From an uncultured Chloroflexota bacterium (GTDB lineage Bacteria > Chloroflexota > Dehalococcoidia > Lucifugimonadales > UBA826): DNA of 64,000 bases. The translations under genes and the position numbers were made by a program. Shown here piece after piece: positions 1 through 64,000 of the stretch. The notes below the pieces were generated by a model. That model worked only from the letters and a program-made list of their open reading frames with translations. It did no database searches and was not told the DNA's origin. Positions within the stretch are counted from its first letter, which is position 1; the number at the start of each line of letters is the position of its first letter. The stretch spans positions 12,426-76,425 of the forward strand of contig CAJWWP010000002.1 of NCBI GenBank assembly GCA_913048525.1, in the 5' to 3' direction.

Positions 1-846
1 CACTGTATGCCTAATCATAATCCAATGATGCTGGCCCACCGGGTGGCTCAGCTTGACCATATGGCTCAGGGAAGATTTATTTGGGGTGTTGGGTCTAGTT
101 CCACTCGAGGTGATTACGAAATGTTTGGGTTTGATCCCGATTCCGATGACAGAAGAGCTTATACGAGTGAAACTCTGAAGGCTATTTTGAGGGTTTGGGA
201 TAATCCGGAACCTGGGTTTTATCAGTCAGATCACTGGAGCTTTCGAATCCCGGAACCGGAAGATAATATTGGTCTACGGTTTCATCTTAAACCATATACG
301 AAACCTCATCCGCCTATTGCACTCGGCGGCGGCTCTCCATATTCAGGGACTCTTGTTATCGCTGGGCAGAACGGTTGGATTCCTATTAGTCTTAATCTTT
401 TGCATAACCGGGTTATAAAAACCCATTGGGATGCAGTTACTGATGGTGCTAAGAAGGCGAATCTGGTGCCGGACAGGAAGGAGTGGCGTATTGCTCGTGA
501 AGTCTACATAGCGGATACGACAGAGGAGGCGCGGAAACATGTGATGGAGGGGGTATTGAAAAGGGATTACGAAAAATACTGGTTTAATTTGCTTTCGACA
601 AAAGAAAACATGAAATCTGATATCAACTTGCCGGATTCAGATGTAGATGTTGAGTATCTGATGGACAATTTATGGATTGTCGGTAGCCCCGATGATGCAC
701 TTGAGCAAATCAAAAAACTTTATGATGACGTCGGAGGGTTTGGCGTTCTTCTGGCCATGGGACATGAGTGGGAACCCAAAGAACACTGGATAAATTCTAT
801 GGCTTTGCTGGCAGATGAGGTGATGCCAAAGTTAGCACATATATAA
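1..846 (+). CDS. LLM (luciferase-like) flavin-dependent monooxygenase, 5'-truncated by the window edge
   Basis: LLM motifs HNPMMLAHRVAQLDHMAQGRFIWGVG and WIVGSPDD; frame is open back to base 1. Confidence 0.88.
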   Translation, partial: HCMPNHNPMMLAHRVAQLDHMAQGRFIWGVGSSSTRGDYEMFGFDPDSDDRRAYTSETLKAILRVWDNPEPGFYQSDHWSFRIPEPEDNIGLRFHLKPYTKPHPPIALGGGSPYSGTLVIAGQNGWIPISLNLLHNRVIKTHWDAVTDGAKKANLVPDRKEWRIAREVYIADTTEEARKHVMEGVLKRDYEKYWFNLLSTKENMKSDINLPDSDVDVEYLMDNLWIVGSPDDALEQIKKLYDDVGGFGVLLAMGHEWEPKEHWINSMALLADEVMPKLAHI

Positions 847-855
847 GGCAGGATT

Positions 856-2433
856 TTATCCCCCTTCTGCTATGAAGTCTGCAGTTCTTTCACCTATTAA
901 CATAGCTGCTATGTTTGTATTTGCTCTTGGGCATTCCGGTACTATGGAGACGTCTGATACCCGGAGGTTTTTGATGCCGTGCACTCTTCCGAACTGATCA
1001 ACAACGGAGGATCCATCTGACCCTGGTCCCATCTTGCATGTGCCTGATATGTGATGCATTGTAAGAACATTTTGCAACATCCAAGTATCAAGCTTGGAGT
1101 CATCATTTAACGTCTCGTCGTCGGGCTCTACACGCTTTTCAACTAGATCTTTGAAAGCCTGGGATGATCCAATACGGTCTGAAAGTCTAACTCCATCTCT
1201 AAGGCGTTTCATGTCGAATTCAGAACTCAGCATGTTGTAATCCAAATATGGCTGAATATTGATGTCTGGAGACTGGAGATTTAATTCTCCTGTACTTTCC
1301 GCGAGATATATTCCTACAGACATTACGAGAGGGCCATATTCCACAGATTGTCTTGATTCATCTAGACTATTCTCCCGTCCTATCTCCCGGCCTATGTCAT
1401 GGTTATATCGCATTACCATAATCATGTCATTGATATATGGGGAATTATCGGCAGTGTACCTAAGTGCTACCTTCTGTGGTCCTATAGATTCTTCAGGTAG
1501 TTCGAAGTTGGGATTTGGTTTCCACCTAGTATGGACTGTTGGATGGTCACGTAGGTTTTTCCCCACTCCTGGAACATTTCTAATGACGCTAATATTCTGC
1601 TGTTCAAGTTGGTTAGCCGGCCCTATACCTGAAAGCATTAGTAACTGTGGGGAGGCGATTGCTCCGGCGCTTAGAATTACTTCGTTGGCTTCTAATGTGT
1701 ACGTTTCATTTTCACTAAATACCTCTACACCTACAGCCTTTTCACCATCAAAAATCACTCGGTTTGTTACGCAGTTCGCTCGTATTGTTAGGTTGAGTCG
1801 ATGCCTCGACTCACTCAAGTATCCCAGTGCAGTGCTGAATCTTATGCCATTGGGATTGTTTAAGGGATAAGGTCCGACTCCCGTGGAGTCAGGTAGATTA
1901 TGGTCATAATTGTCTGGAAATCCCATTTCCCTGCATGCTTTATAGAAAGCCAATTGATCATCGGTGAGACTATCAAGTTTATGCCTGTGAACTAAAATGG
2001 GACCTTCCTTACCATGGAAATCGCCACTGTAGTCAAGATCAGTCTCGATTTTAATCAAATAAGGTAAGGATTTTTCGTATGTCCACTCGGAATTGCCGAA
2101 CTTGGCCCAGCGATCAAAGTCATCGGGTACCGGCCTGAGAAATACTTGCCCGTTTATAGCGCTCGTCCCTCCAGTAACTTTTCCTCTTGGGACCTCCATA
2201 TTTTCGGCCATAGATGAGGCTCTACCGTGGAGTTGCCAGTCGTGTTCTCCGCCCACAGCGAGATCTGCTCCTGTGGCCCATCCTGTTTTTAAATCGTTGG
2301 GGAGAGTTTCGAAGTCTGGATAGTCAGGACCTGCTTCCAGCAAAAGTACCGATTTATTGGGATCCTCAGACAATCTTGAGGCGACCACAGAACCTGCAGA
2401 ACCAGCACCCACAACGATGAAGTCATATCGCAT
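856..2433 (-). CDS. GMC family oxidoreductase (choline dehydrogenase-like)
   Basis: YDFIVVGAGSAG FAD motif, RGKVTGGTSAING, HHISGTCKMG, NTN; ATG at 2433 preferred over TTG at 2451. Confidence 0.9.
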   Translation of the reverse strand: MRYDFIVVGAGSAGSVVASRLSEDPNKSVLLLEAGPDYPDFETLPNDLKTGWATGADLAVGGEHDWQLHGRASSMAENMEVPRGKVTGGTSAINGQVFLRPVPDDFDRWAKFGNSEWTYEKSLPYLIKIETDLDYSGDFHGKEGPILVHRHKLDSLTDDQLAFYKACREMGFPDNYDHNLPDSTGVGPYPLNNPNGIRFSTALGYLSESRHRLNLTIRANCVTNRVIFDGEKAVGVEVFSENETYTLEANEVILSAGAIASPQLLMLSGIGPANQLEQQNISVIRNVPGVGKNLRDHPTVHTRWKPNPNFELPEESIGPQKVALRYTADNSPYINDMIMVMRYNHDIGREIGRENSLDESRQSVEYGPLVMSVGIYLAESTGELNLQSPDINIQPYLDYNMLSSEFDMKRLRDGVRLSDRIGSSQAFKDLVEKRVEPDDETLNDDSKLDTWMLQNVLTMHHISGTCKMGPGSDGSSVVDQFGRVHGIKNLRVSDVSIVPECPRANTNIAAMLIGERTADFIAEGG

Positions 2434-2457
2434 AATATTGCCCCCTATCAACTTATG

Positions 2458-2871
2458 TTATTTATTGAAAATCGCGGCACCTATAACTAGTGATAATGCT
2501 GGAATGTAGAAAATACCTAACGTTGTGAAGCTTAGTGCTACAAAGAAGGCCATGACGATAGCTGCACCCCAGGAATAAGACCTCCATCGCCATAGTACCT
2601 TTTTTGTTTCCTTTCTTTCTGGAGCACCCATAATTGTTGACACAACCGATAAGCCTGTTACAACCCAAGGGAAAATGAGTGTCAGCATGGCCCCTGTTCC
2701 ATTCATCTCAATCAGGGTTAATTTTGTTTCAGATAGCTGATTTAAGCCTCCTGACTGAGCGACTATTTCAGTTCCTGCAAATAGAGGTATAAACATGAGT
2801 ATCACAGCTGATATTACCGTTGATATATGGCTGAGTCCGGCCAGGATCGTTGCCGGCTTAATTCCAGACAT
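2458..2871 (-). CDS. hypothetical membrane protein (3-4 hydrophobic segments)
   Basis: 137-aa ORF whose start abuts the Sir2 stop; hydrophobic stretches. Confidence 0.7.
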   Translation of the reverse strand: MSGIKPATILAGLSHISTVISAVILMFIPLFAGTEIVAQSGGLNQLSETKLTLIEMNGTGAMLTLIFPWVVTGLSVVSTIMGAPERKETKKVLWRWRSYSWGAAIVMAFFVALSFTTLGIFYIPALSLVIGAAIFNK

Positions 2872-3713
2872 TATCTCGATTCGGCCTTTATGAGGTTCAC
2901 TGTTTCTACTAGGGCAGGAAGGGTTATTGCTGTGGGTCCTCGAAGTGTTATGTTGGCGATACTCGTCAGAGGTGTTTCATTTGGATTTGCCTCTATTAAA
3001 ATGCCCCCAGCTGCCTGGATATCCTGTGGGAAACTTGCTGCTGGATATACGGTGGCGGATGTTCCTATAACGATTATGCAAGTTGCTTTTGAGCTTTGTA
3101 GGAAACATGAATCTAGGGTTCCGCTGGGTATTGGTTCTCCAAACATCACTGTATCTGACTTGACTGGAGACCCACAATCAGGACACATTGGCGGGAAATT
3201 GTTTGATGGACCGGTCACACCCGGCATAATCTCTCCAGTGGGAAACTTACTTTTATGCCATCGTGCTTCACATCCGATGCATCTAAGCATTGTCCGATTC
3301 CCATGAATTTCAGTCACTGATTTAGAGCCTGCCTTGAAATGCAGATCGTCAACATTTTGGGTAATCTGATGTTGTAAAGTACCTATTTCCTCTAGGTCAA
3401 CCAGAGCATAATGACCTTTGTTTGGTGTGGCTCTATCTATAGCTTCTCTAAATTTTGTTCTTTCTGGGTCAATCTGTTGATCTAGATTTTGTAGCCACCA
3501 GGATTCCGGGTTTCTTAGGAAATCTTCATACCCATTTCCAGAAGGTTCTCCTAATTTTGTCCACAGCCCTCCTGGGCCACGGAAAGTTGGGATTCCACTC
3601 TCGACTGAGATTCCCGCCCCTACAAGAGCTATCGTGTAAGACGAGTCAAACAAGGATTGTGCTGCAGATCGGACTGCGGATTCATCAATATTAAAGTTAT
3701 CGGTGGTCATCAA
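2871..3713 (-). CDS. cobB: Sir2/CobB family NAD-dependent deacylase
   Basis: GAGISVESGIPTFRG, TQNVDDLH, HG, CxxC..CxxC zinc site, GTSATVYPAA. Confidence 0.9.
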   Translation of the reverse strand: MMTTDNFNIDESAVRSAAQSLFDSSYTIALVGAGISVESGIPTFRGPGGLWTKLGEPSGNGYEDFLRNPESWWLQNLDQQIDPERTKFREAIDRATPNKGHYALVDLEEIGTLQHQITQNVDDLHFKAGSKSVTEIHGNRTMLRCIGCEARWHKSKFPTGEIMPGVTGPSNNFPPMCPDCGSPVKSDTVMFGEPIPSGTLDSCFLQSSKATCIIVIGTSATVYPAASFPQDIQAAGGILIEANPNETPLTSIANITLRGPTAITLPALVETVNLIKAESR

Positions 3714-3783
3714 ATTGGACTTAAATGTATGTTTATTTTCGCTGTGTTAGATTCTACTACCACTCGAAAACTTTTTCGGACAC

Positions 3784-4938
3784 TTAGGCTGAAGTAATCG
3801 TTCCATTGTCAACGAGAAGGTTGTTAGCTACCGAAACGAACTCGTTTGGAATAGAGTCGAGTTCTGCACTCGTCACAATGCATTGTTGGTACTGGGTGAT
3901 ATGCTCCATAATCTGGCGTCGTCTGGTGGCATCGAGTTCTGATAACAGGTCATCCAATAGTAGTAGTGGTTCGCTGCCCCGACGCTCTTTAAGGTAAGTT
4001 GATTCTGCCAGCTTTAAGGCTAATACAGCCGTTCTTGCCTGCCCCCTTGACGCATATCGGCTTGCATCATTTTGATTTATCAATATAGACATATCATCAC
4101 GCTGGGGGCCAACTGATGTTGAACCCTGTGCTATATCCTTGGCTCTGCATTTTTCTAGTGCTACCAGTATTGAACTGGAGGTTGGAGTTTCTTCCTCCCC
4201 AGGTATTGTAGGGCGATACAATAACTGCAGCGATTCTTTAGCGGTGTCCAACTGCATATGGAAAGGCTTCAACAGTTCAGACAGCCTATCAACTACTTTC
4301 ATCCTAGTTTTTATGATTTCACAACCATGTTGTGCCAATTGGTCATCCCAAAACTGTAGTTCGTCTTGTGTAGATACACCTTCTCTGATAGATCTTAGTA
4401 GGTGATTCCTATGTCGGTTCGCCTCTTGATAACGTTTTAATGCCTCAAGGTAGTGTTTGTCTATCTGGGATATGAGAATGTCGAGATACCGACGCCTTAC
4501 GGTCGGGTTCCCGAATACAATATCTAGATCATCTGCTGTAAAAAGTACAGCGTTTAGCGTTCCTATCAGGTCGGATGACCGTTTTGGGCTACCGTTAATC
4601 CGTATATATTTTTGTGTTGCAAAGCCGTCTTTATTTTCTGAAAACAGACACCTATAGTGGATTTCTATTTTGTTTGATAACTCACCGTTATGGGTGTTTG
4701 CACTCACTTTGGCGTAAGTTAGCTCTTGTTCAGATGTGGGGGCAGAATTATGGTTAATTAGTTCCCGCTCTATCGACGCTCTCGCAGATCTGGCCATAGC
4801 GAGCATATATAAAGCCTCTAAGAGATTGCTTTTTCCATGTCCGTTTTTCCCTGTTAGCAGGGTTAAGCCTTCTGGTAGATTCAACTCCAGCTGAGTGTAG
4901 TTTCGAAAATTTGAAATAGAGATGTTGGAGATGTGTAT
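3784..4938 (-). CDS. recF: DNA replication/repair protein RecF, probable ATA start
   Basis: Walker A GKNGHGKS, SRGQ, LLLDDLLSELD; the NFRNY N-terminal motif lies upstream of the ORF-track TTG, reading from ATA at 4938 with GGAG 8 nt upstream. Confidence 0.92.
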   Translation of the reverse strand: MHISNISISNFRNYTQLELNLPEGLTLLTGKNGHGKSNLLEALYMLAMARSARASIERELINHNSAPTSEQELTYAKVSANTHNGELSNKIEIHYRCLFSENKDGFATQKYIRINGSPKRSSDLIGTLNAVLFTADDLDIVFGNPTVRRRYLDILISQIDKHYLEALKRYQEANRHRNHLLRSIREGVSTQDELQFWDDQLAQHGCEIIKTRMKVVDRLSELLKPFHMQLDTAKESLQLLYRPTIPGEEETPTSSSILVALEKCRAKDIAQGSTSVGPQRDDMSILINQNDASRYASRGQARTAVLALKLAESTYLKERRGSEPLLLLDDLLSELDATRRRQIMEHITQYQQCIVTSAELDSIPNEFVSVANNLLVDNGTITSA

Positions 4939-5134
4939 TGTTTATTCTCCAAGTGGATATTTGGCCCGATTAACATATGAAATATCATAAGCGAACCATT
5001 TCGATTCTAGCACGAGGGCAAAACCGACCCTAATTAATTTAAAACATACGATTTGGAACTGTTGAGTTTTACTGTGAGATACTTTTGGGAATATTAGCCG
5101 AGCGCCCGAATTGCAGTGGAGAGGGAGTTAATTA

Positions 5135-6070
5135 TTGGAGAACTTAAAAGTACTTGCTCTTGCAGGAGGGGTTGGAGGAGCGAAATTAGCATTAGGTTTA
5201 AGTGATATTCTCGATGACGGTAACCTTGCGATCGTTGTTAATACCGGAGATGATGAAGAATTTTATGGTTTGCACGTCTCTCCTGATTTGGACACAGTCA
5301 TGTATACACTTGGGGGTATCGCTAATCCTGACACAGGCTGGGGGATAAGTGGAGAAACTTTTAGATCTTTAAATAGACTGAATCAATACGGGGCTGATAC
5401 TTGGTTCAATTTAGGCGATTTAGATATGGCGACTCACATAAGGAGGACAGACTTACTAAGTCAGGGCAATACACTCTCTGAAGTTACCAATAGTATGTGT
5501 TCTTCATTAGGGATAACTCATCCTATATTTCCGATGACCGATGACATACTCAAGACGATTGTCGTTACTGAAGTAAGTGATATGTCATTTCAGGAGTATT
5601 TTGTAAAAAACAGATGTGAACCTCGAGTAATATCACTCAAATTCGATTCACCTTCAGAATGTAGTCCTTCTCCCGGTTTTGTGACAGCTTTAGATCAGAG
5701 TGATTTGTTAGTGTTTTGTCCCTCGAATCCTTTTTTAAGCGTTGATCCTATTCTTGCTGTACCTGGCGTTCGGAAGAAAATTGAAAATTTTCGTGGCTCA
5801 CGAATATCGGTAAGTCCTATCGTGGGGGGAGAAGCTATAAAGGGACCAGCAGGGAAGATATTGAGAGAGCTTGGACATGAGGTTTCCTGTGTTGGTGTGG
5901 CAAAACGTTATGTTGGTTTGTGCGATGTTTTCATCATAGATAGTGTTGACGTTGATCTAGCGTCGTCGATTGAAAAACTTGGTATGAGAGTTGTCGTCAC
6001 TAACACCATCATGAACAATGATCAACAAAAGAGGACTCTCGCCCAAGAAATATTGAGCTTGGATTATTAA
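5135..6070 (+). CDS. cofD: 2-phospho-L-lactate transferase (F420 biosynthesis)
   Basis: LAGGVGGAK, VNTGDD, SPDLDTVMYTL, WFNLGDLD, PSNPFLS; TTG start with GAGGGAG SD. Confidence 0.93.
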   Translation: MENLKVLALAGGVGGAKLALGLSDILDDGNLAIVVNTGDDEEFYGLHVSPDLDTVMYTLGGIANPDTGWGISGETFRSLNRLNQYGADTWFNLGDLDMATHIRRTDLLSQGNTLSEVTNSMCSSLGITHPIFPMTDDILKTIVVTEVSDMSFQEYFVKNRCEPRVISLKFDSPSECSPSPGFVTALDQSDLLVFCPSNPFLSVDPILAVPGVRKKIENFRGSRISVSPIVGGEAIKGPAGKILRELGHEVSCVGVAKRYVGLCDVFIIDSVDVDLASSIEKLGMRVVVTNTIMNNDQQKRTLAQEILSLDY

Positions 6071-6724
6071 TTGATGCCTCCGGTTACCATTCTGATTCCC
6101 GTAAAGGAACCCCATCATTCGAAGACACGATTGTCTGGACTGCTTAGCTGTTCACAACGGTCAGAACTTACAGTGAACATGTTAATACGTGTTATCCAAG
6201 CGGCGGTTTGTTCAGCAGTTGACGATATTGTACTTGCAGGTAGTCAGTTTAATTCTCTAAAACAGTTGATAGAGGGACGGGAATTCGGACCTGTGAGATG
6301 GGTGGATGTATTGGGTCAGGATCTAAATGGTGATGTGGAGATGGCGTCGGATATCATAAAAAATTCTGGAAGGGCGTATATCTATATTCCTGGTGATGTT
6401 CCATTTATTACCAGCAATGATATTGAAGATGTCATTAAATCGTCAGAAGATGGTGAAATCTTCGTGTTTGTTCCATCCGAATCTGATGGTGGAACTAATG
6501 CTATGTTGATTCCTCCGTCATCTGATTTCATACCACTGTTGGGAGTGGACAGTTTTAGAAGACATTGTGAGTATGCTGAGGGTAATACGTTGGATTACAA
6601 AATTGTAAGACCATTTGGATTCACTCTAGATTTGGATACTGAGAAGGACCTGGTCCGTTGCGAGGAAATAGAACCTGGATTTACAGACAGGTTAGGAGCG
6701 GTTCCTAAGGATAGATTGGAGTAA
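6071..6724 (+). CDS. cofC: 2-phospho-L-lactate/PEP guanylyltransferase (F420 biosynthesis)
   Basis: IPVK..SKTRLS, GDVP, DGGTNA, SFRRH, DLDT..DL; directly follows cofD. Confidence 0.88.
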   Translation: MMPPVTILIPVKEPHHSKTRLSGLLSCSQRSELTVNMLIRVIQAAVCSAVDDIVLAGSQFNSLKQLIEGREFGPVRWVDVLGQDLNGDVEMASDIIKNSGRAYIYIPGDVPFITSNDIEDVIKSSEDGEIFVFVPSESDGGTNAMLIPPSSDFIPLLGVDSFRRHCEYAEGNTLDYKIVRPFGFTLDLDTEKDLVRCEEIEPGFTDRLGAVPKDRLE

Positions 6725-6730
6725 TGGCAA

Positions 6731-7690
6731 ATGACAAATAAACTAAATGTTGGGATCTTAATGCCCACCAGAGGGTTGCTGATGCAGGGAGACCAGCCTG
6801 ACGATATTGAGCAATTAATCTCAATGGCTGTAACTTCTGAGGAAGCCGGTATAGACTCAGTATGGGTGGGTGATAGCCTCACAGCCAAGCCAAGACTTGA
6901 GCCTCTCACTACCCTTTCAGCAATTGCATCTCGAACCTCTTTAGTGCGTCTAGGAACTGCTGTCATGCTAGGTCCATTGAGGCATCCTGTTTCACTTGCT
7001 CACGCTGCTACTACTGTCGACTTGATTTCCAAGGGGCGTATCATTCTTGGAATGGGAGTTGGGGGGGCTTTTAATGAGGCCCAAAGGGCTGAATGGAAGA
7101 ATGCTGGAATAGACCCAAAGTATAGGGGTGGTCGACTTGAAGAGTTGTTAAAAATATTCAAACCTCTGACGCGAGGTGAAAAAGTTACGTTTCATGGGCG
7201 TCATTTTGACGTGGATAACGTGTCTATTAAGCCTGTTTCCCCGCAATTGAACGGCGTACCGGTGTTGGTGGCGGCCCATGGGCGCTCTAAGTTGGAACGG
7301 CAATTCCAGAGGGTCATGTTGGGTGATGGGTCCATATCAATATCAGATTATCCTGAAGAATACTCTCTAGCCCTGACTAGAATAAGAGATCATGCTGATA
7401 AGCTAGGAATTGACAACGCTGGCCTCGAAAAAGCTTTTTATATGACTATTAACATGCACAAGGACAGAGTATTTGCAGCGGAGGAGGCGGATAAATTTCT
7501 CAAACTTTACTATGGAATTAATATTTGGCAGGATCGATGGGGACCATGGGGACCCGCTGAAGAGGTCGTAAGTAGGATCGGTAGTTATGAGAAAGCTGGT
7601 GCCCAAACCGTTATAGTCAGATTCGCATCTTTTGATCAGGAGAAACAATTAGACATTTTCCTGAGTGATGTTTTGCCTTATTTATATTGA
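6731..7690 (+). CDS. LLM class oxidoreductase, probably F420-dependent
   Basis: DSVWVGDS, RLGTAV, RHPVSLAHAATTVDLISKGR; in an operon with cofDC. Confidence 0.85.
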   Translation: MTNKLNVGILMPTRGLLMQGDQPDDIEQLISMAVTSEEAGIDSVWVGDSLTAKPRLEPLTTLSAIASRTSLVRLGTAVMLGPLRHPVSLAHAATTVDLISKGRIILGMGVGGAFNEAQRAEWKNAGIDPKYRGGRLEELLKIFKPLTRGEKVTFHGRHFDVDNVSIKPVSPQLNGVPVLVAAHGRSKLERQFQRVMLGDGSISISDYPEEYSLALTRIRDHADKLGIDNAGLEKAFYMTINMHKDRVFAAEEADKFLKLYYGINIWQDRWGPWGPAEEVVSRIGSYEKAGAQTVIVRFASFDQEKQLDIFLSDVLPYLY

Positions 7691-7697
7691 CTAGATA

Positions 7698-9752
<2,055 letters not shown>

Positions 9753-9965
9753 CTATCCTGATTGATCATGTTATACACCTAATGGGCAGCTCTCAATAGT
9801 TAATTGTGCACTTCATGTGAGTTGGATTCTGTTTAGCTGCTAGACTGCTGGTAAACTGAAATATATACTCGAATATGTGCTAAGTGCTTTTTCTGTCATG
9901 CTAGAAACAGAAGGCTTTGCCTAAATATGATTTGGAACGATATTGTTGAAAGTGACATTAGATAA

Positions 9966-10895
9966 GTGCCATACGCTGCAAAAATCCAAGACTTTATAGA
10001 TAAATATCCAGCTTTAACAGCTATTGGGAACACGCCTTTAGTGGAGCTTGATATTCCCCAAGAGATAGCTGATATAGGAGAAGCTTCTATTTATGCAAAA
10101 TTTGAGCATCTGAATCCAGGTGGCTCAATTAAAGATAGACCCGTTCTTCGTATGCTTGCTGAGGCAATAATAGACGGAACATTGACCCCAGATAAAATAA
10201 TACTGGATGCGACTTCTGGTAACGCAGGGATAGCGTATGCGATGATTGGGGCTATACTCGGATATCCCGTTGAACTTGTTATGCCAGAGAACGCTAGCGA
10301 AGAACGGAAAAAACGTTTAGTAGCTCACGGTGCTAATTTGGTTTTCACAGATGCTCAGAAAGGCTACGATGAAGCTTTATATGAGGTGAAACGGAGGTTC
10401 CAAAAGAACCCTGATAGATACTTTTATTGTGACCAGTACAGCAATTTAAATAATCCGTTGGCACATTATGAAACCACTGCAGTAGAGCTGCTGGATCAAG
10501 CGCCATTTATTACACATTTCGTTGCTGGGGTAGGTACTGGAGGAACAATTAGTGGGATAGGTAGACGCCTCAAGGAAACAAATCCTGACATACAGGTCAT
10601 TTGCATAGATTTTGAGGAATGGCCAGGAGTCGAGGGGCTTAAACCTTTAGGCGAGGGTCATATCATTCCTGAAACATTTGATAGGTCAGTAGTTGATCAA
10701 ATGTTACACATAGATACGCTTAGAGCCTATGAGGTGTCTAGCTTAATGGCAGAAAAAGGTATATTCGCTGGACAATCCTCTGGGGCTTACTTATTAGGAG
10801 CAATTGAAGTTGCGAGTTCATTAAAATCTGGGAATATAGTTACGATATTCAATGACATTGGCGAGCGTTATTTTTCGACTTCTATGTGGGATTGA
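9966..10895 (+). CDS. PLP-dependent cysteine synthase (CysM/CysK family)
   Basis: IGNTPLV, NPGGSIKDR, ATSGNAG, GVGTGGT, GQSSGA. Confidence 0.9.
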   Translation: MPYAAKIQDFIDKYPALTAIGNTPLVELDIPQEIADIGEASIYAKFEHLNPGGSIKDRPVLRMLAEAIIDGTLTPDKIILDATSGNAGIAYAMIGAILGYPVELVMPENASEERKKRLVAHGANLVFTDAQKGYDEALYEVKRRFQKNPDRYFYCDQYSNLNNPLAHYETTAVELLDQAPFITHFVAGVGTGGTISGIGRRLKETNPDIQVICIDFEEWPGVEGLKPLGEGHIIPETFDRSVVDQMLHIDTLRAYEVSSLMAEKGIFAGQSSGAYLLGAIEVASSLKSGNIVTIFNDIGERYFSTSMWD

Positions 10896-10943
10896 AGTAT
10901 ACCGTTTGAATATAAAGAATAGTGAGACAAGGGGTGAAACGCC

Positions 10944-11618
10944 GTGCAACTTTTAACAGAAGATCAAATAAGATCCCTTAGGAATATTGATACACCCACT
11001 GTAGCCAACGCCGTGGAAACTCATCCTACAAGATCTAATACAGAAGGATTTATGGGTTGGAATATACGGTGCCAGTTCCCAGACCTTGGGGTAATGGTTG
11101 GACAGGCTGTAACCGCCACTTTTAATACAACTACCACTGGTAAACCGCGCAGCAGGAGTCTGTGGTATGAGTGCTTACGGGCCATAAATGACATGCCCGT
11201 TCCAGTGGTTATTGTTGCCAAGGATGTTGGGCCCAGACCTTTCCATGGATGTCATTTTGGGGATGGTATGGCCAATGTAGCAAAAAGAGTCGGGGCAGTA
11301 GGTCTAGTTACAGATGGTGGCGTGAGAGATGTAGAAACGGTTCATGACATGGGATTTCACATGTTTTCAGTGGGCTTAGTTCCTGCACACGGAAATTTTG
11401 GACTTGATGAAACTATGGTTCCGGTAGAAGTAGGCGGTGTTCTGGTCAATCATGGAGATGTGGTACATGCCGATATGAATGGGGTGGTGGTTTTCCCGGT
11501 AGATCTGACAGATTATGTGATAGATGAGTCAGCAAAAGTCACCAAGCGTGAATCTGATCAATTCGATTGGGTCAAGAGTGAAGATTTTTCGCTTGAGGAG
11601 ATGATTCAGAGAGGTTAA
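10944..11618 (+). CDS. RraA/HMG-aldolase family protein
   Basis: DTPTVANA, FGDGM, VTDGGVRD, GDVVHADMNGVV. Confidence 0.82.
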   Translation: MQLLTEDQIRSLRNIDTPTVANAVETHPTRSNTEGFMGWNIRCQFPDLGVMVGQAVTATFNTTTTGKPRSRSLWYECLRAINDMPVPVVIVAKDVGPRPFHGCHFGDGMANVAKRVGAVGLVTDGGVRDVETVHDMGFHMFSVGLVPAHGNFGLDETMVPVEVGGVLVNHGDVVHADMNGVVVFPVDLTDYVIDESAKVTKRESDQFDWVKSEDFSLEEMIQRG

Positions 11619-11647
11619 TTCCTTGCGATCAATCCCAATCATCTCCC

Positions 11648-13654
<2,007 letters not shown>

Positions 13655-13862
13655 CTATTTATGATAATTGCGGCCACAATTTTCCATTTGCTGTAAAATG
13701 AGGCCCCATTTTTGGTGCTATTTTATTTACCTATACCTTTAATATTTAGGTTGGTAAATCGGCTCTGATAACTTGATCCCATTTATAGGAGTCGTTGAGG
13801 GCCTCAGCCCCCCTTTATCCTGATTCGAAGGGGTACAAAACACAAGCATTTTCAGTGTCAAA

Positions 13863-13891
13863 ATTATAGCAAATTAAAGGTACTCTCACAA
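13863..13891 (-). promoter_or_regulatory. sigma70-type promoter for gyrB
   Basis: Minus strand TTGTGA-N17-TATAAT with an extended -10 TG. Confidence 0.6.
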
Positions 13892-13968
13892 GAACGAATC
13901 ACGCCTGCGAAAAGGTTGAGTTTTGATGACATTTCATCTGAAAGTTTTTTGATTAATTTTTGCCAGAA

Positions 13969-13998
13969 TTACCATCAGATGTCAGACACTGATAGAAT
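13969..13998 (+). promoter_or_regulatory. sigma70-type promoter for the pan operon
   Basis: TTACCA-N18-TAGAAT with an extended -10 TG; spacer holds the imperfect palindrome ATCAGATGTC-A-GACACTGAT. Confidence 0.45.
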
Positions 13999-14100
13999 GT
14001 TCGCCCGCAGCCAATCCAAGTATGTGGATGGTGAGCCTAATTTGAGGATTGATTTTTGCAGCCGGCTTGCTCGGTTGTTAAAGATTATTTGGGTTACAAG

Positions 14101-14139
14101 AGCTCCCTATTCCACTGAAGGATTTAGGGAGTTTTTTAT
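14101..14139 (+). terminator. intrinsic terminator within the pan operon leader (candidate attenuator)
   Basis: CTCCCTA-T-TCC-actgaa-GGA-TT-TAGGGAG followed by TTTTTTATT, ending about 10 nt before the ATG at 14150. Confidence 0.6.
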
Positions 14140-14149
14140 TTGGTCAAAT

Positions 14150-15160
14150 ATGTGTAGTGAAAATATAACGAATGTTCCGGGAATAAAGGTAGGTCATTGG
14201 ACTCATGAGGGTGCTTTGACTGGTTGTACTGTGGTTCTGTGTGGGGAAAATGCAGTGGGAGGAGTCGATGTAAGAGGATCCTCACCAGGGACTCGCGAGA
14301 CGGATATTCTTGGTTCGGATAAGCGTGTTGAAATAGTTAATGCTTTCATGTTGAGTGGTGGCAGCGCTTATGGCCTTGCTGCTGCTGACGGTGTTATGAA
14401 GTATCTAGAAGAACAAGGCATTGGTTTTAAAGTAGGGCGGAACGTGGTACCGATTGTCCCATCTGCCATAATTTATGATTTAGCTGTGGGGGATTCGTCC
14501 GTTAGACCTGATAGTGCTGCTGGATATGATGCCTGCAAATCGGCCACCACGGGTATTTTCGCTCAAGGAAACGTAGGTGCTGGTACGGGAGCAACTGTGG
14601 CAAAAGTGTTGGGTTCTAACAGATCCATAAAAGGTGGTTTGGGTTCCGACTCAATAAGACTTCCAAATGGATTAACTGTGGGAGCGCTGGTAGTTGTTAA
14701 TGCTATTGGTAGTATTCATGATCCACATACTGGGAATCTTGTTGCGGGTCCCAGGAGTTCTGACGGGAGTATGGCCAGCGCGTCTGAGATTTTAATTGCC
14801 GGTAAGGATATTGGTGAACAAAGTTTGGGAGCCAATACCACAATAGGGGTGATTGCTACTGACGCAACATTGACCAAGTCGCAAGCCAATCAACTTGCTT
14901 CTTCTGCTCATGACGGCTTGGCCCTATCAATTAGGCCTTCACATTTGATAGGAGATGGAGACACCATTTTTGCCGTTGCGACAGGAGGTGCGTCTCATCC
15001 TGATCAAGAGATTGCAGACGCACACAGTTTAAACAGAATAATTGCTGCTGCCGTAGACTGCACATCTCAAGCGATTGTGAATGCCGTCCGGTCAGCAACC
15101 GGCGTTTCGGGTGTTCCGTCTGTTAATGAAGTACATACATCTGGAAGTTTGGGAAATTGA
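14150..15160 (+). CDS. P1/S58 family (DmpA/ThnT-like) self-cleaving amidohydrolase
   Basis: ITNVPGIKVGH, TGCTVV, RGSSPGTRET, LSGGSAYGL, GNVGAGTG, NTTIG cleavage motif, DGDTIF; ATG at 14150 preferred. Confidence 0.88.
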   Translation: MCSENITNVPGIKVGHWTHEGALTGCTVVLCGENAVGGVDVRGSSPGTRETDILGSDKRVEIVNAFMLSGGSAYGLAAADGVMKYLEEQGIGFKVGRNVVPIVPSAIIYDLAVGDSSVRPDSAAGYDACKSATTGIFAQGNVGAGTGATVAKVLGSNRSIKGGLGSDSIRLPNGLTVGALVVVNAIGSIHDPHTGNLVAGPRSSDGSMASASEILIAGKDIGEQSLGANTTIGVIATDATLTKSQANQLASSAHDGLALSIRPSHLIGDGDTIFAVATGGASHPDQEIADAHSLNRIIAAAVDCTSQAIVNAVRSATGVSGVPSVNEVHTSGSLGN

Positions 15161-15164
15161 AGCG

Positions 15165-16088
15165 ATGACACTCGATAAGGCTTCTAGAATCGGTATTATC
15201 GGATCGGGGTTTGTTGGAGGTTCCCTGGCAGTTGCCCTTTCAAGAGTGGGTTACAGTGTGGTCGCAGCTGCAAGCCGAAGATTCACTTCAGCAGAATTAC
15301 TTGCTTCGCGTATAAGAGGCTGTAAAGCATTTACTGATTCACAAGATGTTATTGATGTTTCAGACGTTGTATTTCTAACAACTCCGGATGATCTAATTAA
15401 ATCTATATCTGAACGTCTGATGTGGAGAAGCAGACAAGCTGCTATTCACTGCTCGGGTGCTGCCAGTTTAGATGTGTTCGACCACCTGGCGGAGCACAAT
15501 GTAATCCCGGGAGCCTTTCATCCTCTCCAAGCCTTCATGTCGATTGATGAAGGGGCTGACAGTTTGTCCGGCATAACCTTTGGCATAGAAGGTGGAGAAG
15601 AAATAGCGCCTTTTCTCGAAGAAATGGCGAAGCGCCTTGGTGCACATCCAGTGTTCTTGTCGGCTGAAGACAAAGCCTTGTATCACATATCTGGTGTAAT
15701 GCTAGGAGGATTGCTTACTGAGTACGCAGCGATTACAACCCAGTTATGGGAGCATATTGGAAGATCTCGCGCGGATGGGATACGCGCATTGTTGCCGATG
15801 ATGAGACAAGTAGCAAATAATCTCGAAACGTTTGGTCTACCTGAGGCTGTCGCTGGGCCATACGCTAGAGGAGATGTAGGGACTATTCGTAAGCATCTGG
15901 ATGCTTTGCGAGAAAGGAAGCCAGAACTTTTGGCATTTTATTGTGAATTAGCACTTGCCGGTATGGGCCCTGTAGAAGAGAAACAGGTTTTGGATGAGAC
16001 CACTCGCAAGGAAATAATTAACGTTCTTAAGGATGGATTACTTGTAGCACGAAACATGGAGGCTACGGAGGAAGAGAAAGAGGAATAA
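15165..16088 (+). CDS. Rossmann-like/DUF2520 protein, PanG-type ketopantoate reductase candidate
   Basis: IGIIGSGFVG, TTPDD, IHCSGA, FHPLQAF, KALYH, GPYARGD; directly upstream of panB. Confidence 0.82.
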   Translation: MTLDKASRIGIIGSGFVGGSLAVALSRVGYSVVAAASRRFTSAELLASRIRGCKAFTDSQDVIDVSDVVFLTTPDDLIKSISERLMWRSRQAAIHCSGAASLDVFDHLAEHNVIPGAFHPLQAFMSIDEGADSLSGITFGIEGGEEIAPFLEEMAKRLGAHPVFLSAEDKALYHISGVMLGGLLTEYAAITTQLWEHIGRSRADGIRALLPMMRQVANNLETFGLPEAVAGPYARGDVGTIRKHLDALRERKPELLAFYCELALAGMGPVEEKQVLDETTRKEIINVLKDGLLVARNMEATEEEKEE

Positions 16089-16090
16089 GT

Positions 16091-16885
16091 ATGAGGTATT
16101 CGATCAAAAGATTCCAAAAAATGCGAGATGACGGAAAACCTATACCAATGATGACTGCATACGATTACACATCTGCCTATGCCGTCGAAAAAGCTGGAGT
16201 ACAGATAATATTGGTTGGGGATAGCCTAGGTCAGGTTGTACTAGGACATGACTCCACGGTACCTGTGACAATGGATGACATGATTAGACATATTCAGATG
16301 GTTGTTAGGAGCACACAAAAGGCACACATTGTGGGTGACTTGCCTTTTATGAGTTATCAAGTTTCAAATGAGGATGCAATCCGCAATGCGGGGAGACTAT
16401 TAAAAGAAGGCGGGTGTCAGTCAGTTAAGTTAGAAGGGGGTCTATCTGTAGCAAAGGCAGTCAAAAAAATTGTTCAAGTTGGCATTCCGGTGATGGGTCA
16501 CTTGGGATTAACACCTCAGTCTGTAAACCAGATAGGTGGATACAGGGTTCAAGGGCGTTCATCTCGTGAGTCGGAAACATTGCTGGAGGATGCTCTAGAG
16601 ATTCAAGAAGCAGGTGCCTACGCCGTTGTGTTGGAGCTTGTGTCGGCCGAAGTTGCGGAAATGATCACTGAAAAACTGTCTGTACCAGTTATTGGGATTG
16701 GATCCGGTGTTGGATGCAGTGGCCAGGTTCAAGTATTTCATGACATTCTCGGTTTGATCCCAAACTTTTCTCCTAAACATGCACGTCGCTATGCTGAGGT
16801 AGGGACGACTATTCAGAATGCAGTTGAGTCATATGTGTCCGACGTCATGGATAGAAGGTTTCCATCTCCTGAGGAGAGTTTTTGA
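16091..16885 (+). CDS. panB: 3-methyl-2-oxobutanoate hydroxymethyltransferase
   Basis: MMTAYDY, LVGDSLG, DLPFMSY, VKLEGG, MGHLGLTPQ, GQVQVFHD. Confidence 0.96.
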   Translation: MRYSIKRFQKMRDDGKPIPMMTAYDYTSAYAVEKAGVQIILVGDSLGQVVLGHDSTVPVTMDDMIRHIQMVVRSTQKAHIVGDLPFMSYQVSNEDAIRNAGRLLKEGGCQSVKLEGGLSVAKAVKKIVQVGIPVMGHLGLTPQSVNQIGGYRVQGRSSRESETLLEDALEIQEAGAYAVVLELVSAEVAEMITEKLSVPVIGIGSGVGCSGQVQVFHDILGLIPNFSPKHARRYAEVGTTIQNAVESYVSDVMDRRFPSPEESF

Positions 16886-16915
16886 GTATCTAAATAAGTT
16901 GGTCAGGTTACTAGA

Positions 16916-17776
16916 ATGAAAATTATGGAGACTGCTGCTGCGTTCCGACAAGAATGGGCGAATCTTAACGAATCTGCGAAATTGTCGCTTGGGTTAGTGC
17001 CCACCATGGGGTTTCTACATGAGGGACATACCTCTCTTGTAAGGAAGTCTGTTTCACAAAACGATGTGACCGCCGCAACGATTTTTGTAAATCCAACTCA
17101 GTTTGGTCAAAATGAAGACTTTGAAGGCTATCCTAGAAATATGAGATCCGATCTAGAGATACTTGATCATGAAGGTGTGGATCTTGTTTTTGTACCTTCG
17201 CTCGATGAGATGTATCCGGAAGGGTTTGAAACTTTTGTAGATGTCGGGTCAGTTGCCACCCGTTTGGAAGGGGAATACAGGCCAGATCATTTTCGTGGTG
17301 TGGCAACTGTGGTTTGCAAATTGTTATCTATTTGTCGACCAGATAAAGCCTATTTTGGTCAAAAGGATGCGCAACAATGCGCCGTCATTATGGCTCTTAA
17401 TAGAGACCTGTCACTCGGAAGTGAAATTATCGTTGGAGAGACTGTCAGGTCATCAGATGGTCTTGCTTTGAGTAGTCGGAATGCATATCTATCAGATAGA
17501 GAGAGGAAGAAAGCATTATCTCTAAGTAGTGGACTGTTTGCTGCAAGAGAGTTATGGAAGTCAGGGGAGAAAGCGGCTGAAAAGTTGAAGTCTGTAGTCG
17601 CAAATGAGATCTTATCTGGGGACTTAGAAGTTTCTGTTGAGATTGATTATGTCAGTGTCTCAGATGGAAGTAGGTTTATTGAAGTTGGTCGTGTTGAAGA
17701 GCCTGGGAATGCGATTATTCTTGTAGCAGCTAAGATTGGCACGACACGATTAATTGATAATGTCCTACTTGTCTAA
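16916..17776 (+). CDS. panC: pantoate-beta-alanine ligase
   Basis: VPTMGFLHEGH, FVNPTQF, RPDHFRGV, FGQKDAQQ, GLALSSRN, TRLIDN. Confidence 0.96.
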   Translation: MKIMETAAAFRQEWANLNESAKLSLGLVPTMGFLHEGHTSLVRKSVSQNDVTAATIFVNPTQFGQNEDFEGYPRNMRSDLEILDHEGVDLVFVPSLDEMYPEGFETFVDVGSVATRLEGEYRPDHFRGVATVVCKLLSICRPDKAYFGQKDAQQCAVIMALNRDLSLGSEIIVGETVRSSDGLALSSRNAYLSDRERKKALSLSSGLFAARELWKSGEKAAEKLKSVVANEILSGDLEVSVEIDYVSVSDGSRFIEVGRVEEPGNAIILVAAKIGTTRLIDNVLLV

Positions 17777-17896
17777 GATTATAGGATTAATTCATTGAAT
17801 TAAAAGGCTAAGTTATTAATGTTTATGAGGACAAACTATCTCTAGAAAACAATATCGTTTATTTACCTTGAGTTTCGCAATTTGATTAAGTGAGTA

Positions 17897-18703
17897 ATGG
17901 GGTTTCCATTGAATATAGTTTTGACTAACGATGACGGAATAAATTCTCCAGGGTTGTGGGAGGTTGCACAACGGTTGTCGGATATATGCGACCTGACAGT
18001 TGTTGTTCCAGACCGTGATCAGAGTGGAAAAGGGGTTTCTCTAACGTTACTTAGACCACTGTGTGTGGAGCAAGTGGAATCGCGGGTTAATGGCATTGAT
18101 AAGGTATATACGGTTGATGGGACTCCCGCGGACTGTGTGATAATGGCTGCCGGGCATATCTGTTCTGGGAAAATAGATTTGGTTGTTTCTGGCATCAACC
18201 AGGGTGCCAATCTTGGATTAGATGTTTTTCATTCCGGTACCTTCGGTGCTGCTTTGCAAGCTTATAACAAAGGGATAGACGCTATAGCTCTTTCCGTTCT
18301 TTACAAAGACGGCATTTATAACCAGCCTGCGGCTGAAATAGGTTCTAAATTAGCTGAAGTTTTGTTGACTACCTCAAAAGTCAGGAATAAGTCTTACCTC
18401 TTGAACGTTAACTTGCCCCATGCCGAACTTGAAGGCATAGAAGGCGTAGATCTCACGACACTTGGGCCTAGGGGCTTTTCCGAACGGGTAGAGCAAGTTG
18501 TTAATGGACGTAGAAAATTCTATTGGATTAAATTTGATAAGCCCGCAGATGAAGATCCTGTTAAAGGTACCGACGTTTGGTCAGTACGGAATAATAGAGT
18601 GTCTATAACCTCGGTTGTTCCGTTTATGCCGGATCAAAACCGGAGTCCTGAGGTGTTATCGATTGCAGAATCTGTTCGTGAATTTATCTCATACCCACAG
18701 TAG
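17897..18703 (+). CDS. surE: 5'/3'-nucleotidase SurE
   Basis: LTNDDG, GTPADCV, VSGINQGANLG, SGT. Confidence 0.93.
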   Translation: MGFPLNIVLTNDDGINSPGLWEVAQRLSDICDLTVVVPDRDQSGKGVSLTLLRPLCVEQVESRVNGIDKVYTVDGTPADCVIMAAGHICSGKIDLVVSGINQGANLGLDVFHSGTFGAALQAYNKGIDAIALSVLYKDGIYNQPAAEIGSKLAEVLLTTSKVRNKSYLLNVNLPHAELEGIEGVDLTTLGPRGFSERVEQVVNGRRKFYWIKFDKPADEDPVKGTDVWSVRNNRVSITSVVPFMPDQNRSPEVLSIAESVREFISYPQ

Positions 18704-18707
18704 ATAG

Positions 18708-19892
18708 CTAGTCATCCCCGTATCCTGGGACGGCATGTGCCTTAAGAAACTCCTCATCCAAGTTTATTCCCAGTCCCGGCTTTTCTGATAAATACAGATG
18801 CCCTTTTCTAATATCTAATGGTATGTCGATGAGAGGGTTGTACCCGCTGAGCTCGTATCTCATCGTTTCGAGCTTGTAGAAGTTTGGGATGGTAGCGGAA
18901 ACATGAGCTCCCGCCATTATATTTATAGGACCACTAGCATCATGAGGCGATACTGGTATGTAGTAAGCTTCTGCCATTGTTGAGATTTTTTTCAGTTCAG
19001 ATATTCCTCCAGTCCAAGTTACATCCGGCATAACATAGTCAGCTAGGTTATTCTCAAAAATGGGCACAAATTCGAACCTTGTGTGTAATCGTTCTCCTAC
19101 ACTAATTCGCACGTTAGTGCTATCACGAACCTGTTGTAAGGCGTGGTAGCTTTCCACAGGGACAGGCTCCTCAAACCAGTGGATTCCGTATGGCTCCAGT
19201 CGGTTGGCTAGGTCAATAGCTGTTGGTACGTTGAATCTACCATGTGCATCGATAAGAATTTCTATATTAGGGCCTACAGCGTCGCGCACTTCCGCCGTAA
19301 TTTGTTCTGCTCTCTCGGCCCCTTCCGCTGAAATTTCACCGTCCAGAAATCCGATATTTCCACCGTGCAATGAGTGCATCATTGGGTCCATCTTGAAGGC
19401 TGTATGGCCTGAAGCCACAATTTCTTTTGCATCTCTTCTAGCAAGTTCAATATCTAAGCCAGGTTCGGGCGGATGTGTGTAAAGAGGTATACTTTCCCTT
19501 ACTGCTCCCCCCAGAAGTTTGTATATGGGCAAATTTAATGATTTGCCAAAAATATCCCATAGGGCAATATCTATTCCGCTCATTGCTGCTGTTGTTGCGC
19601 CTCGTGTCCCGGTATATGTAAAAAGACGAAATGTTCTCGCCCATATTTCTTCGATGCGGGTCGGGTCTTTTCCGACTAGAAAATCTTTAATCTCAGATGT
19701 ATATTTTTGTATAGCACGATTACCCACGTTACCAGGGTAATTTGTGATCTCCCCCCAACCGGTTATTCCTTCGTCGGTATCTATCTGCACAAATACGAAC
19801 TCACGAGCGACGGTATTTTTCGGCTCACTTCCACCGGTGCGATCGTCCCAATCCATTTGTATAAGGTAACTTTTCAAGTCTGTGATTTTCAT
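18708..19892 (-). CDS. mandelate racemase/muconate lactonizing family enzyme (galactonate dehydratase-like)
   Basis: TDEGITGWGE, SGIDIALWD, DAHGRF, WFEEP, GERL, PDVTWTGGI, PGLG. Confidence 0.88.
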   Translation of the reverse strand: MKITDLKSYLIQMDWDDRTGGSEPKNTVAREFVFVQIDTDEGITGWGEITNYPGNVGNRAIQKYTSEIKDFLVGKDPTRIEEIWARTFRLFTYTGTRGATTAAMSGIDIALWDIFGKSLNLPIYKLLGGAVRESIPLYTHPPEPGLDIELARRDAKEIVASGHTAFKMDPMMHSLHGGNIGFLDGEISAEGAERAEQITAEVRDAVGPNIEILIDAHGRFNVPTAIDLANRLEPYGIHWFEEPVPVESYHALQQVRDSTNVRISVGERLHTRFEFVPIFENNLADYVMPDVTWTGGISELKKISTMAEAYYIPVSPHDASGPINIMAGAHVSATIPNFYKLETMRYELSGYNPLIDIPLDIRKGHLYLSEKPGLGINLDEEFLKAHAVPGYGDD

Positions 19893-20029
19893 TGGTGACT
19901 CCTTTTGAGTGGGGTGGCCAGTATTTTATACTGTCGGAAATTATTATGCGTGGTTATGTAAAAAAAAAGATAATCTCTCTTGCGGAATGAACTCTTTAAC
20001 TTCATCATTGGAGGTCTCAGGATAGATCA

Positions 20030-21343
20030 ATGATGAAACATAGAGACCGTAGTTTCCTAGAAACCTCTAACTGGATAAAATCTCTTCCTTTCTACTATGG
20101 TTGGGTTATTGTCGCTGTTGCAGGATTAGCGCACTTTACATCTGCTCCGGGTCAAACCTACGTAACTTCAGTTTTTCTAGAACCGATGATTGAAGATCTG
20201 AATTGGTCTCGCACTTTGTTTTCAGGTATGTATACTGCTGGTTCTTTAATCGCTGCTCTGTTCATGGTTGTTGTTGGCAAAGCATTGGACAGATTTGGTT
20301 CCAGAAAAATGCTCGCGACCCTGTGCGTATTAATGGGATTTTCCTGCATTTGGATGAGTGGCGTTAGCACACAATGGCAACTCCTTTTAGGGTTTGCAGC
20401 TCTCAGGACAATAGGCCAAGGTTCATTTGGCCTTGTGTCTTCTACTATGATATCGATCTGGTTTATTCGGATCCGTGGCCGGGCGACAGCAGTTGCTTCA
20501 TTCGGTGGTGCGGCGAGCATGGCTATTTTCCCGGTTATAGTTCATTTTTTCGTAGCTTTATACGATTGGCGTGTAACCTGGCTAATTTTGGGCGTTTCGG
20601 TATGGTGTATTTTACTTATTCCCTCCGTGCTTCTCGTACGACGCAGTCCTGAATCTGTTGGATTGATTCCAGACGGCGAAATTGTAGATATAGAGGGGAA
20701 TAATTGCACCACCGAGAAAAGTTATGTAGAAGACGACGAATTTAGCTATACGCTTAGTGATGCGTTGAGGACCCGTGCTCTGTGGATGCTCACTCTTTCA
20801 AGTCTCGCTGTTCCACTCGTTATGACTGGGTTGATGTTTCACCACGTCTCCATATTGGGCGCCCAGGGAATATCGTCCCAAATGGCAGCGGTAACTCTTG
20901 GCATATTCGGTCCCTTAATGCTCGTTTTCAGTGTTGTATCTGGATTATTAGCGGACCGTTTCCCCGGACGGTATCTCCTTGCATTGGGCCAAGCCATCCT
21001 GGTAGTCGCAATGTTGTGGGTCTTTGTCATAGGGTCATCATGGCAGGCAATTATTTACGTGGTTATAAGTGCTGCTGCGGTGGGTCTTGTTCACACGACA
21101 GGTACCGTAATATGGGCAAATTATTTTGGTCGTGCCTACCTTGGGTCTATAAGAGGATTTGCGACAACAGTTATGGTCGCTTTCTCAGCCATGGGAGCGT
21201 TACCGTTTGGGTTTATTTATGACTGGACCGGTACTTACGATATGGCCTTATGGGTTCTTATGGGATTACCATTTACTGCCCTTATTTTTTCTCTTTTTGC
21301 CTCTCCACCTCGGCGCGACAATGTTAGTAATACTGACATTTAG
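20030..21343 (+). CDS. MFS transporter
   Basis: FYYGWVIV, GKALDRFGSR motif A, about 12 hydrophobic segments. Confidence 0.88.
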   Translation: MMKHRDRSFLETSNWIKSLPFYYGWVIVAVAGLAHFTSAPGQTYVTSVFLEPMIEDLNWSRTLFSGMYTAGSLIAALFMVVVGKALDRFGSRKMLATLCVLMGFSCIWMSGVSTQWQLLLGFAALRTIGQGSFGLVSSTMISIWFIRIRGRATAVASFGGAASMAIFPVIVHFFVALYDWRVTWLILGVSVWCILLIPSVLLVRRSPESVGLIPDGEIVDIEGNNCTTEKSYVEDDEFSYTLSDALRTRALWMLTLSSLAVPLVMTGLMFHHVSILGAQGISSQMAAVTLGIFGPLMLVFSVVSGLLADRFPGRYLLALGQAILVVAMLWVFVIGSSWQAIIYVVISAAAVGLVHTTGTVIWANYFGRAYLGSIRGFATTVMVAFSAMGALPFGFIYDWTGTYDMALWVLMGLPFTALIFSLFASPPRRDNVSNTDI

Positions 21344-21348
21344 AGTTG

Positions 21349-22311
21349 TTAAATTTCATCTAGAGCCCAAGATTTAACTAGATGGTGTGCTATCGCAAGT
21401 TTCATTGGGATTCGTAGAATATCGGTATTTCCATGTAATGATTGCAATACCTCTTCCCGTGAGAACCATTTCACATCTGTCATTTCTTCAGGGTCCATAT
21501 TGATTTCAGTTGTGACGGCTTCTGCATGACAACCTATCATTAGTGAATAAGGTAATGGCCAGGGCTGAGATGAATGGTAACGAACATTCTTTACTTTTAT
21601 TCCGGCTTCCTCCATAACTTCTCTAGCGACAGCTTCTTCTATCGATTCGCCTTGATCCACAAATCCAGCTAAAGCAGAGTATGTGTTGGTTTGCTGCAGT
21701 CGTCCTCTCGATTGTCCCAGCAAACACCTGTCTCCATCGTGCACAACAACTATGATTACGGGATCTGTTCTTGGGAAGTGCTGTGTTCCACAATTACTGC
21801 AGCTTCGGACTTGCCCTCCCCGTTTTATTGATGTTTCGGATCCACATGAAGAGCAATATCTGTATTTTTGGTGCCAGTTGGTTTGGATTCGTGCCTGTGC
21901 TGCCAAGCCTGCATCTTCCGGTCCTAGCATTTCCCCGCAAGTTCTGACATCTATGAACCGTAGCTGTGGATCCATAGTTTTTAGGTACTCATCTTCAAAA
22001 TGTTCTCCAGTTACGTCAATTGCAAATCGATATATGCCTTCAAGGAGGCCCAAAAAAATTGGAGTACTTGCAACATTTCTATTTTGAAGTTCTTTTAGTC
22101 CCACCCATTTCAGACTAGGGTGGTCACCCGATTCGGAAGTGTTCACAAGCAAATCCAAATTTCTTAGTGGCAGAAACAAGCTATTGGGTGACTCTGCCAT
22201 ACTAGAAATTGTATTCTCGTCTCTTCTTTCCCTCTCACCCCTGTCTATAGGATTTCGCGAAAAGACGTGACCATAACCTTGGACTGTTGAATCTTTTTGG
22301 GATTTGCTCAT
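21349..22311 (-). CDS. nudC: NAD(+) diphosphatase / NAD-cap decapping NudC
   Basis: CSSCG..CSNCG zinc finger, FPRTDP, Nudix box AGFVDQGESIEEAVAREVMEEAG, SQPWP. Confidence 0.92.
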   Translation of the reverse strand: MSKSQKDSTVQGYGHVFSRNPIDRGERERRDENTISSMAESPNSLFLPLRNLDLLVNTSESGDHPSLKWVGLKELQNRNVASTPIFLGLLEGIYRFAIDVTGEHFEDEYLKTMDPQLRFIDVRTCGEMLGPEDAGLAAQARIQTNWHQKYRYCSSCGSETSIKRGGQVRSCSNCGTQHFPRTDPVIIVVVHDGDRCLLGQSRGRLQQTNTYSALAGFVDQGESIEEAVAREVMEEAGIKVKNVRYHSSQPWPLPYSLMIGCHAEAVTTEINMDPEEMTDVKWFSREEVLQSLHGNTDILRIPMKLAIAHHLVKSWALDEI

Positions 22312-22398
22312 AAAGCACTCCTATAATTTGAGTTAGACGTAATTAAAACACATTTATTCAACAGAGCCAGTTCAATGTGGGTCAATATGTATGTCGCA

Positions 22399-22427
22399 TT
22401 GACAGTTGAATGCACCGGTCTCAGAAT
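22399..22427 (+). promoter_or_regulatory. sigma70-type promoter for NIPSNAP-MFS
   Basis: TTGACA-N17-CAGAAT. Confidence 0.5.
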
Positions 22428-22476
22428 TGCTCCACGTCGATAAATATTACTTTGTTTGTCATGAGGAGGATGAGTC

Positions 22477-22803
22477 ATGATTTATGAGACTAGGATCTAT
22501 GAAACTCACACAGGCCGCCTACCCGCTCTAAATGCGAGATTTAGAAACCATACTATGAAAATTTTTGAACGTCATGGAATTAAGAATATTGGGTACTGGA
22601 CCTCGGAGGTGGGGGAATATAGCGATAGGCTCACATATATTGTTGCTTTTGAAGACGCCGGATCACGGGAGAGGGCATGGGAGTCATTTAGGAATGATCC
22701 TGAATGGAATAAAGTGAGGGAAGATTCGGAGAAAGATGGAGCAATAGTTAAGCGGGTTTTTAACAATCTTTTGACCCCTACTGATTATTCTCCACTTCAA
22801 TAA
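22477..22803 (+). CDS. NIPSNAP family protein
   Basis: MIYETRIY, FERHGIKNIGYW, W..FRNDPEW, PTDYSPLQ; GAGGAGG SD. Confidence 0.9.
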   Translation: MIYETRIYETHTGRLPALNARFRNHTMKIFERHGIKNIGYWTSEVGEYSDRLTYIVAFEDAGSRERAWESFRNDPEWNKVREDSEKDGAIVKRVFNNLLTPTDYSPLQ

Positions 22804-22823
22804 CTTCTCAGGAAATTTAGTCT

Positions 22824-24044
22824 TTGAATTCTCCTGTCAAAAACAGATGGGGATCTGCGTTAGCTTATAGAGATTTTAGGTTTCTGTGGGCGGCTACCGC
22901 TTGCCAATCTATGGGATTTGGAATGGATAACGTTGCCTTAGGTTGGCTCATTTATGAGCTCACGGGTGACGCATTTATGGTTGGTGTGGCAGCGGCGCTG
23001 AGGATGATACCGCTTTTTCTCCTTGGGATAGTTTCGGGTGCTGTCGCGGATAGAGTTGATAGAAGAATTGTGTTAAGAATCGTAACTCTCACTGGGGCAA
23101 TCAACATGTTTGTCCTTGGCAGCCTTTTAGTCATGGGTATAGACAGTGTTTGGATGGTGATAGCATTGGCGACACTTATTGGTGTTTCATTTGCTTTTCT
23201 CTTAACCCTTAGGCAATCCTATACCTATGACATAGTAGGTTCTAATAACTCTCTAAACGGATTATCAATGTTACAAATCGCTTCACAAGGTGGAGCGGTT
23301 TTCGGCTCACTTCTTGCTGGGTTTTTGATTGAGAATATTGGTGTTGGATGGCAGTTTGTTGTTGTTGGGGGAACATATCTTCTATCTGTTCTGGTTTTAT
23401 TTGGCGCACGTGAATCTGGTCAGGCAGCATCCATATATAAGTCATCAGTCCTTTCAAATTTGGTTGGATACGTTACTTTACTAAAGGACTATCCAGTTCT
23501 ATTGATACTTATGTGTCTCGCTGCAACTACGGAAATTTTTGGTTTTACTCATATGAGCCTTATTCCTGTATTTGCAAAAGATGTATTGGGTGTTGGTGCG
23601 GGGGCGTTGGGGATTCTTACTGCCATCAAGCAGTTAGGAGGCTTTCTGGGTCTGATCGCTCTTGCCTCTCTTGGAGATTATCGAGGCAAAGGTAAACTGA
23701 TGTTTGGAGTCACAATCTGTTTTGGATTGGGTCAGATATTATTCTTTGCTGTTGACGGTGTTGTTTTTTTTGCAATTGTGCTTTTGCTTGTGAATGCCAG
23801 TGCGATGGCTGTCGACACACTCTACAAGACACTAATGCAGGAAAATGTACCGAATAAGGATCGGGGTAGAGCTATGGGGGCGTGGGTTCTCAGCATTGGA
23901 ACTGCACCAATTGGTCATCTGGGAATAGGTGGTATTGCAGGTGCTTTTGGTGCTCCAATTGCATTGCTTTTCAACGGCGTGGTTCTAACATCAGCCGGGG
24001 TGATAAGTTCCTTGTCTCTAGGGAAAATTCGTCGACTGCCCTGA
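22824..24044 (+). CDS. MFS transporter (MFS_3 / H+ antiporter-like)
   Basis: RDFRFLW, GAVADRVDRR, RGRAMG; about 12 TM segments. Confidence 0.87.
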   Translation: MNSPVKNRWGSALAYRDFRFLWAATACQSMGFGMDNVALGWLIYELTGDAFMVGVAAALRMIPLFLLGIVSGAVADRVDRRIVLRIVTLTGAINMFVLGSLLVMGIDSVWMVIALATLIGVSFAFLLTLRQSYTYDIVGSNNSLNGLSMLQIASQGGAVFGSLLAGFLIENIGVGWQFVVVGGTYLLSVLVLFGARESGQAASIYKSSVLSNLVGYVTLLKDYPVLLILMCLAATTEIFGFTHMSLIPVFAKDVLGVGAGALGILTAIKQLGGFLGLIALASLGDYRGKGKLMFGVTICFGLGQILFFAVDGVVFFAIVLLLVNASAMAVDTLYKTLMQENVPNKDRGRAMGAWVLSIGTAPIGHLGIGGIAGAFGAPIALLFNGVVLTSAGVISSLSLGKIRRLP

Positions 24045-24058
24045 GTTTCAATAAATGG

Positions 24059-25387
24059 TCAAACCACTAAGCCCATTGGATTTTCAAGTAATCGCTTGAC
24101 TTCGATCAGAAATTCAGCCCCTTCTACACCATCTACGATCCTATGGTCTGCGGATATTGTAGCGTTCATGATCTTAGCTATCGCTAGCTCACCATTCCTA
24201 GCTACAGGTTTATCCGCAACGGTACCAACGGCTAGTACCGCACTTTGAGGTGGGTGAATAATCGCAAGAAAACTAGTTACATCAAACATTCCGAGGTTAC
24301 TTATGGCGAACGTTCCTCCAGTATATTCCTGGTTGTTTAATGTTCCACTAGCTGAACGTTGGGCAAGGTCTTTAATCATTTGTGACAAATCTCGCAGAGA
24401 CTTGCCACCACAGTCGAGAATAGCGGGAACTATCAACCCTTCTTCTTCAGCAATTGCTACGGCGATGTTTATCGTACTGTTAAATTGAATACCGTCGTCT
24501 TGATAGTAGGCATTAAACTTGGGATATTTTTTGAGAGACTCAATACAAGCTTTTACGATCAGGTCGTTGACTGTTATCCGAACTCCTTCATCCGATAATT
24601 GGTCATTAACTTGTCTGCGCAAAACCATTGCTTTGGTCATATCTACTTCTGCGGATACGTAGAAATGCGGTTTTTCTGTCTTGCTTTTTACCGTTACCCT
24701 AGCAATCTGCTGTCTCATTCGACTGAGGGGCTCTTTGCCGCTAGACATTGAGCCTACTGAAGGACTTATCGGTTCACCACCAGTCTGATTAATCTCGCCA
24801 GCAGATTGTTCAGTGAGTTCTGTGGAATCCATTTCAAAACTTATTTCTTGGGTTGTAGTGCTCGAGGATGGATCAAAAGTCTCCACATCTTTTTTTGTGA
24901 TCCGTCCTCCAGGTCCAGAGCCGGCCACCTGGCCTAAGTCTATACTCATCTCATCAGCTATCCTGCGAGCCACTGGAGTTGCCAATATTCGTGCGACGGG
25001 CACACTATCTGCGGATTCCTGGGGGATACTTCTAATAGGCGCCTGGTTCTCATGTAACTCAGAGTTTGTATTTAATTCATTTTCACTGTCTGAGTCAGAA
25101 TCAGATAACTCATCTAAGTCAGTGGAGGAAGTCAAATTAGTATCCTCGCCCTCCAATCCCACTAGTGCTATCGTTTCTCCAACAGGTACCACAGATCCCT
25201 CACTGGCAACGATCCTGAGTAGGACTCCTTCAGCCTCCGACTCGAATTCCACCACAGCCTTGTCAGTCTCAATTTCTGCGACGGGTTCATTTCGACCAAC
25301 TTTTGATCCTTCCTCTTTCAACCAACGCACCACAGTGCCTTCTTCCATGTCATAGCCCATCTGTGGCATTTTAAGTTCAGTCGCCAT
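24059..25387 (-). CDS. pdhC: 2-oxoacid dehydrogenase E2, dihydrolipoamide acetyltransferase (single lipoyl domain)
   Basis: EIETDKA lipoyl site, ATPVARRIA..GSGPGGRI, ISNLGMF, DHRIVDG. Confidence 0.9.
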   Translation of the reverse strand: MATELKMPQMGYDMEEGTVVRWLKEEGSKVGRNEPVAEIETDKAVVEFESEAEGVLLRIVASEGSVVPVGETIALVGLEGEDTNLTSSTDLDELSDSDSDSENELNTNSELHENQAPIRSIPQESADSVPVARILATPVARRIADEMSIDLGQVAGSGPGGRITKKDVETFDPSSSTTTQEISFEMDSTELTEQSAGEINQTGGEPISPSVGSMSSGKEPLSRMRQQIARVTVKSKTEKPHFYVSAEVDMTKAMVLRRQVNDQLSDEGVRITVNDLIVKACIESLKKYPKFNAYYQDDGIQFNSTINIAVAIAEEEGLIVPAILDCGGKSLRDLSQMIKDLAQRSASGTLNNQEYTGGTFAISNLGMFDVTSFLAIIHPPQSAVLAVGTVADKPVARNGELAIAKIMNATISADHRIVDGVEGAEFLIEVKRLLENPMGLVV

Positions 25388-25425
25388 CTTATTAACGTCT
25401 CCAGCCTAATCCTTTTAAATGATAG

Positions 25426-26403
25426 CTACAGTCCAAAATTGTAAGTAACCGATTCAACTACCCAGTCTGCGCTGGGTATCATTGCTTGCTCTATATTTCT
25501 TGCATATGGTGCGGGGACGTCAGGACCGTTAATTCTCAGAACAGGACCATCAAGGTCATCGAAGGCGGCCTCTTGGATATTACTGGCTATAGTTCCGGAG
25601 AATCCACCTGTTTTCCATGTTTCTTCAACTACGACAGCGCGATTGGTTTTCTTAACTGACTCAACAACTGTTTCCAAATCAAGAGGGGATAAAGTGCGTA
25701 AGTCGATAACCTCGGCAGAAATACCAAGTTTATCTAATTTTTCGGCAGCTTCCTCTGCCACACGTACCATTCCCGAATATGACACAATGGTTACGTCCTT
25801 TCCAGGTCGAGCTATTCTGGCTTGTCCAAGAGGTATTTCATAGTATTCTTCCGGTACGTCTCCTCTTACACGGTATAGTAACGAATGTTCAGCAAATATA
25901 ACTGGATTATTATCTTTGCGGCATGTGCGAAAGAGCCCAAGAGCATCTTGCGGTGTTGCCGGCACAACAACACGTAGGCCTGGAATCGAGGCATACCAGT
26001 TCTCAAAACTCTGGGAATGTGTAGCCGCTAATTGTCCACCTCCACCAGTTACTGTTCTTATTATGAGGGGAACACTTAGTTGGCCATTAGACATATAAGA
26101 CAGCTTGGCGGCATGATTGACGATCTGATCGATTGCTACGAGAGAAAAATTAATAGTCATAATTTCTACTATGGGTCTCATCCCAATCATGGCGGCCCCG
26201 GCTCCAGCACCTACGAATACCGCTTCTGCAATGGGAGTGTCTCGTATTCGGTCTTCTCCGTATTCTTCGAGAAACCCTCTGGTAACAGCATATGGCCCTC
26301 CGTAGGCACCAATGTCTTCACCCATCAGAAAAGTCCGATCATCTGTGTCTAAAGCCTCTCTAAGAGCCTTAGCCACAGCATCTCTAAGAATCATCTCCGT
26401 CAT
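25426..26403 (-). CDS. pdhB: pyruvate dehydrogenase E1 beta subunit
   Basis: GEDIG, DTPIAE, ATHSQ, IDLRTL. Confidence 0.9.
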   Translation of the reverse strand: MTEMILRDAVAKALREALDTDDRTFLMGEDIGAYGGPYAVTRGFLEEYGEDRIRDTPIAEAVFVGAGAGAAMIGMRPIVEIMTINFSLVAIDQIVNHAAKLSYMSNGQLSVPLIIRTVTGGGGQLAATHSQSFENWYASIPGLRVVVPATPQDALGLFRTCRKDNNPVIFAEHSLLYRVRGDVPEEYYEIPLGQARIARPGKDVTIVSYSGMVRVAEEAAEKLDKLGISAEVIDLRTLSPLDLETVVESVKKTNRAVVVEETWKTGGFSGTIASNIQEAAFDDLDGPVLRINGPDVPAPYARNIEQAMIPSADWVVESVTYNFGL

Positions 26404-26409
26404 AACGTA

Positions 26410-27399
26410 CTATGCCTCCGGAGCCGCGTAAATATTTGTATAAAGTGACTCAAGTAGAGGTTCCGGACTTTGCTCGGCGAATTCAACAGCGATTTGAATC
26501 TTGGAATCTATTTCTTCATCAATGCGAGAAATATCCTCACTCGTAAGCAATCCTTCATCGAGGCAGAGTGCTTTAAATCTGTCAATCGGGTCCCGGTTTC
26601 TTTGCTCTTCAACTTCGGAATTTGCCCTGTAATTTGTTGGGTCTGCCATCGAGTGGCCATGATATCTATAGGCCATTGACTCTATGAAGACGGGTCCATT
26701 TCCTTCACGCACTTTCTTGATACCTTCTATCACGGTTTCCCTTACCAGTAAAATATCCATTCCGTCTATTTGGACGGCGGGAATATTGTAAGGCTCAGCA
26801 GCATTGAAGATGTTTTCTCCGCCTGCATTAGACTTATTTACCTCTGTGCCCATTCCGTAGAGGTTGTTTTCTAACATGAAAATAATTGGTAACTTCCAAA
26901 GAGATGCGAGGTTCATGGCCTCATGGAATTCCCCTTCTTGAACAGCGCCGTCACCAAAAAAACACATAACCACGCTGTCTTTTTCTTCCTTCATTTTTAT
27001 CCCTAAAGCCATACCTACGGCGAGGGGGAATTGACCTCCAACAATTGCATGGCCGCCCATGAAATGTTTTTCGGCGTCGAAGAGATGCATCGATCCGCCT
27101 TTACCTCCACTTGTCCCAGTGGATTTACCACAAAGTTCTGCCATTGCTTTATTGGGATCTATGCCTCTAGCCAAAGCGTGACCATGGTCACGGTAGTGTC
27201 CGATTATGTAATCGTCCTCTCTCAGGTTAGGAATGGCACCGACTGCAATGGCTTCTTCTCCAATGTACGTATGGAGGAAACCTCGCACTATGCCTCGCTG
27301 ATACAGCCGCTCAGTTGCTTCCTCAAATCTACGTATTAGAAGCATCGTTGAATAAATATCCAACGCTTGGGCGGTTTCAATATTAATCGTCGTTGTCAT
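26410..27399 (-). CDS. pdhA: pyruvate dehydrogenase E1 alpha subunit
   Basis: GFLH, GKGGSMH, GDGA..NN TPP motif, YRYHGHSMADP. Confidence 0.92.
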   Translation of the reverse strand: MTTTINIETAQALDIYSTMLLIRRFEEATERLYQRGIVRGFLHTYIGEEAIAVGAIPNLREDDYIIGHYRDHGHALARGIDPNKAMAELCGKSTGTSGGKGGSMHLFDAEKHFMGGHAIVGGQFPLAVGMALGIKMKEEKDSVVMCFFGDGAVQEGEFHEAMNLASLWKLPIIFMLENNLYGMGTEVNKSNAGGENIFNAAEPYNIPAVQIDGMDILLVRETVIEGIKKVREGNGPVFIESMAYRYHGHSMADPTNYRANSEVEEQRNRDPIDRFKALCLDEGLLTSEDISRIDEEIDSKIQIAVEFAEQSPEPLLESLYTNIYAAPEA

Positions 27400-27401
27400 A
27401 T

Positions 27402-28793
27402 TTAAATATGAATGGCCTCGCCCATGGTGTCTAAGGCAGCCTCTTTTACCATCTCTGAAATTGTTGGATGCGGGTGTACAAGCAGGCCTATTTCTGTGGC
27501 AGTTCCTTCTAGCATTTTGGTTATAGAAAGTTCGCCGAGGAGCTCTGTCACCTCTGCCCCAATCATATGGGCGCCAATTATTTCTCCGATTTCCTGATCG
27601 ACAATGAGCTTCACCATTCCGTCTGTTTCACCTAATGCAATAGCCTTGCCGCTAGCTGAAAATGGAAATCTCCCAACTTTTATATCAATCCCTTGGTCGC
27701 GAGCTTGCGCTTCACTTAGACCAAAACTAGCAACTTGTGGTTTACAGTAGATTGCTCTTGGCATCAAAGAATAATCTAGTTGTTCAGGATCTAATCCAGC
27801 GATGTATTCTACTGCGACTATAGCTTGGGCAGAAGCCACATGGGCGAGGAGCATTTTCCCTGTGACATCTCCAATAGCGTATATGCCTGAGACATTGGTC
27901 TCCATGTTCTCCCCAACCGGTATAAAGCCCCTATCCGTGGTAACACCGGTGTTTTCGAGGCCTATACCGTCAGAGTTCCCCTGCACTCCGACTGCTACTA
28001 GTACCTTGTCACATTCTAAATTTGTCTCTGTTCCGTCTGACGATATGTTCACATTAGCGACACCGTCAGAGACCGTTATTGAATTTACTGAAACTCCTGT
28101 GAGGGATTTAACTCCATGGTCGCTAAACGACTTTTCAAGTGAGGCACTAATTTCTTCGTCCTCATTTGGAACCAGCCTATCCATTAATTCCACAATTGTT
28201 ACGTCAGATCCGTAGGATCGGTATACGTGGGAAAATTCAACGCCCGTTGCTCCCCCTCCGACTATAATAATTCTTGGAGGTGCTTCACGTAGTTCTAATG
28301 CGTCCCGGCTATTCATAACAACATCGTGGTCGATTGGCATGGATGGAATATCTCTCTGCCTTGCCCCGGTGGCGATAATAATGTTTTCCGAAGTGATAGT
28401 CTCAGAATCTCCATCTGGGGATTCCACAGAAATAGTTTTTGCGTCTATTAGAGATGCTTTTCCGGTTAGATGTTCGACATTATTTTTTCTAAGGAGGTAC
28501 TGGACTCCAGTCGTGAGTTTGTCTACAACCTGTCTACTTCGATCAATTGCTTTGCCATAGTCGTAGTTGAGGTTGTCATAGGATATGCCGTATTCGTTTG
28601 CATCTTTTATGAGATTCAGTACCTCTGCATTTCTGAGGAGCGATTTACTGGGTATACAACCCCAGTTAAGACATATGCCACCAACTGTATCGCGCTCTAT
28701 GATGGCTGTATTGAATCCCAATTGTGCAGCTCGGATAGCTGCCACATAACCACCTGGCCCCGCCCCAATAATAACTACTTCATAGTCTGCCAA
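27402..28793 (-). CDS. lpdA: dihydrolipoyl dehydrogenase E3
   Basis: GAGPGGY, GGICLNWGCIPSK, HPHPTISE. Confidence 0.95.
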   Translation of the reverse strand: MADYEVVIIGAGPGGYVAAIRAAQLGFNTAIIERDTVGGICLNWGCIPSKSLLRNAEVLNLIKDANEYGISYDNLNYDYGKAIDRSRQVVDKLTTGVQYLLRKNNVEHLTGKASLIDAKTISVESPDGDSETITSENIIIATGARQRDIPSMPIDHDVVMNSRDALELREAPPRIIIVGGGATGVEFSHVYRSYGSDVTIVELMDRLVPNEDEEISASLEKSFSDHGVKSLTGVSVNSITVSDGVANVNISSDGTETNLECDKVLVAVGVQGNSDGIGLENTGVTTDRGFIPVGENMETNVSGIYAIGDVTGKMLLAHVASAQAIVAVEYIAGLDPEQLDYSLMPRAIYCKPQVASFGLSEAQARDQGIDIKVGRFPFSASGKAIALGETDGMVKLIVDQEIGEIIGAHMIGAEVTELLGELSITKMLEGTATEIGLLVHPHPTISEMVKEAALDTMGEAIHI

Positions 28794-29051
28794 TTATAAA
28801 AACCTCGGACGGCGCGCAGAAAGATATAATCCCGCGCTGAATTAGGTGCATAATTGTACACCATTAGTAAGGAAATTCACTCACGCTGTTAAGGAGGGAA
28901 TAATAAAAATCTTCGGAAGATCATGTTTGTGGCGGAAGTCGTATTTGATAATCGGGAAAGTCACGAATATGTGGTATAGGGGAGTTTCAGGCATATTAAA
29001 ATTGCGGAATCCGTGGCCTTTTGATCGGTTTATTTTATCCCATATATTTTC

Positions 29052-29080
29052 TTGACACTAAATTTACCCCGCCATACCAT
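29052..29080 (+). promoter_or_regulatory. promoter of the tRNA-Phe/tRNA-Gly transcript
   Basis: TTGACA-N17-TACCAT. Confidence 0.6.
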
Positions 29081-29113
29081 GTATTCCTGCTTTATTCTTA
29101 GGAAACATAATGG

Positions 29114-29186
<73 letters not shown>

Positions 29187-29240
29187 CATCCACGGGCATG
29201 TTGGCAAATTCAGCCGCATGGATTGTGTTGAGATGAACGA

Positions 29241-29316
29241 GCGGAAGTGGCTCAGCTGGTAGAGCATCTCCTTGCCAAGGAGAAGGTCGCGGGTTCGAAT
29301 CCCGTCTTCCGCTCCA
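29241..29316 (+). tRNA. tRNA-Gly (GCC)
   Basis: Acceptor GCGGAAG/CTTCCGC; anticodon arm TCTCC-TTGCCAA-GGAGA; GGTTCGAATCC; encoded CCA. Confidence 0.96.
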
Positions 29317-29324
29317 AACTCATT

Positions 29325-29360
29325 GGCGTAGAACTGTCAATGGTGGTGGCTACGTTTTTA
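29325..29360 (+). terminator. probable terminator after the tRNA pair
   Basis: GGCGTAG...CTACGTT followed by a T tract. Confidence 0.5.
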
Positions 29361-29391
29361 TTAGGACCTCTGTGAAGAGTGTTGTACTTGT

Positions 29392-31068
29392 TTAGATGCT
29401 GGAAAGCTCTCTCTTCATCTGGGCGAGGCCCATACCACCAAGATTTAAGGCTCTAGTGTGCCAGTCTTTAAGGTTGAAGTCGCCTATTGATCTTGCTTTA
29501 GCCTCTTCTCGTGCCTGTAACCAGACTCGTTCTCCGATTTTATAACTTATTGCCTGTCCAGGCATTCCAAGGTACCTGTCTATTTCGCTGGCAACAAAAT
29601 CTTTTGGAAAGTGACTGCGGGTTTGTATAAATTCCAAACCTAGCTCGGGAGTCCACTTTGCTCTAGGATAGAAATCAGAGTCAGCTGGGATCTCCAAGTT
29701 TAGGTGCATACCAATGTCAATAATGACTCTAACTGACCGTAAGGCCTGTGCTCGAAGCATTCCAAGGTAGTAGTCAGGGTTTTCCAAATAGCCTAATTCT
29801 CCCATCAGTCGCTCTGCATAAAGAGCCCATCCTTCTACATAACCAGAGGTACCTCCAAGTTGTCTCTGGTATCTAGACAATGTGTCTTCGTGGAAAACGG
29901 AGGTCCCGAGTTGAAAGTGATGTCCTGGGACGCCTTCATGATAGGCGATTGAAACTTCTCCCCATAGGGGAAATCGAGTTTTACCTCCTGTGGGATACCA
30001 TGTTCTGCCAGGTCTGCTGAAATCTCCTGATGGACGGGTATAGTACATTGCGAGTGCCCCCCCGGGAGGAGCTATCATAGCTTCAATTTTGCGTACGGGC
30101 TTAGGTATATCGAAATGTGTTCCATCTAATTGGTCAATTGTTTTGTTCTGAAGTTCTTGCATCCAATTTTTGAATTCATCCTCCCCTTCTATAGAGCGAG
30201 CTGGATCAGACTCTAAAAGTGCTTTGGCACTTTCAATATCCGATCCAGGAAGTATTTTTTCTGCTGTGGCCTGCATTTCAGATTCAACCCATCTAAGTTG
30301 TTCCCAGCCCCACTCATAGGTTTCTCTCAAATCGATTGTAATGCCATTGTATTCATGGGCGGATAAGGCGTATCTCTCTTCCCCAACTCCATCTTGAGAT
30401 GAGGCGTGGTTTATGTACTCAGAGGTTAAAAAATGGCTAAAGTCACTGAAGGCATTCTTGGCATTTGCAACTCCAGATCTAATATCCGAGCTTAGGGATT
30501 CAGACAGAAATTTTGATTCGTTATAGGAATTCTCAAGGTCACTGAAAAAAGAAAATTCACCACTGGTCCCAGAGTGAATCAAAGCCTGCTTAGAACATTC
30601 AATCGTTTGCCTTTTAGTAGATACCAAGTTGTCTCTGACACCCTGGCGCAGCGTTTCCGTGTATCCATTTAATGCACCTGAGACTTTTGAAAGCCTGGAA
30701 GCAATGTTTTCCCAGTCTTCCTGATTTTCCTGAGGCATATAGTCGAAAATCATTCTAAGGCTCTGTAATGGACTCGATAGGATGTTGAGTTTTCGAAATG
30801 GTTCTCCTCTTTGATAGGCCTCCAAATCTGCTTCAAGATCTTCAGTTATTACCTCCTTTGCTCTCCTATCAGCACTGTTGTCTATAGGAACGGTTTTCAA
30901 TTCTTTCAGGGTGTTCCGGGCCAGATCAGCACTTTTAGAAATGCCTTCGGGAGAAAAGTCTCCGAGTTCTCTTTCGTATCCTGGGACACCCAAAGAGGTA
31001 GCGGCTATGGGATGCAGGGCGGCAATTTTATCTACCAGCTGATCGGATATTTCATATATACGGGTCAT
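29392..31068 (-). CDS. DUF885 family protein (putative metallopeptidase-like)
   Basis: AYHEGVPGHHFQ, YVEGWALYAERL, EIDRYLGMPGQAISYKIG; ATG at 31068. Confidence 0.88.
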   Translation of the reverse strand: MTRIYEISDQLVDKIAALHPIAATSLGVPGYERELGDFSPEGISKSADLARNTLKELKTVPIDNSADRRAKEVITEDLEADLEAYQRGEPFRKLNILSSPLQSLRMIFDYMPQENQEDWENIASRLSKVSGALNGYTETLRQGVRDNLVSTKRQTIECSKQALIHSGTSGEFSFFSDLENSYNESKFLSESLSSDIRSGVANAKNAFSDFSHFLTSEYINHASSQDGVGEERYALSAHEYNGITIDLRETYEWGWEQLRWVESEMQATAEKILPGSDIESAKALLESDPARSIEGEDEFKNWMQELQNKTIDQLDGTHFDIPKPVRKIEAMIAPPGGALAMYYTRPSGDFSRPGRTWYPTGGKTRFPLWGEVSIAYHEGVPGHHFQLGTSVFHEDTLSRYQRQLGGTSGYVEGWALYAERLMGELGYLENPDYYLGMLRAQALRSVRVIIDIGMHLNLEIPADSDFYPRAKWTPELGLEFIQTRSHFPKDFVASEIDRYLGMPGQAISYKIGERVWLQAREEAKARSIGDFNLKDWHTRALNLGGMGLAQMKRELSSI

Positions 31069-31179
31069 AGACGGGTTCCTCAAAAGTTATATTTGGGGAT
31101 AAAAACCTAAGAAAATCAATTATCTATTCAGCCGCAAGAAGGTATTAACGGCTAAAAATGATTCAGAATATTGGCGGGT

Positions 31180-31608
31180 TCAGCCGGAGGGCTTGAATTT
31201 CAGCAAAGTAAAGTCTTCATCTATATCTTCAAAAGTTGCAATGACATTCATATCCACTTGTACGTTTTCAGGGTCGCATTCCAAAATGTTTGAAGGTATT
31301 TTTGGTCCTTCAGCGAGTTCAATTATGGCGTAAATGTGACCGTTGGCCGATTGGAAAGAAGGATGAACAGATTGCTTGACGTGTGTATAGCTATACACAC
31401 GTCCCTTTCCAGATACTTTTGTCCAGCTTAAATCCATAGACGTACATTCTGGACAAGCTTCTCGAGGATAAAAGAAAATACTTGAACATGAATTGCATTT
31501 GGGCAATATCAGTTCGTGTCTTTTGGTGGCTTCCCAGAAAGGTTTTGACAAATCTTCATGCAATGGGACCGGCAATGGCTTGTCGTACGCTGAACTTTCT
31601 TTTGTCAT
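31180..31608 (-). CDS. Zn-ribbon/OB-fold DUF35 protein (thiolase partner)
   Basis: PFWEA, CNSC..FYPREACPEC, SGKGRVYSYT, IELAEGP. Confidence 0.9.
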   Translation of the reverse strand: MTKESSAYDKPLPVPLHEDLSKPFWEATKRHELILPKCNSCSSIFFYPREACPECTSMDLSWTKVSGKGRVYSYTHVKQSVHPSFQSANGHIYAIIELAEGPKIPSNILECDPENVQVDMNVIATFEDIDEDFTLLKFKPSG

Positions 31609-31671
31609 ATCGTTTCCCCAACCATGGCCATTTCCCAGTTTGCAAAAATTTGGATATTCGGTTTTCTGTGG

Positions 31672-32841
31672 TTAGAGTGTGTCCTCGGACCCGAGGACCA
31701 GCGAGCACATTTCACTCGCTGTACCGCCTCAACCATTAACTAAACACAAATCGTCTTTCTGAACCTGTCTGCTGCCAGCCTTCTCCATTATCTGACGGGC
31801 TCCTTCAATAACATGGCGAAACCCCCCCGCGAGTCCTGGCTGACCTCCAGATAGTTGCCCGCCGTCAGTGTTGATAGGAAATTCACCCTTGTATGTTGTA
31901 TCCGTGGACTCGTAAAAAGGTCCCACCTCACCCTTTCCTACCAGTCCAGCATCTTCGAGGCACACGGCCGCGAGTATGGTGTATCAATCGTAAAACTCCG
32001 CGAATTCCATATCGCTCGGTTCATATCCCGCCATAGCAAGTGCCCTCCTGGCGGAGTCAATCGCTGGAGTTTCGGTGAATTTATCACGTTGCCATATGTT
32101 TGCTTCTCCCTGTTGTAACCCTACTCCCAAAATATAGGCGGGCCTTTTAGAGATAGTTTTGGCTCTCTCAGGTGAGGTTATGATCAATGCGGCAGCACCA
32201 TCACATGGCATTACAGATTCTAGTAGCTTTAACGGTTCGTTGATGTATCTTGAGTTAAGGACATCTTCTTTAGAGGCAGGCTGTCCGTTGAATACAGCAT
32301 TAGGGTTATCTTGTGCATTGAATCTTTGGTCGGCAGCCATTTTTGCCATCTGTTCTTCCGTAGTACCATACTCATGCATATGGCGTCTGTATATGAGTCC
32401 ATAACCGGTATTGGCTCCAGGAGCCATACCATATGGTTCTTCCCACTCAGACCGTACGCTGGGCCCCGCAGCTCCCCTTCCAGCGATTCTTCCCTGACGT
32501 TCTCCTTCTTCTCGAGAATTTCCCATGACAACTAAGGCAGTGTTGCATATGCCTGCGTTTATAGCAGCTGCGGCTACCATAGTTGCGGTTGCCCCGCTAG
32601 CGCCTTGCATGGCAACGCCGGTAGCAAACTGAGGCTTGATTCCGATGTATTCCGCAGTCTGCGGTGGAGCGGCGACACCATCGGTGACCAGGCCATCAAT
32701 GTCCTCTTTTTTTAGACCGGCGTCGCTAAGCGCCAACGCTGTGGCTTCGGCACATAGGCCCATCAAGGAACGACCTTGGTGAACACGTCTTGTTGGGACC
32801 TCACCAATTCCGACAATTGCCGCTTTTCCTCTTAGACTCAT
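31672..32841 (-). CDS. thiolase-family (SCP2/Ltp2-like) protein, 389 aa, with two in-frame UGA codons (codons 286 and 371); candidate selenoprotein
   Basis: One frame: MSLRGKAAIVGIG...PCDGAAA...EFYD*YTILAAVCLEDAG...INTDGGQLS...CLVNG*GGTASEMCSLVLGSEDTL-TAA; the ORF track splits it into 31984..32841 and 31729..31965. Confidence 0.85.
31699..31728 (-). promoter_or_regulatory. candidate SECIS element for UGA371
   Basis: After the UGA: GGCGGUA-CAGCGAGU-[GAAAUGU]-GCUCGCUG; 8-bp stem, loop +16..+22. Confidence 0.6.
31950..31983 (-). promoter_or_regulatory. candidate SECIS element for UGA286
   Basis: After the UGA: UACACCAUAC-UCG-C-GGC-[CGUGU]-GCC-U-CGA-AGAUG; loop starts at +18. Confidence 0.5.
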
Positions 32842-32932
32842 CTTAACCTGACCTTGTCACAAACAGCTCGAGTTGATAAATGCAACACCGCTTCGAATCT
32901 TACTACATATGGTGTATCCGGGATTTGTATTC

Positions 32933-33796
32933 CTAGATGCCTTTTAAGAAACCTTGGATAGCGTTGTAGAGATCAGTTTCCCTTCCAACATAGCCATGGT
33001 TTGCAGAGTCAACCATCTTTAACGATAAATGTGGAGAATGGGTGCCTATGTGTTTTTCGATTGTCCGGCGTGCTAAACCGCAGACTGGTAGTTCTTGCGG
33101 ATCACCTATCTTAGTTTCGAGCTCACCAAAAATGAACAAGGTTGGTATTTGGATTGCCAAAGCATGCCTGCTCATCTGGTACCGGTCATCCTTATTGAAG
33201 CAATCAACGAATGAAGCAGCTGCCCATGTTGATCCCCAAGGCAACCCTGGCTGTAAAAGTTGTTCTGGATTTCCGTTGGCAATGGATAACTCAGCGAGTG
33301 AGAAGAATTCTTTAAATTTTTCCCCGTGTAATTCAACTATTCCCTTGTGGTTGTACTCGCCTGGGGATACTGGGATCAATGCTTTGACGTTACTGAATTG
33401 GGAAGTTGATTGAGCGTAAATTGCCCTCACAGCCCCACCACTGTGGCCTCCAACCGCTATATTTTGGTGGCCCATGGTCGCGAGGAAGTTAACCCAAGCC
33501 TGTATGTCTAATGGAGATTGTGAAACTGACTCGAATGCGTAGCCGCCCTTTACATCTGGGTTACCAGTCGAGGATATAGTGTCATGACCACGCCTGTTGG
33601 CGGATAAAAAAGTGATACCCTCCCGCGATAGCATTTCTCCCATTTTGAGATAAAGAGGGTTATAAAAATTACCGCCGTCTCCATGGAAGAAAAGTAGAGC
33701 CGATATGTTGCTGGGGGTGTCAGCAATTGTCGAAAACAAGGCGCCTGCGAGGGTTACATCATCTTCTGTTTTGGTATGCACGATTTTCGCGTTCAA
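32933..33796 (-). CDS. alpha/beta hydrolase (DUF1749-like)
   Basis: FFHGDGGNFY, GHSGG nucleophile elbow, ANHGY. Confidence 0.8.
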   Translation of the reverse strand: MNAKIVHTKTEDDVTLAGALFSTIADTPSNISALLFFHGDGGNFYNPLYLKMGEMLSREGITFLSANRRGHDTISSTGNPDVKGGYAFESVSQSPLDIQAWVNFLATMGHQNIAVGGHSGGAVRAIYAQSTSQFSNVKALIPVSPGEYNHKGIVELHGEKFKEFFSLAELSIANGNPEQLLQPGLPWGSTWAAASFVDCFNKDDRYQMSRHALAIQIPTLFIFGELETKIGDPQELPVCGLARRTIEKHIGTHSPHLSLKMVDSANHGYVGRETDLYNAIQGFLKGI

Positions 33797-33815
33797 GTTA
33801 CATTTCCTGAATGCA

Positions 33816-34658
33816 CTAAACTGCAGTCAGAAATCCGAGTGCAACAAGATCGGGCCCTGCATGTGTTCCTATAACTGGCCCAACTCTTATCACCATGGGA
33901 GTTTTACCTGCTGGTAGCAGGTCGCTTACTTTTCCCGCCACTATTTCTGCGTCTTTTGTATCGGTGCTGTACATGACATAGATCTCTTCGATGTCTCCGA
34001 AAGATCTGATGGCTTGTTCAAGTTTTGATAGTCCTGCTTTTCTAGAACGAGCCTTACCGTATGGCGCTATTTCTCCATTTTCCACAGTGAGAATAGGGCG
34101 TATTTTTAAAAGGCCTCCCAGCAATGACTGCGCCTTGCCAATACGCCCCCCTTTCGCTAGGTATTCCAAGGTGTCTAAGAGTACTATAAATCGACTCCTA
34201 TCTGCCGTAGACTCAGCCGCTGAAATAACTTCCTCGACAGATCCTCCCTGGTTCGCTGTTTGGGCCGCAGCAATTGTGGAGAATCCGAGTGACATTGATA
34301 CCTGTTCGCTATCTACGACGTGGATATTAATTTCGCCCTCGAGATTTTTTGATGCCTGAAGTGCTGAGTTGTAAGTTCCACTAAGTATCTGCGATATATG
34401 AATGGATACTATTTCGTCACCTTCTTTCGCGATTTTTTTATATAGGTCTACAAATTCTCCAATTGAAGGTTGAGACGTGGTTGGATGAATAGGTCCTTCA
34501 ATTAATTTCTCAAAGAACTGATCTGGTGTAATTTCGGTTCCATCTTTAAATACTTCATTAGCGAAATGAACATTTAGGGGAACCACTTCGATTCCGTGTT
34601 CTGATGCCAGTGCTGGTGGTAGGTCAGATGTGCTATCTGTCACTATTCTTATTGTCAT
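33816..34658 (-). CDS. DegV/FakB fatty-acid-binding protein
   Basis: IVTDSTSDL, TTSQPS, LSGTYNSA, YLAKGGRIG, HAGP. Confidence 0.92.
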   Translation of the reverse strand: MTIRIVTDSTSDLPPALASEHGIEVVPLNVHFANEVFKDGTEITPDQFFEKLIEGPIHPTTSQPSIGEFVDLYKKIAKEGDEIVSIHISQILSGTYNSALQASKNLEGEINIHVVDSEQVSMSLGFSTIAAAQTANQGGSVEEVISAAESTADRSRFIVLLDTLEYLAKGGRIGKAQSLLGGLLKIRPILTVENGEIAPYGKARSRKAGLSKLEQAIRSFGDIEEIYVMYSTDTKDAEIVAGKVSDLLPAGKTPMVIRVGPVIGTHAGPDLVALGFLTAV

Positions 34659-34712
34659 TGCAATTACTCCTGGCTATGTTTCGGAAACACTGATATTGGT
34701 AAAAATTATTTT

Positions 34713-36161
34713 TTATGAGGGGTTTTCTGATGCTCGGCTTCTATAGATATCCTGCGCCTCACGAAACAGGGTTTCTATTTCTTGACGTTGGTAATCGTTG
34801 TAAAATCGTCCTTTTCTACGAACCCACTCTAAGGATTCTTCTATTTGTTGCGCGAATTTGAGACTTGCATCGGTTTTTTTAGCGGAAGCTAAGCCAGTCT
34901 TTACGTATATAGGACTTGTGTGAGCGAATTGAGGTTGTAAATAGCTGTCTCTAAAGGAGCTAAACAGCCTTGCCGCTATCCAACCGTCGAATTCTAAATT
35001 CACGTCCATTTTGAAGATCCCCTTAGTGGAACCATCGGGGTATTTTTCTCTACCCACGACCTCGCCATTTTGCACTAATTCAATTATCTGAACAGGATAA
35101 TGTGAAGTCCATTGAACCTGCGCGGCGACACTTTCACCACTTTTTGATTGGATTTCGTCTCCTGGGTTACTGTCGCCAACTTGTATCTTTAGTGAAGGGC
35201 CGTTTGTAATAAAAGTTCGCCCTTTTTTAAATGAATCAAGCCATTCTCCATATTCAAAGTTATTTCCGGTCCATGAGTAGACCCGATTTGATGAGCATAT
35301 GTACCAGTCCGATCCTGTAGAGGCGGGAAGTTTTATTCCTGCGTTTAGCATCTGATAATAAATGTCGTATTCTGTGTCGTTCCAGTAGGGGTCGAATAAA
35401 TTGAAGGCATCAATTTTGCCAAGTGCTGCAGCCACCGGTGCTTCCATACCCTGTCCATTATGACACCATATAACAGTTCCACCTTGCTGATGCGCTACAT
35501 CACATGCATAGGAAAGAGGTGGATAATCGGGCTCAAAGGCATCTACAAGTAATCCCCGACTTAGTGGGTCCACAACGTTGCGTATGTCTAGGAGCATGAT
35601 GTGTCCGTAGCCGATTTCCCATGGTTTCTGGTTATGCCGACTTTCTTCGCCATTTTGTACGTAGTGGTGATCCGAAGAGAAATCGTTCAAGAATCCTATG
35701 GGGTACTTATTAGTGGAATAATTTAAATCCCATCTTTTTAACACGCTAACTGCTGTCATTCGAAGATTTTCTACACGCGGGTCTAAATGCAGCCGTTCGT
35801 CAGGCCTATTCTCCTTTTCGTCGTAATGTATGTGGGTATTTCCTGGATGCCAGCCTTGCTCCTGTAAGTCGTTCCAGCGTGAGAGTTCAATTTCAATCGA
35901 CTTGTTACTTTTGGGAGAAGATTCTAGGTAAATTGTTTCGGGGGTGTATTCGGTGCCTCTTTCCACGGTGATTCTTGTGTTTCCCCGATTCACGTCTACT
36001 TCGAAGCTCCCGTCTGTGTAAAAAAATGGCTGGCCAGGGCCCACCTTTTGGATGGCTTTTTTAGGGTGGACGTAATTGCCAGACGAATCAATTACTTGAG
36101 CTTTTGCATTTATGGTGCCACCAGTTTCTGAATCAATAATTGTTGCCCTAATTTTCCCCAT
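34713..36161 (-). CDS. CehA/McbA-type PHP-fold metallohydrolase
   Basis: VERGTEY, GNTHIHY, GYGH, WCHNG, ASTGSDW, GRTFITNGP, FAHTSPIY. Confidence 0.7.
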   Translation of the reverse strand: MGKIRATIIDSETGGTINAKAQVIDSSGNYVHPKKAIQKVGPGQPFFYTDGSFEVDVNRGNTRITVERGTEYTPETIYLESSPKSNKSIEIELSRWNDLQEQGWHPGNTHIHYDEKENRPDERLHLDPRVENLRMTAVSVLKRWDLNYSTNKYPIGFLNDFSSDHHYVQNGEESRHNQKPWEIGYGHIMLLDIRNVVDPLSRGLLVDAFEPDYPPLSYACDVAHQQGGTVIWCHNGQGMEAPVAAALGKIDAFNLFDPYWNDTEYDIYYQMLNAGIKLPASTGSDWYICSSNRVYSWTGNNFEYGEWLDSFKKGRTFITNGPSLKIQVGDSNPGDEIQSKSGESVAAQVQWTSHYPVQIIELVQNGEVVGREKYPDGSTKGIFKMDVNLEFDGWIAARLFSSFRDSYLQPQFAHTSPIYVKTGLASAKKTDASLKFAQQIEESLEWVRRKGRFYNDYQRQEIETLFREAQDIYRSRASENPS

Positions 36162-36381
36162 AGTGCACCTCCTAGTGCACGCATTATATGGAAATGAGAT
36201 TGGCTTTGGGTTGAACCCTTTCTAATTGCGATTCTAGCCGCGCGTCTTGGTTAAATAAGTTTCACCTGGTATATGGACTAAGTTGGAGTTTTATTCTGTA
36301 TAATGAATAAAATTTCTAGACTTACCAAGATGGTTTTTGTAATGTACACCCTTGGTTTTTTAGGCATATGGGGGCGATAAA

Positions 36382-36597
36382 ATGAACATTGATAAACTTC
36401 TTGTCGAATGCAGGTCTGATGACTTAGCCCATGCACTCCGAGAACTTGGGCTACCTGTTACTGGGACGAAACCTCAAAGAATTGAGAGACTTGTACAGCA
36501 TCATGCAGGCGGAGGTGCGACCTCCGATATACTTGGGGCTCTGAAACCGGAGGATCTGAGGAGAGCTGCTAAAGCTATAGAATTTGAAGGAGCCTAA
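36382..36597 (+). CDS. small SAP/HeH-like motif protein
   Basis: DLAHALRELGLPVTGTKPQRIERL matches the SAP pattern; purine-rich SD GGGGG; 19 nt upstream of uxuA. Confidence 0.65.
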   Translation: MNIDKLLVECRSDDLAHALRELGLPVTGTKPQRIERLVQHHAGGGATSDILGALKPEDLRRAAKAIEFEGA

Positions 36598-36616
36598 AGC
36601 CAACAAGGAATAAGGT

Positions 36617-37588
36617 ATGAGAGTAGGATTCGGACAATTTGATCAGCCTACTCCACAGTATTTTAGGTTTGCGGCCCAGTACGGGGCTACCGATATATTG
36701 ATGAATTTCAATCGTGGTACGCCCTTTCCAAGTTTGGGAGGACGTTGGGAGCTTGCCGATCTCGTCAAACTTCGTATTAGTGCAGAGCAGTATGGACTTA
36801 AATTTTCTGCGATAGAAAATGTTCCTGCTCACTTCTATGACCATATCATGTTAGGTGGACCACACAGAGATCAACAGATTGAGAACATGATATATACGGT
36901 TCGGAATATCGCTAGGGCTGGTATACCAATCTTTGGCTACAACTGGATGCCTTCCATGGTTTGGAGAACAAGACCACAACATATAAGGTGTGGAGCTCTT
37001 GCAACTGCTTTTGATTATGAGGAGGCAAAAAGAGCGCCCCTGACTCATGGGCACATTTATTCAGAAGAGGATATGTGGGAAAACCTAGAGTATTGGATAA
37101 AGATAATCACTCCTATCGCTGAAGAGGAAGGAATTAGATTGGGTATCCATCCTTGTGACCCTCCTGTCGAGCAATTGGGGGGAGTCCCGCAGCTTCTACG
37201 TAGCTTCAATTCGTACAAACGACTGATAAATATCGTTGAATCTCCCAGCAATGCCATCGAATTCTGTCAGGGAACGTTTTCCGAGATGGAAGGCGACAAC
37301 ATTTATGAAATGATCCGTTATTTTGGAGAGCGTGAAAAGATTCTTTACGTCCACTTTCGTAATGTTTCGGGTCAGGTTCCAAAATTCCACGAGGAATTTA
37401 TAAATACCGGTTATGTTGATATGTACAAAGCAATGACAATTTACCAAGACGTAGGCTTTGATGGATTTTTTATTGACGATCATGTCCCGAATACTTTTCA
37501 AGATACAGAATGGGGACATCGAGGTCGAGCTTTTGCCAACGGCTACATTCAAGGGTTAATAGAAGCTGTTGCTAAGGGGTCTAAATGA
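36617..37588 (+). CDS. uxuA: mannonate dehydratase
   Basis: AIENVP, GYNWMP, AEEEGIRLGIHPCDPP, YVHFRNV, DHVP, AFANGYIQGL. Confidence 0.88.
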   Translation: MRVGFGQFDQPTPQYFRFAAQYGATDILMNFNRGTPFPSLGGRWELADLVKLRISAEQYGLKFSAIENVPAHFYDHIMLGGPHRDQQIENMIYTVRNIARAGIPIFGYNWMPSMVWRTRPQHIRCGALATAFDYEEAKRAPLTHGHIYSEEDMWENLEYWIKIITPIAEEEGIRLGIHPCDPPVEQLGGVPQLLRSFNSYKRLINIVESPSNAIEFCQGTFSEMEGDNIYEMIRYFGEREKILYVHFRNVSGQVPKFHEEFINTGYVDMYKAMTIYQDVGFDGFFIDDHVPNTFQDTEWGHRGRAFANGYIQGLIEAVAKGSK

Positions 37589-37715
37589 CCCTTTATAAAC
37601 TTGCACAGAGAGCTATAGCGCATCTGAATTAACCGCAGTTATTTTTCTAAAAAAAGCAATTATTCGATAGATATTTATATTTACAGGCTATTATATGCTG
37701 TATTAAAGTCATAAT

Positions 37716-38477
37716 ATGGCGAGACAATTTTCGGATCCGCTTAAAATCTCTCGGGCACTTGAACTGCATGTTCAAGGGTCCAAACTTTCTGTTATTAGAG
37801 ATAGGATTAAGGGGATCGACGGGACTCCTAGTCTAAGAACTCTTAGTGGATGGCTAAATAAATTTCGACGGGTTGATTCCGAGAATATTGATGCCGACAA
37901 ACCTATCGAATGGCGCCATATTGGATTTAATGGTTTGCCATGGGATTCATCGTCGTATCTCGCCACCCTCAACTCTTCTGGGGTTTTACCGTCTTTGAGA
38001 AGAGCACGTTGGTGGTGGCGAATTCACATTACGGCGCCAGATTTATCGGAGTCTGAGGTCATATCAATTGCCGACGACTGTGTACTCTTAGAGCATATGG
38101 AACTATTAACCATAAATTTGTCTTCCTCATATCCTGTGACTTGGGAAAATATTTGGAAAAGAGTAAGTGTGGGTGGGGGAGGCGATTCGGGAGGTGATAT
38201 ACGACTGGAGGAATCTTACGCCGTATGCAGGTTTGATCATGAACAAATATTGCCCGGCTGGATTGGAAGTGATGGAATCGTTTCAATAACTCGTAGTAGT
38301 TCTGGAGTAACCGTCATATGTCCCGATAAGGAGATACCATCTGATGCTCCGGTTTCTAGAGGGTGGATTGGATATCGATTAGCCAAGAGTAGGGATAATA
38401 TTCAAAGCGCAGGAAAGATGGTTGTATCAAGTTGGGACTCAATTTATTTATTTTGTCCCCCGACTAGCTTAAGCTGA
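37716..38477 (+). CDS. hypothetical protein: N-terminal HTH-like region fused to a CASTOR/ACT-like C-terminal module
   Basis: N-term PSLRTLSGWLNKFR; Gly linker; C-term YAVCRF..PGW..SITRSSSGVTVICP..GW. Confidence 0.65.
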   Translation: MARQFSDPLKISRALELHVQGSKLSVIRDRIKGIDGTPSLRTLSGWLNKFRRVDSENIDADKPIEWRHIGFNGLPWDSSSYLATLNSSGVLPSLRRARWWWRIHITAPDLSESEVISIADDCVLLEHMELLTINLSSSYPVTWENIWKRVSVGGGGDSGGDIRLEESYAVCRFDHEQILPGWIGSDGIVSITRSSSGVTVICPDKEIPSDAPVSRGWIGYRLAKSRDNIQSAGKMVVSSWDSIYLFCPPTSLS

Positions 38478-38515
38478 CACGTTTGCTACATCTTGGTGGA
38501 GGCTGTTTTTAGATT

Positions 38516-39079
38516 TCAGTCATCTTTGTCGTCGTCTGGAATGTCAGGTAGACCAGGAAGATTGGTATAAGTTCTAATGTGCTCAGCGAATTTTTGTGAA
38601 TCACTCAAGTAAGAAAGTTTTGCTTGTCTTCGGTCGTCAAACACTATTCCAATTTCTGAGTATCCTAATGTCCTTCCCAGCATTCCGGGTTTCTCTTCCA
38701 GATGCAGCATAGTGTCAAACCCAAGGCGATAGGTTTTCCGCTTCTGTATTACTGGTAGACCCACCATGGTCAGATATAAGGAATCTTCAGAAAGGTAGTA
38801 AACCGTTTGTTTCCACCGTAGGTATCGGGGGCCGGCTATTCCAACAATAAGTAACATGGGTATTAGGCCCATTGTCAAGAAATCAAAAAATACAACCACT
38901 AACAATAGTCCAATCCAGACGGTAGAGGGTAACATCCAAGCCCAGTGAGACTGACGGTACGATACTGTATTTTCGGGTATTGACTCGACCTCGAGAGATA
39001 TAGGGGCTTCTTCTTTTGCAGCCTCCGTGTCACTTGTTTCTAAGGGTTCCGAATTGTCTGATTCGCTTTTGTCGTTCAC
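38516..39079 (-). CDS. bacterial PH-domain (bPH_2-like) membrane protein
   Basis: Two TM segments then RW..TVYYL..LGRTLGYSEI. Confidence 0.6.
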   Translation of the reverse strand: MNDKSESDNSEPLETSDTEAAKEEAPISLEVESIPENTVSYRQSHWAWMLPSTVWIGLLLVVVFFDFLTMGLIPMLLIVGIAGPRYLRWKQTVYYLSEDSLYLTMVGLPVIQKRKTYRLGFDTMLHLEEKPGMLGRTLGYSEIGIVFDDRRQAKLSYLSDSQKFAEHIRTYTNLPGLPDIPDDDKDD

Positions 39080-39151
39080 TTTGGCTCCATTTAGTTGTTT
39101 GTCAGTATTTTGAAGAAATTTGGCATTCTAACAACGAGAGCGAGATTAGAG

Positions 39152-39226
39152 TGGCTCCGCAGGCTGGATTCGAACCAGCGACCGATCGGTTAACAGCCGA
39201 TTGCTCTACCACTGAGCTACTGCGGA
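39152..39226 (-). tRNA. tRNA-Asn (GTT)
   Basis: Reverse complement TCCGCAG...ATCGG-CTGTTAA-CCGAT...GGTTCGAATCC...CTGCGGA-G-CCA. Confidence 0.96.
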
Positions 39227-39466
39227 ACGTGGTGCATAATGTCAACACGATAAACTCTGTTTAACTCGAGGGTTAGTTGGGCAACATTACAGTTCTGGCA
39301 GCCCTTTTACTTTATCGTGTACTCTCACATCAACTCTGACAGTCTACTACGATTGTCATGCAGTGCGATATGCCAGTCAACCAATGAAATTTGATGCGAT
39401 TGATGGAATTCCCTACAGGATTTTTTTGAGTTGTTACATATATTGGTAACAATAAGTCAGTTAGAG

Positions 39467-40321
39467 TTAAATATCTGTTCGTTCGGTAACAGTTGCTATT
39501 CGAAATATGGTTCGGTGTCGTATCTGAGCAATGTCGTTGCTGTCAGTATCTTGAAGTAGGACGTCAAATTCTATGTATTGATGTCCTTTACGTTCGTACG
39601 CATCTATCACTTCTGCTCCGCCCACTAGTTTTGTTCCAAGGGGTATAGATGAGTGATGCTTGACCAAGCTTTTGGTGTGCATTGAGGTTGGTATATCAAA
39701 GTTGTGGCGCATGAGTCCTTCGGCCCAACCCGCAACCCATGACGGATGGGCTATAGGCGTATATCCTTGAGAATAAGCAAAGATAGGGTCCGAGGTTAGC
39801 CGATTCTTGTGCTTGATTTCCTCGTAAGTATCTTCATTGAATTCCAGTTGAAGGGCTGTCCAACTTGTCGAATTCTTAGCCCGCTTCAAAGTCAGAGGTT
39901 TTTTCCCCACCACGTCGGAAGGAGACATATTTATAGGCCTTGTAAGTGTATTCTCCCAGGAAGCCTCTCCAATTCCTATTTTTCCGACTACAGAGAGGTC
40001 ACCAGACTGATTCTGTATCGCGACATTCCATGAGTTTGTGAAATCTTCTGTACTAGATTCGACGGTAATGGTGAGAACATTTCCAGGAAAAACCGGTTTG
40101 CGAAACGAATACTCAGCCCATCCTTCGCTAAGCCAATTATTTCCAATAGCTTCAATGATTGTGTCCGTTGCCCAGCCCCAAACCGTGACGCCGCCAATTA
40201 ATGGACCTTCATATCCATAAGCACGGGCTATCTCAGTGGAATGGATGGGATTTTCTATGTCAGGACTATCATCGTTGTCTAAATAGGCCGTAACGACATT
40301 ACTTACTTTGTGCCTTTCCAT
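39467..40321 (-). CDS. MaoC-like double hot-dog fold protein
   Basis: ENPIHSTEIARAYGYEGPLIGG (NPIH hydratase-like motif), FRKPVFPG, YERKGH. Confidence 0.65.
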   Translation of the reverse strand: MERHKVSNVVTAYLDNDDSPDIENPIHSTEIARAYGYEGPLIGGVTVWGWATDTIIEAIGNNWLSEGWAEYSFRKPVFPGNVLTITVESSTEDFTNSWNVAIQNQSGDLSVVGKIGIGEASWENTLTRPINMSPSDVVGKKPLTLKRAKNSTSWTALQLEFNEDTYEEIKHKNRLTSDPIFAYSQGYTPIAHPSWVAGWAEGLMRHNFDIPTSMHTKSLVKHHSSIPLGTKLVGGAEVIDAYERKGHQYIEFDVLLQDTDSNDIAQIRHRTIFRIATVTERTDI

Positions 40322-40348
40322 GCGATCCTGTACCTATTTGTGTGATTT

Positions 40349-40774
40349 CTAATGCCTTAATAGGCCGTAAATTTTTTCTGGATTTACTAATACGATTACG
40401 GCTTTTTGGTTTACCATCGCCTCGTCGTATTCGTCCCAATCGGGATGTTCTGTGTCGGAACACGCCATGTACAGCTCACGTAATAATGGCTTGAGAATTT
40501 TCGCATCTGTGTTGCCATAGTCCATAAGTTCAGCCTTACCTTCGACAACCACGTATTCACGCCAGTTGGGCGTTACAGTTAGGATGGTACAGTGTGGATT
40601 ACGTTTCAAGTTTCTGACTTTCTGGGATTTTGGATATACGGACACGAAAGCTGCTTTGTTTCTGAATACTCCCGAAACAACAATGCTCGAGTGAATATCA
40701 CCGTCCAAACGTTTTGTACCCACCACACCATTATGGTTTTTCTCCAGAAATGGAATGGCTTCTTGGAAGTTCAT
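40349..40774 (-). CDS. PPOX class split-barrel (F420/flavin-dependent) protein
   Basis: T.R.DG, KVRNLKRNP, YVVVEG, EHPDWDEYDEAM. Confidence 0.82.
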   Translation of the reverse strand: MNFQEAIPFLEKNHNGVVGTKRLDGDIHSSIVVSGVFRNKAAFVSVYPKSQKVRNLKRNPHCTILTVTPNWREYVVVEGKAELMDYGNTDAKILKPLLRELYMACSDTEHPDWDEYDEAMVNQKAVIVLVNPEKIYGLLRH

Positions 40775-40795
40775 AGGTGTCAGCCTTCTCTTTCA

Positions 40796-41830
40796 TTAAT
40801 CTTGATGGATTTGCACTTTCACCGAGCCAGTTGTTTTATCGTAGGCCGTTTCAAATCCCTTTTGTATCTCGTCCAGAGGGTACACGTGGGTTACCATTTG
40901 TTTGAGGCTAAAATCGGGATCGCCAAACATTTCTATCGATTTTTCAAAATCATGTACACCGTCGATCAGCCCATAACAGATTGAACCCTGTACTGTTTGC
41001 TCTTTTAACACCGGTTTGTTCCAGTCGATAGCTTGGTTGCCATAAAATACTCCCAAGATTACAACCCTACCTTGGCGTCTGGTTACTTCAAATGATTGTA
41101 GAAGGGTTTCGTTGCGGCTTCCTCCTACTGTTTCAATAGTTAAGTCTGCACCACGTCCTTCGGTATGGCTCAGCACCAATTGTTCAAATTCATCTCCCTC
41201 GGACCCACAGGTGTCGTCGGCGCCAAGGGACTTAGCCATCTCAGATTGTTGCTTGTGTCGAGAGGTAGCCAATATTTTCCCTGCACCGAGTTTTCGTGCC
41301 GCAGCTATAGCAGTTAGTCCGATTGTGCCGGAACCTACAACTGCGACCGTCTCACCCCCTTTTAATCCCCCTAGACGAACCCCGTGTACTGAAACAGCCA
41401 GAGGTTCAACTAGAGCACCTTCGGCCCAAGTCATAGAGTCGCCCAATTTGTAGCATCCTCCAATCTTTCTCACAACATATTCAGCGAACCCTCCGCTAGA
41501 TGGACCTTCTCGGTCAGGACAATGGATGTATTGGCCCTGTCGGCAATACCAGCAGTTATTGCAAGACCTTCCTGTCCCCAATACTTCCACGGCAACCCGT
41601 TCTCCAATAAAACTTTTATTTACGTTTTTGCCCACTTCAACAATTTCTCCTGCCACTTCATGCCCGGCAGGATGATCGTCGGCAGCCGTTTTTGCCTTGT
41701 TCATATTGAGATCAGAACCACAAATGCCAGTGGCTTTTAATTGGACGATCACTTCTCCTGTCTCGGCCGTTGGATCAGGGTAGTCGCTGACTTGCATTTT
41801 CCCTGATCCGTCATAGAAAGCTGCTTTCAT
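40796..41830 (-). CDS. Zn-dependent MDR alcohol/polyol dehydrogenase
   Basis: GICGSD, GHE, CNNCWYC..C, EPLAV, GSGTIG. Confidence 0.9.
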   Translation of the reverse strand: MKAAFYDGSGKMQVSDYPDPTAETGEVIVQLKATGICGSDLNMNKAKTAADDHPAGHEVAGEIVEVGKNVNKSFIGERVAVEVLGTGRSCNNCWYCRQGQYIHCPDREGPSSGGFAEYVVRKIGGCYKLGDSMTWAEGALVEPLAVSVHGVRLGGLKGGETVAVVGSGTIGLTAIAAARKLGAGKILATSRHKQQSEMAKSLGADDTCGSEGDEFEQLVLSHTEGRGADLTIETVGGSRNETLLQSFEVTRRQGRVVILGVFYGNQAIDWNKPVLKEQTVQGSICYGLIDGVHDFEKSIEMFGDPDFSLKQMVTHVYPLDEIQKGFETAYDKTTGSVKVQIHQD

Positions 41831-41860
41831 TGGAAGCTCCTAGTCGTGAATTATTTAATT

Positions 41861-42103
41861 TCAATTACCAAATAAGCCTGTCCCAACGCGAAACACGAAA
41901 AATCCCAGGAGAAATATTATTGCCGCAGGGATTAAACATCCGATGCAACCAAGTTGCCAGCGAAGTACATAAGATTGCCGGGGACCATCTAGGTTATGTA
42001 ATCTGAATGCACTGGGTTGTTTAGGTTCCTTATAGCCATCTTCCGATTTTACAATTTCGCCTTCAATAGGTTTTGAATCTACGGGTTCGTCTTTGTCCAT
42101 CAT
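41861..42103 (-). CDS. small hypothetical membrane protein
   Basis: 80 aa, C-terminal hydrophobic helix after GCIGC; co-oriented within the gene run. Confidence 0.55.
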   Translation of the reverse strand: MMDKDEPVDSKPIEGEIVKSEDGYKEPKQPSAFRLHNLDGPRQSYVLRWQLGCIGCLIPAAIIFLLGFFVFRVGTGLFGN

Positions 42104-42131
42104 AATTCAGAAAACTCGGTATCCTCTAGAT

Positions 42132-43445
42132 TCAATGAGAGGAAATGGTATTTTTGGAAATAAGAGCCTCAAGGTCACCAGATGAATATCCTAGGTCGTT
42201 GGAAAGTATCGACTTAGTATGTTCGCCAACAAGTGGAGGCCTAAAGGCATTCCAAGGTGATTTAGTGAATCTATATGGTCTGCCAACATATTTGAAGCTA
42301 ACTGTTTTTCCTATCTCTGGATGTGGCATATCGGTAAACATTTGTCGATCTTCAGCGAAGTGAGGATCGTCAAGGTTTTCTTCAGGTGACCTCACTTGTC
42401 CCCATGGAAATTTTAATTTTTGCGCACCCCTGTAGATTTCTTCAGATGTGTGAGCAGCGATAAATCTACGCACTACCTCAAAAGCGTGGTCGGAGTCGGT
42501 AGTATCGGTGGCCATACGCATACCCCTGCTCCCACCTCTGGCCATATCCTTATATCTCTCCTCTTGTAAGTCCTCTGCCATGCCTGCTTCTGCCATCCAT
42601 CCAACCAGTGATAGCCAGGAATGAAGGTTATTAAAAAGTTGAAACACTATGAGGTATTTACCGTCAGATGTTTTACACAATGATTTTGGAGTAGGGGTAG
42701 CTGAATGGTGCCTTCCGGTTTGCCTAAAAACGGTTGCTCCCAGGTATAAATAGGATGGCAGAGCATGTTCTGTTGTGGAATTACATGCTTCATGGGCGGA
42801 GGCGTCTATGTACTGCCCTTTCCCTGAAAAATCCCTGTTGAATAGAGCTGCAAGAGTTCCAATGAGACCATAATGAGAAGCGATTTTGTTACCGTGATCG
42901 CCACTGGGTCTGATTGGTGGGCTACCTGGTACATCATCGTAGCCACAGGAATGCATAATCCCACCCATGGCCAAAGCCACAATGTCCGGCGATTTGTAGT
43001 TCCTGTAGGGGCCGTCCTGGCCAAAGGCCGTCAAGGAGGTCATCACTAGCCTCTGGTTCCTGTCAGATAAGTCCCTGTAGCCTAATCCCAAAGACGGAAG
43101 GTAGCCGGGCGCAAAATCTTCCAGCACTACGTCCGCAGTGGAAGCAAGTGCCTTGATGATTTTCTGTCCCTCAGAGTCTTCTATGTTGATCTCTAAACTC
43201 TCTTTTGAGGTATTGTGCGACCAGAAATACAAACTGCGGTCGGGATGAGGCTCGTCGTCCATAAAGGGACCTATTTGCCTTTCAGCTGACCCTCCCATGG
43301 GTTCAATTTTTATAACTCGAGCGCCCATATCTCCCATGAGTTTTCCCATAAAATGCCCTCTGGCACCGCATAACTCGATGACAGTTATACCCTCAAGTGC
43401 GCCTTCTGTTTTCGATGAAGGTGTTTGAGGTGAAGGGATACTCAT
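42132..43445 (-). CDS. family III CoA-transferase (CaiB/BaiF), probably the non-catalytic subunit
   Basis: GDMGARVIKIEP, ADVVLEDF, FGQDGPY, PPLVGEHT; no Asp at the expected catalytic position (SGDHGNKIA). Confidence 0.85.
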   Translation of the reverse strand: MSIPSPQTPSSKTEGALEGITVIELCGARGHFMGKLMGDMGARVIKIEPMGGSAERQIGPFMDDEPHPDRSLYFWSHNTSKESLEINIEDSEGQKIIKALASTADVVLEDFAPGYLPSLGLGYRDLSDRNQRLVMTSLTAFGQDGPYRNYKSPDIVALAMGGIMHSCGYDDVPGSPPIRPSGDHGNKIASHYGLIGTLAALFNRDFSGKGQYIDASAHEACNSTTEHALPSYLYLGATVFRQTGRHHSATPTPKSLCKTSDGKYLIVFQLFNNLHSWLSLVGWMAEAGMAEDLQEERYKDMARGGSRGMRMATDTTDSDHAFEVVRRFIAAHTSEEIYRGAQKLKFPWGQVRSPEENLDDPHFAEDRQMFTDMPHPEIGKTVSFKYVGRPYRFTKSPWNAFRPPLVGEHTKSILSNDLGYSSGDLEALISKNTISSH

Positions 43446-44683
43446 GCGATACCCTCTTCATATAGTGTTCCAAGTTCCTCAGGACTGACTCCTAGTAGAT
43501 CCATATATATCTCCGCGGAGTGTTCGCCAAGTAAAGGGGAAGCTTTATTCAGTTTCCACGGAGTTTCTGACATCGTCATTGGAATTGATTCAACTTTTGT
43601 ATTGCCAAGCTCTGCGTGTTCAACTTCAGCAATGAAACCTCTATGTTTGAGCTGAGGATCTACTTCGGCTCTTTCCATAGGTGTTTGGACCGCACCAGCC
43701 GGCACACCGGCCTCCTGCAGAATATCGAATACCTCGTGTGGGGTAAGGTTGATGGTCCATTGCGATATAAGTTCGTCTAAATTATTTTGGTTAGCAGATC
43801 GTGATTTCATGGTTGCGAATTGCCTGTCGCTTGCCCAGCCTGGATTTCCTAGAACGGCTACTAGACTGTCCCATTCAGAATCGTTTGTTACCGCTATGAC
43901 ACACCACCGATCCTCACCCTTGCAGGGATATGTGTTATGAGGGGCAATCTGACGGTCCGGCGCTCTGTTGCCAGGAGGCATTCCGTTTCTTCTGAACGGC
44001 CGATTATTGACCGTATAGTCGAGTATGGACGTACCGGTCAGACCGATACCAGCCTCGACTTGAGAAAGGTCGAGATGCTGACCTTCGCCTGTCTTATTGC
44101 GATGAAGGAGTGCCATCATAATGGCGATAGCCCCGTAAAAACCTCCTGTATGGTCCATATAGGAAAACCCCCATCCTGCTGATTCCTCACCTGGCAAACC
44201 AGACATGTAAGTTAGTCCAGAGAGAGCCTGAGCAGTTGGTCCCCATGTAACGAAATCGCGATCTCTTCCGCTATGCCCGAAGCCGGACATGCTGCAGTAT
44301 ATGATGCCGGGATTTAGTTTCTTTTGTTCCTCGTAGCCTAAACCCCATTTTTCCAAAACACGGGAACTGAAGTTCTCTACTATCACATCAGATTTTTCTA
44401 TTAGAGTTTTTAAGAGCTCCATACCCCGGGGATGCATTACGTTAAGAGTGAGGCTTCTTTTATTTCGGTTGAGTGTATTGAATAGCGGGCTGCGATTTGG
44501 AGAGTCTGCCCCACCGCTGGCGCGAATGTAATCCATGTTGGCATCATTTTCAATCTTTATAACGTCGGCCCCAAAATCTGCAAGTATTCTAGTGCATTGC
44601 GGGCCTGCTACGATCCAAGAGAAATCGATTACTCTCACACCCTCAAGAGCGCCTTCTCTTACTACTGATTTAGCTTCGGACAT
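43442..44683 (-). CDS. family III CoA-transferase (CaiB/BaiF)
   Basis: VAGP..LADFGADVIKIE, NRNKRS, ENF, SYMDHTGG (catalytic Asp); ATGA overlap with the next gene. Confidence 0.9.
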   Translation of the reverse strand: MSEAKSVVREGALEGVRVIDFSWIVAGPQCTRILADFGADVIKIENDANMDYIRASGGADSPNRSPLFNTLNRNKRSLTLNVMHPRGMELLKTLIEKSDVIVENFSSRVLEKWGLGYEEQKKLNPGIIYCSMSGFGHSGRDRDFVTWGPTAQALSGLTYMSGLPGEESAGWGFSYMDHTGGFYGAIAIMMALLHRNKTGEGQHLDLSQVEAGIGLTGTSILDYTVNNRPFRRNGMPPGNRAPDRQIAPHNTYPCKGEDRWCVIAVTNDSEWDSLVAVLGNPGWASDRQFATMKSRSANQNNLDELISQWTINLTPHEVFDILQEAGVPAGAVQTPMERAEVDPQLKHRGFIAEVEHAELGNTKVESIPMTMSETPWKLNKASPLLGEHSAEIYMDLLGVSPEELGTLYEEGIA

Positions 44684-44943
44684 GCCTAGCCTCTACTTAA
44701 GTGTTCGTAAATTGCTATCGGTTCTATCTCCCCGGTAACCTTTCCGAATAACTTGATGGTTGGTGCAAAAATATATTGGCGGCATTATATACAGTATGCA
44801 GATCTTAATGGGATTTCGATGGGTACGAGTTTGTGTGACTTTAAAAGATTTTACTGTTGTATAATTTCGGCTCCGTTGTTGTGTACATATGAAAGTTTCC
44901 TTAAACTGTCGTAAACCTAATGAAGTAGCGGGATTTTCTACAA

Positions 44944-45963
44944 ATGAGAATTAGTGAATTCGAGCTTACAGAGCCAGTACCAGAGATGAAGGACACTATA
45001 GCTGTCAGCATGCTTCGTCCTTGGATTGACGTTGGTAGGGTGGGGACCCTGTCCCTTAGGGCATTGCAAAGATATTTGGGGGCTAAGGAAATAGGGCGAT
45101 TGTCTAGACCTGGTAAGTTTTTTGACTTTACTCGGTACAGACCTCGTATGAGACTGGTGAATGGTAAACGGACTTTCACGAAACCCAACACTATCGCTCA
45201 CTATGCTCACGATGATTACACGGATCGAGACTATCTATTTATTCACGTGAGAGAACCCCATAATTTTGGCGAGGACTATACGGAAGCGATAGTTGAATTG
45301 TTGAAATTTTGTAATGTCACAGAGTATTGTCGGATCGGAGGTATGTACGACTCCGTTCCACATACTAGACCGTTATTAGTAACTGGATCAATGAAGGATG
45401 ATCAGGAACAAAAGGCAGCTGGGAAACTGAATCCCCGCAGAAGTACTTATCAGGGACCAACATCCATAGTTAATCAGGTAAATGAAGACTTGAGCGGGCT
45501 TGGTGTGGCAAACACAACTCTGATGGCTCACCTCCCTCAATATGTGCAGTTGGATGAAGATCATCTTGGTGCAGCCCGCCTGCTTGAGGTTTTATGCTCC
45601 GTATACGGGTTTCCATCCGAATTGGCTGATATGGCCCAGGGGGAACAACAGTACAAGGAGATAGATAAAGCTATCGATTACGGTGGCGAGGTTGGAACTT
45701 TGATAAAACAACTGGAGACGTATTACGATCGTGTGCTGTCCCGACCCGAGGAGAAAGCAGATTCTGCACTTCCTGGTTCATCATCTTCCAGTTCTTCCAA
45801 GTCAACGGAAGGTGAAGACATAAATCTTTCCCCAGATGTAGAAGATTTTCTTAACCAAATGGGAGAACGGTTTGAAAATAACGCCGGTGGGGGAGGTGCC
45901 CCTCCCGAAGACGTTGCCGATGAAAGTGATGGCTCCGACGAGTCAGGAGAAGAAGAAAACTAG
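44944..45963 (+). CDS. PAC2 family (proteasome assembly chaperone-like) protein
   Basis: PWIDVG, FFDFTRYRP, VPHTRP, YQGPTSI, HLPQY, LETYYD; acidic tail. Confidence 0.82.
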   Translation: MRISEFELTEPVPEMKDTIAVSMLRPWIDVGRVGTLSLRALQRYLGAKEIGRLSRPGKFFDFTRYRPRMRLVNGKRTFTKPNTIAHYAHDDYTDRDYLFIHVREPHNFGEDYTEAIVELLKFCNVTEYCRIGGMYDSVPHTRPLLVTGSMKDDQEQKAAGKLNPRRSTYQGPTSIVNQVNEDLSGLGVANTTLMAHLPQYVQLDEDHLGAARLLEVLCSVYGFPSELADMAQGEQQYKEIDKAIDYGGEVGTLIKQLETYYDRVLSRPEEKADSALPGSSSSSSSKSTEGEDINLSPDVEDFLNQMGERFENNAGGGGAPPEDVADESDGSDESGEEEN

Positions 45964-45980
45964 GTCCAACCTTCCCCTTT

Positions 45981-46325
45981 CTATGATTTTCTCAAAAGTA
46001 CATGTCTTCTGTTAAATGTGTGTTCGCGGACTTCTGTTGCCCATCTTCCTTTATCCACAGCTTCCGACCATCCAGTTGATGTCAATATTTCCGGACTTTC
46101 AATCTCGTAAACGGCTGTATGTTTTGGTTGATCCTGTATAACTATTTCCCTTTCTTCTCCACCTATCACCATCCTCAGTGGCTGTGATGTGAAACGAGCT
46201 ATAGATATCACTCCCGGTACCTCAGATAAATACGGGATGTGTTCCTCATCATAGACTTCGTTAAATAGTTGCTCCTTGTCGGTTGGTATGTCCATTGCTG
46301 CAGTAAAAAAATATTTGGAAGCCAC
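45981..46325 (-). CDS. EthD-like dimeric alpha-beta barrel protein
   Basis: FNEVYDEEHIP.L..VPGV...RF; GGAGG SD before GTG. Confidence 0.7.
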   Translation of the reverse strand: MASKYFFTAAMDIPTDKEQLFNEVYDEEHIPYLSEVPGVISIARFTSQPLRMVIGGEEREIVIQDQPKHTAVYEIESPEILTSTGWSEAVDKGRWATEVREHTFNRRHVLLRKS

Positions 46326-46357
46326 GGTTTATCCTCCTAATTGGAAAGCTGATTTTC

Positions 46358-47278
46358 TTAGCTTGAAAACTTGAATCCTACTTCAAGATTTTTTGACTCA
46401 ACGAATTCGCTTGCCATGATCTTTCGATCACGATTTATCTGTACCCGACCTATATCTATAGTTCCACCTTGCAGTGCAATACTGAATGTATCTGAGTTTA
46501 TACTCGTCACAGTACCTGGCTTTTCAGTTGGACCGTCAGACGATAATTTGGCGTTGAAAAATGCAAGTTTGTCGTCACCAAAATTTGTGTTCGCACCTGG
46601 ACTGGGATCACTACCCCTGATTAAGTTGTAAATTGCAGCCGCCGGTTTGTTCCAATCAATAATCGTATCATCTGAGCGACACCAGCCTTCGTAGGTTGAT
46701 TTTGAGTGATCCTGGGCTATTTTTGGAGCTTCTCCATTTTTCACCAATCCTACTGCCTCCACCATAGCTTTTACTCCCATCGGGTACAGCCTGTCGAAAT
46801 AAACTGACCCGAGTGTGTCGTCTGGACTTATAGGTGTTTCTTTCTGAAGTAGTATTGGACCTGTATCAAGACCTTCATCGGGCCAAAAAATAGATAGCCC
46901 TGTCTTAGTTTTACCTTGGATAATGGGCCAGTTTATGGAACTGGGTCCCCTGTGTTCCGGTAAAAGAGATGGGTGGTATTGAATTGTTCCATTTGTGGGG
47001 TTTTCCAATATCTCCATTGGAACTATGTCAGTGACGAACGCCATAACACAAAGATCAATGTTCAGCGACGAAAACTCTGTTATAGCTTGCTCATCTCTCA
47101 TGCGCCTATATTGGTAAACTTGGATATCATGTTCAACTGCAGATTCCTTTATTGGGTCAAAAGGGCGGTCCTTTCTATCGGGAGGACACAAAACGGCCGC
47201 TATGTCTTCTCCTTTTTCAACTAACGCCTCCAGCACATCTTTTCCAAAAGCCGCCTGGCCAATTACTGCTATCCGCAT
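46358..47278 (-). CDS. formyltransferase family protein (Fmt-like; resembles the ALDH1L1 N-terminal hydrolase domain)
   Basis: MRIAVIGQAAFG, QYHPSLLPEHRGPSSINW, IFWPDEGLDTG, NLIRGSDPSPGA. Confidence 0.82.
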   Translation of the reverse strand: MRIAVIGQAAFGKDVLEALVEKGEDIAAVLCPPDRKDRPFDPIKESAVEHDIQVYQYRRMRDEQAITEFSSLNIDLCVMAFVTDIVPMEILENPTNGTIQYHPSLLPEHRGPSSINWPIIQGKTKTGLSIFWPDEGLDTGPILLQKETPISPDDTLGSVYFDRLYPMGVKAMVEAVGLVKNGEAPKIAQDHSKSTYEGWCRSDDTIIDWNKPAAAIYNLIRGSDPSPGANTNFGDDKLAFFNAKLSSDGPTEKPGTVTSINSDTFSIALQGGTIDIGRVQINRDRKIMASEFVESKNLEVGFKFSS

Positions 47279-47498
47279 TAAACGCCTCCTATGAGCCTGT
47301 AAGGGATGTGAAAGCATTTATAACACAGTCGGCCAACAGTGAAATATGGTTTAACCTAAAATTGGAGCAATTTTTGGATTGGTGAGATATATTCAACCTT
47401 GCTGTCGACTCGTCGTGATTGACCACATCTTATCTACTTTCATACCATAGTGTAGTCACATCTGGATTATTCGGTAAAAACGCATCAGGAGTTCAATT

Positions 47499-48749
47499 TT
47501 GTCGTCAGAAGAAACTGATTTTATTTCCCCATTGGCCGGATTAAGGGTGTTGGGAGTCACTGTTTATCTTGCTGGACCGTTTACTCTCGTTAATCTTGCT
47601 AGACTAGGGGCTGAGGCTATAAAAGTTGAGGTTCCTGGATATGGTGATCCGACACGTGGGAATGGACCGTTTGCAGATCCTGATGGATATTCAGCCACCA
47701 AAGAGACAGACTCACAGCTATCCACGCGGTTTCTTAAGCGTTCCCAAGGTGTTAAGAGTGTTACTCTAAATTTGAAACATCCCGAGGGAAGGCAGATGTT
47801 TTTGGATATGGCCGCTAAATCTGATGTGGTTGTCGAAAATCTCTCTCCCGGTGCTATGCGTAGACTAGGTCTTGGCTTTGAAGATGTGCGTAAAGTTAAT
47901 CCAAAAATCATATACGCTTCTATTTCTGGCTATGGTCAGACAGGCCCACATTCCCACAGAAAGGCACACGATCCAGAGATACAGGGCATGAGTGGAATTA
48001 TGGACATAAACGGAGATCCAGATGGCCCTCCCATGAGGATAGGATTCTACATTGCTGATCTTGTTACACCAATATTTACCTGTTATTCCATACTAGCTGC
48101 AATAAGAAACCGTGATATCACTGGAAAAGGTCAGTACTTAGACGTTTCTATGATGGATACCCTAACTTCACTTATGTTTGTCGAGAACATTGAGGAGGCT
48201 TTGTATGCTGGAGAGCCTTTGAGAATGGGAAACGGGATAAGAGGGGGCCCAATGGGCCTGTATCACACGAAAGATAGTGACATTATTATCACAGTTGCTA
48301 GTGATGATCAGTGGGAGCGTTTGGCTAAAGCCATCGATGCCCCACACTTGATTGAAGATCCCCGATTCGCCCGATTCCTGGACCGAGGTAAAAACCTTGA
48401 CGCTGCCCGGTCAGCTGTTCAAGAGATATTGATGAGATTTACTAAGCAGGAAGCATTAGCTCTCTTGGACAAAAATGACGTGCCATGTAGTGATGTTAGA
48501 TCCGTATCTCAAATTATTGACGATCAACATTTTTGGGATAGAGGCACTCTTAGAGCCATGCGCAGTCAGGCGTTCGATGAGGACCTTCCTGGTATAGTTT
48601 CCGGATTTCCGGTGGCATTTTCTGGTGGTAAATTGCCTCAGGAATCGGGTGCCCCTTTACTGGGCCAACAGAACACAGATATTTATGGGGATCTTCTGGG
48701 AATGGACGAGTCCTACCTGAGTAAACTTGAGTCTGATGGTGTCATATAG
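47499..48749 (+). CDS. family III CoA-transferase
   Basis: LAGP..LARLGAEAIKVE, SDVVVEN, SGYGQTGP, YIADL (catalytic Asp), APLLGQ. Confidence 0.88.
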   Translation: MSSEETDFISPLAGLRVLGVTVYLAGPFTLVNLARLGAEAIKVEVPGYGDPTRGNGPFADPDGYSATKETDSQLSTRFLKRSQGVKSVTLNLKHPEGRQMFLDMAAKSDVVVENLSPGAMRRLGLGFEDVRKVNPKIIYASISGYGQTGPHSHRKAHDPEIQGMSGIMDINGDPDGPPMRIGFYIADLVTPIFTCYSILAAIRNRDITGKGQYLDVSMMDTLTSLMFVENIEEALYAGEPLRMGNGIRGGPMGLYHTKDSDIIITVASDDQWERLAKAIDAPHLIEDPRFARFLDRGKNLDAARSAVQEILMRFTKQEALALLDKNDVPCSDVRSVSQIIDDQHFWDRGTLRAMRSQAFDEDLPGIVSGFPVAFSGGKLPQESGAPLLGQQNTDIYGDLLGMDESYLSKLESDGVI

Positions 48750-48789
48750 GAATTCCGGACAGAGCTAATTTGCTACTTCATGAGGTAAT

Positions 48790-49692
48790 TTGGTGAGAGA
48801 TTTAGCGAAACCACTTCGTACTCTTTTGTACGTTCCAGGTAATAAGGAAGAATGGATTCTAAAAGCTCCGAAATATGGGTCTGATGCACTGATATTAGAC
48901 CTTGAAGATTCAGTGCCACCAACTGAAAAATCATTAGCTAGAGAGATAGTATCTAGGCTTGTGCCAATTTTGGCTCAACAAAATATAACAGTGTTTATCA
49001 GGGTGAATGATCTATCTACGGGACTTACTGGAGAGGATATTTCACACTCTGTTGTGGATGGGTTATATGGGATAACTCTTCCAATGGTCAAAGGTCCGAA
49101 TGACATTGAGTCCCTTGATGCTTTGCTAGAGGCGGAAGAGAGAAAAAAAGGCATTCCCGTTGGGACTGTTCTTATAGATCCAGGCCTCGAGACTGCAAGT
49201 GGTATACGTTCCGCATACGATATAGCGGTCTCTTCTAACAGAGTGGCTCATATGGGGGCGAGTGGCGGAAGAGGGGGAGATGTAGCGCGATCGATTGGTT
49301 ACCGTTGGTCTCCCAAGGGAACTGAGACTTTGTTCATCAGGTCTAAAGTATTGCTTGACTCCCGGGCTGCTGGGGTGCCTTATCCCGTGACAGGACTTTG
49401 GCAGGACATTCATGATCATGACGGGCTGAAGTCATTTGCGAAACACTCTAGAGATTTGGGTTACGCGGGTATGAGTGTGATACATCCGTCCCATATTGAA
49501 ATAGTGAATCAGATTTTTTCTCCCACCCAGGAAGAAATTTCAGAGTGGGTGGGCATTATTGAAGCGATGGATGGCGTTAGAAAGAGGGGGGGCGCTGCTG
49601 TTGAATATAATGGGGCCATGGTCGATATAGCACATGAGAAAACTGCCAGAGATATGCTTGATTTCGCAAAAGCTTTGGGATTGGTGTACTGA
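48790..49692 (+). CDS. CitE-like C-C lyase (citryl/malyl/citramalyl-CoA lyase family)
   Basis: RTLLYVPG, DALILDLEDSV, RVN, LETASG, IHPSHI, GAMVD. Confidence 0.85.
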   Translation: MVRDLAKPLRTLLYVPGNKEEWILKAPKYGSDALILDLEDSVPPTEKSLAREIVSRLVPILAQQNITVFIRVNDLSTGLTGEDISHSVVDGLYGITLPMVKGPNDIESLDALLEAEERKKGIPVGTVLIDPGLETASGIRSAYDIAVSSNRVAHMGASGGRGGDVARSIGYRWSPKGTETLFIRSKVLLDSRAAGVPYPVTGLWQDIHDHDGLKSFAKHSRDLGYAGMSVIHPSHIEIVNQIFSPTQEEISEWVGIIEAMDGVRKRGGAAVEYNGAMVDIAHEKTARDMLDFAKALGLVY

Positions 49693-49710
49693 TCATCTTA
49701 TGATCCTTTG

Positions 49711-50223
49711 TTATTTAAGTAGCAAAGATATCTCTGAAACAGAACTTTCAATCATAGATACTAAATCTTCTCCCGCTGAGCCATCTTCATTCCAGTGATC
49801 AGACCAAGTGTAGATACTATTTGCTAGTACTAAGCCGCCTAGACTCCTGACCATAGGAACCATTCCATACTCGATGCTCAATGAATGATGTGGAGATCCT
49901 CCTGTTTGCACGGGCAATACATATGATCCCAAAAGACTCTCAGGAGGCATAAGATCGAAGAACACCTTCAACAGGCCCGTATAGGTTGCCCTATACGTCG
50001 GTGAGGCGGGGATGATTAGATCTGCTTCAGTGGTTTTGTCCAAGGCTTGACGTAGTGCGGGGCCTTCGGAACGAAGTAAAAGGTTGTCGGCTGGTACTTC
50101 AGATAGATCGACTACTGTGGATGTCCAGTGATCAGGACTGAGTCTATCAAGAATCAAGCTCACAATTTTCTCAGAAGAAGACCCTGAAAATGGACTACCT
50201 AGTATGGCGGTGGCGCTACGCAT
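49711..50223 (-). CDS. NAD(P)H-dependent FMN reductase (SsuE-like)
   Basis: GSP..SS, ASPTYRATYTGLLKVFFD, TGGSPHH; overlaps the upstream LLM stop. Confidence 0.87.
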   Translation of the reverse strand: MRSATAILGSPFSGSSSEKIVSLILDRLSPDHWTSTVVDLSEVPADNLLLRSEGPALRQALDKTTEADLIIPASPTYRATYTGLLKVFFDLMPPESLLGSYVLPVQTGGSPHHSLSIEYGMVPMVRSLGGLVLANSIYTWSDHWNEDGSAGEDLVSMIESSVSEISLLLK

Positions 50224-51337
50224 GGGCAGTAACTATGTTTGATTTAAGGTATCTTTTGACTTCATCCTTAAGTAAAGGAATAAGTTCTTTTCCCCAATAT
50301 AGGGTGTCGTTGTAAGGATCAAAACCCCGTATCAATAAGGTTGTGCATCCAAGTTTGTAATATTTCATCAAAGAGTCGACTACCTGTTCAGCTGTACCTA
50401 CTAGGGCAGTTGTATTTCCTGCTCCCCCCGCCGCCGCCGCTATAGGCATATAAAGACGATCATCAAGTACGTCACCCTTGGTGGCGAAGTCTACTAGCCT
50501 CTGGGAGCCAACGGATTCGAGTCTCTCGTCGGCAGTACCGTGCATCGATCTCTGTCCAGAATTCAAAACCGATTCCAAAGTGTGATATGCCTTATCCCAG
50601 GCTTCCGATTCTGTTTCAGCAACAATAGGTCTGGTTGAGATAGAAAACCTGACAGACCTTGGATCTCTTCCTGTCGCTTTGACTCTTTTCCTGAAATCAA
50701 CGATCTTTTTCTTTACCTCTTTGCGGGGTTCTCCCCATAGGGCATATACATCGCATGACTCTGCTCCCACATTTAGGGCGGCCTCCGAGGCTCCGCCGAA
50801 GTAGATTGGTATGTGAGGAGTTTGAAAACATTGGAAGTCACTTTTCGCGTTTTCAAATCTGTAGAAATGACCGCTATGTGTCACAGGGCTTGGCTGGGTC
50901 CATAAATCCTTGAGTATTTTGATGAATTCGCCCGAACGCCGGTATCTGCTATCATGATCCTCGTAGTCTCCGTCTCTCCGTTGTTCTGTTTCCCCACCAC
51001 CGCTAATAATGTGCAATGCGATACGTCCTTGAGTTAACTGATCGAAGGTTGCGGCCTTTCTTGCAAGGATGGTCGGACTCACGAATCCAGGTCTGTGTGC
51101 GATTAAGTACCCCAAAGTTTTTGTGTGTGCGGCCGCATGCATCGCGACAATGAAACCATCAGCAGAAGATGAGGTATACCCGACCAGCACCTTGTCAAAA
51201 CCACTTTTTTCGTGTGCTTGAGAAAATTCTGCGATGTAGTTCCCGTCAATGCCACCCCCTATGACGTGAACTTCAGCACCCTTCTTTCCCGTTCCCTCTC
51301 GCTTGGCCCCTATCATTCCAATTACTTCTAAAGACAT
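50216..51337 (-). CDS. LLM monooxygenase, SsuD-like
   Basis: GFDKVLVG, LIAHRPGFVSP, RRDGD, YFGGASEAA, WGEP, TALVGT; ATG at 51337. Confidence 0.87.
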   Translation of the reverse strand: MSLEVIGMIGAKREGTGKKGAEVHVIGGGIDGNYIAEFSQAHEKSGFDKVLVGYTSSSADGFIVAMHAAAHTKTLGYLIAHRPGFVSPTILARKAATFDQLTQGRIALHIISGGGETEQRRDGDYEDHDSRYRRSGEFIKILKDLWTQPSPVTHSGHFYRFENAKSDFQCFQTPHIPIYFGGASEAALNVGAESCDVYALWGEPRKEVKKKIVDFRKRVKATGRDPRSVRFSISTRPIVAETESEAWDKAYHTLESVLNSGQRSMHGTADERLESVGSQRLVDFATKGDVLDDRLYMPIAAAAGGAGNTTALVGTAEQVVDSLMKYYKLGCTTLLIRGFDPYNDTLYWGKELIPLLKDEVKRYLKSNIVTAHA

Positions 51338-51578
51338 TTCTGTTCTCGAAATCCTAAACACTATTTGTTGGTTTGAGTAGTTTTGTAGATTTTACACTTA
51401 TTGCTACAAGTGGAGTGAGTGGTGTTTTTAGGTAGTTGATTCGACTATCTCAGTAACTCATGAATCTCCGTATCTACCCTCTATTCAGATCCCCTAGTTT
51501 AAAGACTTCGCAACCTGCGACCTTGTTCCTTCACTGGGATGAACTGCTCAGGGGTTTCACCAAATGGCAGTTTAGGAT

Positions 51579-52730
51579 TCACACGTTTTCTGCTTGTTTT
51601 GAGTAGTAGGGCATTACCTCATTGGAAAATAAACTAATTGATTTCATAGCCGTGTCGTGATCTAAATCTCCCCATTGAAAAGAGCACATAAAATAGTTGG
51701 CACCTGTAGATACATATTCATCCATGTATCTCATTACTGATTCTGGTGAACCTGCCAGAGCCACACCACCTAGCCTAGTAGGGTCTTCTCTTGTGGATTG
51801 TTTATCAAATCGTTCTATTTCTGCCTCAATATCCCTTCGTGTTTCTCTATCGGGCAAATCTACCGGTCTGTCTCCGACGAACCCGAATGAACCGTCTGTA
51901 CTCGACTGAAACTGTGTTAACCCTCTGCGTTCTGCCTCAATTCGTCTAGGCGCGGCAAGGTTCCATCTATACTTTTCCCAGGCAGGCTTCGCTATTTGGA
52001 TTGCTTCTTCATCAGTCTCGGCCACAACCATATGGACCACCAGGCCGATTTTTGGTTCGGTTCCTTGAACAGTCGGCGTGTTCTTCCCATGAGTAGCTTC
52101 CCATACTCGTTTGAACCGTATTGTCTCTGTACGTAAGCTGTCCAAAGTACCTACGACCACGGTATTCATACCTTCTAATGCCGCAGTCTCAGCATTGCGC
52201 ATATACCACATTGGTGGGTAGGGCCTTTGTACTGGTCCGAGGCGCATTGGGAGTTCGTCAAACCGATGGAATTGACCTTCATAGGAAAGTGAGTTCGTAT
52301 CTAATCCCTGTTTTACGATGTCTAAAGTCTCCTTGTAACGGAGATAGTTTGTCTCTGAATCCGCTTCCTGTCCCCAGAAGAATGCTTCCATCACTCCGCC
52401 TCTTCCGATGCCGATCTCGAGTCTCCCTTTGCTCAAGTGATCTAGCATGCTTATCTCTTCTATTAGGCGTAAAGGGTGATGTAACGGGAGAACATAAACA
52501 CAAGGAGCTAATTTGAGTTGCGAAGTTCTTTGCGATGCAGCTGCTAGGAAAACATTTTGGGAGGGAGCGAGACTATGTACTGCCGGAGTGTGGTGTTCAG
52601 CCAGGTGATAAGCGTAAAAACCTTTGTTGTCGAACTTTTCAATTTGCTGCATTCGCAGGTTGTATACCTCATGTAGAGGCATTTCATCTACAGGTTCGAT
52701 ATGGTCGAACACACCAAATTTGATTGCCAT
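51579..52730 (-). CDS. LLM monooxygenase (LuxA-like)
   Basis: LAEHH, PLHHPLRLIEEISMLDHLSKGRLEIGIGRG, PVQRPYPP, LAGSPE. Confidence 0.88.
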   Translation of the reverse strand: MAIKFGVFDHIEPVDEMPLHEVYNLRMQQIEKFDNKGFYAYHLAEHHTPAVHSLAPSQNVFLAAASQRTSQLKLAPCVYVLPLHHPLRLIEEISMLDHLSKGRLEIGIGRGGVMEAFFWGQEADSETNYLRYKETLDIVKQGLDTNSLSYEGQFHRFDELPMRLGPVQRPYPPMWYMRNAETAALEGMNTVVVGTLDSLRTETIRFKRVWEATHGKNTPTVQGTEPKIGLVVHMVVAETDEEAIQIAKPAWEKYRWNLAAPRRIEAERRGLTQFQSSTDGSFGFVGDRPVDLPDRETRRDIEAEIERFDKQSTREDPTRLGGVALAGSPESVMRYMDEYVSTGANYFMCSFQWGDLDHDTAMKSISLFSNEVMPYYSKQAENV

Positions 52731-52875
52731 ATTTTAAATGAACCTTTCACTGGTGGTAATCTTTGAGGGGCAGTTCCATATATTACACCTGAGTTTAAAT
52801 GAGCTTTCAGGTGGAGGAACTTGAAATTCACGTTATACTTGGGTTACAGACAGCAAAACAATATTCTCCGGAGAT

Positions 52876-53286
52876 ATGTTAATGGCTCAAGAAGAAAATA
52901 TTGATCCAAAAAAAGATGAGCAGTATCGGGACAAGCTAACTCCAATGCAGTACGAAGTTACTCGTAATAAGGCAACGGAACGTGCCTTTACCGGTAAATA
53001 TTGGAATACCTTTGACGATGGTAAATATTTGTGTGTTTGCTGTGGTGCTGAATTATTCTCTTCGGACTCGAAATTTGATTCAATGTGTGGATGGCCAAGT
53101 TTTTACGCCCCCATTGTTGAAGAACAGATCGAGGAAGAAACAGACAGTTCCCTCGGCATGGTACGTACAGAGGTTATATGTCAGTCTTGTGGGGCTCACT
53201 TGGGACATGTTTTCCCTGACGGACCCAATCCAACCGGACTCCGCTATTGCATAAATTCCGCTTCCATTGATTTGAAGCCAGATTAA
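52876..53286 (+). CDS. msrB: peptide-methionine (R)-S-oxide reductase, Cys form
   Basis: [28 protein letters not shown]. Confidence 0.95.
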
Positions 53287-53307
53287 AAAGGTATGTTCTG
53301 GATGATA

Positions 53308-54615
53308 CTAATGCATCTGGGCAAATACTGGTTTCAATTTAGATCTTGCCGTGGACTGTTCTGGGCTGTCTTCTGACTCGAATATTGGAAGGTCTTCTTC
53401 CAGATCATTACGTAGATCATAAAGTTGGCCTGTTTCATATAGCTTCCACTCGTTATCCCTGACAAATCTGATCTGTCCGATGTCGTTTCTATCGTTCATG
53501 GGCTCAAAGTGGAAAAACATCCATTCCCTCGGATTCCCAAGTTCACCTCTTAACTGCGGGAGAAAAGATCTTCCATCAATTAAGTAACCTTTTGGGAATT
53601 GAAGACCCGCTACTTCGAAGATAGTGGGTAGGAAATCGGTAGCTTCCACCATATCGACTTGTACCGTACCTGATGGAATTGTTCCTGGCATACTACATAT
53701 GAGAGGTACATGGGTACCTCGGTCGTTTGTTTTTCCTTTGCCTCCACAAATCTCATTGTGGCTGTGAACCATTGAACAAACATCGTGCGGGCTACCATTG
53801 TCGCCTAGGTAAATTATGAGAGTGTCTTCTGATAGATTCTGTTGGGCAAGATAGTCGATAAGTTTCCCTATGACTTTGTCGTGATATTCAACCATGTCTT
53901 TATAAAATTTTGGGTCGTCTTCCCATGATCCATCTTCGAGTTCAGCCCATGTTCTTCCGCCTAAAGAGTGATTTGATGGTGGGTCGAAATCATTCCATTC
54001 TGGGCTGTCGGGAGTGGGTTCGTGGGGTTTATGGGTAGCTGCCATAGGCCAATAGACGAAAAATGGATCGTCTTCGTCCTTGGTTCTGCCGATGAAGTCT
54101 ATTATGTAATCGCAGAATATATCTTCTCCATACTGGCCCGCTGTATCTTCTCTGAATTGCCCGTTTTCATAGATAATCGGATTTTTATATCTTGACCCCT
54201 TTTCTTCAGTCTGATGTGGATGCCATACGCAGAACTCATTGAATCCAGCGTTCTCTATCTTTTGTCCTTTATTTCTCATCTCCGGGACTTCGTTGGGAGG
54301 GTTATAGGAGTAAAGTTGCCATTTGCCGGCTATACATGTGTTGTATCCAGCGTCGGACATCAGGTGTCCAAAAGTAATCTCGTCTGGTGAAATTAGACCG
54401 AACCCAATGTAGTTACGAAAGTTGTATTTTCCTGTCATGAGCGAAATCCGGGTCGGAGTGCAGAGTGGCATTACGTGGGCGTTCTCAAACCTCATGCCGT
54501 CTTCAGCCATTTGGTCTAGTCTGGGTGTTTCATATGAAGTGCCTCCGTTGGCACCTATCACTTCGTATCCCAGGTCATCCGACATAATCAGAATTACATT
54601 GGGTTGATTTTTCAT
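53308..54615 (-). CDS. sulfatase (formylglycine-dependent, Cys type)
   Basis: PNVILIMSDDLG, CTPTR signature, GKWQL, GDNG, VPLI. Confidence 0.9.
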   Translation of the reverse strand: MKNQPNVILIMSDDLGYEVIGANGGTSYETPRLDQMAEDGMRFENAHVMPLCTPTRISLMTGKYNFRNYIGFGLISPDEITFGHLMSDAGYNTCIAGKWQLYSYNPPNEVPEMRNKGQKIENAGFNEFCVWHPHQTEEKGSRYKNPIIYENGQFREDTAGQYGEDIFCDYIIDFIGRTKDEDDPFFVYWPMAATHKPHEPTPDSPEWNDFDPPSNHSLGGRTWAELEDGSWEDDPKFYKDMVEYHDKVIGKLIDYLAQQNLSEDTLIIYLGDNGSPHDVCSMVHSHNEICGGKGKTNDRGTHVPLICSMPGTIPSGTVQVDMVEATDFLPTIFEVAGLQFPKGYLIDGRSFLPQLRGELGNPREWMFFHFEPMNDRNDIGQIRFVRDNEWKLYETGQLYDLRNDLEEDLPIFESEDSPEQSTARSKLKPVFAQMH

Positions 54616-54717
54616 TGTTGCTTAACTCCTCATAAATTTATGATTACAGGCTGAGGCGTTTCTGTTAACGAATCCGATGATTTTACTATTCGGGATCACA
54701 TCTGGAATTCATGTTCC

Positions 54718-56142
54718 TTAATCTTGACCTGAGCCTTCAGAGGTTGATTGTTCGATTACCCGCATGGTTTTCCATTTACCCTCTCTGTACCTGAGAGTGA
54801 ATACGACAGCGAGTCCAATGATGTACACGAGTCCAATGGTCCATGCTGCCTCGAGTCCCCATCCCATCACCTCTAACGCAATAAAGGTTGGTAGGATGAG
54901 CAAAATTAGGGACAGGATGATGATTGTATACATTGTGAATCTGGTGTCTCCAGCACCCTTCAAGGCCGATGAATAGACTATTCCCAATGAGTCTACTAGT
55001 GACCATGCTGCTACGAATTTCATGGCTGTCATTGCATAACCTCTGATCTCCTCAAATTCCGTCGGATCTGCATTGGCAGCGAATGGATATATGAACATGG
55101 AAGGTAATAGTAGATACATGGCTGCAATGCTACCCATGTAAATGAACGCCATTTGGACAGCCGAAGTAGTTGCTCTATCAGCCATATCTTCATTATCTGC
55201 CCCGAGTGATTGACCTACTAGGATAGAAACGGTTATTCCCATTCCTATCATTGGCATGAAAGCCAACATACTGACATTCAAGGCGATGTTGGTTGCAGCT
55301 AGTTGGGCAGAACCTAATCTTCCAACTATGAGGATGAAAGCAGAGAACGCTGCTATGTCTAAGAAAAAGTGGATTCCGTTTGGAAGTCCGTATCTAATCA
55401 ATCGAAGAAACAGATCCTTTTCAAACTTCCAGCCAGAGATAGTTTTGTACTTGGCATTGTTATCTCCCATGAAGGTCATCATTAACAGCAGAGATAGATT
55501 AAACACTTGCGAGATTACTGTTGATAATCCAGCTCCCGAGATGCCCATTTCAGGCAAACCAAAATGTCCAAATATCAATAGATAATTTAGTATCACATTC
55601 AGGCAAGTCGCGAGCAAGCTTGCCCACATCACCGGGTATGTTTTCCCTCGTCCGTTAAAAAAAGAAGAAACGGAGGCCATGCATATTGGGAAAAACCCTC
55701 CGATTGTAAGATAACGCCAATACTTAGTTTCGAGTTCCCTCACTGATTCTTCGTGCCCTATAAATTGGAAGATCGGTTCTGCGAAGAACATTGCAATGAA
55801 AGTTACGATTCCGCCTATAAGTGAGAAATAGATACCCTGCCACATTGCGGGGCCTACTCTGTTATGCCTTCCTGCTCCGGTGTATTGTGCAACGAATGTG
55901 CTCGCATAACCGGCGGTGCCAATAAAAAAACTGACGATTGTGAAACTTAATATTCCAGTTGGCATTGCGGCTGCCAAGGCATCTGAGGAGTACCAGGATA
56001 GGAACATACGGTCTACAAATTGTTGGATTGACCAAGATCCGGTGCTGAGTATGAGTGGGAATGCTATTAGTAGCACCGGTCGATATCCGTTAGGCCTTGA
56101 CCAACGGTTTGCTAGCGAATGTCTCGCTGCCGATATTGTCAC
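54718..56142 (-). CDS. MATE family efflux transporter
   Basis: FVDRMFL, VAQYTGAG, NYLLIFG..GLPEMGISGAG, LKGAGDT. Confidence 0.9.
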   Translation of the reverse strand: MTISAARHSLANRWSRPNGYRPVLLIAFPLILSTGSWSIQQFVDRMFLSWYSSDALAAAMPTGILSFTIVSFFIGTAGYASTFVAQYTGAGRHNRVGPAMWQGIYFSLIGGIVTFIAMFFAEPIFQFIGHEESVRELETKYWRYLTIGGFFPICMASVSSFFNGRGKTYPVMWASLLATCLNVILNYLLIFGHFGLPEMGISGAGLSTVISQVFNLSLLLMMTFMGDNNAKYKTISGWKFEKDLFLRLIRYGLPNGIHFFLDIAAFSAFILIVGRLGSAQLAATNIALNVSMLAFMPMIGMGITVSILVGQSLGADNEDMADRATTSAVQMAFIYMGSIAAMYLLLPSMFIYPFAANADPTEFEEIRGYAMTAMKFVAAWSLVDSLGIVYSSALKGAGDTRFTMYTIIILSLILLILPTFIALEVMGWGLEAAWTIGLVYIIGLAVVFTLRYREGKWKTMRVIEQSTSEGSGQD

Positions 56143-56440
56143 TAATCGCTCCTACATTGATTTGTCATTTTTGGCGTTGATAGGCCGGCCTTATCGCATG
56201 TTTGATTACGTTGTCCTTATGGGCAATATAATTTTAAGGGGGAAAGGTCGATTAGGGAACTGGAAAGGTTTCTCCTTTACCTGAACCTTTTCTTAACTTT
56301 CATTCAAGGGTTTGGCTATTTATTGTCACTTGTGACGCTACAAATACTGCACGGAACCATCCCCTGTTAAGATTAGTGGAGGAAGTAAAGATCCGTGAAC
56401 CTCAGTAAAACTTATTTTCGGGTGTCTCCAGGAGCGTGGC

Positions 56441-57457
56441 TTGCGTCAAATTATGTTTATGACTTTAGCGGCAAGTGACAAGGTGTCCTGCTGGGAGATT
56501 GATGGTTCCACAGGAGAGTTGGCATTTCTTTCTGATGCTGAAATTGAGGGGAGGCCAGCGCCTCTAGCCCTAGACCCGGAGAAATCGATTCTCTATGTTG
56601 GAAGACGAGATATTCCCCGGGTTTCGTCCTATAGATTTAACCCTGCTGACGGCTCTCTAAAACATCTCTCTGATGGCCCAGTTCTTCAAGGTGATCCTTG
56701 CTATATTTCCCTGGATAGGACTCACCAGTATCTACTTGCTGCTTATTATCTCGCGGGAGCAGTAAGTGTTCATGAAGTTGGGGAAGGATCGTTTCAAGGG
56801 AGAAGTGATTGGATTCCGACAGGCACCGGGGCTCACTGCGTATATACAGATGCAAGCAATAGCTTAGCTATGATTCCTCACATAGCAGGCGAAAATGGGC
56901 TGAATGCTATTCGCTTATTTAGATTTTCGGAGGAGACAGGAGAGTTGACTCAGTCAGAGACTTTTGAGTGCGCACAGCCGGACAACAGAGGCCCTCGTCA
57001 CTATGCAATACATCCGAACGGGAAATTTGCTTTTTTTTCCAACGAACAAGATTGTAGTGTGACTTCTTATGGAATTGATATCGAATCAGCTTCTTTAAGG
57101 GAAATTCAAACAGAATCTACCCTTCCCATGCATTACGGTGGTGTAAATACTTGTGCCCAGATACGTCTCACACCTGACGGGAGTTTTCTTTATGCACCGA
57201 ACCGTGGGCATAATTCGGTGGCGGCATTTTCGGTTGATGCCGAGACCGGAAAAATGAGGCAAGTTGGTAGGTTTCCCACAGAAGCTGTACCAAGGGTTTT
57301 AGACATAGATAAGACGGGAAAATTTCTCTATTCGGCTGGATTGGAGTCAGGCCATGTTTCGGCTTTTACTATAGAGGCTGATGGCTCACTTGAATTGATA
57401 TCTCGCTATGAAGTTGGAAAAGAGCCTATGTGGTTACTTATACATGCTCTTGACTGA
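56441..57457 (+). CDS. lactonase of the 6-phosphogluconolactonase (Pgl/YbhE) beta-propeller family
   Basis: AHCV, GPRH, FSNE, YAPNRGHNSVA, PR; GGAG SD before TTG. Confidence 0.87.
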   Translation: MRQIMFMTLAASDKVSCWEIDGSTGELAFLSDAEIEGRPAPLALDPEKSILYVGRRDIPRVSSYRFNPADGSLKHLSDGPVLQGDPCYISLDRTHQYLLAAYYLAGAVSVHEVGEGSFQGRSDWIPTGTGAHCVYTDASNSLAMIPHIAGENGLNAIRLFRFSEETGELTQSETFECAQPDNRGPRHYAIHPNGKFAFFSNEQDCSVTSYGIDIESASLREIQTESTLPMHYGGVNTCAQIRLTPDGSFLYAPNRGHNSVAAFSVDAETGKMRQVGRFPTEAVPRVLDIDKTGKFLYSAGLESGHVSAFTIEADGSLELISRYEVGKEPMWLLIHALD

Positions 57458-57472
57458 TATATAGAAGTCCCA

Positions 57473-57949
57473 GTGGCTGCTATTAAAATAACCTTTAATC
57501 TCAACGGAAGAGACCGTTGTGTTGAAGCAGATACCCGGTGGACGCTCCTATATTTGCTTCGAGAAGAATTTGGTCTTACCGGCACCAAGCGAGGCTGCGA
57601 TATGGGTGAGTGTGGGGCCTGTACGGTTTTACTTGACGGGTTGCCAATAAATGCCTGTCAAGTTTTGGTGGTTTCCATTTCCGAGTGCAGGGTAACGACG
57701 ATAGAAAGCCTATCTAGCAACGGGAATCTCCATCCTTTGCAAGTTGCTTTTCTTGAAAATGATGGGGCCCAATGTGGCTTTTGTACTCCAGGTTTCATAA
57801 TGAGTGCTATTCCTTTAATGGAAATAGATACACCAATCACTAGAGATCAAATATCAGATGCATTGGGGGGTAATCTGTGCCGCTGCAATGCTTACGGAGC
57901 TATTCTGGACTCAGTACATGCTGCGATTGATGGGAAATCCCATGTCTGA
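57473..57949 (+). CDS. xanthine dehydrogenase-family 2Fe-2S subunit
   Basis: GTKRGCDMGECGACTV, QCGFCTPG, NLCRC; no Tat leader. Confidence 0.92.
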   Translation: MAAIKITFNLNGRDRCVEADTRWTLLYLLREEFGLTGTKRGCDMGECGACTVLLDGLPINACQVLVVSISECRVTTIESLSSNGNLHPLQVAFLENDGAQCGFCTPGFIMSAIPLMEIDTPITRDQISDALGGNLCRCNAYGAILDSVHAAIDGKSHV

Positions 57950-60200
57950 AAACTTAGGATGGGTGGGTACCTCTCCTCCACGGCGAGATCTAAGAGATAA
58001 AGTAACCGGAAGAGCTGAATACGCTGCTGACATCAGCTTCGATAACATGTTATATGCCAAGGTTTTGAGGAGCCCTCACCCCCACGCAAGGATTTTGTTG
58101 GTAGATACGCTTGAAGCATGTATGTTGCCAGGAGTGAAGGCTATCGTAACGCCCTTTGATATACCTGATGGTCGTGTAGCACCGGACGTATCTATTCTTG
58201 ATCAGAAGGTACGGTTTGTGGGGGATGAAGTGGCTGTTGTTGCAGCTGATAACCCTTTTACAGCAGAGCTCGCTTTGAAACTAATCAAGGTTTCATATGA
58301 TGTTTTGTCTTTTTCCAGTACAACCGATGAAGCTTTATCTGATAGTGCTGAGCCGATTCACGAAGATGGAAATCTCATAAACAACGAGCCTCTAGTCGAA
58401 CAGCGAGGCAACATTAAGGAAGGTTTTGCCGAAGCAGATCTCATAGTGGAGGAATCGTTCACGACCCCAGCTCATAGTCCTGCGCCGCTGGAACCCAGAA
58501 CGGCATTGGCCAAATGGGATGGTTCCAAATTAACTGTATGGAAATCAAGCAGAGGAATACATGCCGATAAAACCGCTTTATCTCAGGCACTAGGACTTCC
58601 AGCTGAATCTGTGCGAGTTATTGGCCCCCATATGGGCGCCGGGTATGGTGGGAAGGATGAGACCCGGACAGCTGCATTGGCTTCCATACTTTCAATGAGG
58701 ACTCAGGCGCCCGTGCGGTTGGAGCTTTCCCGTGAGGAGGAATTTGTCGCTGGGCGTCGTCGCCATTCGACACAGACCACACTCCGTATGGGATTAAAAA
58801 AAGATGGAGAAATCACTGCTATTCATGCGAAAACCGTGATGGATACAGGGGCTTATTTGTCATCTGGACCAGGGGTGGTTAGGCGTGCTGGACAAGGTGC
58901 TTTATACCTTTATCGTTGCCCAAATGTTAGGTATGAAGGATATCTTGTTTACACTAACACTCCCACAGCAGGTTCTTACCGTGCCTTGGGGGCACCGCAA
59001 GGTCATTACGCTCTAGAGTGTGTAGCTGATTTGGCCGCAGAGTCCTTGGGGATAGATTCACTTGAATTTAGAAGAAAAAATCACGTGACTATAGAAGGTC
59101 AACCAGGTGAGAGAATTACCCCGGTCAACCAAATAGTTGACACTCAGCCATCAGAAGGGGGCATTCCTTTTTCCAGTAATGGTCTCTCTGAATGTTTGGA
59201 GCTTGGGGCAGATAGGATAGGTTGGGGCCAACCTGTAGAGAGGATTGATAAATCGGCTAGCAGATCGATCAAACGGGGTAGAGGAATGTCAATGTTTATT
59301 TACAGAGGTGGCCCTGGGGGAAAATCACATGCCTCAATTGCCCTAACAAAGGATTCATCGTATTCACTTTCTACAGGGGTTATGGATGTCGGAGAGGGTA
59401 GCGCCACGGTTCTTAGCCAAATCGCTTCTCAGGTCCTTTCCATTCCATATGATGCCATTGATTTAGTGATGGGAGATACGGATATAACTCCAGAGGCTAG
59501 TATTACAGCGGGATCTTCCGTTACTTTCTCATCTGGTCTGGCGGTGAAAAATGCTGCAGAAATGCTTCGAGACAAAATCCTATATCAGGCCTCTCTATTT
59601 CTGGGGGAGCCTCAACATGTCTTAAGTTTACAGGGCTCCGAGGTGACGTCCGATTCGGGAGCCTTGCTGTCTATATCTGATCTTGTTGAGCATAGTGGAC
59701 CCATCAGTGCTGAGGCTACGATAGTTCCGGGTAGTCCGGATTATGTGATTAACTCTTTCGGTGCTCATTTTGTGGAAGTGGAGGTAGATGTTGAAACGGG
59801 AAAAGTGAATATCTCCCGCTATGTTGCGGCACATGATGCAGGTACGGTTATCAATCCCAAGATGGCTGAAAACCAAGTCAGAGGTGGTGTGTCTCAAATG
59901 ATGGGATTTACCTTTTTGGAAGATATGGAAACTGACCCTGGCACTGGAATAGTTGTCAACAGCAATTTTCTGGATCACAAAAGCCCAACTATTTTGGATT
60001 TTCCGGATATTGACGTCATTTTTGCAGACATAATTGACCCTATCGGTCCTTTTGGTGCTAAATCCCTAGGTGAACCACCCTGTATTGGTCCTGCACCTAC
60101 GATTGCAAACGCCATTTATGACGCCGTTGGAATAAGAATTACAGATCTACCCATAACTCCCCACAAATTGCTTGCTGCTATCAAAAGCCATAAGGCCTAA
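57942..60200 (+). CDS. xanthine dehydrogenase-family molybdopterin-binding subunit
   Basis: KVTGRAEY, RSPHPHA, GAGYGGK, YRALG, DAGTVINP, GAKSLGEP; ATG at 57942 overlaps the upstream stop. Confidence 0.92.
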   Translation: MSENLGWVGTSPPRRDLRDKVTGRAEYAADISFDNMLYAKVLRSPHPHARILLVDTLEACMLPGVKAIVTPFDIPDGRVAPDVSILDQKVRFVGDEVAVVAADNPFTAELALKLIKVSYDVLSFSSTTDEALSDSAEPIHEDGNLINNEPLVEQRGNIKEGFAEADLIVEESFTTPAHSPAPLEPRTALAKWDGSKLTVWKSSRGIHADKTALSQALGLPAESVRVIGPHMGAGYGGKDETRTAALASILSMRTQAPVRLELSREEEFVAGRRRHSTQTTLRMGLKKDGEITAIHAKTVMDTGAYLSSGPGVVRRAGQGALYLYRCPNVRYEGYLVYTNTPTAGSYRALGAPQGHYALECVADLAAESLGIDSLEFRRKNHVTIEGQPGERITPVNQIVDTQPSEGGIPFSSNGLSECLELGADRIGWGQPVERIDKSASRSIKRGRGMSMFIYRGGPGGKSHASIALTKDSSYSLSTGVMDVGEGSATVLSQIASQVLSIPYDAIDLVMGDTDITPEASITAGSSVTFSSGLAVKNAAEMLRDKILYQASLFLGEPQHVLSLQGSEVTSDSGALLSISDLVEHSGPISAEATIVPGSPDYVINSFGAHFVEVEVDVETGKVNISRYVAAHDAGTVINPKMAENQVRGGVSQMMGFTFLEDMETDPGTGIVVNSNFLDHKSPTILDFPDIDVIFADIIDPIGPFGAKSLGEPPCIGPAPTIANAIYDAVGIRITDLPITPHKLLAAIKSHKA

Positions 60201-60206
60201 TTTCTT

Positions 60207-61205
60207 ATGGACTCCTTTGAGTATCACAGCCCCAAAACACGAGAGAAGGCATCTTTTTTGCTAACTTCTACTCCTCGGTCTCATATTGTTTCAGGAGGCA
60301 CCGATCTTTTGGGTGAGATGAAGCAGGGAGTGGTACATTCCGAGTCACTGGTAAGTCTGGCCAATGTGAATGGGTTAAAAGATATTCAAAATAATGGGAA
60401 TATATGTATTTTGGGTTCCATGGTGACGCTGGCGGAAATTGTTTCTAATGAGTACCTGACCTCAAGTTTTCCAGCATTAGTAAAGGCCGCAGCGTCGGTA
60501 GCCACCCCCCAAATTAGGTCTATCGGGACTCTGGGTGGGAATCTGTGCCAAAGACCTAGGTGCTGGTATTACCGGAATCCCCTATTCGATTGTTTGAAAA
60601 AGGGAGGATACAAGTGCTTTGCAGTGGGTGGACTGGATAAATATCACTCCGTCATTGGAGGTGAAAGATGCTGGATTGTCCATCCTTCAGATATCGCTGT
60701 AGCTCTTACAGCTTTGGACGCCAAAGTAAAAATATTTGGTCCTGCTGGAAGCAAAACTATAGAAATAGATGATTTTTTTGCTGGTCCAGAAATTGATATT
60801 CACAGAGAAAATATTTTGGGAGAAGGGGAATTTGTTTCCTATATTGAAATAAACTGTGAAGAAGAATCGTCCTCTAGCACTTTCTTAAAGTTCAAAGAAA
60901 GACAATCAATGGACTTCGCTCTAGCTAGTGCAGCAGTATCAATTTCATTAACCGGAAGGGAAATTTATCGTGTCGGAGTTGCTGTGGGTGGGATCGCACC
61001 AATTCCTTGGCGTCTTCCGGAGATTGAAGAATACATGCTTGGTATGAATATAGAGGACGCGAAACATTCGGACCAATTGCTATCCAAGGTTGATAGTTCA
61101 CTAAGAGATGCCAAACCCATGTCAGAAAATAATGCCTATAAGATAGACTTGGCTATTTCTTATCTCAAAAGGGCTATGGACCGGGTTTTTCAAGACTTGT
61201 GTTGA
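60207..61205 (+). CDS. xanthine dehydrogenase-family FAD subunit with a 4Fe-4S insertion (PaoB/YagS-like)
   Basis: SGGTDL, ATPQIRSIGTLGGNLCQRPRCWYYR..C..C, HPSD. Confidence 0.9.
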   Translation: MDSFEYHSPKTREKASFLLTSTPRSHIVSGGTDLLGEMKQGVVHSESLVSLANVNGLKDIQNNGNICILGSMVTLAEIVSNEYLTSSFPALVKAAASVATPQIRSIGTLGGNLCQRPRCWYYRNPLFDCLKKGGYKCFAVGGLDKYHSVIGGERCWIVHPSDIAVALTALDAKVKIFGPAGSKTIEIDDFFAGPEIDIHRENILGEGEFVSYIEINCEEESSSSTFLKFKERQSMDFALASAAVSISLTGREIYRVGVAVGGIAPIPWRLPEIEEYMLGMNIEDAKHSDQLLSKVDSSLRDAKPMSENNAYKIDLAISYLKRAMDRVFQDLC

Positions 61206-61244
61206 CAGTGTCGATTGAGTCTTATCAAATTTCCTCTAATTTAA

Positions 61245-62063
61245 ATGCAGGTAAAGAGAATGCAGAAATACGAGAAATTATCTTTCAAGAAGATTAATTA
61301 CACAGGGGTCATAACTTTTAGGCGTGGAGAAGTTATGAATGCACTCAACCGTGAAATCACCCTCGAGTTTCATTCCCTTCTGGAAAAGTTACCCGAAATG
61401 TTTCCGGAGATAAGAGTAGTTGTTATTACAGGAGAAGGGAGAGGATTCTGCTCCGGAGCAGATCTTTCCCGTATGGCTTCTCAGGGATCAGAGAATCGAA
61501 AACTACCAGGGGACTCCTCTGGACAAAGTGGAAACAGAATACAGGAGCTTGCATCCAGTATTCGTCGTATTCCACAACCTGTAATAGCGGCTGTTAATGG
61601 GGCTGCTGTAGGAGCTGGGTTTTCTATTGCTTTGGCATGCGACATTAGGATCGCTTCAGAAGAAGCGAAGTTTTCGGCCATTTTTGTTCGCCGAGGGCTT
61701 GTACCCGATACAGCGGTGTCTTCCACCCTGTCAGAAATAGCTGGACATTCTGTCGCAGCCGAAATGTGTCTCACAGGAAGAATTTATGACGCCGAATGGG
61801 CAAAGTCGCACGGGTTGGTTAATCACATTGTTAAACCACAATTTTTGATGTCAGAGGCTCTTAAATTTGCTGAGGATATTTCTTCCAATCCTCCGTTAGC
61901 TGTAAGAAATACAAAACAACTGCTCAGATCTGGATATCGGGATTGGGTCGATACTGTCTCCGATGAAGATCATTACGGCTCACCCCTTTACGATACTTAT
62001 GATCAGAAGGAGGCTGTTGAAGCTTTCTTAGAAAAACGCGATCCTATTTATAGAGGGGACTAA
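61245..62063 (+). CDS. enoyl-CoA hydratase/isomerase family protein
   Basis: FCSGADL, PVIAAVNGAAVGAG, ACDIRIA, GLVPD, AFLEKR. Confidence 0.9.
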   Translation: MQVKRMQKYEKLSFKKINYTGVITFRRGEVMNALNREITLEFHSLLEKLPEMFPEIRVVVITGEGRGFCSGADLSRMASQGSENRKLPGDSSGQSGNRIQELASSIRRIPQPVIAAVNGAAVGAGFSIALACDIRIASEEAKFSAIFVRRGLVPDTAVSSTLSEIAGHSVAAEMCLTGRIYDAEWAKSHGLVNHIVKPQFLMSEALKFAEDISSNPPLAVRNTKQLLRSGYRDWVDTVSDEDHYGSPLYDTYDQKEAVEAFLEKRDPIYRGD

Positions 62064-62090
62064 GTATAGAAATACCTATCTTTGTTCTTG

Positions 62091-62930
62091 TTAACGTTCT
62101 TGACCTAAAGCACATACGTTCGATGTCCCAAATCTGCCCTCTTTATCATAGAGTGTAATTGTTCCTACGGAAACGCCTGAGTCAGCGCCGTGGTAAAAAG
62201 AATCTGTTCCAATCCACATGCCTACTGGGTCACGGTGAAGATATAAACAGACATCTGCGTTAATGTAATTTAGACCATTTGTTCCTGAATTCGCACCCGG
62301 ATTAGCAAAATCTGCTACTTGAGCCACTTTGACTAATTGGCTTGGCATAACGCCAGAGACTAAATTATGAGTTTCACGTATCCAGAGCCGTTTGAGTGGC
62401 AGAAAATTTTCTTTGGTGCTTACCTCTGGTGAAACAGAATGCCATATGGAGTTTGACTGGGGATCATTTTCTGAAGGATATGGCAAATCTTCGCTTGGCG
62501 GGTTAATTTCCCATTCAGGAGGAGTCCAAATATTCCCGGGCGGATTTTTTGATCTTCGGAGAATAACCGCACTTGAACGGGCTATCTCTACTTGGCCTCT
62601 ATTTGGCACATTAGCCTCAATTTTCACTTCTACGACCTTGATACGTCTCCCAGATCTAACTACCTCATTTCTTACAGTCAAAGCAGACATTGGTGCAGGT
62701 CTGAACATGTCTACTGTTAACCGGGCTAGTTGAAGATTGTCTTTGTCAGATTCTGGAATATGGAATCTTTCTACTTCGTAAGCTGCTAGACCAGAAATGA
62801 CCCTCCCGTGGAGGGTAGTGGGGTCCCAAGGTCCCTTCGATTGAGGAGTAGGGTGAAAAACGGAAGGGTTTGAATTATCGATTTCAAAAAAAGATTTAGG
62901 GAAAACTTTGGAATTCATATTGTGATGCAC
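62091..62930 (-). CDS. thioesterase family (double hot-dog) protein
   Basis: GPWD..LHG, ARLTVDMFRPAP, GRRI, ADF, YINAD..LHRDP. Confidence 0.8.
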   Translation of the reverse strand: MHHNMNSKVFPKSFFEIDNSNPSVFHPTPQSKGPWDPTTLHGRVISGLAAYEVERFHIPESDKDNLQLARLTVDMFRPAPMSALTVRNEVVRSGRRIKVVEVKIEANVPNRGQVEIARSSAVILRRSKNPPGNIWTPPEWEINPPSEDLPYPSENDPQSNSIWHSVSPEVSTKENFLPLKRLWIRETHNLVSGVMPSQLVKVAQVADFANPGANSGTNGLNYINADVCLYLHRDPVGMWIGTDSFYHGADSGVSVGTITLYDKEGRFGTSNVCALGQER

Positions 62931-63069
62931 TCTTGGCAGATTATTATATTGCCTGCCACCTCTCCGAAATTTGAAGTCCGTGGGTGATTATGGATAATCG
63001 TAGATGTAGTAGTTAAGGATATATCACTGGGTGCCTTTAATGGCCACAAATTATGAAGAAGGATCGAAT

Positions 63070-64000
63070 ATGAAGGCGTTATATTTCACAGGGGACTCAA
63101 TTGTTGATTCAGCAGATATTGAGGTGCCCAGTCCGGGTAAGGGAGAAGTGGTTTTGCAGATGAAAGCCTCCGGGGTTTGCGGGAGCGACTTGAAAAATTT
63201 TCGAGCCTCCAAGTTGGAAAAGGCAGTTCTCGATGATTTAAAAGTTCCTGGTCACGAGCCTGTAGGAATAGTTTCAGAACTCGGAGAAGGTGTCACTAAC
63301 GTAACTGTGGGAGACAGGATTATGATGCACCACTACACGGGATGCCTTCAGTGCTCAATGTGTCTAATTGGGTACACTCAGATGTGTTTGGTTCATCATG
63401 AGGTTTATGGTTCCACAGCTCATGGTGGTCATCAGGAATATATGTTGGTTCCGTCGTATACATGTATCCCGATGCCAGACGAACTAGATTTTGCAGCGGC
63501 AGCAGCATGTTCCTGTGGTACAGGCACAGCTTTCCACGCTGTGAAGCGAATTCAACCGACGGGATTAGATACTGTTGCAATATTTGGTCAGGGGCCTGTA
63601 GGGCTTTCAGCGACAATGTTTGCCGCCCAGATGGGTGCGAGAGTGATTGCTGTTGATATTTCACCTTACAGATTAAGACTTGCGGAGGAGCTCGGGGCTG
63701 ATGAAGTTATTGACTCTTCAAATGTAAACGTTGAAGAAGCTATAAGGGAGATCACAGGGGGAGAGGGAGCAGATTCTACGTTGGATGCGACGGGCATACC
63801 GGAAGTAAGAATACAGGCCGTGGACAGTGCAAAATATTGGGGCAAGGTATGCTTTGTTGGGGAAGGAAATACAACAACTTTTGACGTGAGTCCTCAGATA
63901 ATACATAAACAACTTACTATATTGGGTTCATGGACTTTCAGTCAGGCTGGGCTCGCAGAAGTAGCCAAATTTGTTGTCGAAAGAAAATCTCCAATTGATA
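63070..64000 (+). CDS. Zn-dependent MDR dehydrogenase, 3'-truncated by the window edge
   Basis: Manual translation from ATG 63070: MKALYF...GVCGSD...PGHEPVG...CLQCSMC..C...GQGPVG; absent from the ORF track because no stop falls in the window. Confidence 0.88.
   Translation, partial: MKALYFTGDSIVDSADIEVPSPGKGEVVLQMKASGVCGSDLKNFRASKLEKAVLDDLKVPGHEPVGIVSELGEGVTNVTVGDRIMMHHYTGCLQCSMCLIGYTQMCLVHHEVYGSTAHGGHQEYMLVPSYTCIPMPDELDFAAAAACSCGTGTAFHAVKRIQPTGLDTVAIFGQGPVGLSATMFAAQMGARVIAVDISPYRLRLAEELGADEVIDSSNVNVEEAIREITGGEGADSTLDATGIPEVRIQAVDSAKYWGKVCFVGEGNTTTFDVSPQIIHKQLTILGSWTFSQAGLAEVAKFVVERKSPID

Follow-up and report, generated by a model that had tools for sequence, protein, structure and literature searches.

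Two in-frame UGA codons in a CtSal-like thiolase-fold gene of a marine Dehalococcoidia bacterium, very likely decoded as selenocysteine

Thiolases place one acid/base cysteine in either of two alternative seats, the HDCF motif of SCP2-type thiolases or the CxG loop of classical thiolases. In the classical enzymes a glycine is the oxyanion-hole residue (Gly415 in human T2), and its backbone NH stabilises the acyl-enzyme. The best solved relative of the protein described here is CtSal (PDB 9MYR), the steroid/bile-acid side-chain retro-aldolase of Comamonas testosteroni, solved in complex with the DUF35 domain of CtShy (Rolfe et al. 2025, PMC12329534). Mutagenesis proved Cys304, in the YDCY motif of CtSal, to be a catalytic residue, and Gly391 is an oxyanion-hole residue (PMC12329534). 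To our knowledge, enzymes that use selenocysteine (Sec) are almost all redox enzymes. A Clostridium kluyveri thiolase reportedly contained selenium (Hartmanis and Stadtman, 1980s); because that selenium was reportedly non-specific selenomethionine and not UGA-encoded Sec, it is not a precedent. We found no report of Sec in the thiolase superfamily in the literature searched. The author of the earlier note on this DNA did not know thiolases as an established selenoprotein family. Absence from print is not proven by this search: neither "thiolase" nor "acetyltransferase" occurs in the main text of the paper on BSepDB (PMC13326102), whose family list and supplements lay outside the search.

The gene studied here lies on the minus strand of a 64,000-nucleotide stretch of an uncultured Chloroflexota genome (contig CAJWWP010000002.1), referred to below as the window. 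The coding sequence and its two internal UGA codons are as follows.

31672..32841, minus strand: coding sequence (389 codons and a TAA stop) of the proposed thiolase-fold selenoprotein, Sec being proposed at codons 286 and 371
31984..31986, minus strand: UGA codon 286, context EFYD*YTIL (Y284-D-U286-Y287), proposed Sec
31729..31731, minus strand: UGA codon 371, context LVNG*GGTAS (N369-G-U371-G-G373), proposed Sec

Translation of 31672-32841 confirmed the claim, made from the sequence alone, of a single frame of 389 codons in which the only interruptions are the TGAs at codons 286 and 371, and the frame closes with TAA at 31672-31674. Under table 11 it is split into a 285-aa ORF (31984-32841) and a 78-aa ORF (31729-31965). 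Elsewhere in the window, coding density under table 11 is high. TGA therefore normally terminates translation in the source organism, and an alternative genetic code is ruled out by the same observation. Contigs from an independent DNA run (X5) and two RNA libraries (X14 and X15) span both TGAs and show no difference there; together with the TGAs found in relatives, they rule out an assembly error or a private mutation. Strain variants from other runs were synonymous in all ten cases inside the coding sequence, including codons 306 and 381, and the stop codon itself varied from TAA to TAG. Across 16 orthologs, pN/pS was 0.114 for codons 1-285, 0.077 for codons 287-370, and 0.106 for codons 372-389. 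Purifying selection is as strong downstream of each TGA as upstream.

Among the 20 closest orthologs, all from the same family of genomes, 19 carry TGA at column 371. The contig of the twentieth (L040) ends before this column, and every ortholog of the set that reaches column 371 has TGA there. Such recurrence greatly exceeds what chance would give. Nine of these closest orthologs have TGA at column 286 as well; in an aligned set of 20 loci, column 286 is TGA in 8 and TGC or TGT in 12. Orthologs from the 40 nearest genomes that share 82-96% identity contain two TGAs (9 rows) or one (10 rows), and a genome of another family (G032) holds two copies at 56-59% identity with one TGA each. Over the class, 77 of 401 genomes gave a match at E<=1e-90; a hand count of the 149 class-level rows listed, G000 excluded, gave 52 with two TGAs, 71 with one, and 26 with none. 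The class-wide search retained the TGAs down to 47% identity, and in all parsed loci they fall at the same two columns, across genera and families. A TGA was also seen in a classical thiolase ortholog (G011), where it stands in place of an Arg codon; we take it for an error or a pseudogene and not for Sec.

The two columns have different histories of exchange. By our reading of the tree, column 286 changed state at least six times, and at least four of these changes were between Cys and Sec. A Cys codon occupies column 286 in 57 of the 79 named loci, 22 with Sec (C/U) and 35 with Asn (C/N) at column 371. Asn accordingly stands at column 371 in 35/79 named loci, and seven full-length database proteins have Asn or Ser there. 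Cys at column 371 was found in just two of 99 distant representatives, and the five matches of a word-based region search included no close homolog with it. Reading columns 286/371 in the distant homologs, P0146 is Ala/Cys and P0200 is Ser/Cys, while the common form is Cys/Asn. Pairing of Sec with Cys at column 371 is weakly supported, as it rests on these two representatives and on how the column aligns with classical thiolases.

The source genome contains selA (540 bits), selB (355 bits), and selD (378 bits), all above cut-off, and this selD has an in-frame TGA of its own at CAG-U-ASK. Neither Rfam nor ARAGORN returned a complete tRNA-Sec above cut-off in this genome. A search with a relative's tRNA-Sec located the 5' half, with loop CUUCAAA, at the end of contig C76 and the 3' part on C3. 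The tRNA-Sec gene is present but split by the assembly, which is 87% complete and yielded 28 tRNAs with ARAGORN. Full tRNA-Sec genes (66-70 bits) were found in four of five relatives having the thiolase-fold gene, and a comparison of two tables showed that, of 48 class genomes carrying a TGA copy, 46 also contain selA. No suppressor tRNA was listed by ARAGORN among the 28, a set that is incomplete.

The recoding signature is shown by these data. The earlier note had favoured recoding, most plausibly as Sec, and had named what would refute it: TGAs not conserved in relatives, homologs without Cys at these columns, no Sec machinery in the genome, or relaxed selection downstream. All of these tests favoured recoding. 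The TGAs are kept across genera and families, homologs have TGC/TGT at column 286 (with Asn at column 371 in close non-Sec homologs), selA, selB, and a Sec-containing selD are all present in the genome along with a tRNA-Sec in fragments, and relaxed selection is absent after either TGA.

Downstream of the UGA codons, three hairpins were identified.

31955..31973, minus strand: SECIS-like hairpin of UGA286, 10 nt after the UGA, 7-bp stem with one C.U mismatch, loop CGUGU
31699..31721, minus strand: hairpin A, stem of 8 bp, loop GAAAUGU, located 9 nt after UGA371
31681..31698, minus strand: hairpin B, stem of 7 bp, loop GGUC, with 6 nt between its end and the stop codon

In the UGA286 hairpin a compensatory change is seen at pair 16-30, with CG in 11 distinct rows and GC in 9, and codons 290-296 are nucleotide-invariant in the U286 forms only. 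Its CGUGU loop is common to the selD hairpin of the source genome. This hairpin is weak, given that the minimum free energy (MFE) of the whole region is unexceptional (z +0.83, with 164 of 200 shuffles folding as well). The UGA371 region has an MFE of -25.7 kcal/mol over 60 nt (z -3.16), and only 2 of 200 shuffles fold as well. Helix 1 of hairpin A is paired in 77.7% of cells, with three pairs changed on both sides, and L041, L078, and L103 have a hairpin of different sequence at its place. We regard hairpin A as the likeliest SECIS for UGA371, a putative assignment made without SelB-binding data. Hairpin B is paired in 94.1% of cells, and its pair 36-49 occurs as UA in 24 distinct rows and as CG in 14. 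Since this hairpin is also retained by the closely related Asn371 forms (L085 and L087-L091), it is not specific to UGA forms; it could be part of the SECIS or something else. The pair counts for UGA371 used the structure from a single-sequence fold, a procedure that leans towards that structure. RNAalifold on this region gave an uninformative long-range fold in which hairpins A and B were not recovered, and an Rfam scan of 31100-32900 gave no match.

Homology places the protein in the thiolase fold. Pfam Thiolase_C_1 matched at 6e-44, and the closest solved structure was 9myr (CtSal), at 1.7e-79 over residues 1-383. In the alignment to 9myr, Y284, U286, Q329, Q334, and G373 correspond to CtSal Tyr302, Cys304, Gln347, Gln352, and Gly391, respectively. 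By our count of the alignment, the CtSal oxyanion-hole Gln161 falls on an Ala in the GANTGY segment. In the homolog alignment Y284 is invariant and column 286 is Cys or Sec. Against classical thiolases (hhalign, probability 94%), U371 aligned to the CxG-loop Cys, with the oxyanion-hole Gly373 two residues further on, while G80 aligned to the nucleophile Cys (CxS), Tyr284 to the Asn of NEAF, and Q334 to the His of GHP. With the nucleophile Cys absent, the NEAF Asn a Tyr, and the GHP His a Gln, thiolytic cleavage is not expected. The classical thiolase model TIGR01930 scored 27.7 bits against a cut-off of 240, and the NCBIfam scan matched the family to no selenoprotein model. The proposal that UGA286 aligns to the motif Cys therefore held, the residue being CtSal Cys304. 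UGA371 had been placed in the right loop with its register unsettled, and the profile-profile alignment now sets it on the CxG Cys. The assignment as a thiolase/aldolase held only in part: the nucleophile Cys is replaced by Gly80, so the protein is not a thiolase but an aldolase-like relative.

A DUF35 gene lies next to the thiolase-fold gene.

31180..31608, minus strand: gene of a 142-aa DUF35 protein with a Cys4 zinc ribbon and an OB fold, 63 nt downstream of the thiolase-fold gene

The DUF35 protein matched Pfam OB_ChsH2_C at 3e-14 and zf-ChsH2 at 9e-11. Its gene also follows the thiolase-fold gene in G032 and in a further genome (G265), and it is the sole neighbour conserved across the three loci. 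The other neighbours are an alpha/beta hydrolase, DegV, and DUF885 at this locus, a Rieske oxygenase and leuCDB in G032, and uvrA and a recombinase in G265. The neighbourhoods inspected contained no hydratase fused or adjacent to the thiolase-fold gene and no steroid-degradation genes near it. By homology, the protein is most likely an acyl-CoA C-C lyase resembling Sal, with the adjoining DUF35 protein as its partner. Its aldolase function and substrate remain only an inference, because Gln161 is Ala and no hydratase is fused or adjacent.

Taken together, this is very likely a genuine selenoprotein, a CtSal-like enzyme in which both UGAs are decoded as Sec, although the identity of the residue and the chemistry are inferred and no experimental evidence of selenium exists. 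In the proposed mechanism, SelA, SelB, SelD, and tRNA-Sec would decode both UGAs, each directed by a hairpin starting 9-10 nt downstream. The product would belong to the CtSal/SCP2-thiolase-like branch of the thiolase fold, having lost the nucleophilic Cys (Gly80), and by homology would act as a dimer flanked by the neighbouring DUF35 protein. A C-C bond beside an acyl-CoA thioester would be cleaved or formed by acid/base chemistry of the retro-aldol type. Tyr284 would be the base, Sec286 would replace the catalytic acid Cys, and Sec371 may be a second, more acidic chalcogen at the classical thiolase acid/base Cys position, beside the oxyanion-hole Gly373. This division of labour between the two Sec residues is likewise inferred only.

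The best surviving alternative, which is possible, accepts Sec at both UGAs and treats the two chalcogens as a redox pair, forming a diselenide in the U/U forms and a selenenylsulfide in the C/U forms, so that a thiolase fold would have become a redox or redox-switched enzyme, like the majority of known selenoproteins, and Sec would not serve proton transfer. In its favour, columns 286 and 371 are alternative seats of one acid/base Cys, and their side chains should therefore be close. Distant homologs have Cys at one seat or the other, and both seats are filled with a chalcogen only in the Sec clade. Sec286 never occurs without Sec371 (0/68 tree rows and 0/79 named loci), and both Sec residues were lost jointly, from U/U to A/N, on one branch of the tree. 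However, this co-loss is a single event, and the 286-371 distance is without structural data. The neighbourhoods inspected also show no conserved redox partner (thioredoxin-like or flavoprotein) beside the thiolase-fold gene, and the rest of the catalytic residues of CtSal, an aldolase, are retained.

A second alternative makes Sec371 a new nucleophile in place of the lost CxS Cys, giving a true thiolase or acyltransferase that works through a selenoester acyl-enzyme. Gly80 at the nucleophile position speaks for it, as does the location of Sec371: the Gly two residues later is the one that, in classical thiolases, supplies the backbone NH of the oxyanion hole stabilising the acyl-enzyme. We consider it unlikely, as column 371 is the acid/base Cys column and not that of the nucleophile, the GHP-loop His is Gln, close relatives function with Asn at column 371, and catalysis is not covalent in the closest characterised enzyme, an aldolase.

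Read-through without Sec, in which for example a suppressor tRNA or a near-cognate one would insert Trp, Cys, Arg, or Gly, could be argued from the lack of direct chemical evidence of selenium and of close Cys homologs at column 371. It is very unlikely: TGA is otherwise a stop in the window, the (incomplete) ARAGORN set contains no suppressor, the genome has full Sec machinery and a Sec-type selD, the hairpins stand at a SECIS-like distance, and TGA and TGY exchange repeatedly at column 286. Equally improbable is a pseudogene, or a truncated product with TGA371 (or TGA286) a true stop and only residual similarity downstream, as public database gene callers would have it, since downstream pN/pS equals upstream, downstream strain variants are synonymous, the TGAs are kept down to 47% identity, and the tail, which includes Gly373 of the oxyanion hole, aligns up to the end of the CtSal structure.

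Returning to the CtSal-like selenoprotein, a bolder reading can be formulated, which we put forward tentatively and are inclined, by a small margin, to doubt. It would make this protein the first member of the thiolase superfamily recognised as a selenoenzyme, with Sec either in a non-redox role or paired as a catalytic diselenide. In this reading, a Dehalococcoidia clade would have rebuilt the CxG seat with Sec on a YDCY-bearing scaffold, the YDCY seat would then have been repeatedly upgraded to Sec, and a two-selenol proton relay would serve C-C cleavage of acyl-CoA esters. Either version would imply an abundant, unannotated selenoprotein family of dark-ocean SAR202-type bacteria, and the diselenide version would give the thiolase fold a chemistry never seen in that fold.

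The proposed assignment has consequences for annotation. Gene callers cut the protein at residue 285 or 370, and 109 of the best 120 database matches are truncations (87 covering 95% and 22 covering 73% of the query). A widespread marine Dehalococcoidia enzyme is thereby mis-annotated as "acetyl-CoA acetyltransferase" fragments. Sec would sit at the proven general-acid residue of a C-C lyase and at a second catalytic seat that is Asn in relatives. With U/U, C/U, C/N, and A/N variants in existence, the family may offer a natural system for asking what Sec provides beyond redox chemistry. In evolutionary terms, a thiolase-fold active site would have been re-engineered twice, and in ecological terms an abundant deep-ocean lineage would have a selenium dependence in its carbon metabolism.

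Compared with CtSal, the protein has in common the Gly at the thiolase nucleophile position, the catalytic Tyr and Cys/Sec of YD(C/U)Y, both Gln flanking the Cys, the C-terminal-loop Gly of the oxyanion hole, and the DUF35 partner. It differs in that the catalytic Cys is proposed to be Sec, CtSal Thr389 a second Sec, and the oxyanion-hole Gln161 is Ala; its DUF35 protein stands alone and is not fused to a MaoC-type hydratase, and there is no steroid catabolic cluster nearby. The TcLtp2-ChsH2(DUF35) aldolase (PDB 6OK1; 6ok1 matches at 5e-44) also has a thiolase fold without thiolase chemistry, a DUF35 partner, and the conserved Tyr of the YDxF motif. However, Ltp2 uses Tyr294/Tyr344 and has His in the motif, and Tyr344 aligns to Leu here. 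Trypanosomal SCP2-thiolase-like proteins (TbSLP, YDCF motif) are a further case of the thiolase fold without thiolase chemistry, and unlike the protein proposed here, neither they nor Ltp2 contain Sec. The classical (CxS/NEAF/GHP/CxG) and SCP2-type (HDCF) thiolases have the same fold, with U371 on the CxG Cys and U286 on the HDCF Cys, but here Gly80, Tyr, and Gln replace the nucleophile Cys, NEAF Asn, and GHP His, and no thiolase is known to have chalcogens at both seats. The in-frame UGA, the putative SECIS-like hairpin downstream, the Cys orthologs (at column 286), and the inferred dependence on selA, selB, selD, and tRNA-Sec are as in bacterial selenoproteins such as the organism's own SelD. 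Unlike established selenoproteins, it has a fold of acid/base C-C chemistry, and one of its two proposed Sec residues replaces Asn, not Cys.

The gene under study is a single 389-codon frame, terminated by TAA, on the minus strand of the window at 31672-32841. On translation, its sole interruptions were two TGA codons, and table 11 splits it into ORFs of 285 aa and 78 aa.

31984-31986, minus strand: TGA codon 286, between EFYD and YTIL
31729-31731, minus strand: TGA codon 371, between LVNG and GGTAS

The rest of the 64-kb window is densely coding with TGA used as a stop, which excludes general TGA reassignment. Error or private mutation as the source of the TGAs was ruled out by their conservation in relatives and by independent contigs. 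Orthologs were searched for in the 40 nearest genomes using the read-through protein with C for U (P0001) as the query. Two-TGA orthologs showed 87-96% identity (9 rows from 8 genomes), one-TGA orthologs showed 82-84% (10 rows), and paralogs at about 38% had no TGA. G032, a genome from a different family, carried two copies at 56-59% identity with one TGA apiece. In the parsed loci, a lone TGA was always column 371 and the extra TGA always column 286, where the remaining orthologs had TGC or TGT. Across the class, 77 of 401 genomes held a copy at E<=1e-90. A hand count of 149 rows from the class-wide search, leaving out the window's own row and 18 further rows, gave two TGAs in 52, one in 71, and none in 26. 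A near-identical stretch was present in 13 public marine runs (at least half of the sampled words), and both codons were spanned, with no difference there, by contigs from one independent DNA run (X5) and from two RNA libraries (X14 and X15). The RNA-library contigs indicate presence; transcription is unproven. The earlier note's observation of one frame with two TGAs therefore held as real on translation, orthologs, and independent contigs, with TGA conserved at the same two columns across genomes of the class.

For 16 same-length orthologs, pN/pS was 0.114, 0.077, and 0.106 over codons 1-285, 287-370, and 372-389, respectively, so the relaxed selection past the first UGA that would have refuted recoding was not seen. 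Within the gene, 11 strain differences in other runs comprised 10 synonymous changes (codons 306 and 381 included) and one TAA to TAG change. From the low downstream pN/pS and the synonymous strain differences we conclude, on sequence alone, that the codons after each TGA are translated. In the same orthologs, synonymous divergence over the last 18 codons was only 0.34, down from 0.78, indicating added RNA-level constraint.

Hairpins were located downstream of each UGA, those after UGA371 by single-sequence folding and pair counts.

31955-31973, minus strand: 7-bp hairpin with loop CGUGU, starting 10 nt downstream of UGA286
31699-31721, minus strand: hairpin A after UGA371
31681-31698, minus strand: hairpin B after UGA371

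The 60-nt region past UGA371 folded at -25.7 kcal/mol (z -3.16), matched by 2 of 200 shuffles. The UGA371 hairpins had standard pairs in 85% of cells over 46 distinct sequences, versus 31-53% with partners slid, and pair 36-49 alternated between U-A (24 rows) and C-G (14 rows). Three divergent loci (L041, L078, and L103) had a hairpin at the same place past column 371 despite other sequence. Unaided RNAalifold did not recover the UGA371 hairpins, and no Rfam match was obtained over 31100-32900. Closely related genes with Asn371 retained hairpin B as well; its role may therefore not be Sec insertion. Its pairing survives a protein-altering change, GUC/GAC to GUU/AAC (Asp to Asn). The UGA286 region overall was not unusually stable (z +0.83). 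Among distinct rows, 11 had C-G and 9 had G-C at pair 16-30 of its hairpin, and codons 290-296 were nucleotide-invariant in U286 orthologs versus one to four codon variants each in C286 orthologs. The loop CGUGU is common to this hairpin and the selD hairpin of the window's own genome, G000.

Profile matches in G000 (87% complete, 96 contigs) were 540 bits for selA, 355 bits for selB, and 378 bits for selD, all exceeding curated cut-offs, and selD has its own in-frame TGA at CAG-U-ASK. Neither Rfam nor ARAGORN found tRNA-Sec in G000, where only 28 tRNAs were assembled. A search with a relative's tRNA-Sec placed the 5' half at the extreme end of contig C76 (G000:C76:5497-5543; L111 1501-1547), spanning model positions 1-48 with anticodon loop CUUCAAA and a UCA anticodon. 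The 3' part lies inside contig C3, directly after tRNA-Thr (G000:C3:22192-22252; L110 1501-1561). Parts on two contigs suggest an assembly break or chimera; the gene is present in G000 though split by assembly. Four of five relatives having the TGA gene contained full tRNA-Sec genes (66-70 bits). selA was found in 300 of the 401 class genomes, a tally including unpublished G284, and, by our own comparison of two tables, in all but two (G056, 71% complete, and G130) of the 48 that have a TGA copy, thus in 46. Of the Sec machinery that the earlier note proposed looking for, selA, selB, and selD were thus found, and tRNA-Sec as two fragments only. Recoding at both UGAs is strongly supported and very likely; selenium in the polypeptide is inferred, with no direct chemical data.

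On G000 contig C11, selB (8401-10242, minus strand) adjoins a divergent classical thiolase gene (10461-11621, plus strand). A classical thiolase (TIGR01930) ortholog in another genome, L121 (G011:C69:673-1833), was rejected as a Sec gene. Its TGA, between PVN and YHMG, falls at an Arg column (PVNRYHMG) where all others have Arg, and is probably a CGA to TGA error or a pseudogene. G001:C7:1-1113 was listed alongside L121 for the in-frame TGA in classical thiolases.

With residues at columns 286/371 written as pairs, 68 distinct family sequences comprised 29 U/U, 24 C/U, 8 C/N, and 7 A/N. A quick maximum-likelihood tree of these, rooted with three paralogs, required at least three changes at column 371 and at least six at column 286. 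Sec371 was characteristic of one 60-row clade (SH-aLRT 98), within which L092 and the A/N group reverted to Asn. Since the A/N group has a U/U pair as its sister (support 99), both Sec were lost on one branch. A separate set of 79 taxon-labelled loci gave 35 C/N, 22 U/U, and 22 C/U. The C/N loci came from Binatia, Deltaproteobacteria, Syntrophomonadaceae, Acidimicrobiia, Anaerolineae, and a few Dehalococcoidia. Almost all loci with Sec (U/U and C/U) bore a Dehalococcoidia or Chloroflexota label, in one case 'SAR202 cluster'; one MAG was labelled Actinomycetota and one Entotheonellaceae. Neither the U/N form nor Cys371 was seen in these two sets.

Public gene calls cut the protein short. Query coverage of the 120 best database matches was 95% in 87, 73% in 22, and 100% in 7, and six of six truncated database proteins examined stop exactly ahead of a TGA column. 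No NCBIfam selenoprotein model matched the protein in the NCBIfam scan. A thiolase-type selenoprotein was not found in the literature searched, which did not cover supplements, database family lists, and some key papers on new selenoprotein families. In the BSepDB paper, two of the ten bacteria with the most selenoprotein genes are Dehalococcoidia, and 'thiolase' and 'acetyltransferase' are absent from its main text (PMC13326102). We consider it highly probable that the gene represents a selenoprotein family widespread in Dehalococcoidia, within the thiolase superfamily, with one or two active-site Sec, whose identity is inferred. The family is likely undescribed, as far as the literature searched goes.

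The gene neighborhood contained the following features.

63 nt downstream of the selenoprotein gene: DUF35 protein, 142 aa, with a Cys4 zinc ribbon and an OB fold
34713-36161, minus strand: 482-aa ORF with no Pfam match
24059-28793, minus strand: full 2-oxoacid dehydrogenase set (E3, E1 alpha, E1 beta, E2)

The selenoprotein-DUF35 pairing recurs in G032, and genome G265 has a tandem thiolase-DUF35-thiolase-DUF35 array (L126 6885-10378, G265:C5). No other neighbor was conserved across the window, G032, and G265, and so no substrate was inferred from context. The tandem array occurs in one family of closed genomes, and its second copy has lost both chalcogens (Ala286/Asn371) in some of the species but is U/U in the rest (L085-L091 against L094-L095). 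The Ala286/Asn371 copy is possibly a non-catalytic partner subunit. The 482-aa ORF heads a same-strand run of DegV, alpha/beta hydrolase, selenoprotein, DUF35, and DUF885 genes. A tRNA-Phe/tRNA-Gly pair closes this run, and the dehydrogenase set lies just past it.

The protein matched Pfam Thiolase_C_1 (6e-44); its NCBIfam matches were limited to 'acetyl-CoA acetyltransferase / thiolase domain' models and scored below cut-off. Its nearest solved structure was 9MYR (1.7e-79), which is CtSal from Comamonas testosteroni, a bile-acid side-chain retro-aldolase, in complex with a DUF35 domain (PMC12329534). In the YDCY motif of CtSal, Tyr302 is the catalytic base and Cys304 the catalytic acid, flanked by Gln347 and Gln352; C304A, C304S, and C304H are all inactive. 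The oxyanion hole consists of Gly391 and Gln161, and Gly replaces the thiolase nucleophile (PMC12329534). In the alignment, with residue numbers counted by hand, the window protein has Y284, U286, Q329, Q334, and G373 at the positions of CtSal Tyr302, Cys304, Gln347, Gln352, and Gly391, respectively; Thr389 corresponds to U371 and Gln161 to Ala. The earlier assignment of UGA286 to the motif Cys held.

By analogy, the function is likely that of a Sal-like acyl-CoA C-C lyase, with activity and chemistry inferred by homology and no settled role for the second Sec. In the best-supported reading, SelB-dependent insertion would place Sec at both UGAs, and the protein would assemble as a CtSal-like dimer with DUF35 partners for acid/base C-C cleavage (or formation) at an acyl-CoA. 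Tyr284 would be the base and Sec286 a proton shuttle, and Sec371 would add another acidic group next to the oxyanion hole. A redox pair, Sec-Sec or Cys-Sec, is the main rival to this chemistry. In its favor, both seats are occupied in the Sec clade only, Sec286 never occurs without Sec371, and both Sec were lost together, once. We regard it as unlikely.

The C-terminal 103 residues were searched against 1.84 billion representatives, and 99 of the best 150 matches span column 371, which held N in 35, T in 12, I in 9, V in 7, L in 7, S in 6, C in 2, and others. Cys, expected by the earlier note at both TGA columns, was found at column 286 (TGC/TGT) and in only 2 of 99 distant representatives at column 371. 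In these two, P0146 and P0200, column 286 is Ala and Ser, respectively, and P0127, a 62%-identical database member, has Asn286/Val371 with neither seat occupied. Cys at one seat or the other in distant members mirrors classical versus SCP2 thiolases. This either/or pattern argues that the seats are functionally interchangeable and hence likely close in space, an inference from sequence alone without a structure.

Aligning the profile of 32 family members with that of 11 classical thiolases of related genomes (probability 94%, E 1.5e-7) equated the nucleophilic Cys with Gly80, the classical N-E-A-F with Y-D-U-Y, the GHP His with Gln334, and the CxG Cys with U371, settling the register of UGA371 left unresolved in the earlier note. 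The interpretation as a thiolase-fold Sec enzyme holds overall. In human T2 thiolase, the CxG Cys413 is the acid/base and Gly415, two residues on, gives the oxyanion hole, and in SCP2-thiolases the acid/base Cys is shifted to HDCF. By these equivalences, each of the superfamily's two alternative acid/base seats therefore bears a chalcogen in this protein, whereas the nucleophile seat has none.

Follow-up and report, generated by a model that had tools for sequence, protein, structure and literature searches.

Hairpins following two in-frame UGA codons of a SAR202-type thiolase-fold gene resemble ordinary bacterial SECIS elements

We examined a gene on the minus strand (31672..32841) of a 64,000-nt window, the whole stretch of DNA analysed, from a marine SAR202 bacterium, an uncultured member of the Chloroflexota class Dehalococcoidia. 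Translation gives 389 codons ending in TAA, with in-frame UGA at codons 286 (31986-31984) and 371 (31731-31729). The product matches Pfam Thiolase_C_1 (E = 6e-44), and the closest solved structure is CtSal (9MYR), which aligns over the full length (E = 1.7e-79). The adjoining downstream gene on the same strand (31180..31608) encodes a DUF35/ChsH2-type protein consisting of a zinc ribbon and an OB fold (Pfam OB_ChsH2_C, 3e-14; zf-ChsH2, 9e-11), the presumable partner of the host protein.

CtSal (PDB 9MYR; PMC12329534) is a bile-acid side-chain retro-aldolase of Comamonas testosteroni that has a DUF35 partner and in which the Cys matching codon 286 has been shown to be essential. Like CtSal, the host protein has a thiolase fold without the nucleophile Cys and is encoded next to a DUF35 gene, and its Y284-D-U286-Y287 segment, that is, Y-D-U-Y in place of Y-D-[C/H]-[Y/F], aligns with the catalytic Y-D-C-Y motif of CtSal. 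The two proteins differ in that the host would have Sec where CtSal has the catalytic Cys304, that the second presumptive Sec, in an N-G-U-G-G loop, takes the place of Thr389, which lies two residues ahead of the oxyanion-hole Gly391, and that the DUF35 protein is the product of a separate small gene, not a hydratase domain as for CtSal. Judged from these sequence features, the host protein looks like a Sal/Ltp2-type thiolase-fold aldolase with a DUF35 partner, and the alignment with CtSal suggests that U286 and U371 would lie close to each other. For selenoenzyme chemistry, the interest would be that Sec occupies the catalytic-acid Cys position of a retro-aldolase and not a redox motif.

The reading frame continues through both UGAs in orthologs, and beyond each UGA both the frame and the protein are kept at 53-57% identity or above in dozens of genomes. 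Among the 301 genomes of the class that were sampled, 33 had a match at E <= 1e-120, and 32 of these carry a copy with in-frame TGA. In three studies, RNA-library contigs retain both UGAs and hairpins unchanged, which shows presence in RNA libraries, not translation, DNA carry-over being possible. Public gene calls end at the UGAs, database homologs being mostly ~370 or ~285 residues long; this, the lack of a Cys homolog at position 371, and the lack of a detected tRNA-Sec in the metagenome-assembled genome (MAG) would suit a reading in which the UGAs do not encode Sec, the gene being a pseudogene, coding for a product of just 285 or 370 residues, or being translated by a reassigned code or near-cognate readthrough, with incidental hairpins. 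We consider this extremely improbable given the conservation beyond the UGAs, the 21 orthologs with Cys where UGA286 stands, a position whose residue is essential in CtSal (PMC12329534), and the use of TGA as a terminator in this genome, where 363 of the 1389 long ORFs end in TGA and the genes neighbouring the host gene have no internal TGA. The presence of selA, selB and selD in the genome also argues against it.

All three of these genes were recovered with profile matches above the cut-off: selA with 540 bits, selB with 354.9 bits, covering profile positions 2-580 of 581, and selD with 378.3 bits, the latter itself carrying one in-frame TGA. No tRNA-Sec could be detected in this MAG, which is 87% complete: ARAGORN identified 29 tRNAs, none of them tRNA-Sec, and the best RF01852 match (43.8 bits, below the 47-bit cut-off) turned out to be tRNA-Ser with the anticodon UGA. 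Searches of 26 genomes yielded tRNA-Sec above the cut-off in 19, one of which belongs to the same genus. The word 'thiolase' was absent from the selenoproteome literature examined, including deep-Sep and BSepDB with part of its supplement, although the full BSepDB tables could list the family, and no paper pairing it with selenoprotein terms was present among the literature matches listed. The host gene looks like a selenoprotein gene without earlier description, in which Sec would stand where the catalytic Cys is expected.

Each UGA is directly followed, within the ORF, by a stem-loop whose stem starts 10-13 nt after the UGA. These hairpins had been pointed out in the initial annotation, along with an identical UGUGC at +20..+24 after both UGAs, and the underlying observations are accurate: the 19-nt spacers have the sequences given, the pentamer follows them at site 1 (31964-31960) and at site 2 (31709-31705), a Cys is encoded eight codons past each Sec (C294 and C379), and in the minimum free energy (MFE) folds of both sites UGU ends the loop and GC starts the 3' arm. 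In what follows, hairpin nucleotides are numbered from the U of the respective UGA.

The first hairpin, SECIS 1 (31947..31981, minus strand), was delineated from the MFE fold and the orthologs and has a core helix of nt 14-20 with 26-32 (31973-31955), UCG.GGC / GCC.CGA, enclosing the loop CGUGU at nt 21-25 (31966-31962). This hairpin is weak: in the window, the stem consists of 3 + 3 bp around a 1x1 mismatch, and 7 contiguous base pairs are formed only in L122 and L123. The MFE is -10.6 kcal/mol over 52 nt, and -7.1 for the core alone. Compared with dinucleotide shuffles, site 1 has z = +0.76, with 152 of 200 shuffles folding at least as well, and 91 of 3000 synonymous recodings of the same peptide are as stable, placing it in the top 3%. 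The lower helices (nt 6-7 with 39-40, and 9-11 with 35-37) are not conserved and were dropped from the model.

Comparison of the window with 67 parsed loci showed TGA at codon 286 in 47 of 68 and Cys (TGC or TGT) in the remaining 21. The hairpin is kept in all 47 UGA orthologs, with G22 and U23 invariant; pairs 14-32, 15-31, 16-30, 19-27 and 20-26 are formed in all 34 distinct UGA rows, and pair 15-31 in only 2 of 18 Cys rows. The loop reads CGUGU in 23 TGA rows, CGUGA in 23 and AGUUU in one, and CGUG occurs in none of the 21 Cys rows. The mean hairpin MFE is -7.4 kcal/mol in TGA rows versus -2.5 in Cys rows, and the codon for Val293 is GUG in 46 of 47 TGA rows versus none of the six Cys rows that have Val. 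Row counts and the Mann-Whitney p-value overstate independence, the orthologs being mutually related. At pair 16-30, 24 rows have G-C, 9 have C-G and one has G-U. Site 1 has a single clade-level compensatory pair, so that its support comes mostly from conservation tied to the UGA, not from covariation. Counting of base pairs with G-U allowed split UGA and Cys rows poorly (6-7 vs 3-6 pairs), whereas energies and individual pairs did separate them.

A quick IQ-TREE phylogeny, from which L096, L124 and L127 (truncated or unparsed) were omitted, requires six UGA/Cys switches at codon 286, at least five of which are forced by well-supported branches. In a wider genome set, the counts for which exclude the unparsed L191, codon 286 is Cys in 7 of 44 copies, and all 31 UGA286 copies retain the loop CGUG[U/A]. 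Six orthologs from one genus have neither UGA (Ala286, Asn371), and in four of them the inner helix of site 1 is gone. The comparison with Cys orthologs that had been suggested came out in favour of the hairpin, which has been lost or has degenerated in orthologs with Cys or Ala at codon 286. The repeated switches among UGA, Cys and Ala, accompanied by corresponding gains or degeneration of the hairpin, form a clean natural series for studies of SECIS birth and loss.

At the second site, the MFE fold of SECIS 2 (31699..31721, minus strand) is an 8-bp stem of nt 11-18 with 26-33 closed by the loop GAAAUGU, nt 19-25 (31713-31707). Its MFE of -17.9 kcal/mol over 42 nt compares with dinucleotide shuffles at z = -2.8 (3 of 200), and 60 of 3000 synonymous recodings reach the same stability. 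The consensus fold contains a G19-U25 pair, which leaves the 5-nt loop AAAUG. Codon 371 is TGA, with the hairpin at a fixed distance, in all 66 aligned orthologs (L079, which contains N, was omitted from this alignment), and each of the pairs 13-31, 14-30, 15-29, 17-27 and 18-26 is present in 57 to 60 of the 60 distinct rows. Three pairing registers occur, namely GCGAGY.../...GCUCGC, GAGCGUG/CACGCUC and GAGCGUCA/UGACGCUC, with shifted-register hairpins located at the same place in L117-L123, and L068 shows a single compensatory change from C-G to G-C. Bases of this hairpin that are invariant in the 66 UGA371 rows are altered in two of the six Ala286/Asn371 orthologs. Seven full-length homologs without TGA have Asn (six) or Ser (one) at position 371, and Cys is present in none of these seven or of three PDB alignments, all of which have Asn, Ser or Thr. 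The absence of a Cys counterpart is unusual for Sec.

How closely do these hairpins resemble known SECIS elements? In the E. coli SECIS, the characteristic loop positions are G23 and U24. Similar to the general bacterial SECIS of the E. coli fdhF type, the elements of the host gene are hairpins within the coding region just 3' of a Sec UGA, in a genome with a bacterial SelB, and that of site 1 presents a small loop with G-U (G22-U23) ~20 nt from the UGA. The bSECIS model (PMC13188914) specifies a loop of 3-9 nt with G at position 1 or 2, in most cases preceding another G or a U, together with an upper stem of 4-16 bp, a UGA-to-loop distance of 16-37 nt, and an MFE of -7.5 kcal/mol or lower. 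By these values (PMC13188914), site 1 fits in its 5-nt loop C-G-U-G-U, its spacing of 17 nt and its MFE, but its upper stem is split by the mismatch into 3 + 3 bp. Site 2 fits loosely: its stem, loop size (7 or 5 nt) and MFE agree, its spacing of 15 nt (7-nt loop) or 16 nt (5-nt loop) is at or below the lower limit, and its loop does not open with G[G/U] as is usual, since the 7-nt loop begins with G19 followed by A, and the 5-nt reading has no G in its first two positions. Further differences are that neither host-gene element has a bulged U at a fixed place and that SECIS 2 directly adjoins a further conserved hairpin. Because both hairpins roughly fit the published bacterial model, they do not constitute a new SECIS class, contrary to the initial suggestion of a lineage-specific element; the hairpins themselves are textbook biology. 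A search of 31500-32200 on both strands with all 4227 models of Rfam release 15 returned no matches at E up to 10, although these models may omit this gene family.

The further element, hairpin 3 (31681..31698, minus strand; nt 34-51 after UGA371), is a perfect 7-bp stem with a GGUC tetraloop, GUCCUCG-GGUC-CGAGGAC, present as originally noted. Synonymous recodings are as stable in only 2 of 3000 cases, and in none of 3000 for hairpins 2 and 3 jointly. At pair 36-49, 25 distinct rows have C-G, 24 have U-A, four have U-G and seven (L117-L123) are unpaired; the C-G/U-A exchange involves a synonymous Val change together with an Asp/Asn change, with U-G but no C-A intermediates, and occurs in at least four clades by our reading of the tree. 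Hairpin 3 covaries and is real. This raises the question of whether the SelB-binding element of UGA371 could be, or include, hairpin 3, with hairpin 2 as an accessory or spacer helix of a two-hairpin signal. Hairpin 3 agrees with every element of the published consensus (PMC13188914), having a 4-nt loop starting G-G-U, a 7-bp stem and -10.7 kcal/mol, with a spacing of 37 nt, the upper limit; the selD loop of this genome is likewise far from its UGA (nt 36-40), and L186 has a hairpin of different sequence in the same place. However, hairpin 3 is absent or degenerate in L117-L123, the seven UGA371 orthologs that diverge most and that do retain hairpin 2, and its sequence is partly set by the conserved peptide VLGSE[DN]. 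It is also intact in four of the six orthologs without UGA371 and is therefore not tightly tied to the UGA. On balance, we regard a role of hairpin 3 in SelB binding as rather unlikely, and we likewise deem it unlikely that UGA371 has a bipartite signal of two abutting coaxial hairpins, the first drifting in register and the second covarying with a GGUC loop. If the bipartite reading were true, the SECIS variant would be a new one, located in a non-redox C-C lyase with two active-site Sec residues and recoding a UGA without a Cys counterpart beside the oxyanion hole in an enzyme whose catalytic acid is also Sec.

We favour the simpler explanation, considering it likely that the two hairpins represent bacterial SECIS elements of the ordinary kind and direct Sec insertion at UGA286 and UGA371. 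A ribosome reaching either UGA would encounter SelB with Sec-tRNA(Sec) bound to the hairpin starting ~10 nt downstream, which would present its small apical loop ~20 nt from the UGA, so that Sec would be inserted instead of termination. The gene is widespread in SAR202/Dehalococcoidia, and the hairpin evidence argues strongly that it encodes a real selenoprotein.

Within this explanation, the initial proposal has to be divided: hairpins after both UGAs are very probably recoding signals, as they track the UGA across orthologs in a genome with Sec machinery, but UGUGC is not the determinant. A lineage-specific SelB recognition motif UGUGC at +20..+24, defining a SAR202-type SECIS, would account for its exact placement at 3 of the 10 Sec sites validated in this genome, versus 0.06% of genomic TGA triplets, for UGUG starting at +19..+23 in 6 of 10, versus 1.7%, and for its retention in 61 of 66 site-2 orthologs. 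Nevertheless, such a motif appears very unlikely, and the comparison of ortholog sequences largely refutes it. At site 1, 23 of the 47 UGA orthologs have UGAGC instead (Cys294 replaced by Ser), and 7 of the 21 Cys orthologs have UGUGC as Met-Cys codons; at site 2, where it corresponds to AUG-UGC (Met-Cys), five UGA orthologs (L117-L121) lack it and have the hairpin. Within this genome, UGUGC is likewise missing from the selD, Trx-like, Rdx and GrdB-like genes, and once the two sites that prompted the proposal are excluded and three UGSC paralogs collapsed, UGUG remains in 2 of 6 families. The features that are conserved across the sequences compared are a hairpin at a fixed distance and, in its loop, G22-U23 at site 1 or U23 at site 2. 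The shared UGUGC arises because both sites encode Val/Met-Cys at codons +7/+8, combined with selection for a G/U-rich loop; where the RNA must pair, Val would always be written GUG and Cys always UGC. The pentamer itself would mostly be a by-product of the protein code, not the recognition element.

The selD gene, presumably served by the same SelB, offers a comparison. Its loop, CGUGU in this genome and in the genome G003, is identical to that of site 1 but lies 15 nt farther from the UGA, on a stem of 8-9 perfect base pairs. Among relatives, the selD stem covaries strongly and only the central loop GU is kept, an ordinary SECIS loop without the TGA-N19-TGTG arrangement that had been suggested for this check. 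The FdhA gene, the other one proposed for comparison, has no in-frame stop and hence no SECIS.

To look beyond these genes, we submitted 18 regions from a noisy coding-potential scan for in-frame TGAs to Pfam. A domain extended across the TGA in seven, and in one, GrdB-like, the match ended just before the TGA, giving eight further UGAs; five regions were same-frame neighbouring genes or upstream in-frame TGAs, and five had no Pfam domain. The resulting list of 10 Sec sites is a minimum because of the noise of the scan. Hairpin loops at the further sites include CGUGU, AGUGU, AUGUG, CGUGA and GUGU, at similar distances, and GUG falls within +18..+26 at 7 of the 10 sites, compared with a background of 7.8%. 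The expectation that the signal could uncover hidden selenoproteins held in relaxed form: with a GUG-containing loop near +18..+24 and a stem of at least 4 bp, five of the six best in-frame matches are Pfam-validated selenoprotein genes.

The two in-frame UGAs lie at codons 286 and 371 of a minus-strand gene of 389 codons (window 32841-31672) that ends in a TAA stop and is followed downstream by a gene for a DUF35/ChsH2-type zinc-ribbon and OB-fold protein (31608-31180; Pfam). Pfam identifies a thiolase C-terminal domain in the host protein, no NCBIfam model matches it at cut-off, and its best solved relative (E = 1.7e-79) is PDB 9MYR, the CtSal-DUF35 bile-acid retro-aldolase of Comamonas testosteroni described in PMC12329534. 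Cys304 in the Y-D-C-Y motif of CtSal, an essential catalytic acid according to that report, corresponds to U286 of the host protein (Y-D-U-Y), and Thr389, two residues ahead of the oxyanion-hole Gly391, corresponds to U371. Among full-length homologs lacking TGA371, residue 371 is Asn in six, Ser in one and Cys in none. Most database homologs are about 370 or 285 residues long because gene callers halted at the UGAs. The selenoproteome literature searched, including one supplement, contained no mention of a thiolase-type selenoprotein. The gene looks like the representative of an undescribed selenoprotein family, a Sal-like thiolase-fold aldolase with a predicted Sec at the catalytic Cys, and is a more interesting result than the hairpins that serve it. 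Both UGAs and the hairpins are spanned by RNA-library contigs of three studies, evidence of presence in such libraries only, and are unchanged in all of these contigs; a few positions outside these elements distinguish one contig from the window.

RNAfold returned the hairpins described in the initial annotation. Counting the U of each UGA as nucleotide 1, the hairpin after UGA286 (site 1) pairs U14-C15-G16 with C30-G31-A32 and then G18-G19-C20 with G26-C27-C28 around the loop CGUGU, whereas the one after UGA371 (site 2, or hairpin 2) closes the loop GAAAUGU with eight base pairs (nt 11-18 with 26-33). Hairpin 3, the further perfect hairpin that had been noted, adjoins site 2 with a 7-bp stem (nt 34-51) and a GGUC loop. 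The reported spacers, placing UGUGC at nt 23-27 (+20..+24), are exact, and translation confirms Cys eight codons past each Sec. Judged alone, site 1 is unimpressive (z = +0.76 against dinucleotide shuffles, 152/200 being equally stable); site 2 reached z = -2.8. When the same peptides were synonymously recoded 3000 times with the codon usage of the genome itself, 91/3000 recodings were at least as stable as site 1, 60/3000 as hairpin 2, 2/3000 as hairpin 3, and 0/3000 as hairpins 2 and 3 together.

A search for related loci yielded 68, at 54-96% identity and largely repeating the 20 of an earlier search, with record labels of close relatives reading SAR202 cluster, Dehalococcoidia or Chloroflexota. 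In the codon-286 rows, comprising the window and the parsed loci (one locus was unparsed), 47 have TGA and 21 TGC or TGT, and comparing the two groups bore out the link between hairpin and UGA. The site-1 loop (nt 21-25) is CGUGU in 23 TGA rows, CGUGA in 23 and AGUUU in one, whereas CGUG occurs in 0/21 Cys rows; G22 and U23 are invariant only in the TGA rows. Pair 15-31 forms in 34/34 distinct TGA rows versus 2/18 distinct Cys rows, and pair 16-30 in 34/34 (G-C 24, C-G 9, G-U 1) versus 9/18, all G-U. The mean MFE of nt 12-35 is -7.4 kcal/mol in TGA rows and -2.5 in Cys rows (Mann-Whitney p = 3e-9, not corrected for relatedness). Val293 is encoded by GUG in 46/47 TGA rows but in 0/6 of the Cys rows that have Val, and the 22 nt of the hairpin remain constant among rows whose flanking synonymous sites vary. 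A quick tree needs six TGA/Cys switches at codon 286, at least five of them forced by well-supported branches. Two loci with almost identical proteins, L103 (Cys) and L106 (TGA), may represent a recent switch with a newly built hairpin; that of L106, an 8-bp stem with a GUU loop, is unlike those of all other UGA orthologs.

TGA371 is present in all 66 aligned rows, and the core pairs 13-31, 14-30, 15-29, 17-27 and 18-26 hold in 57-60 of 60 distinct rows. Covariation, with compensatory changes at pair 16-30 of site 1 and pair 36-49 of hairpin 3, extends to one site-2 row in which C-G became G-C, a synonymous Ser change compensating Ala->Gly. The most divergent rows pair differently at the same place (GAGCGUG/CACGCUC with loop AUUUG or AUGUG in L118-L123; an 8-bp stem with loop UGG in L117). 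A22 and U23 are the sole invariants of the loop region.

Tandem paralogs of the host gene occur in one genus (g45, L164-L178). One of them lacks TGA altogether in six genomes, with Ala286 and Asn371 instead, and carries both TGAs in nine others (79-84% identical). Across the 44 gene copies parsed from a class-wide search, the loop CGUG[U/A] is found in 31/31 TGA286 copies and 0/7 Cys copies. The inner helix of site 1 is retained in only 2/6 Ala copies, and hairpin-2 bases invariant across the 66 UGA371 rows are altered in 2/6 (one synonymous GCG->GCA, one Ala->Ser), so that the structures degenerate after loss of the UGA. With alanine in place of the catalytic Sec/Cys, the function of these copies may have been altered or lost.

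According to the Fig. 2 legend of PMC13188914, the loop of a bacterial SECIS element spans 3-9 nt and its stem 4-16 bp, one of the first two loop nucleotides is G (mostly G[G/U]), the UGA-to-loop distance is 16-37 nt, and the MFE does not exceed -7.5 kcal/mol. For site 1, loop size, the G-U, a spacing of 17 nt and the energy agree with this consensus, but the stem is split (3+3 bp); site 2 fits in size and energy but is borderline in spacing (15-16 nt) and loop rule. Both hairpins are thus very probably bacterial SECIS elements of the ordinary type that deviate mildly from the consensus, and not a new class: the proposed recoding signal stands insofar as the hairpins track the UGA across orthologs, but it is of the usual bacterial kind, and the comparison does not support calling it lineage-specific. 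Hairpin 3 also agrees with the consensus of that legend, at its 37-nt spacing limit, and its pair 36-49 covaries (C-G 25, U-A 24, U-G 4 distinct rows), a synonymous Val codon change being coupled to an Asp/Asn change at least four times as read from tree clades. However, this pair is unpaired in seven rows, L117-L123, where hairpin 3 is missing and hairpin 2 persists, and hairpin 3 is intact in 4/6 orthologs that lost UGA371. It seems unlikely to act as a co-SECIS or to help by stacking; a function unrelated to recoding, in mRNA stability or coupling to the DUF35 gene, may be no less likely.

The pentamer UGUGC itself did not hold up as the recoding signal. It is present at site 1 in 23/47 TGA rows, UGAGC taking its place in the remaining 23 CGUG-loop rows because Cys294 becomes Ser, and in 7/21 Cys rows, as Met-Cys codons; it is therefore not a discriminating signal. 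At site 2 it occurs in 61/66 rows, again as a Met-Cys codon pair. Its identity mostly reflects the encoded residues together with a preference for G/U-rich loops.

The source MAG (1.88 Mb, 87% complete) encodes SelA, SelB and SelD, all above curated cut-offs, selD carrying an in-frame TGA of its own, and TGA terminates 363/1389 long ORFs, so the code is not reassigned. No tRNA-Sec gene was found in this MAG, where the best match is a tRNA-Ser and the ARAGORN list comes to only 29 tRNAs. Since 19/26 genomes searched have one above cut-off, a member of the same genus among them, the gene was probably not assembled. An in-frame TGA scan followed by a Pfam check gave at least eight further candidate Sec-UGA sites (C31:12156, C88:3333, C3:33078, C9:45112, C7:17738, C68:4716, C9:12325, C32:11628), a minimum, the scan being noisy. 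They belong to three UGSC-family genes, to GrdB-like (U-P-A-C), thioredoxin-like (U-P-Y-C), Rdx/SelW-like (C-x-x-U) and DsbA-like genes, and to selD; seven of the eight UGAs fall inside the Pfam match and the GrdB-like one just beyond its end. Most have a GUG-containing apical loop about 20 nt downstream. In this genome, which uses Sec, the formate dehydrogenase alpha subunit (C14:9244-11274) scores above its family cut-off but is not a selenoprotein, its gene being free of in-frame stops.

The motif bias after Sec-UGAs in this genome is real: UGUGC at +20..+24 follows 3/10 Sec sites versus 0.06% of all TGA triplets, UGUG starting at +19..+23 6/10 versus 1.7%, and GUG within +18..+26 7/10 versus 7.8%. 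A strict GUG-loop pattern occurs at 6/10 Sec sites; its rate at positions following any of the trinucleotides tested is 0.46-0.58%. The suggestion that such a motif could reveal further selenoproteins succeeded in part: five of the six best in-frame matches to the GUG-loop pattern are validated selenoprotein genes. The selD orthologs (C32:11628 and relatives L135-L163) keep only the central GU of the loop, at nt 36-40, 15 nt further from the UGA. Among SAR202 relatives the stem of this unusually distant SECIS covaries extensively.
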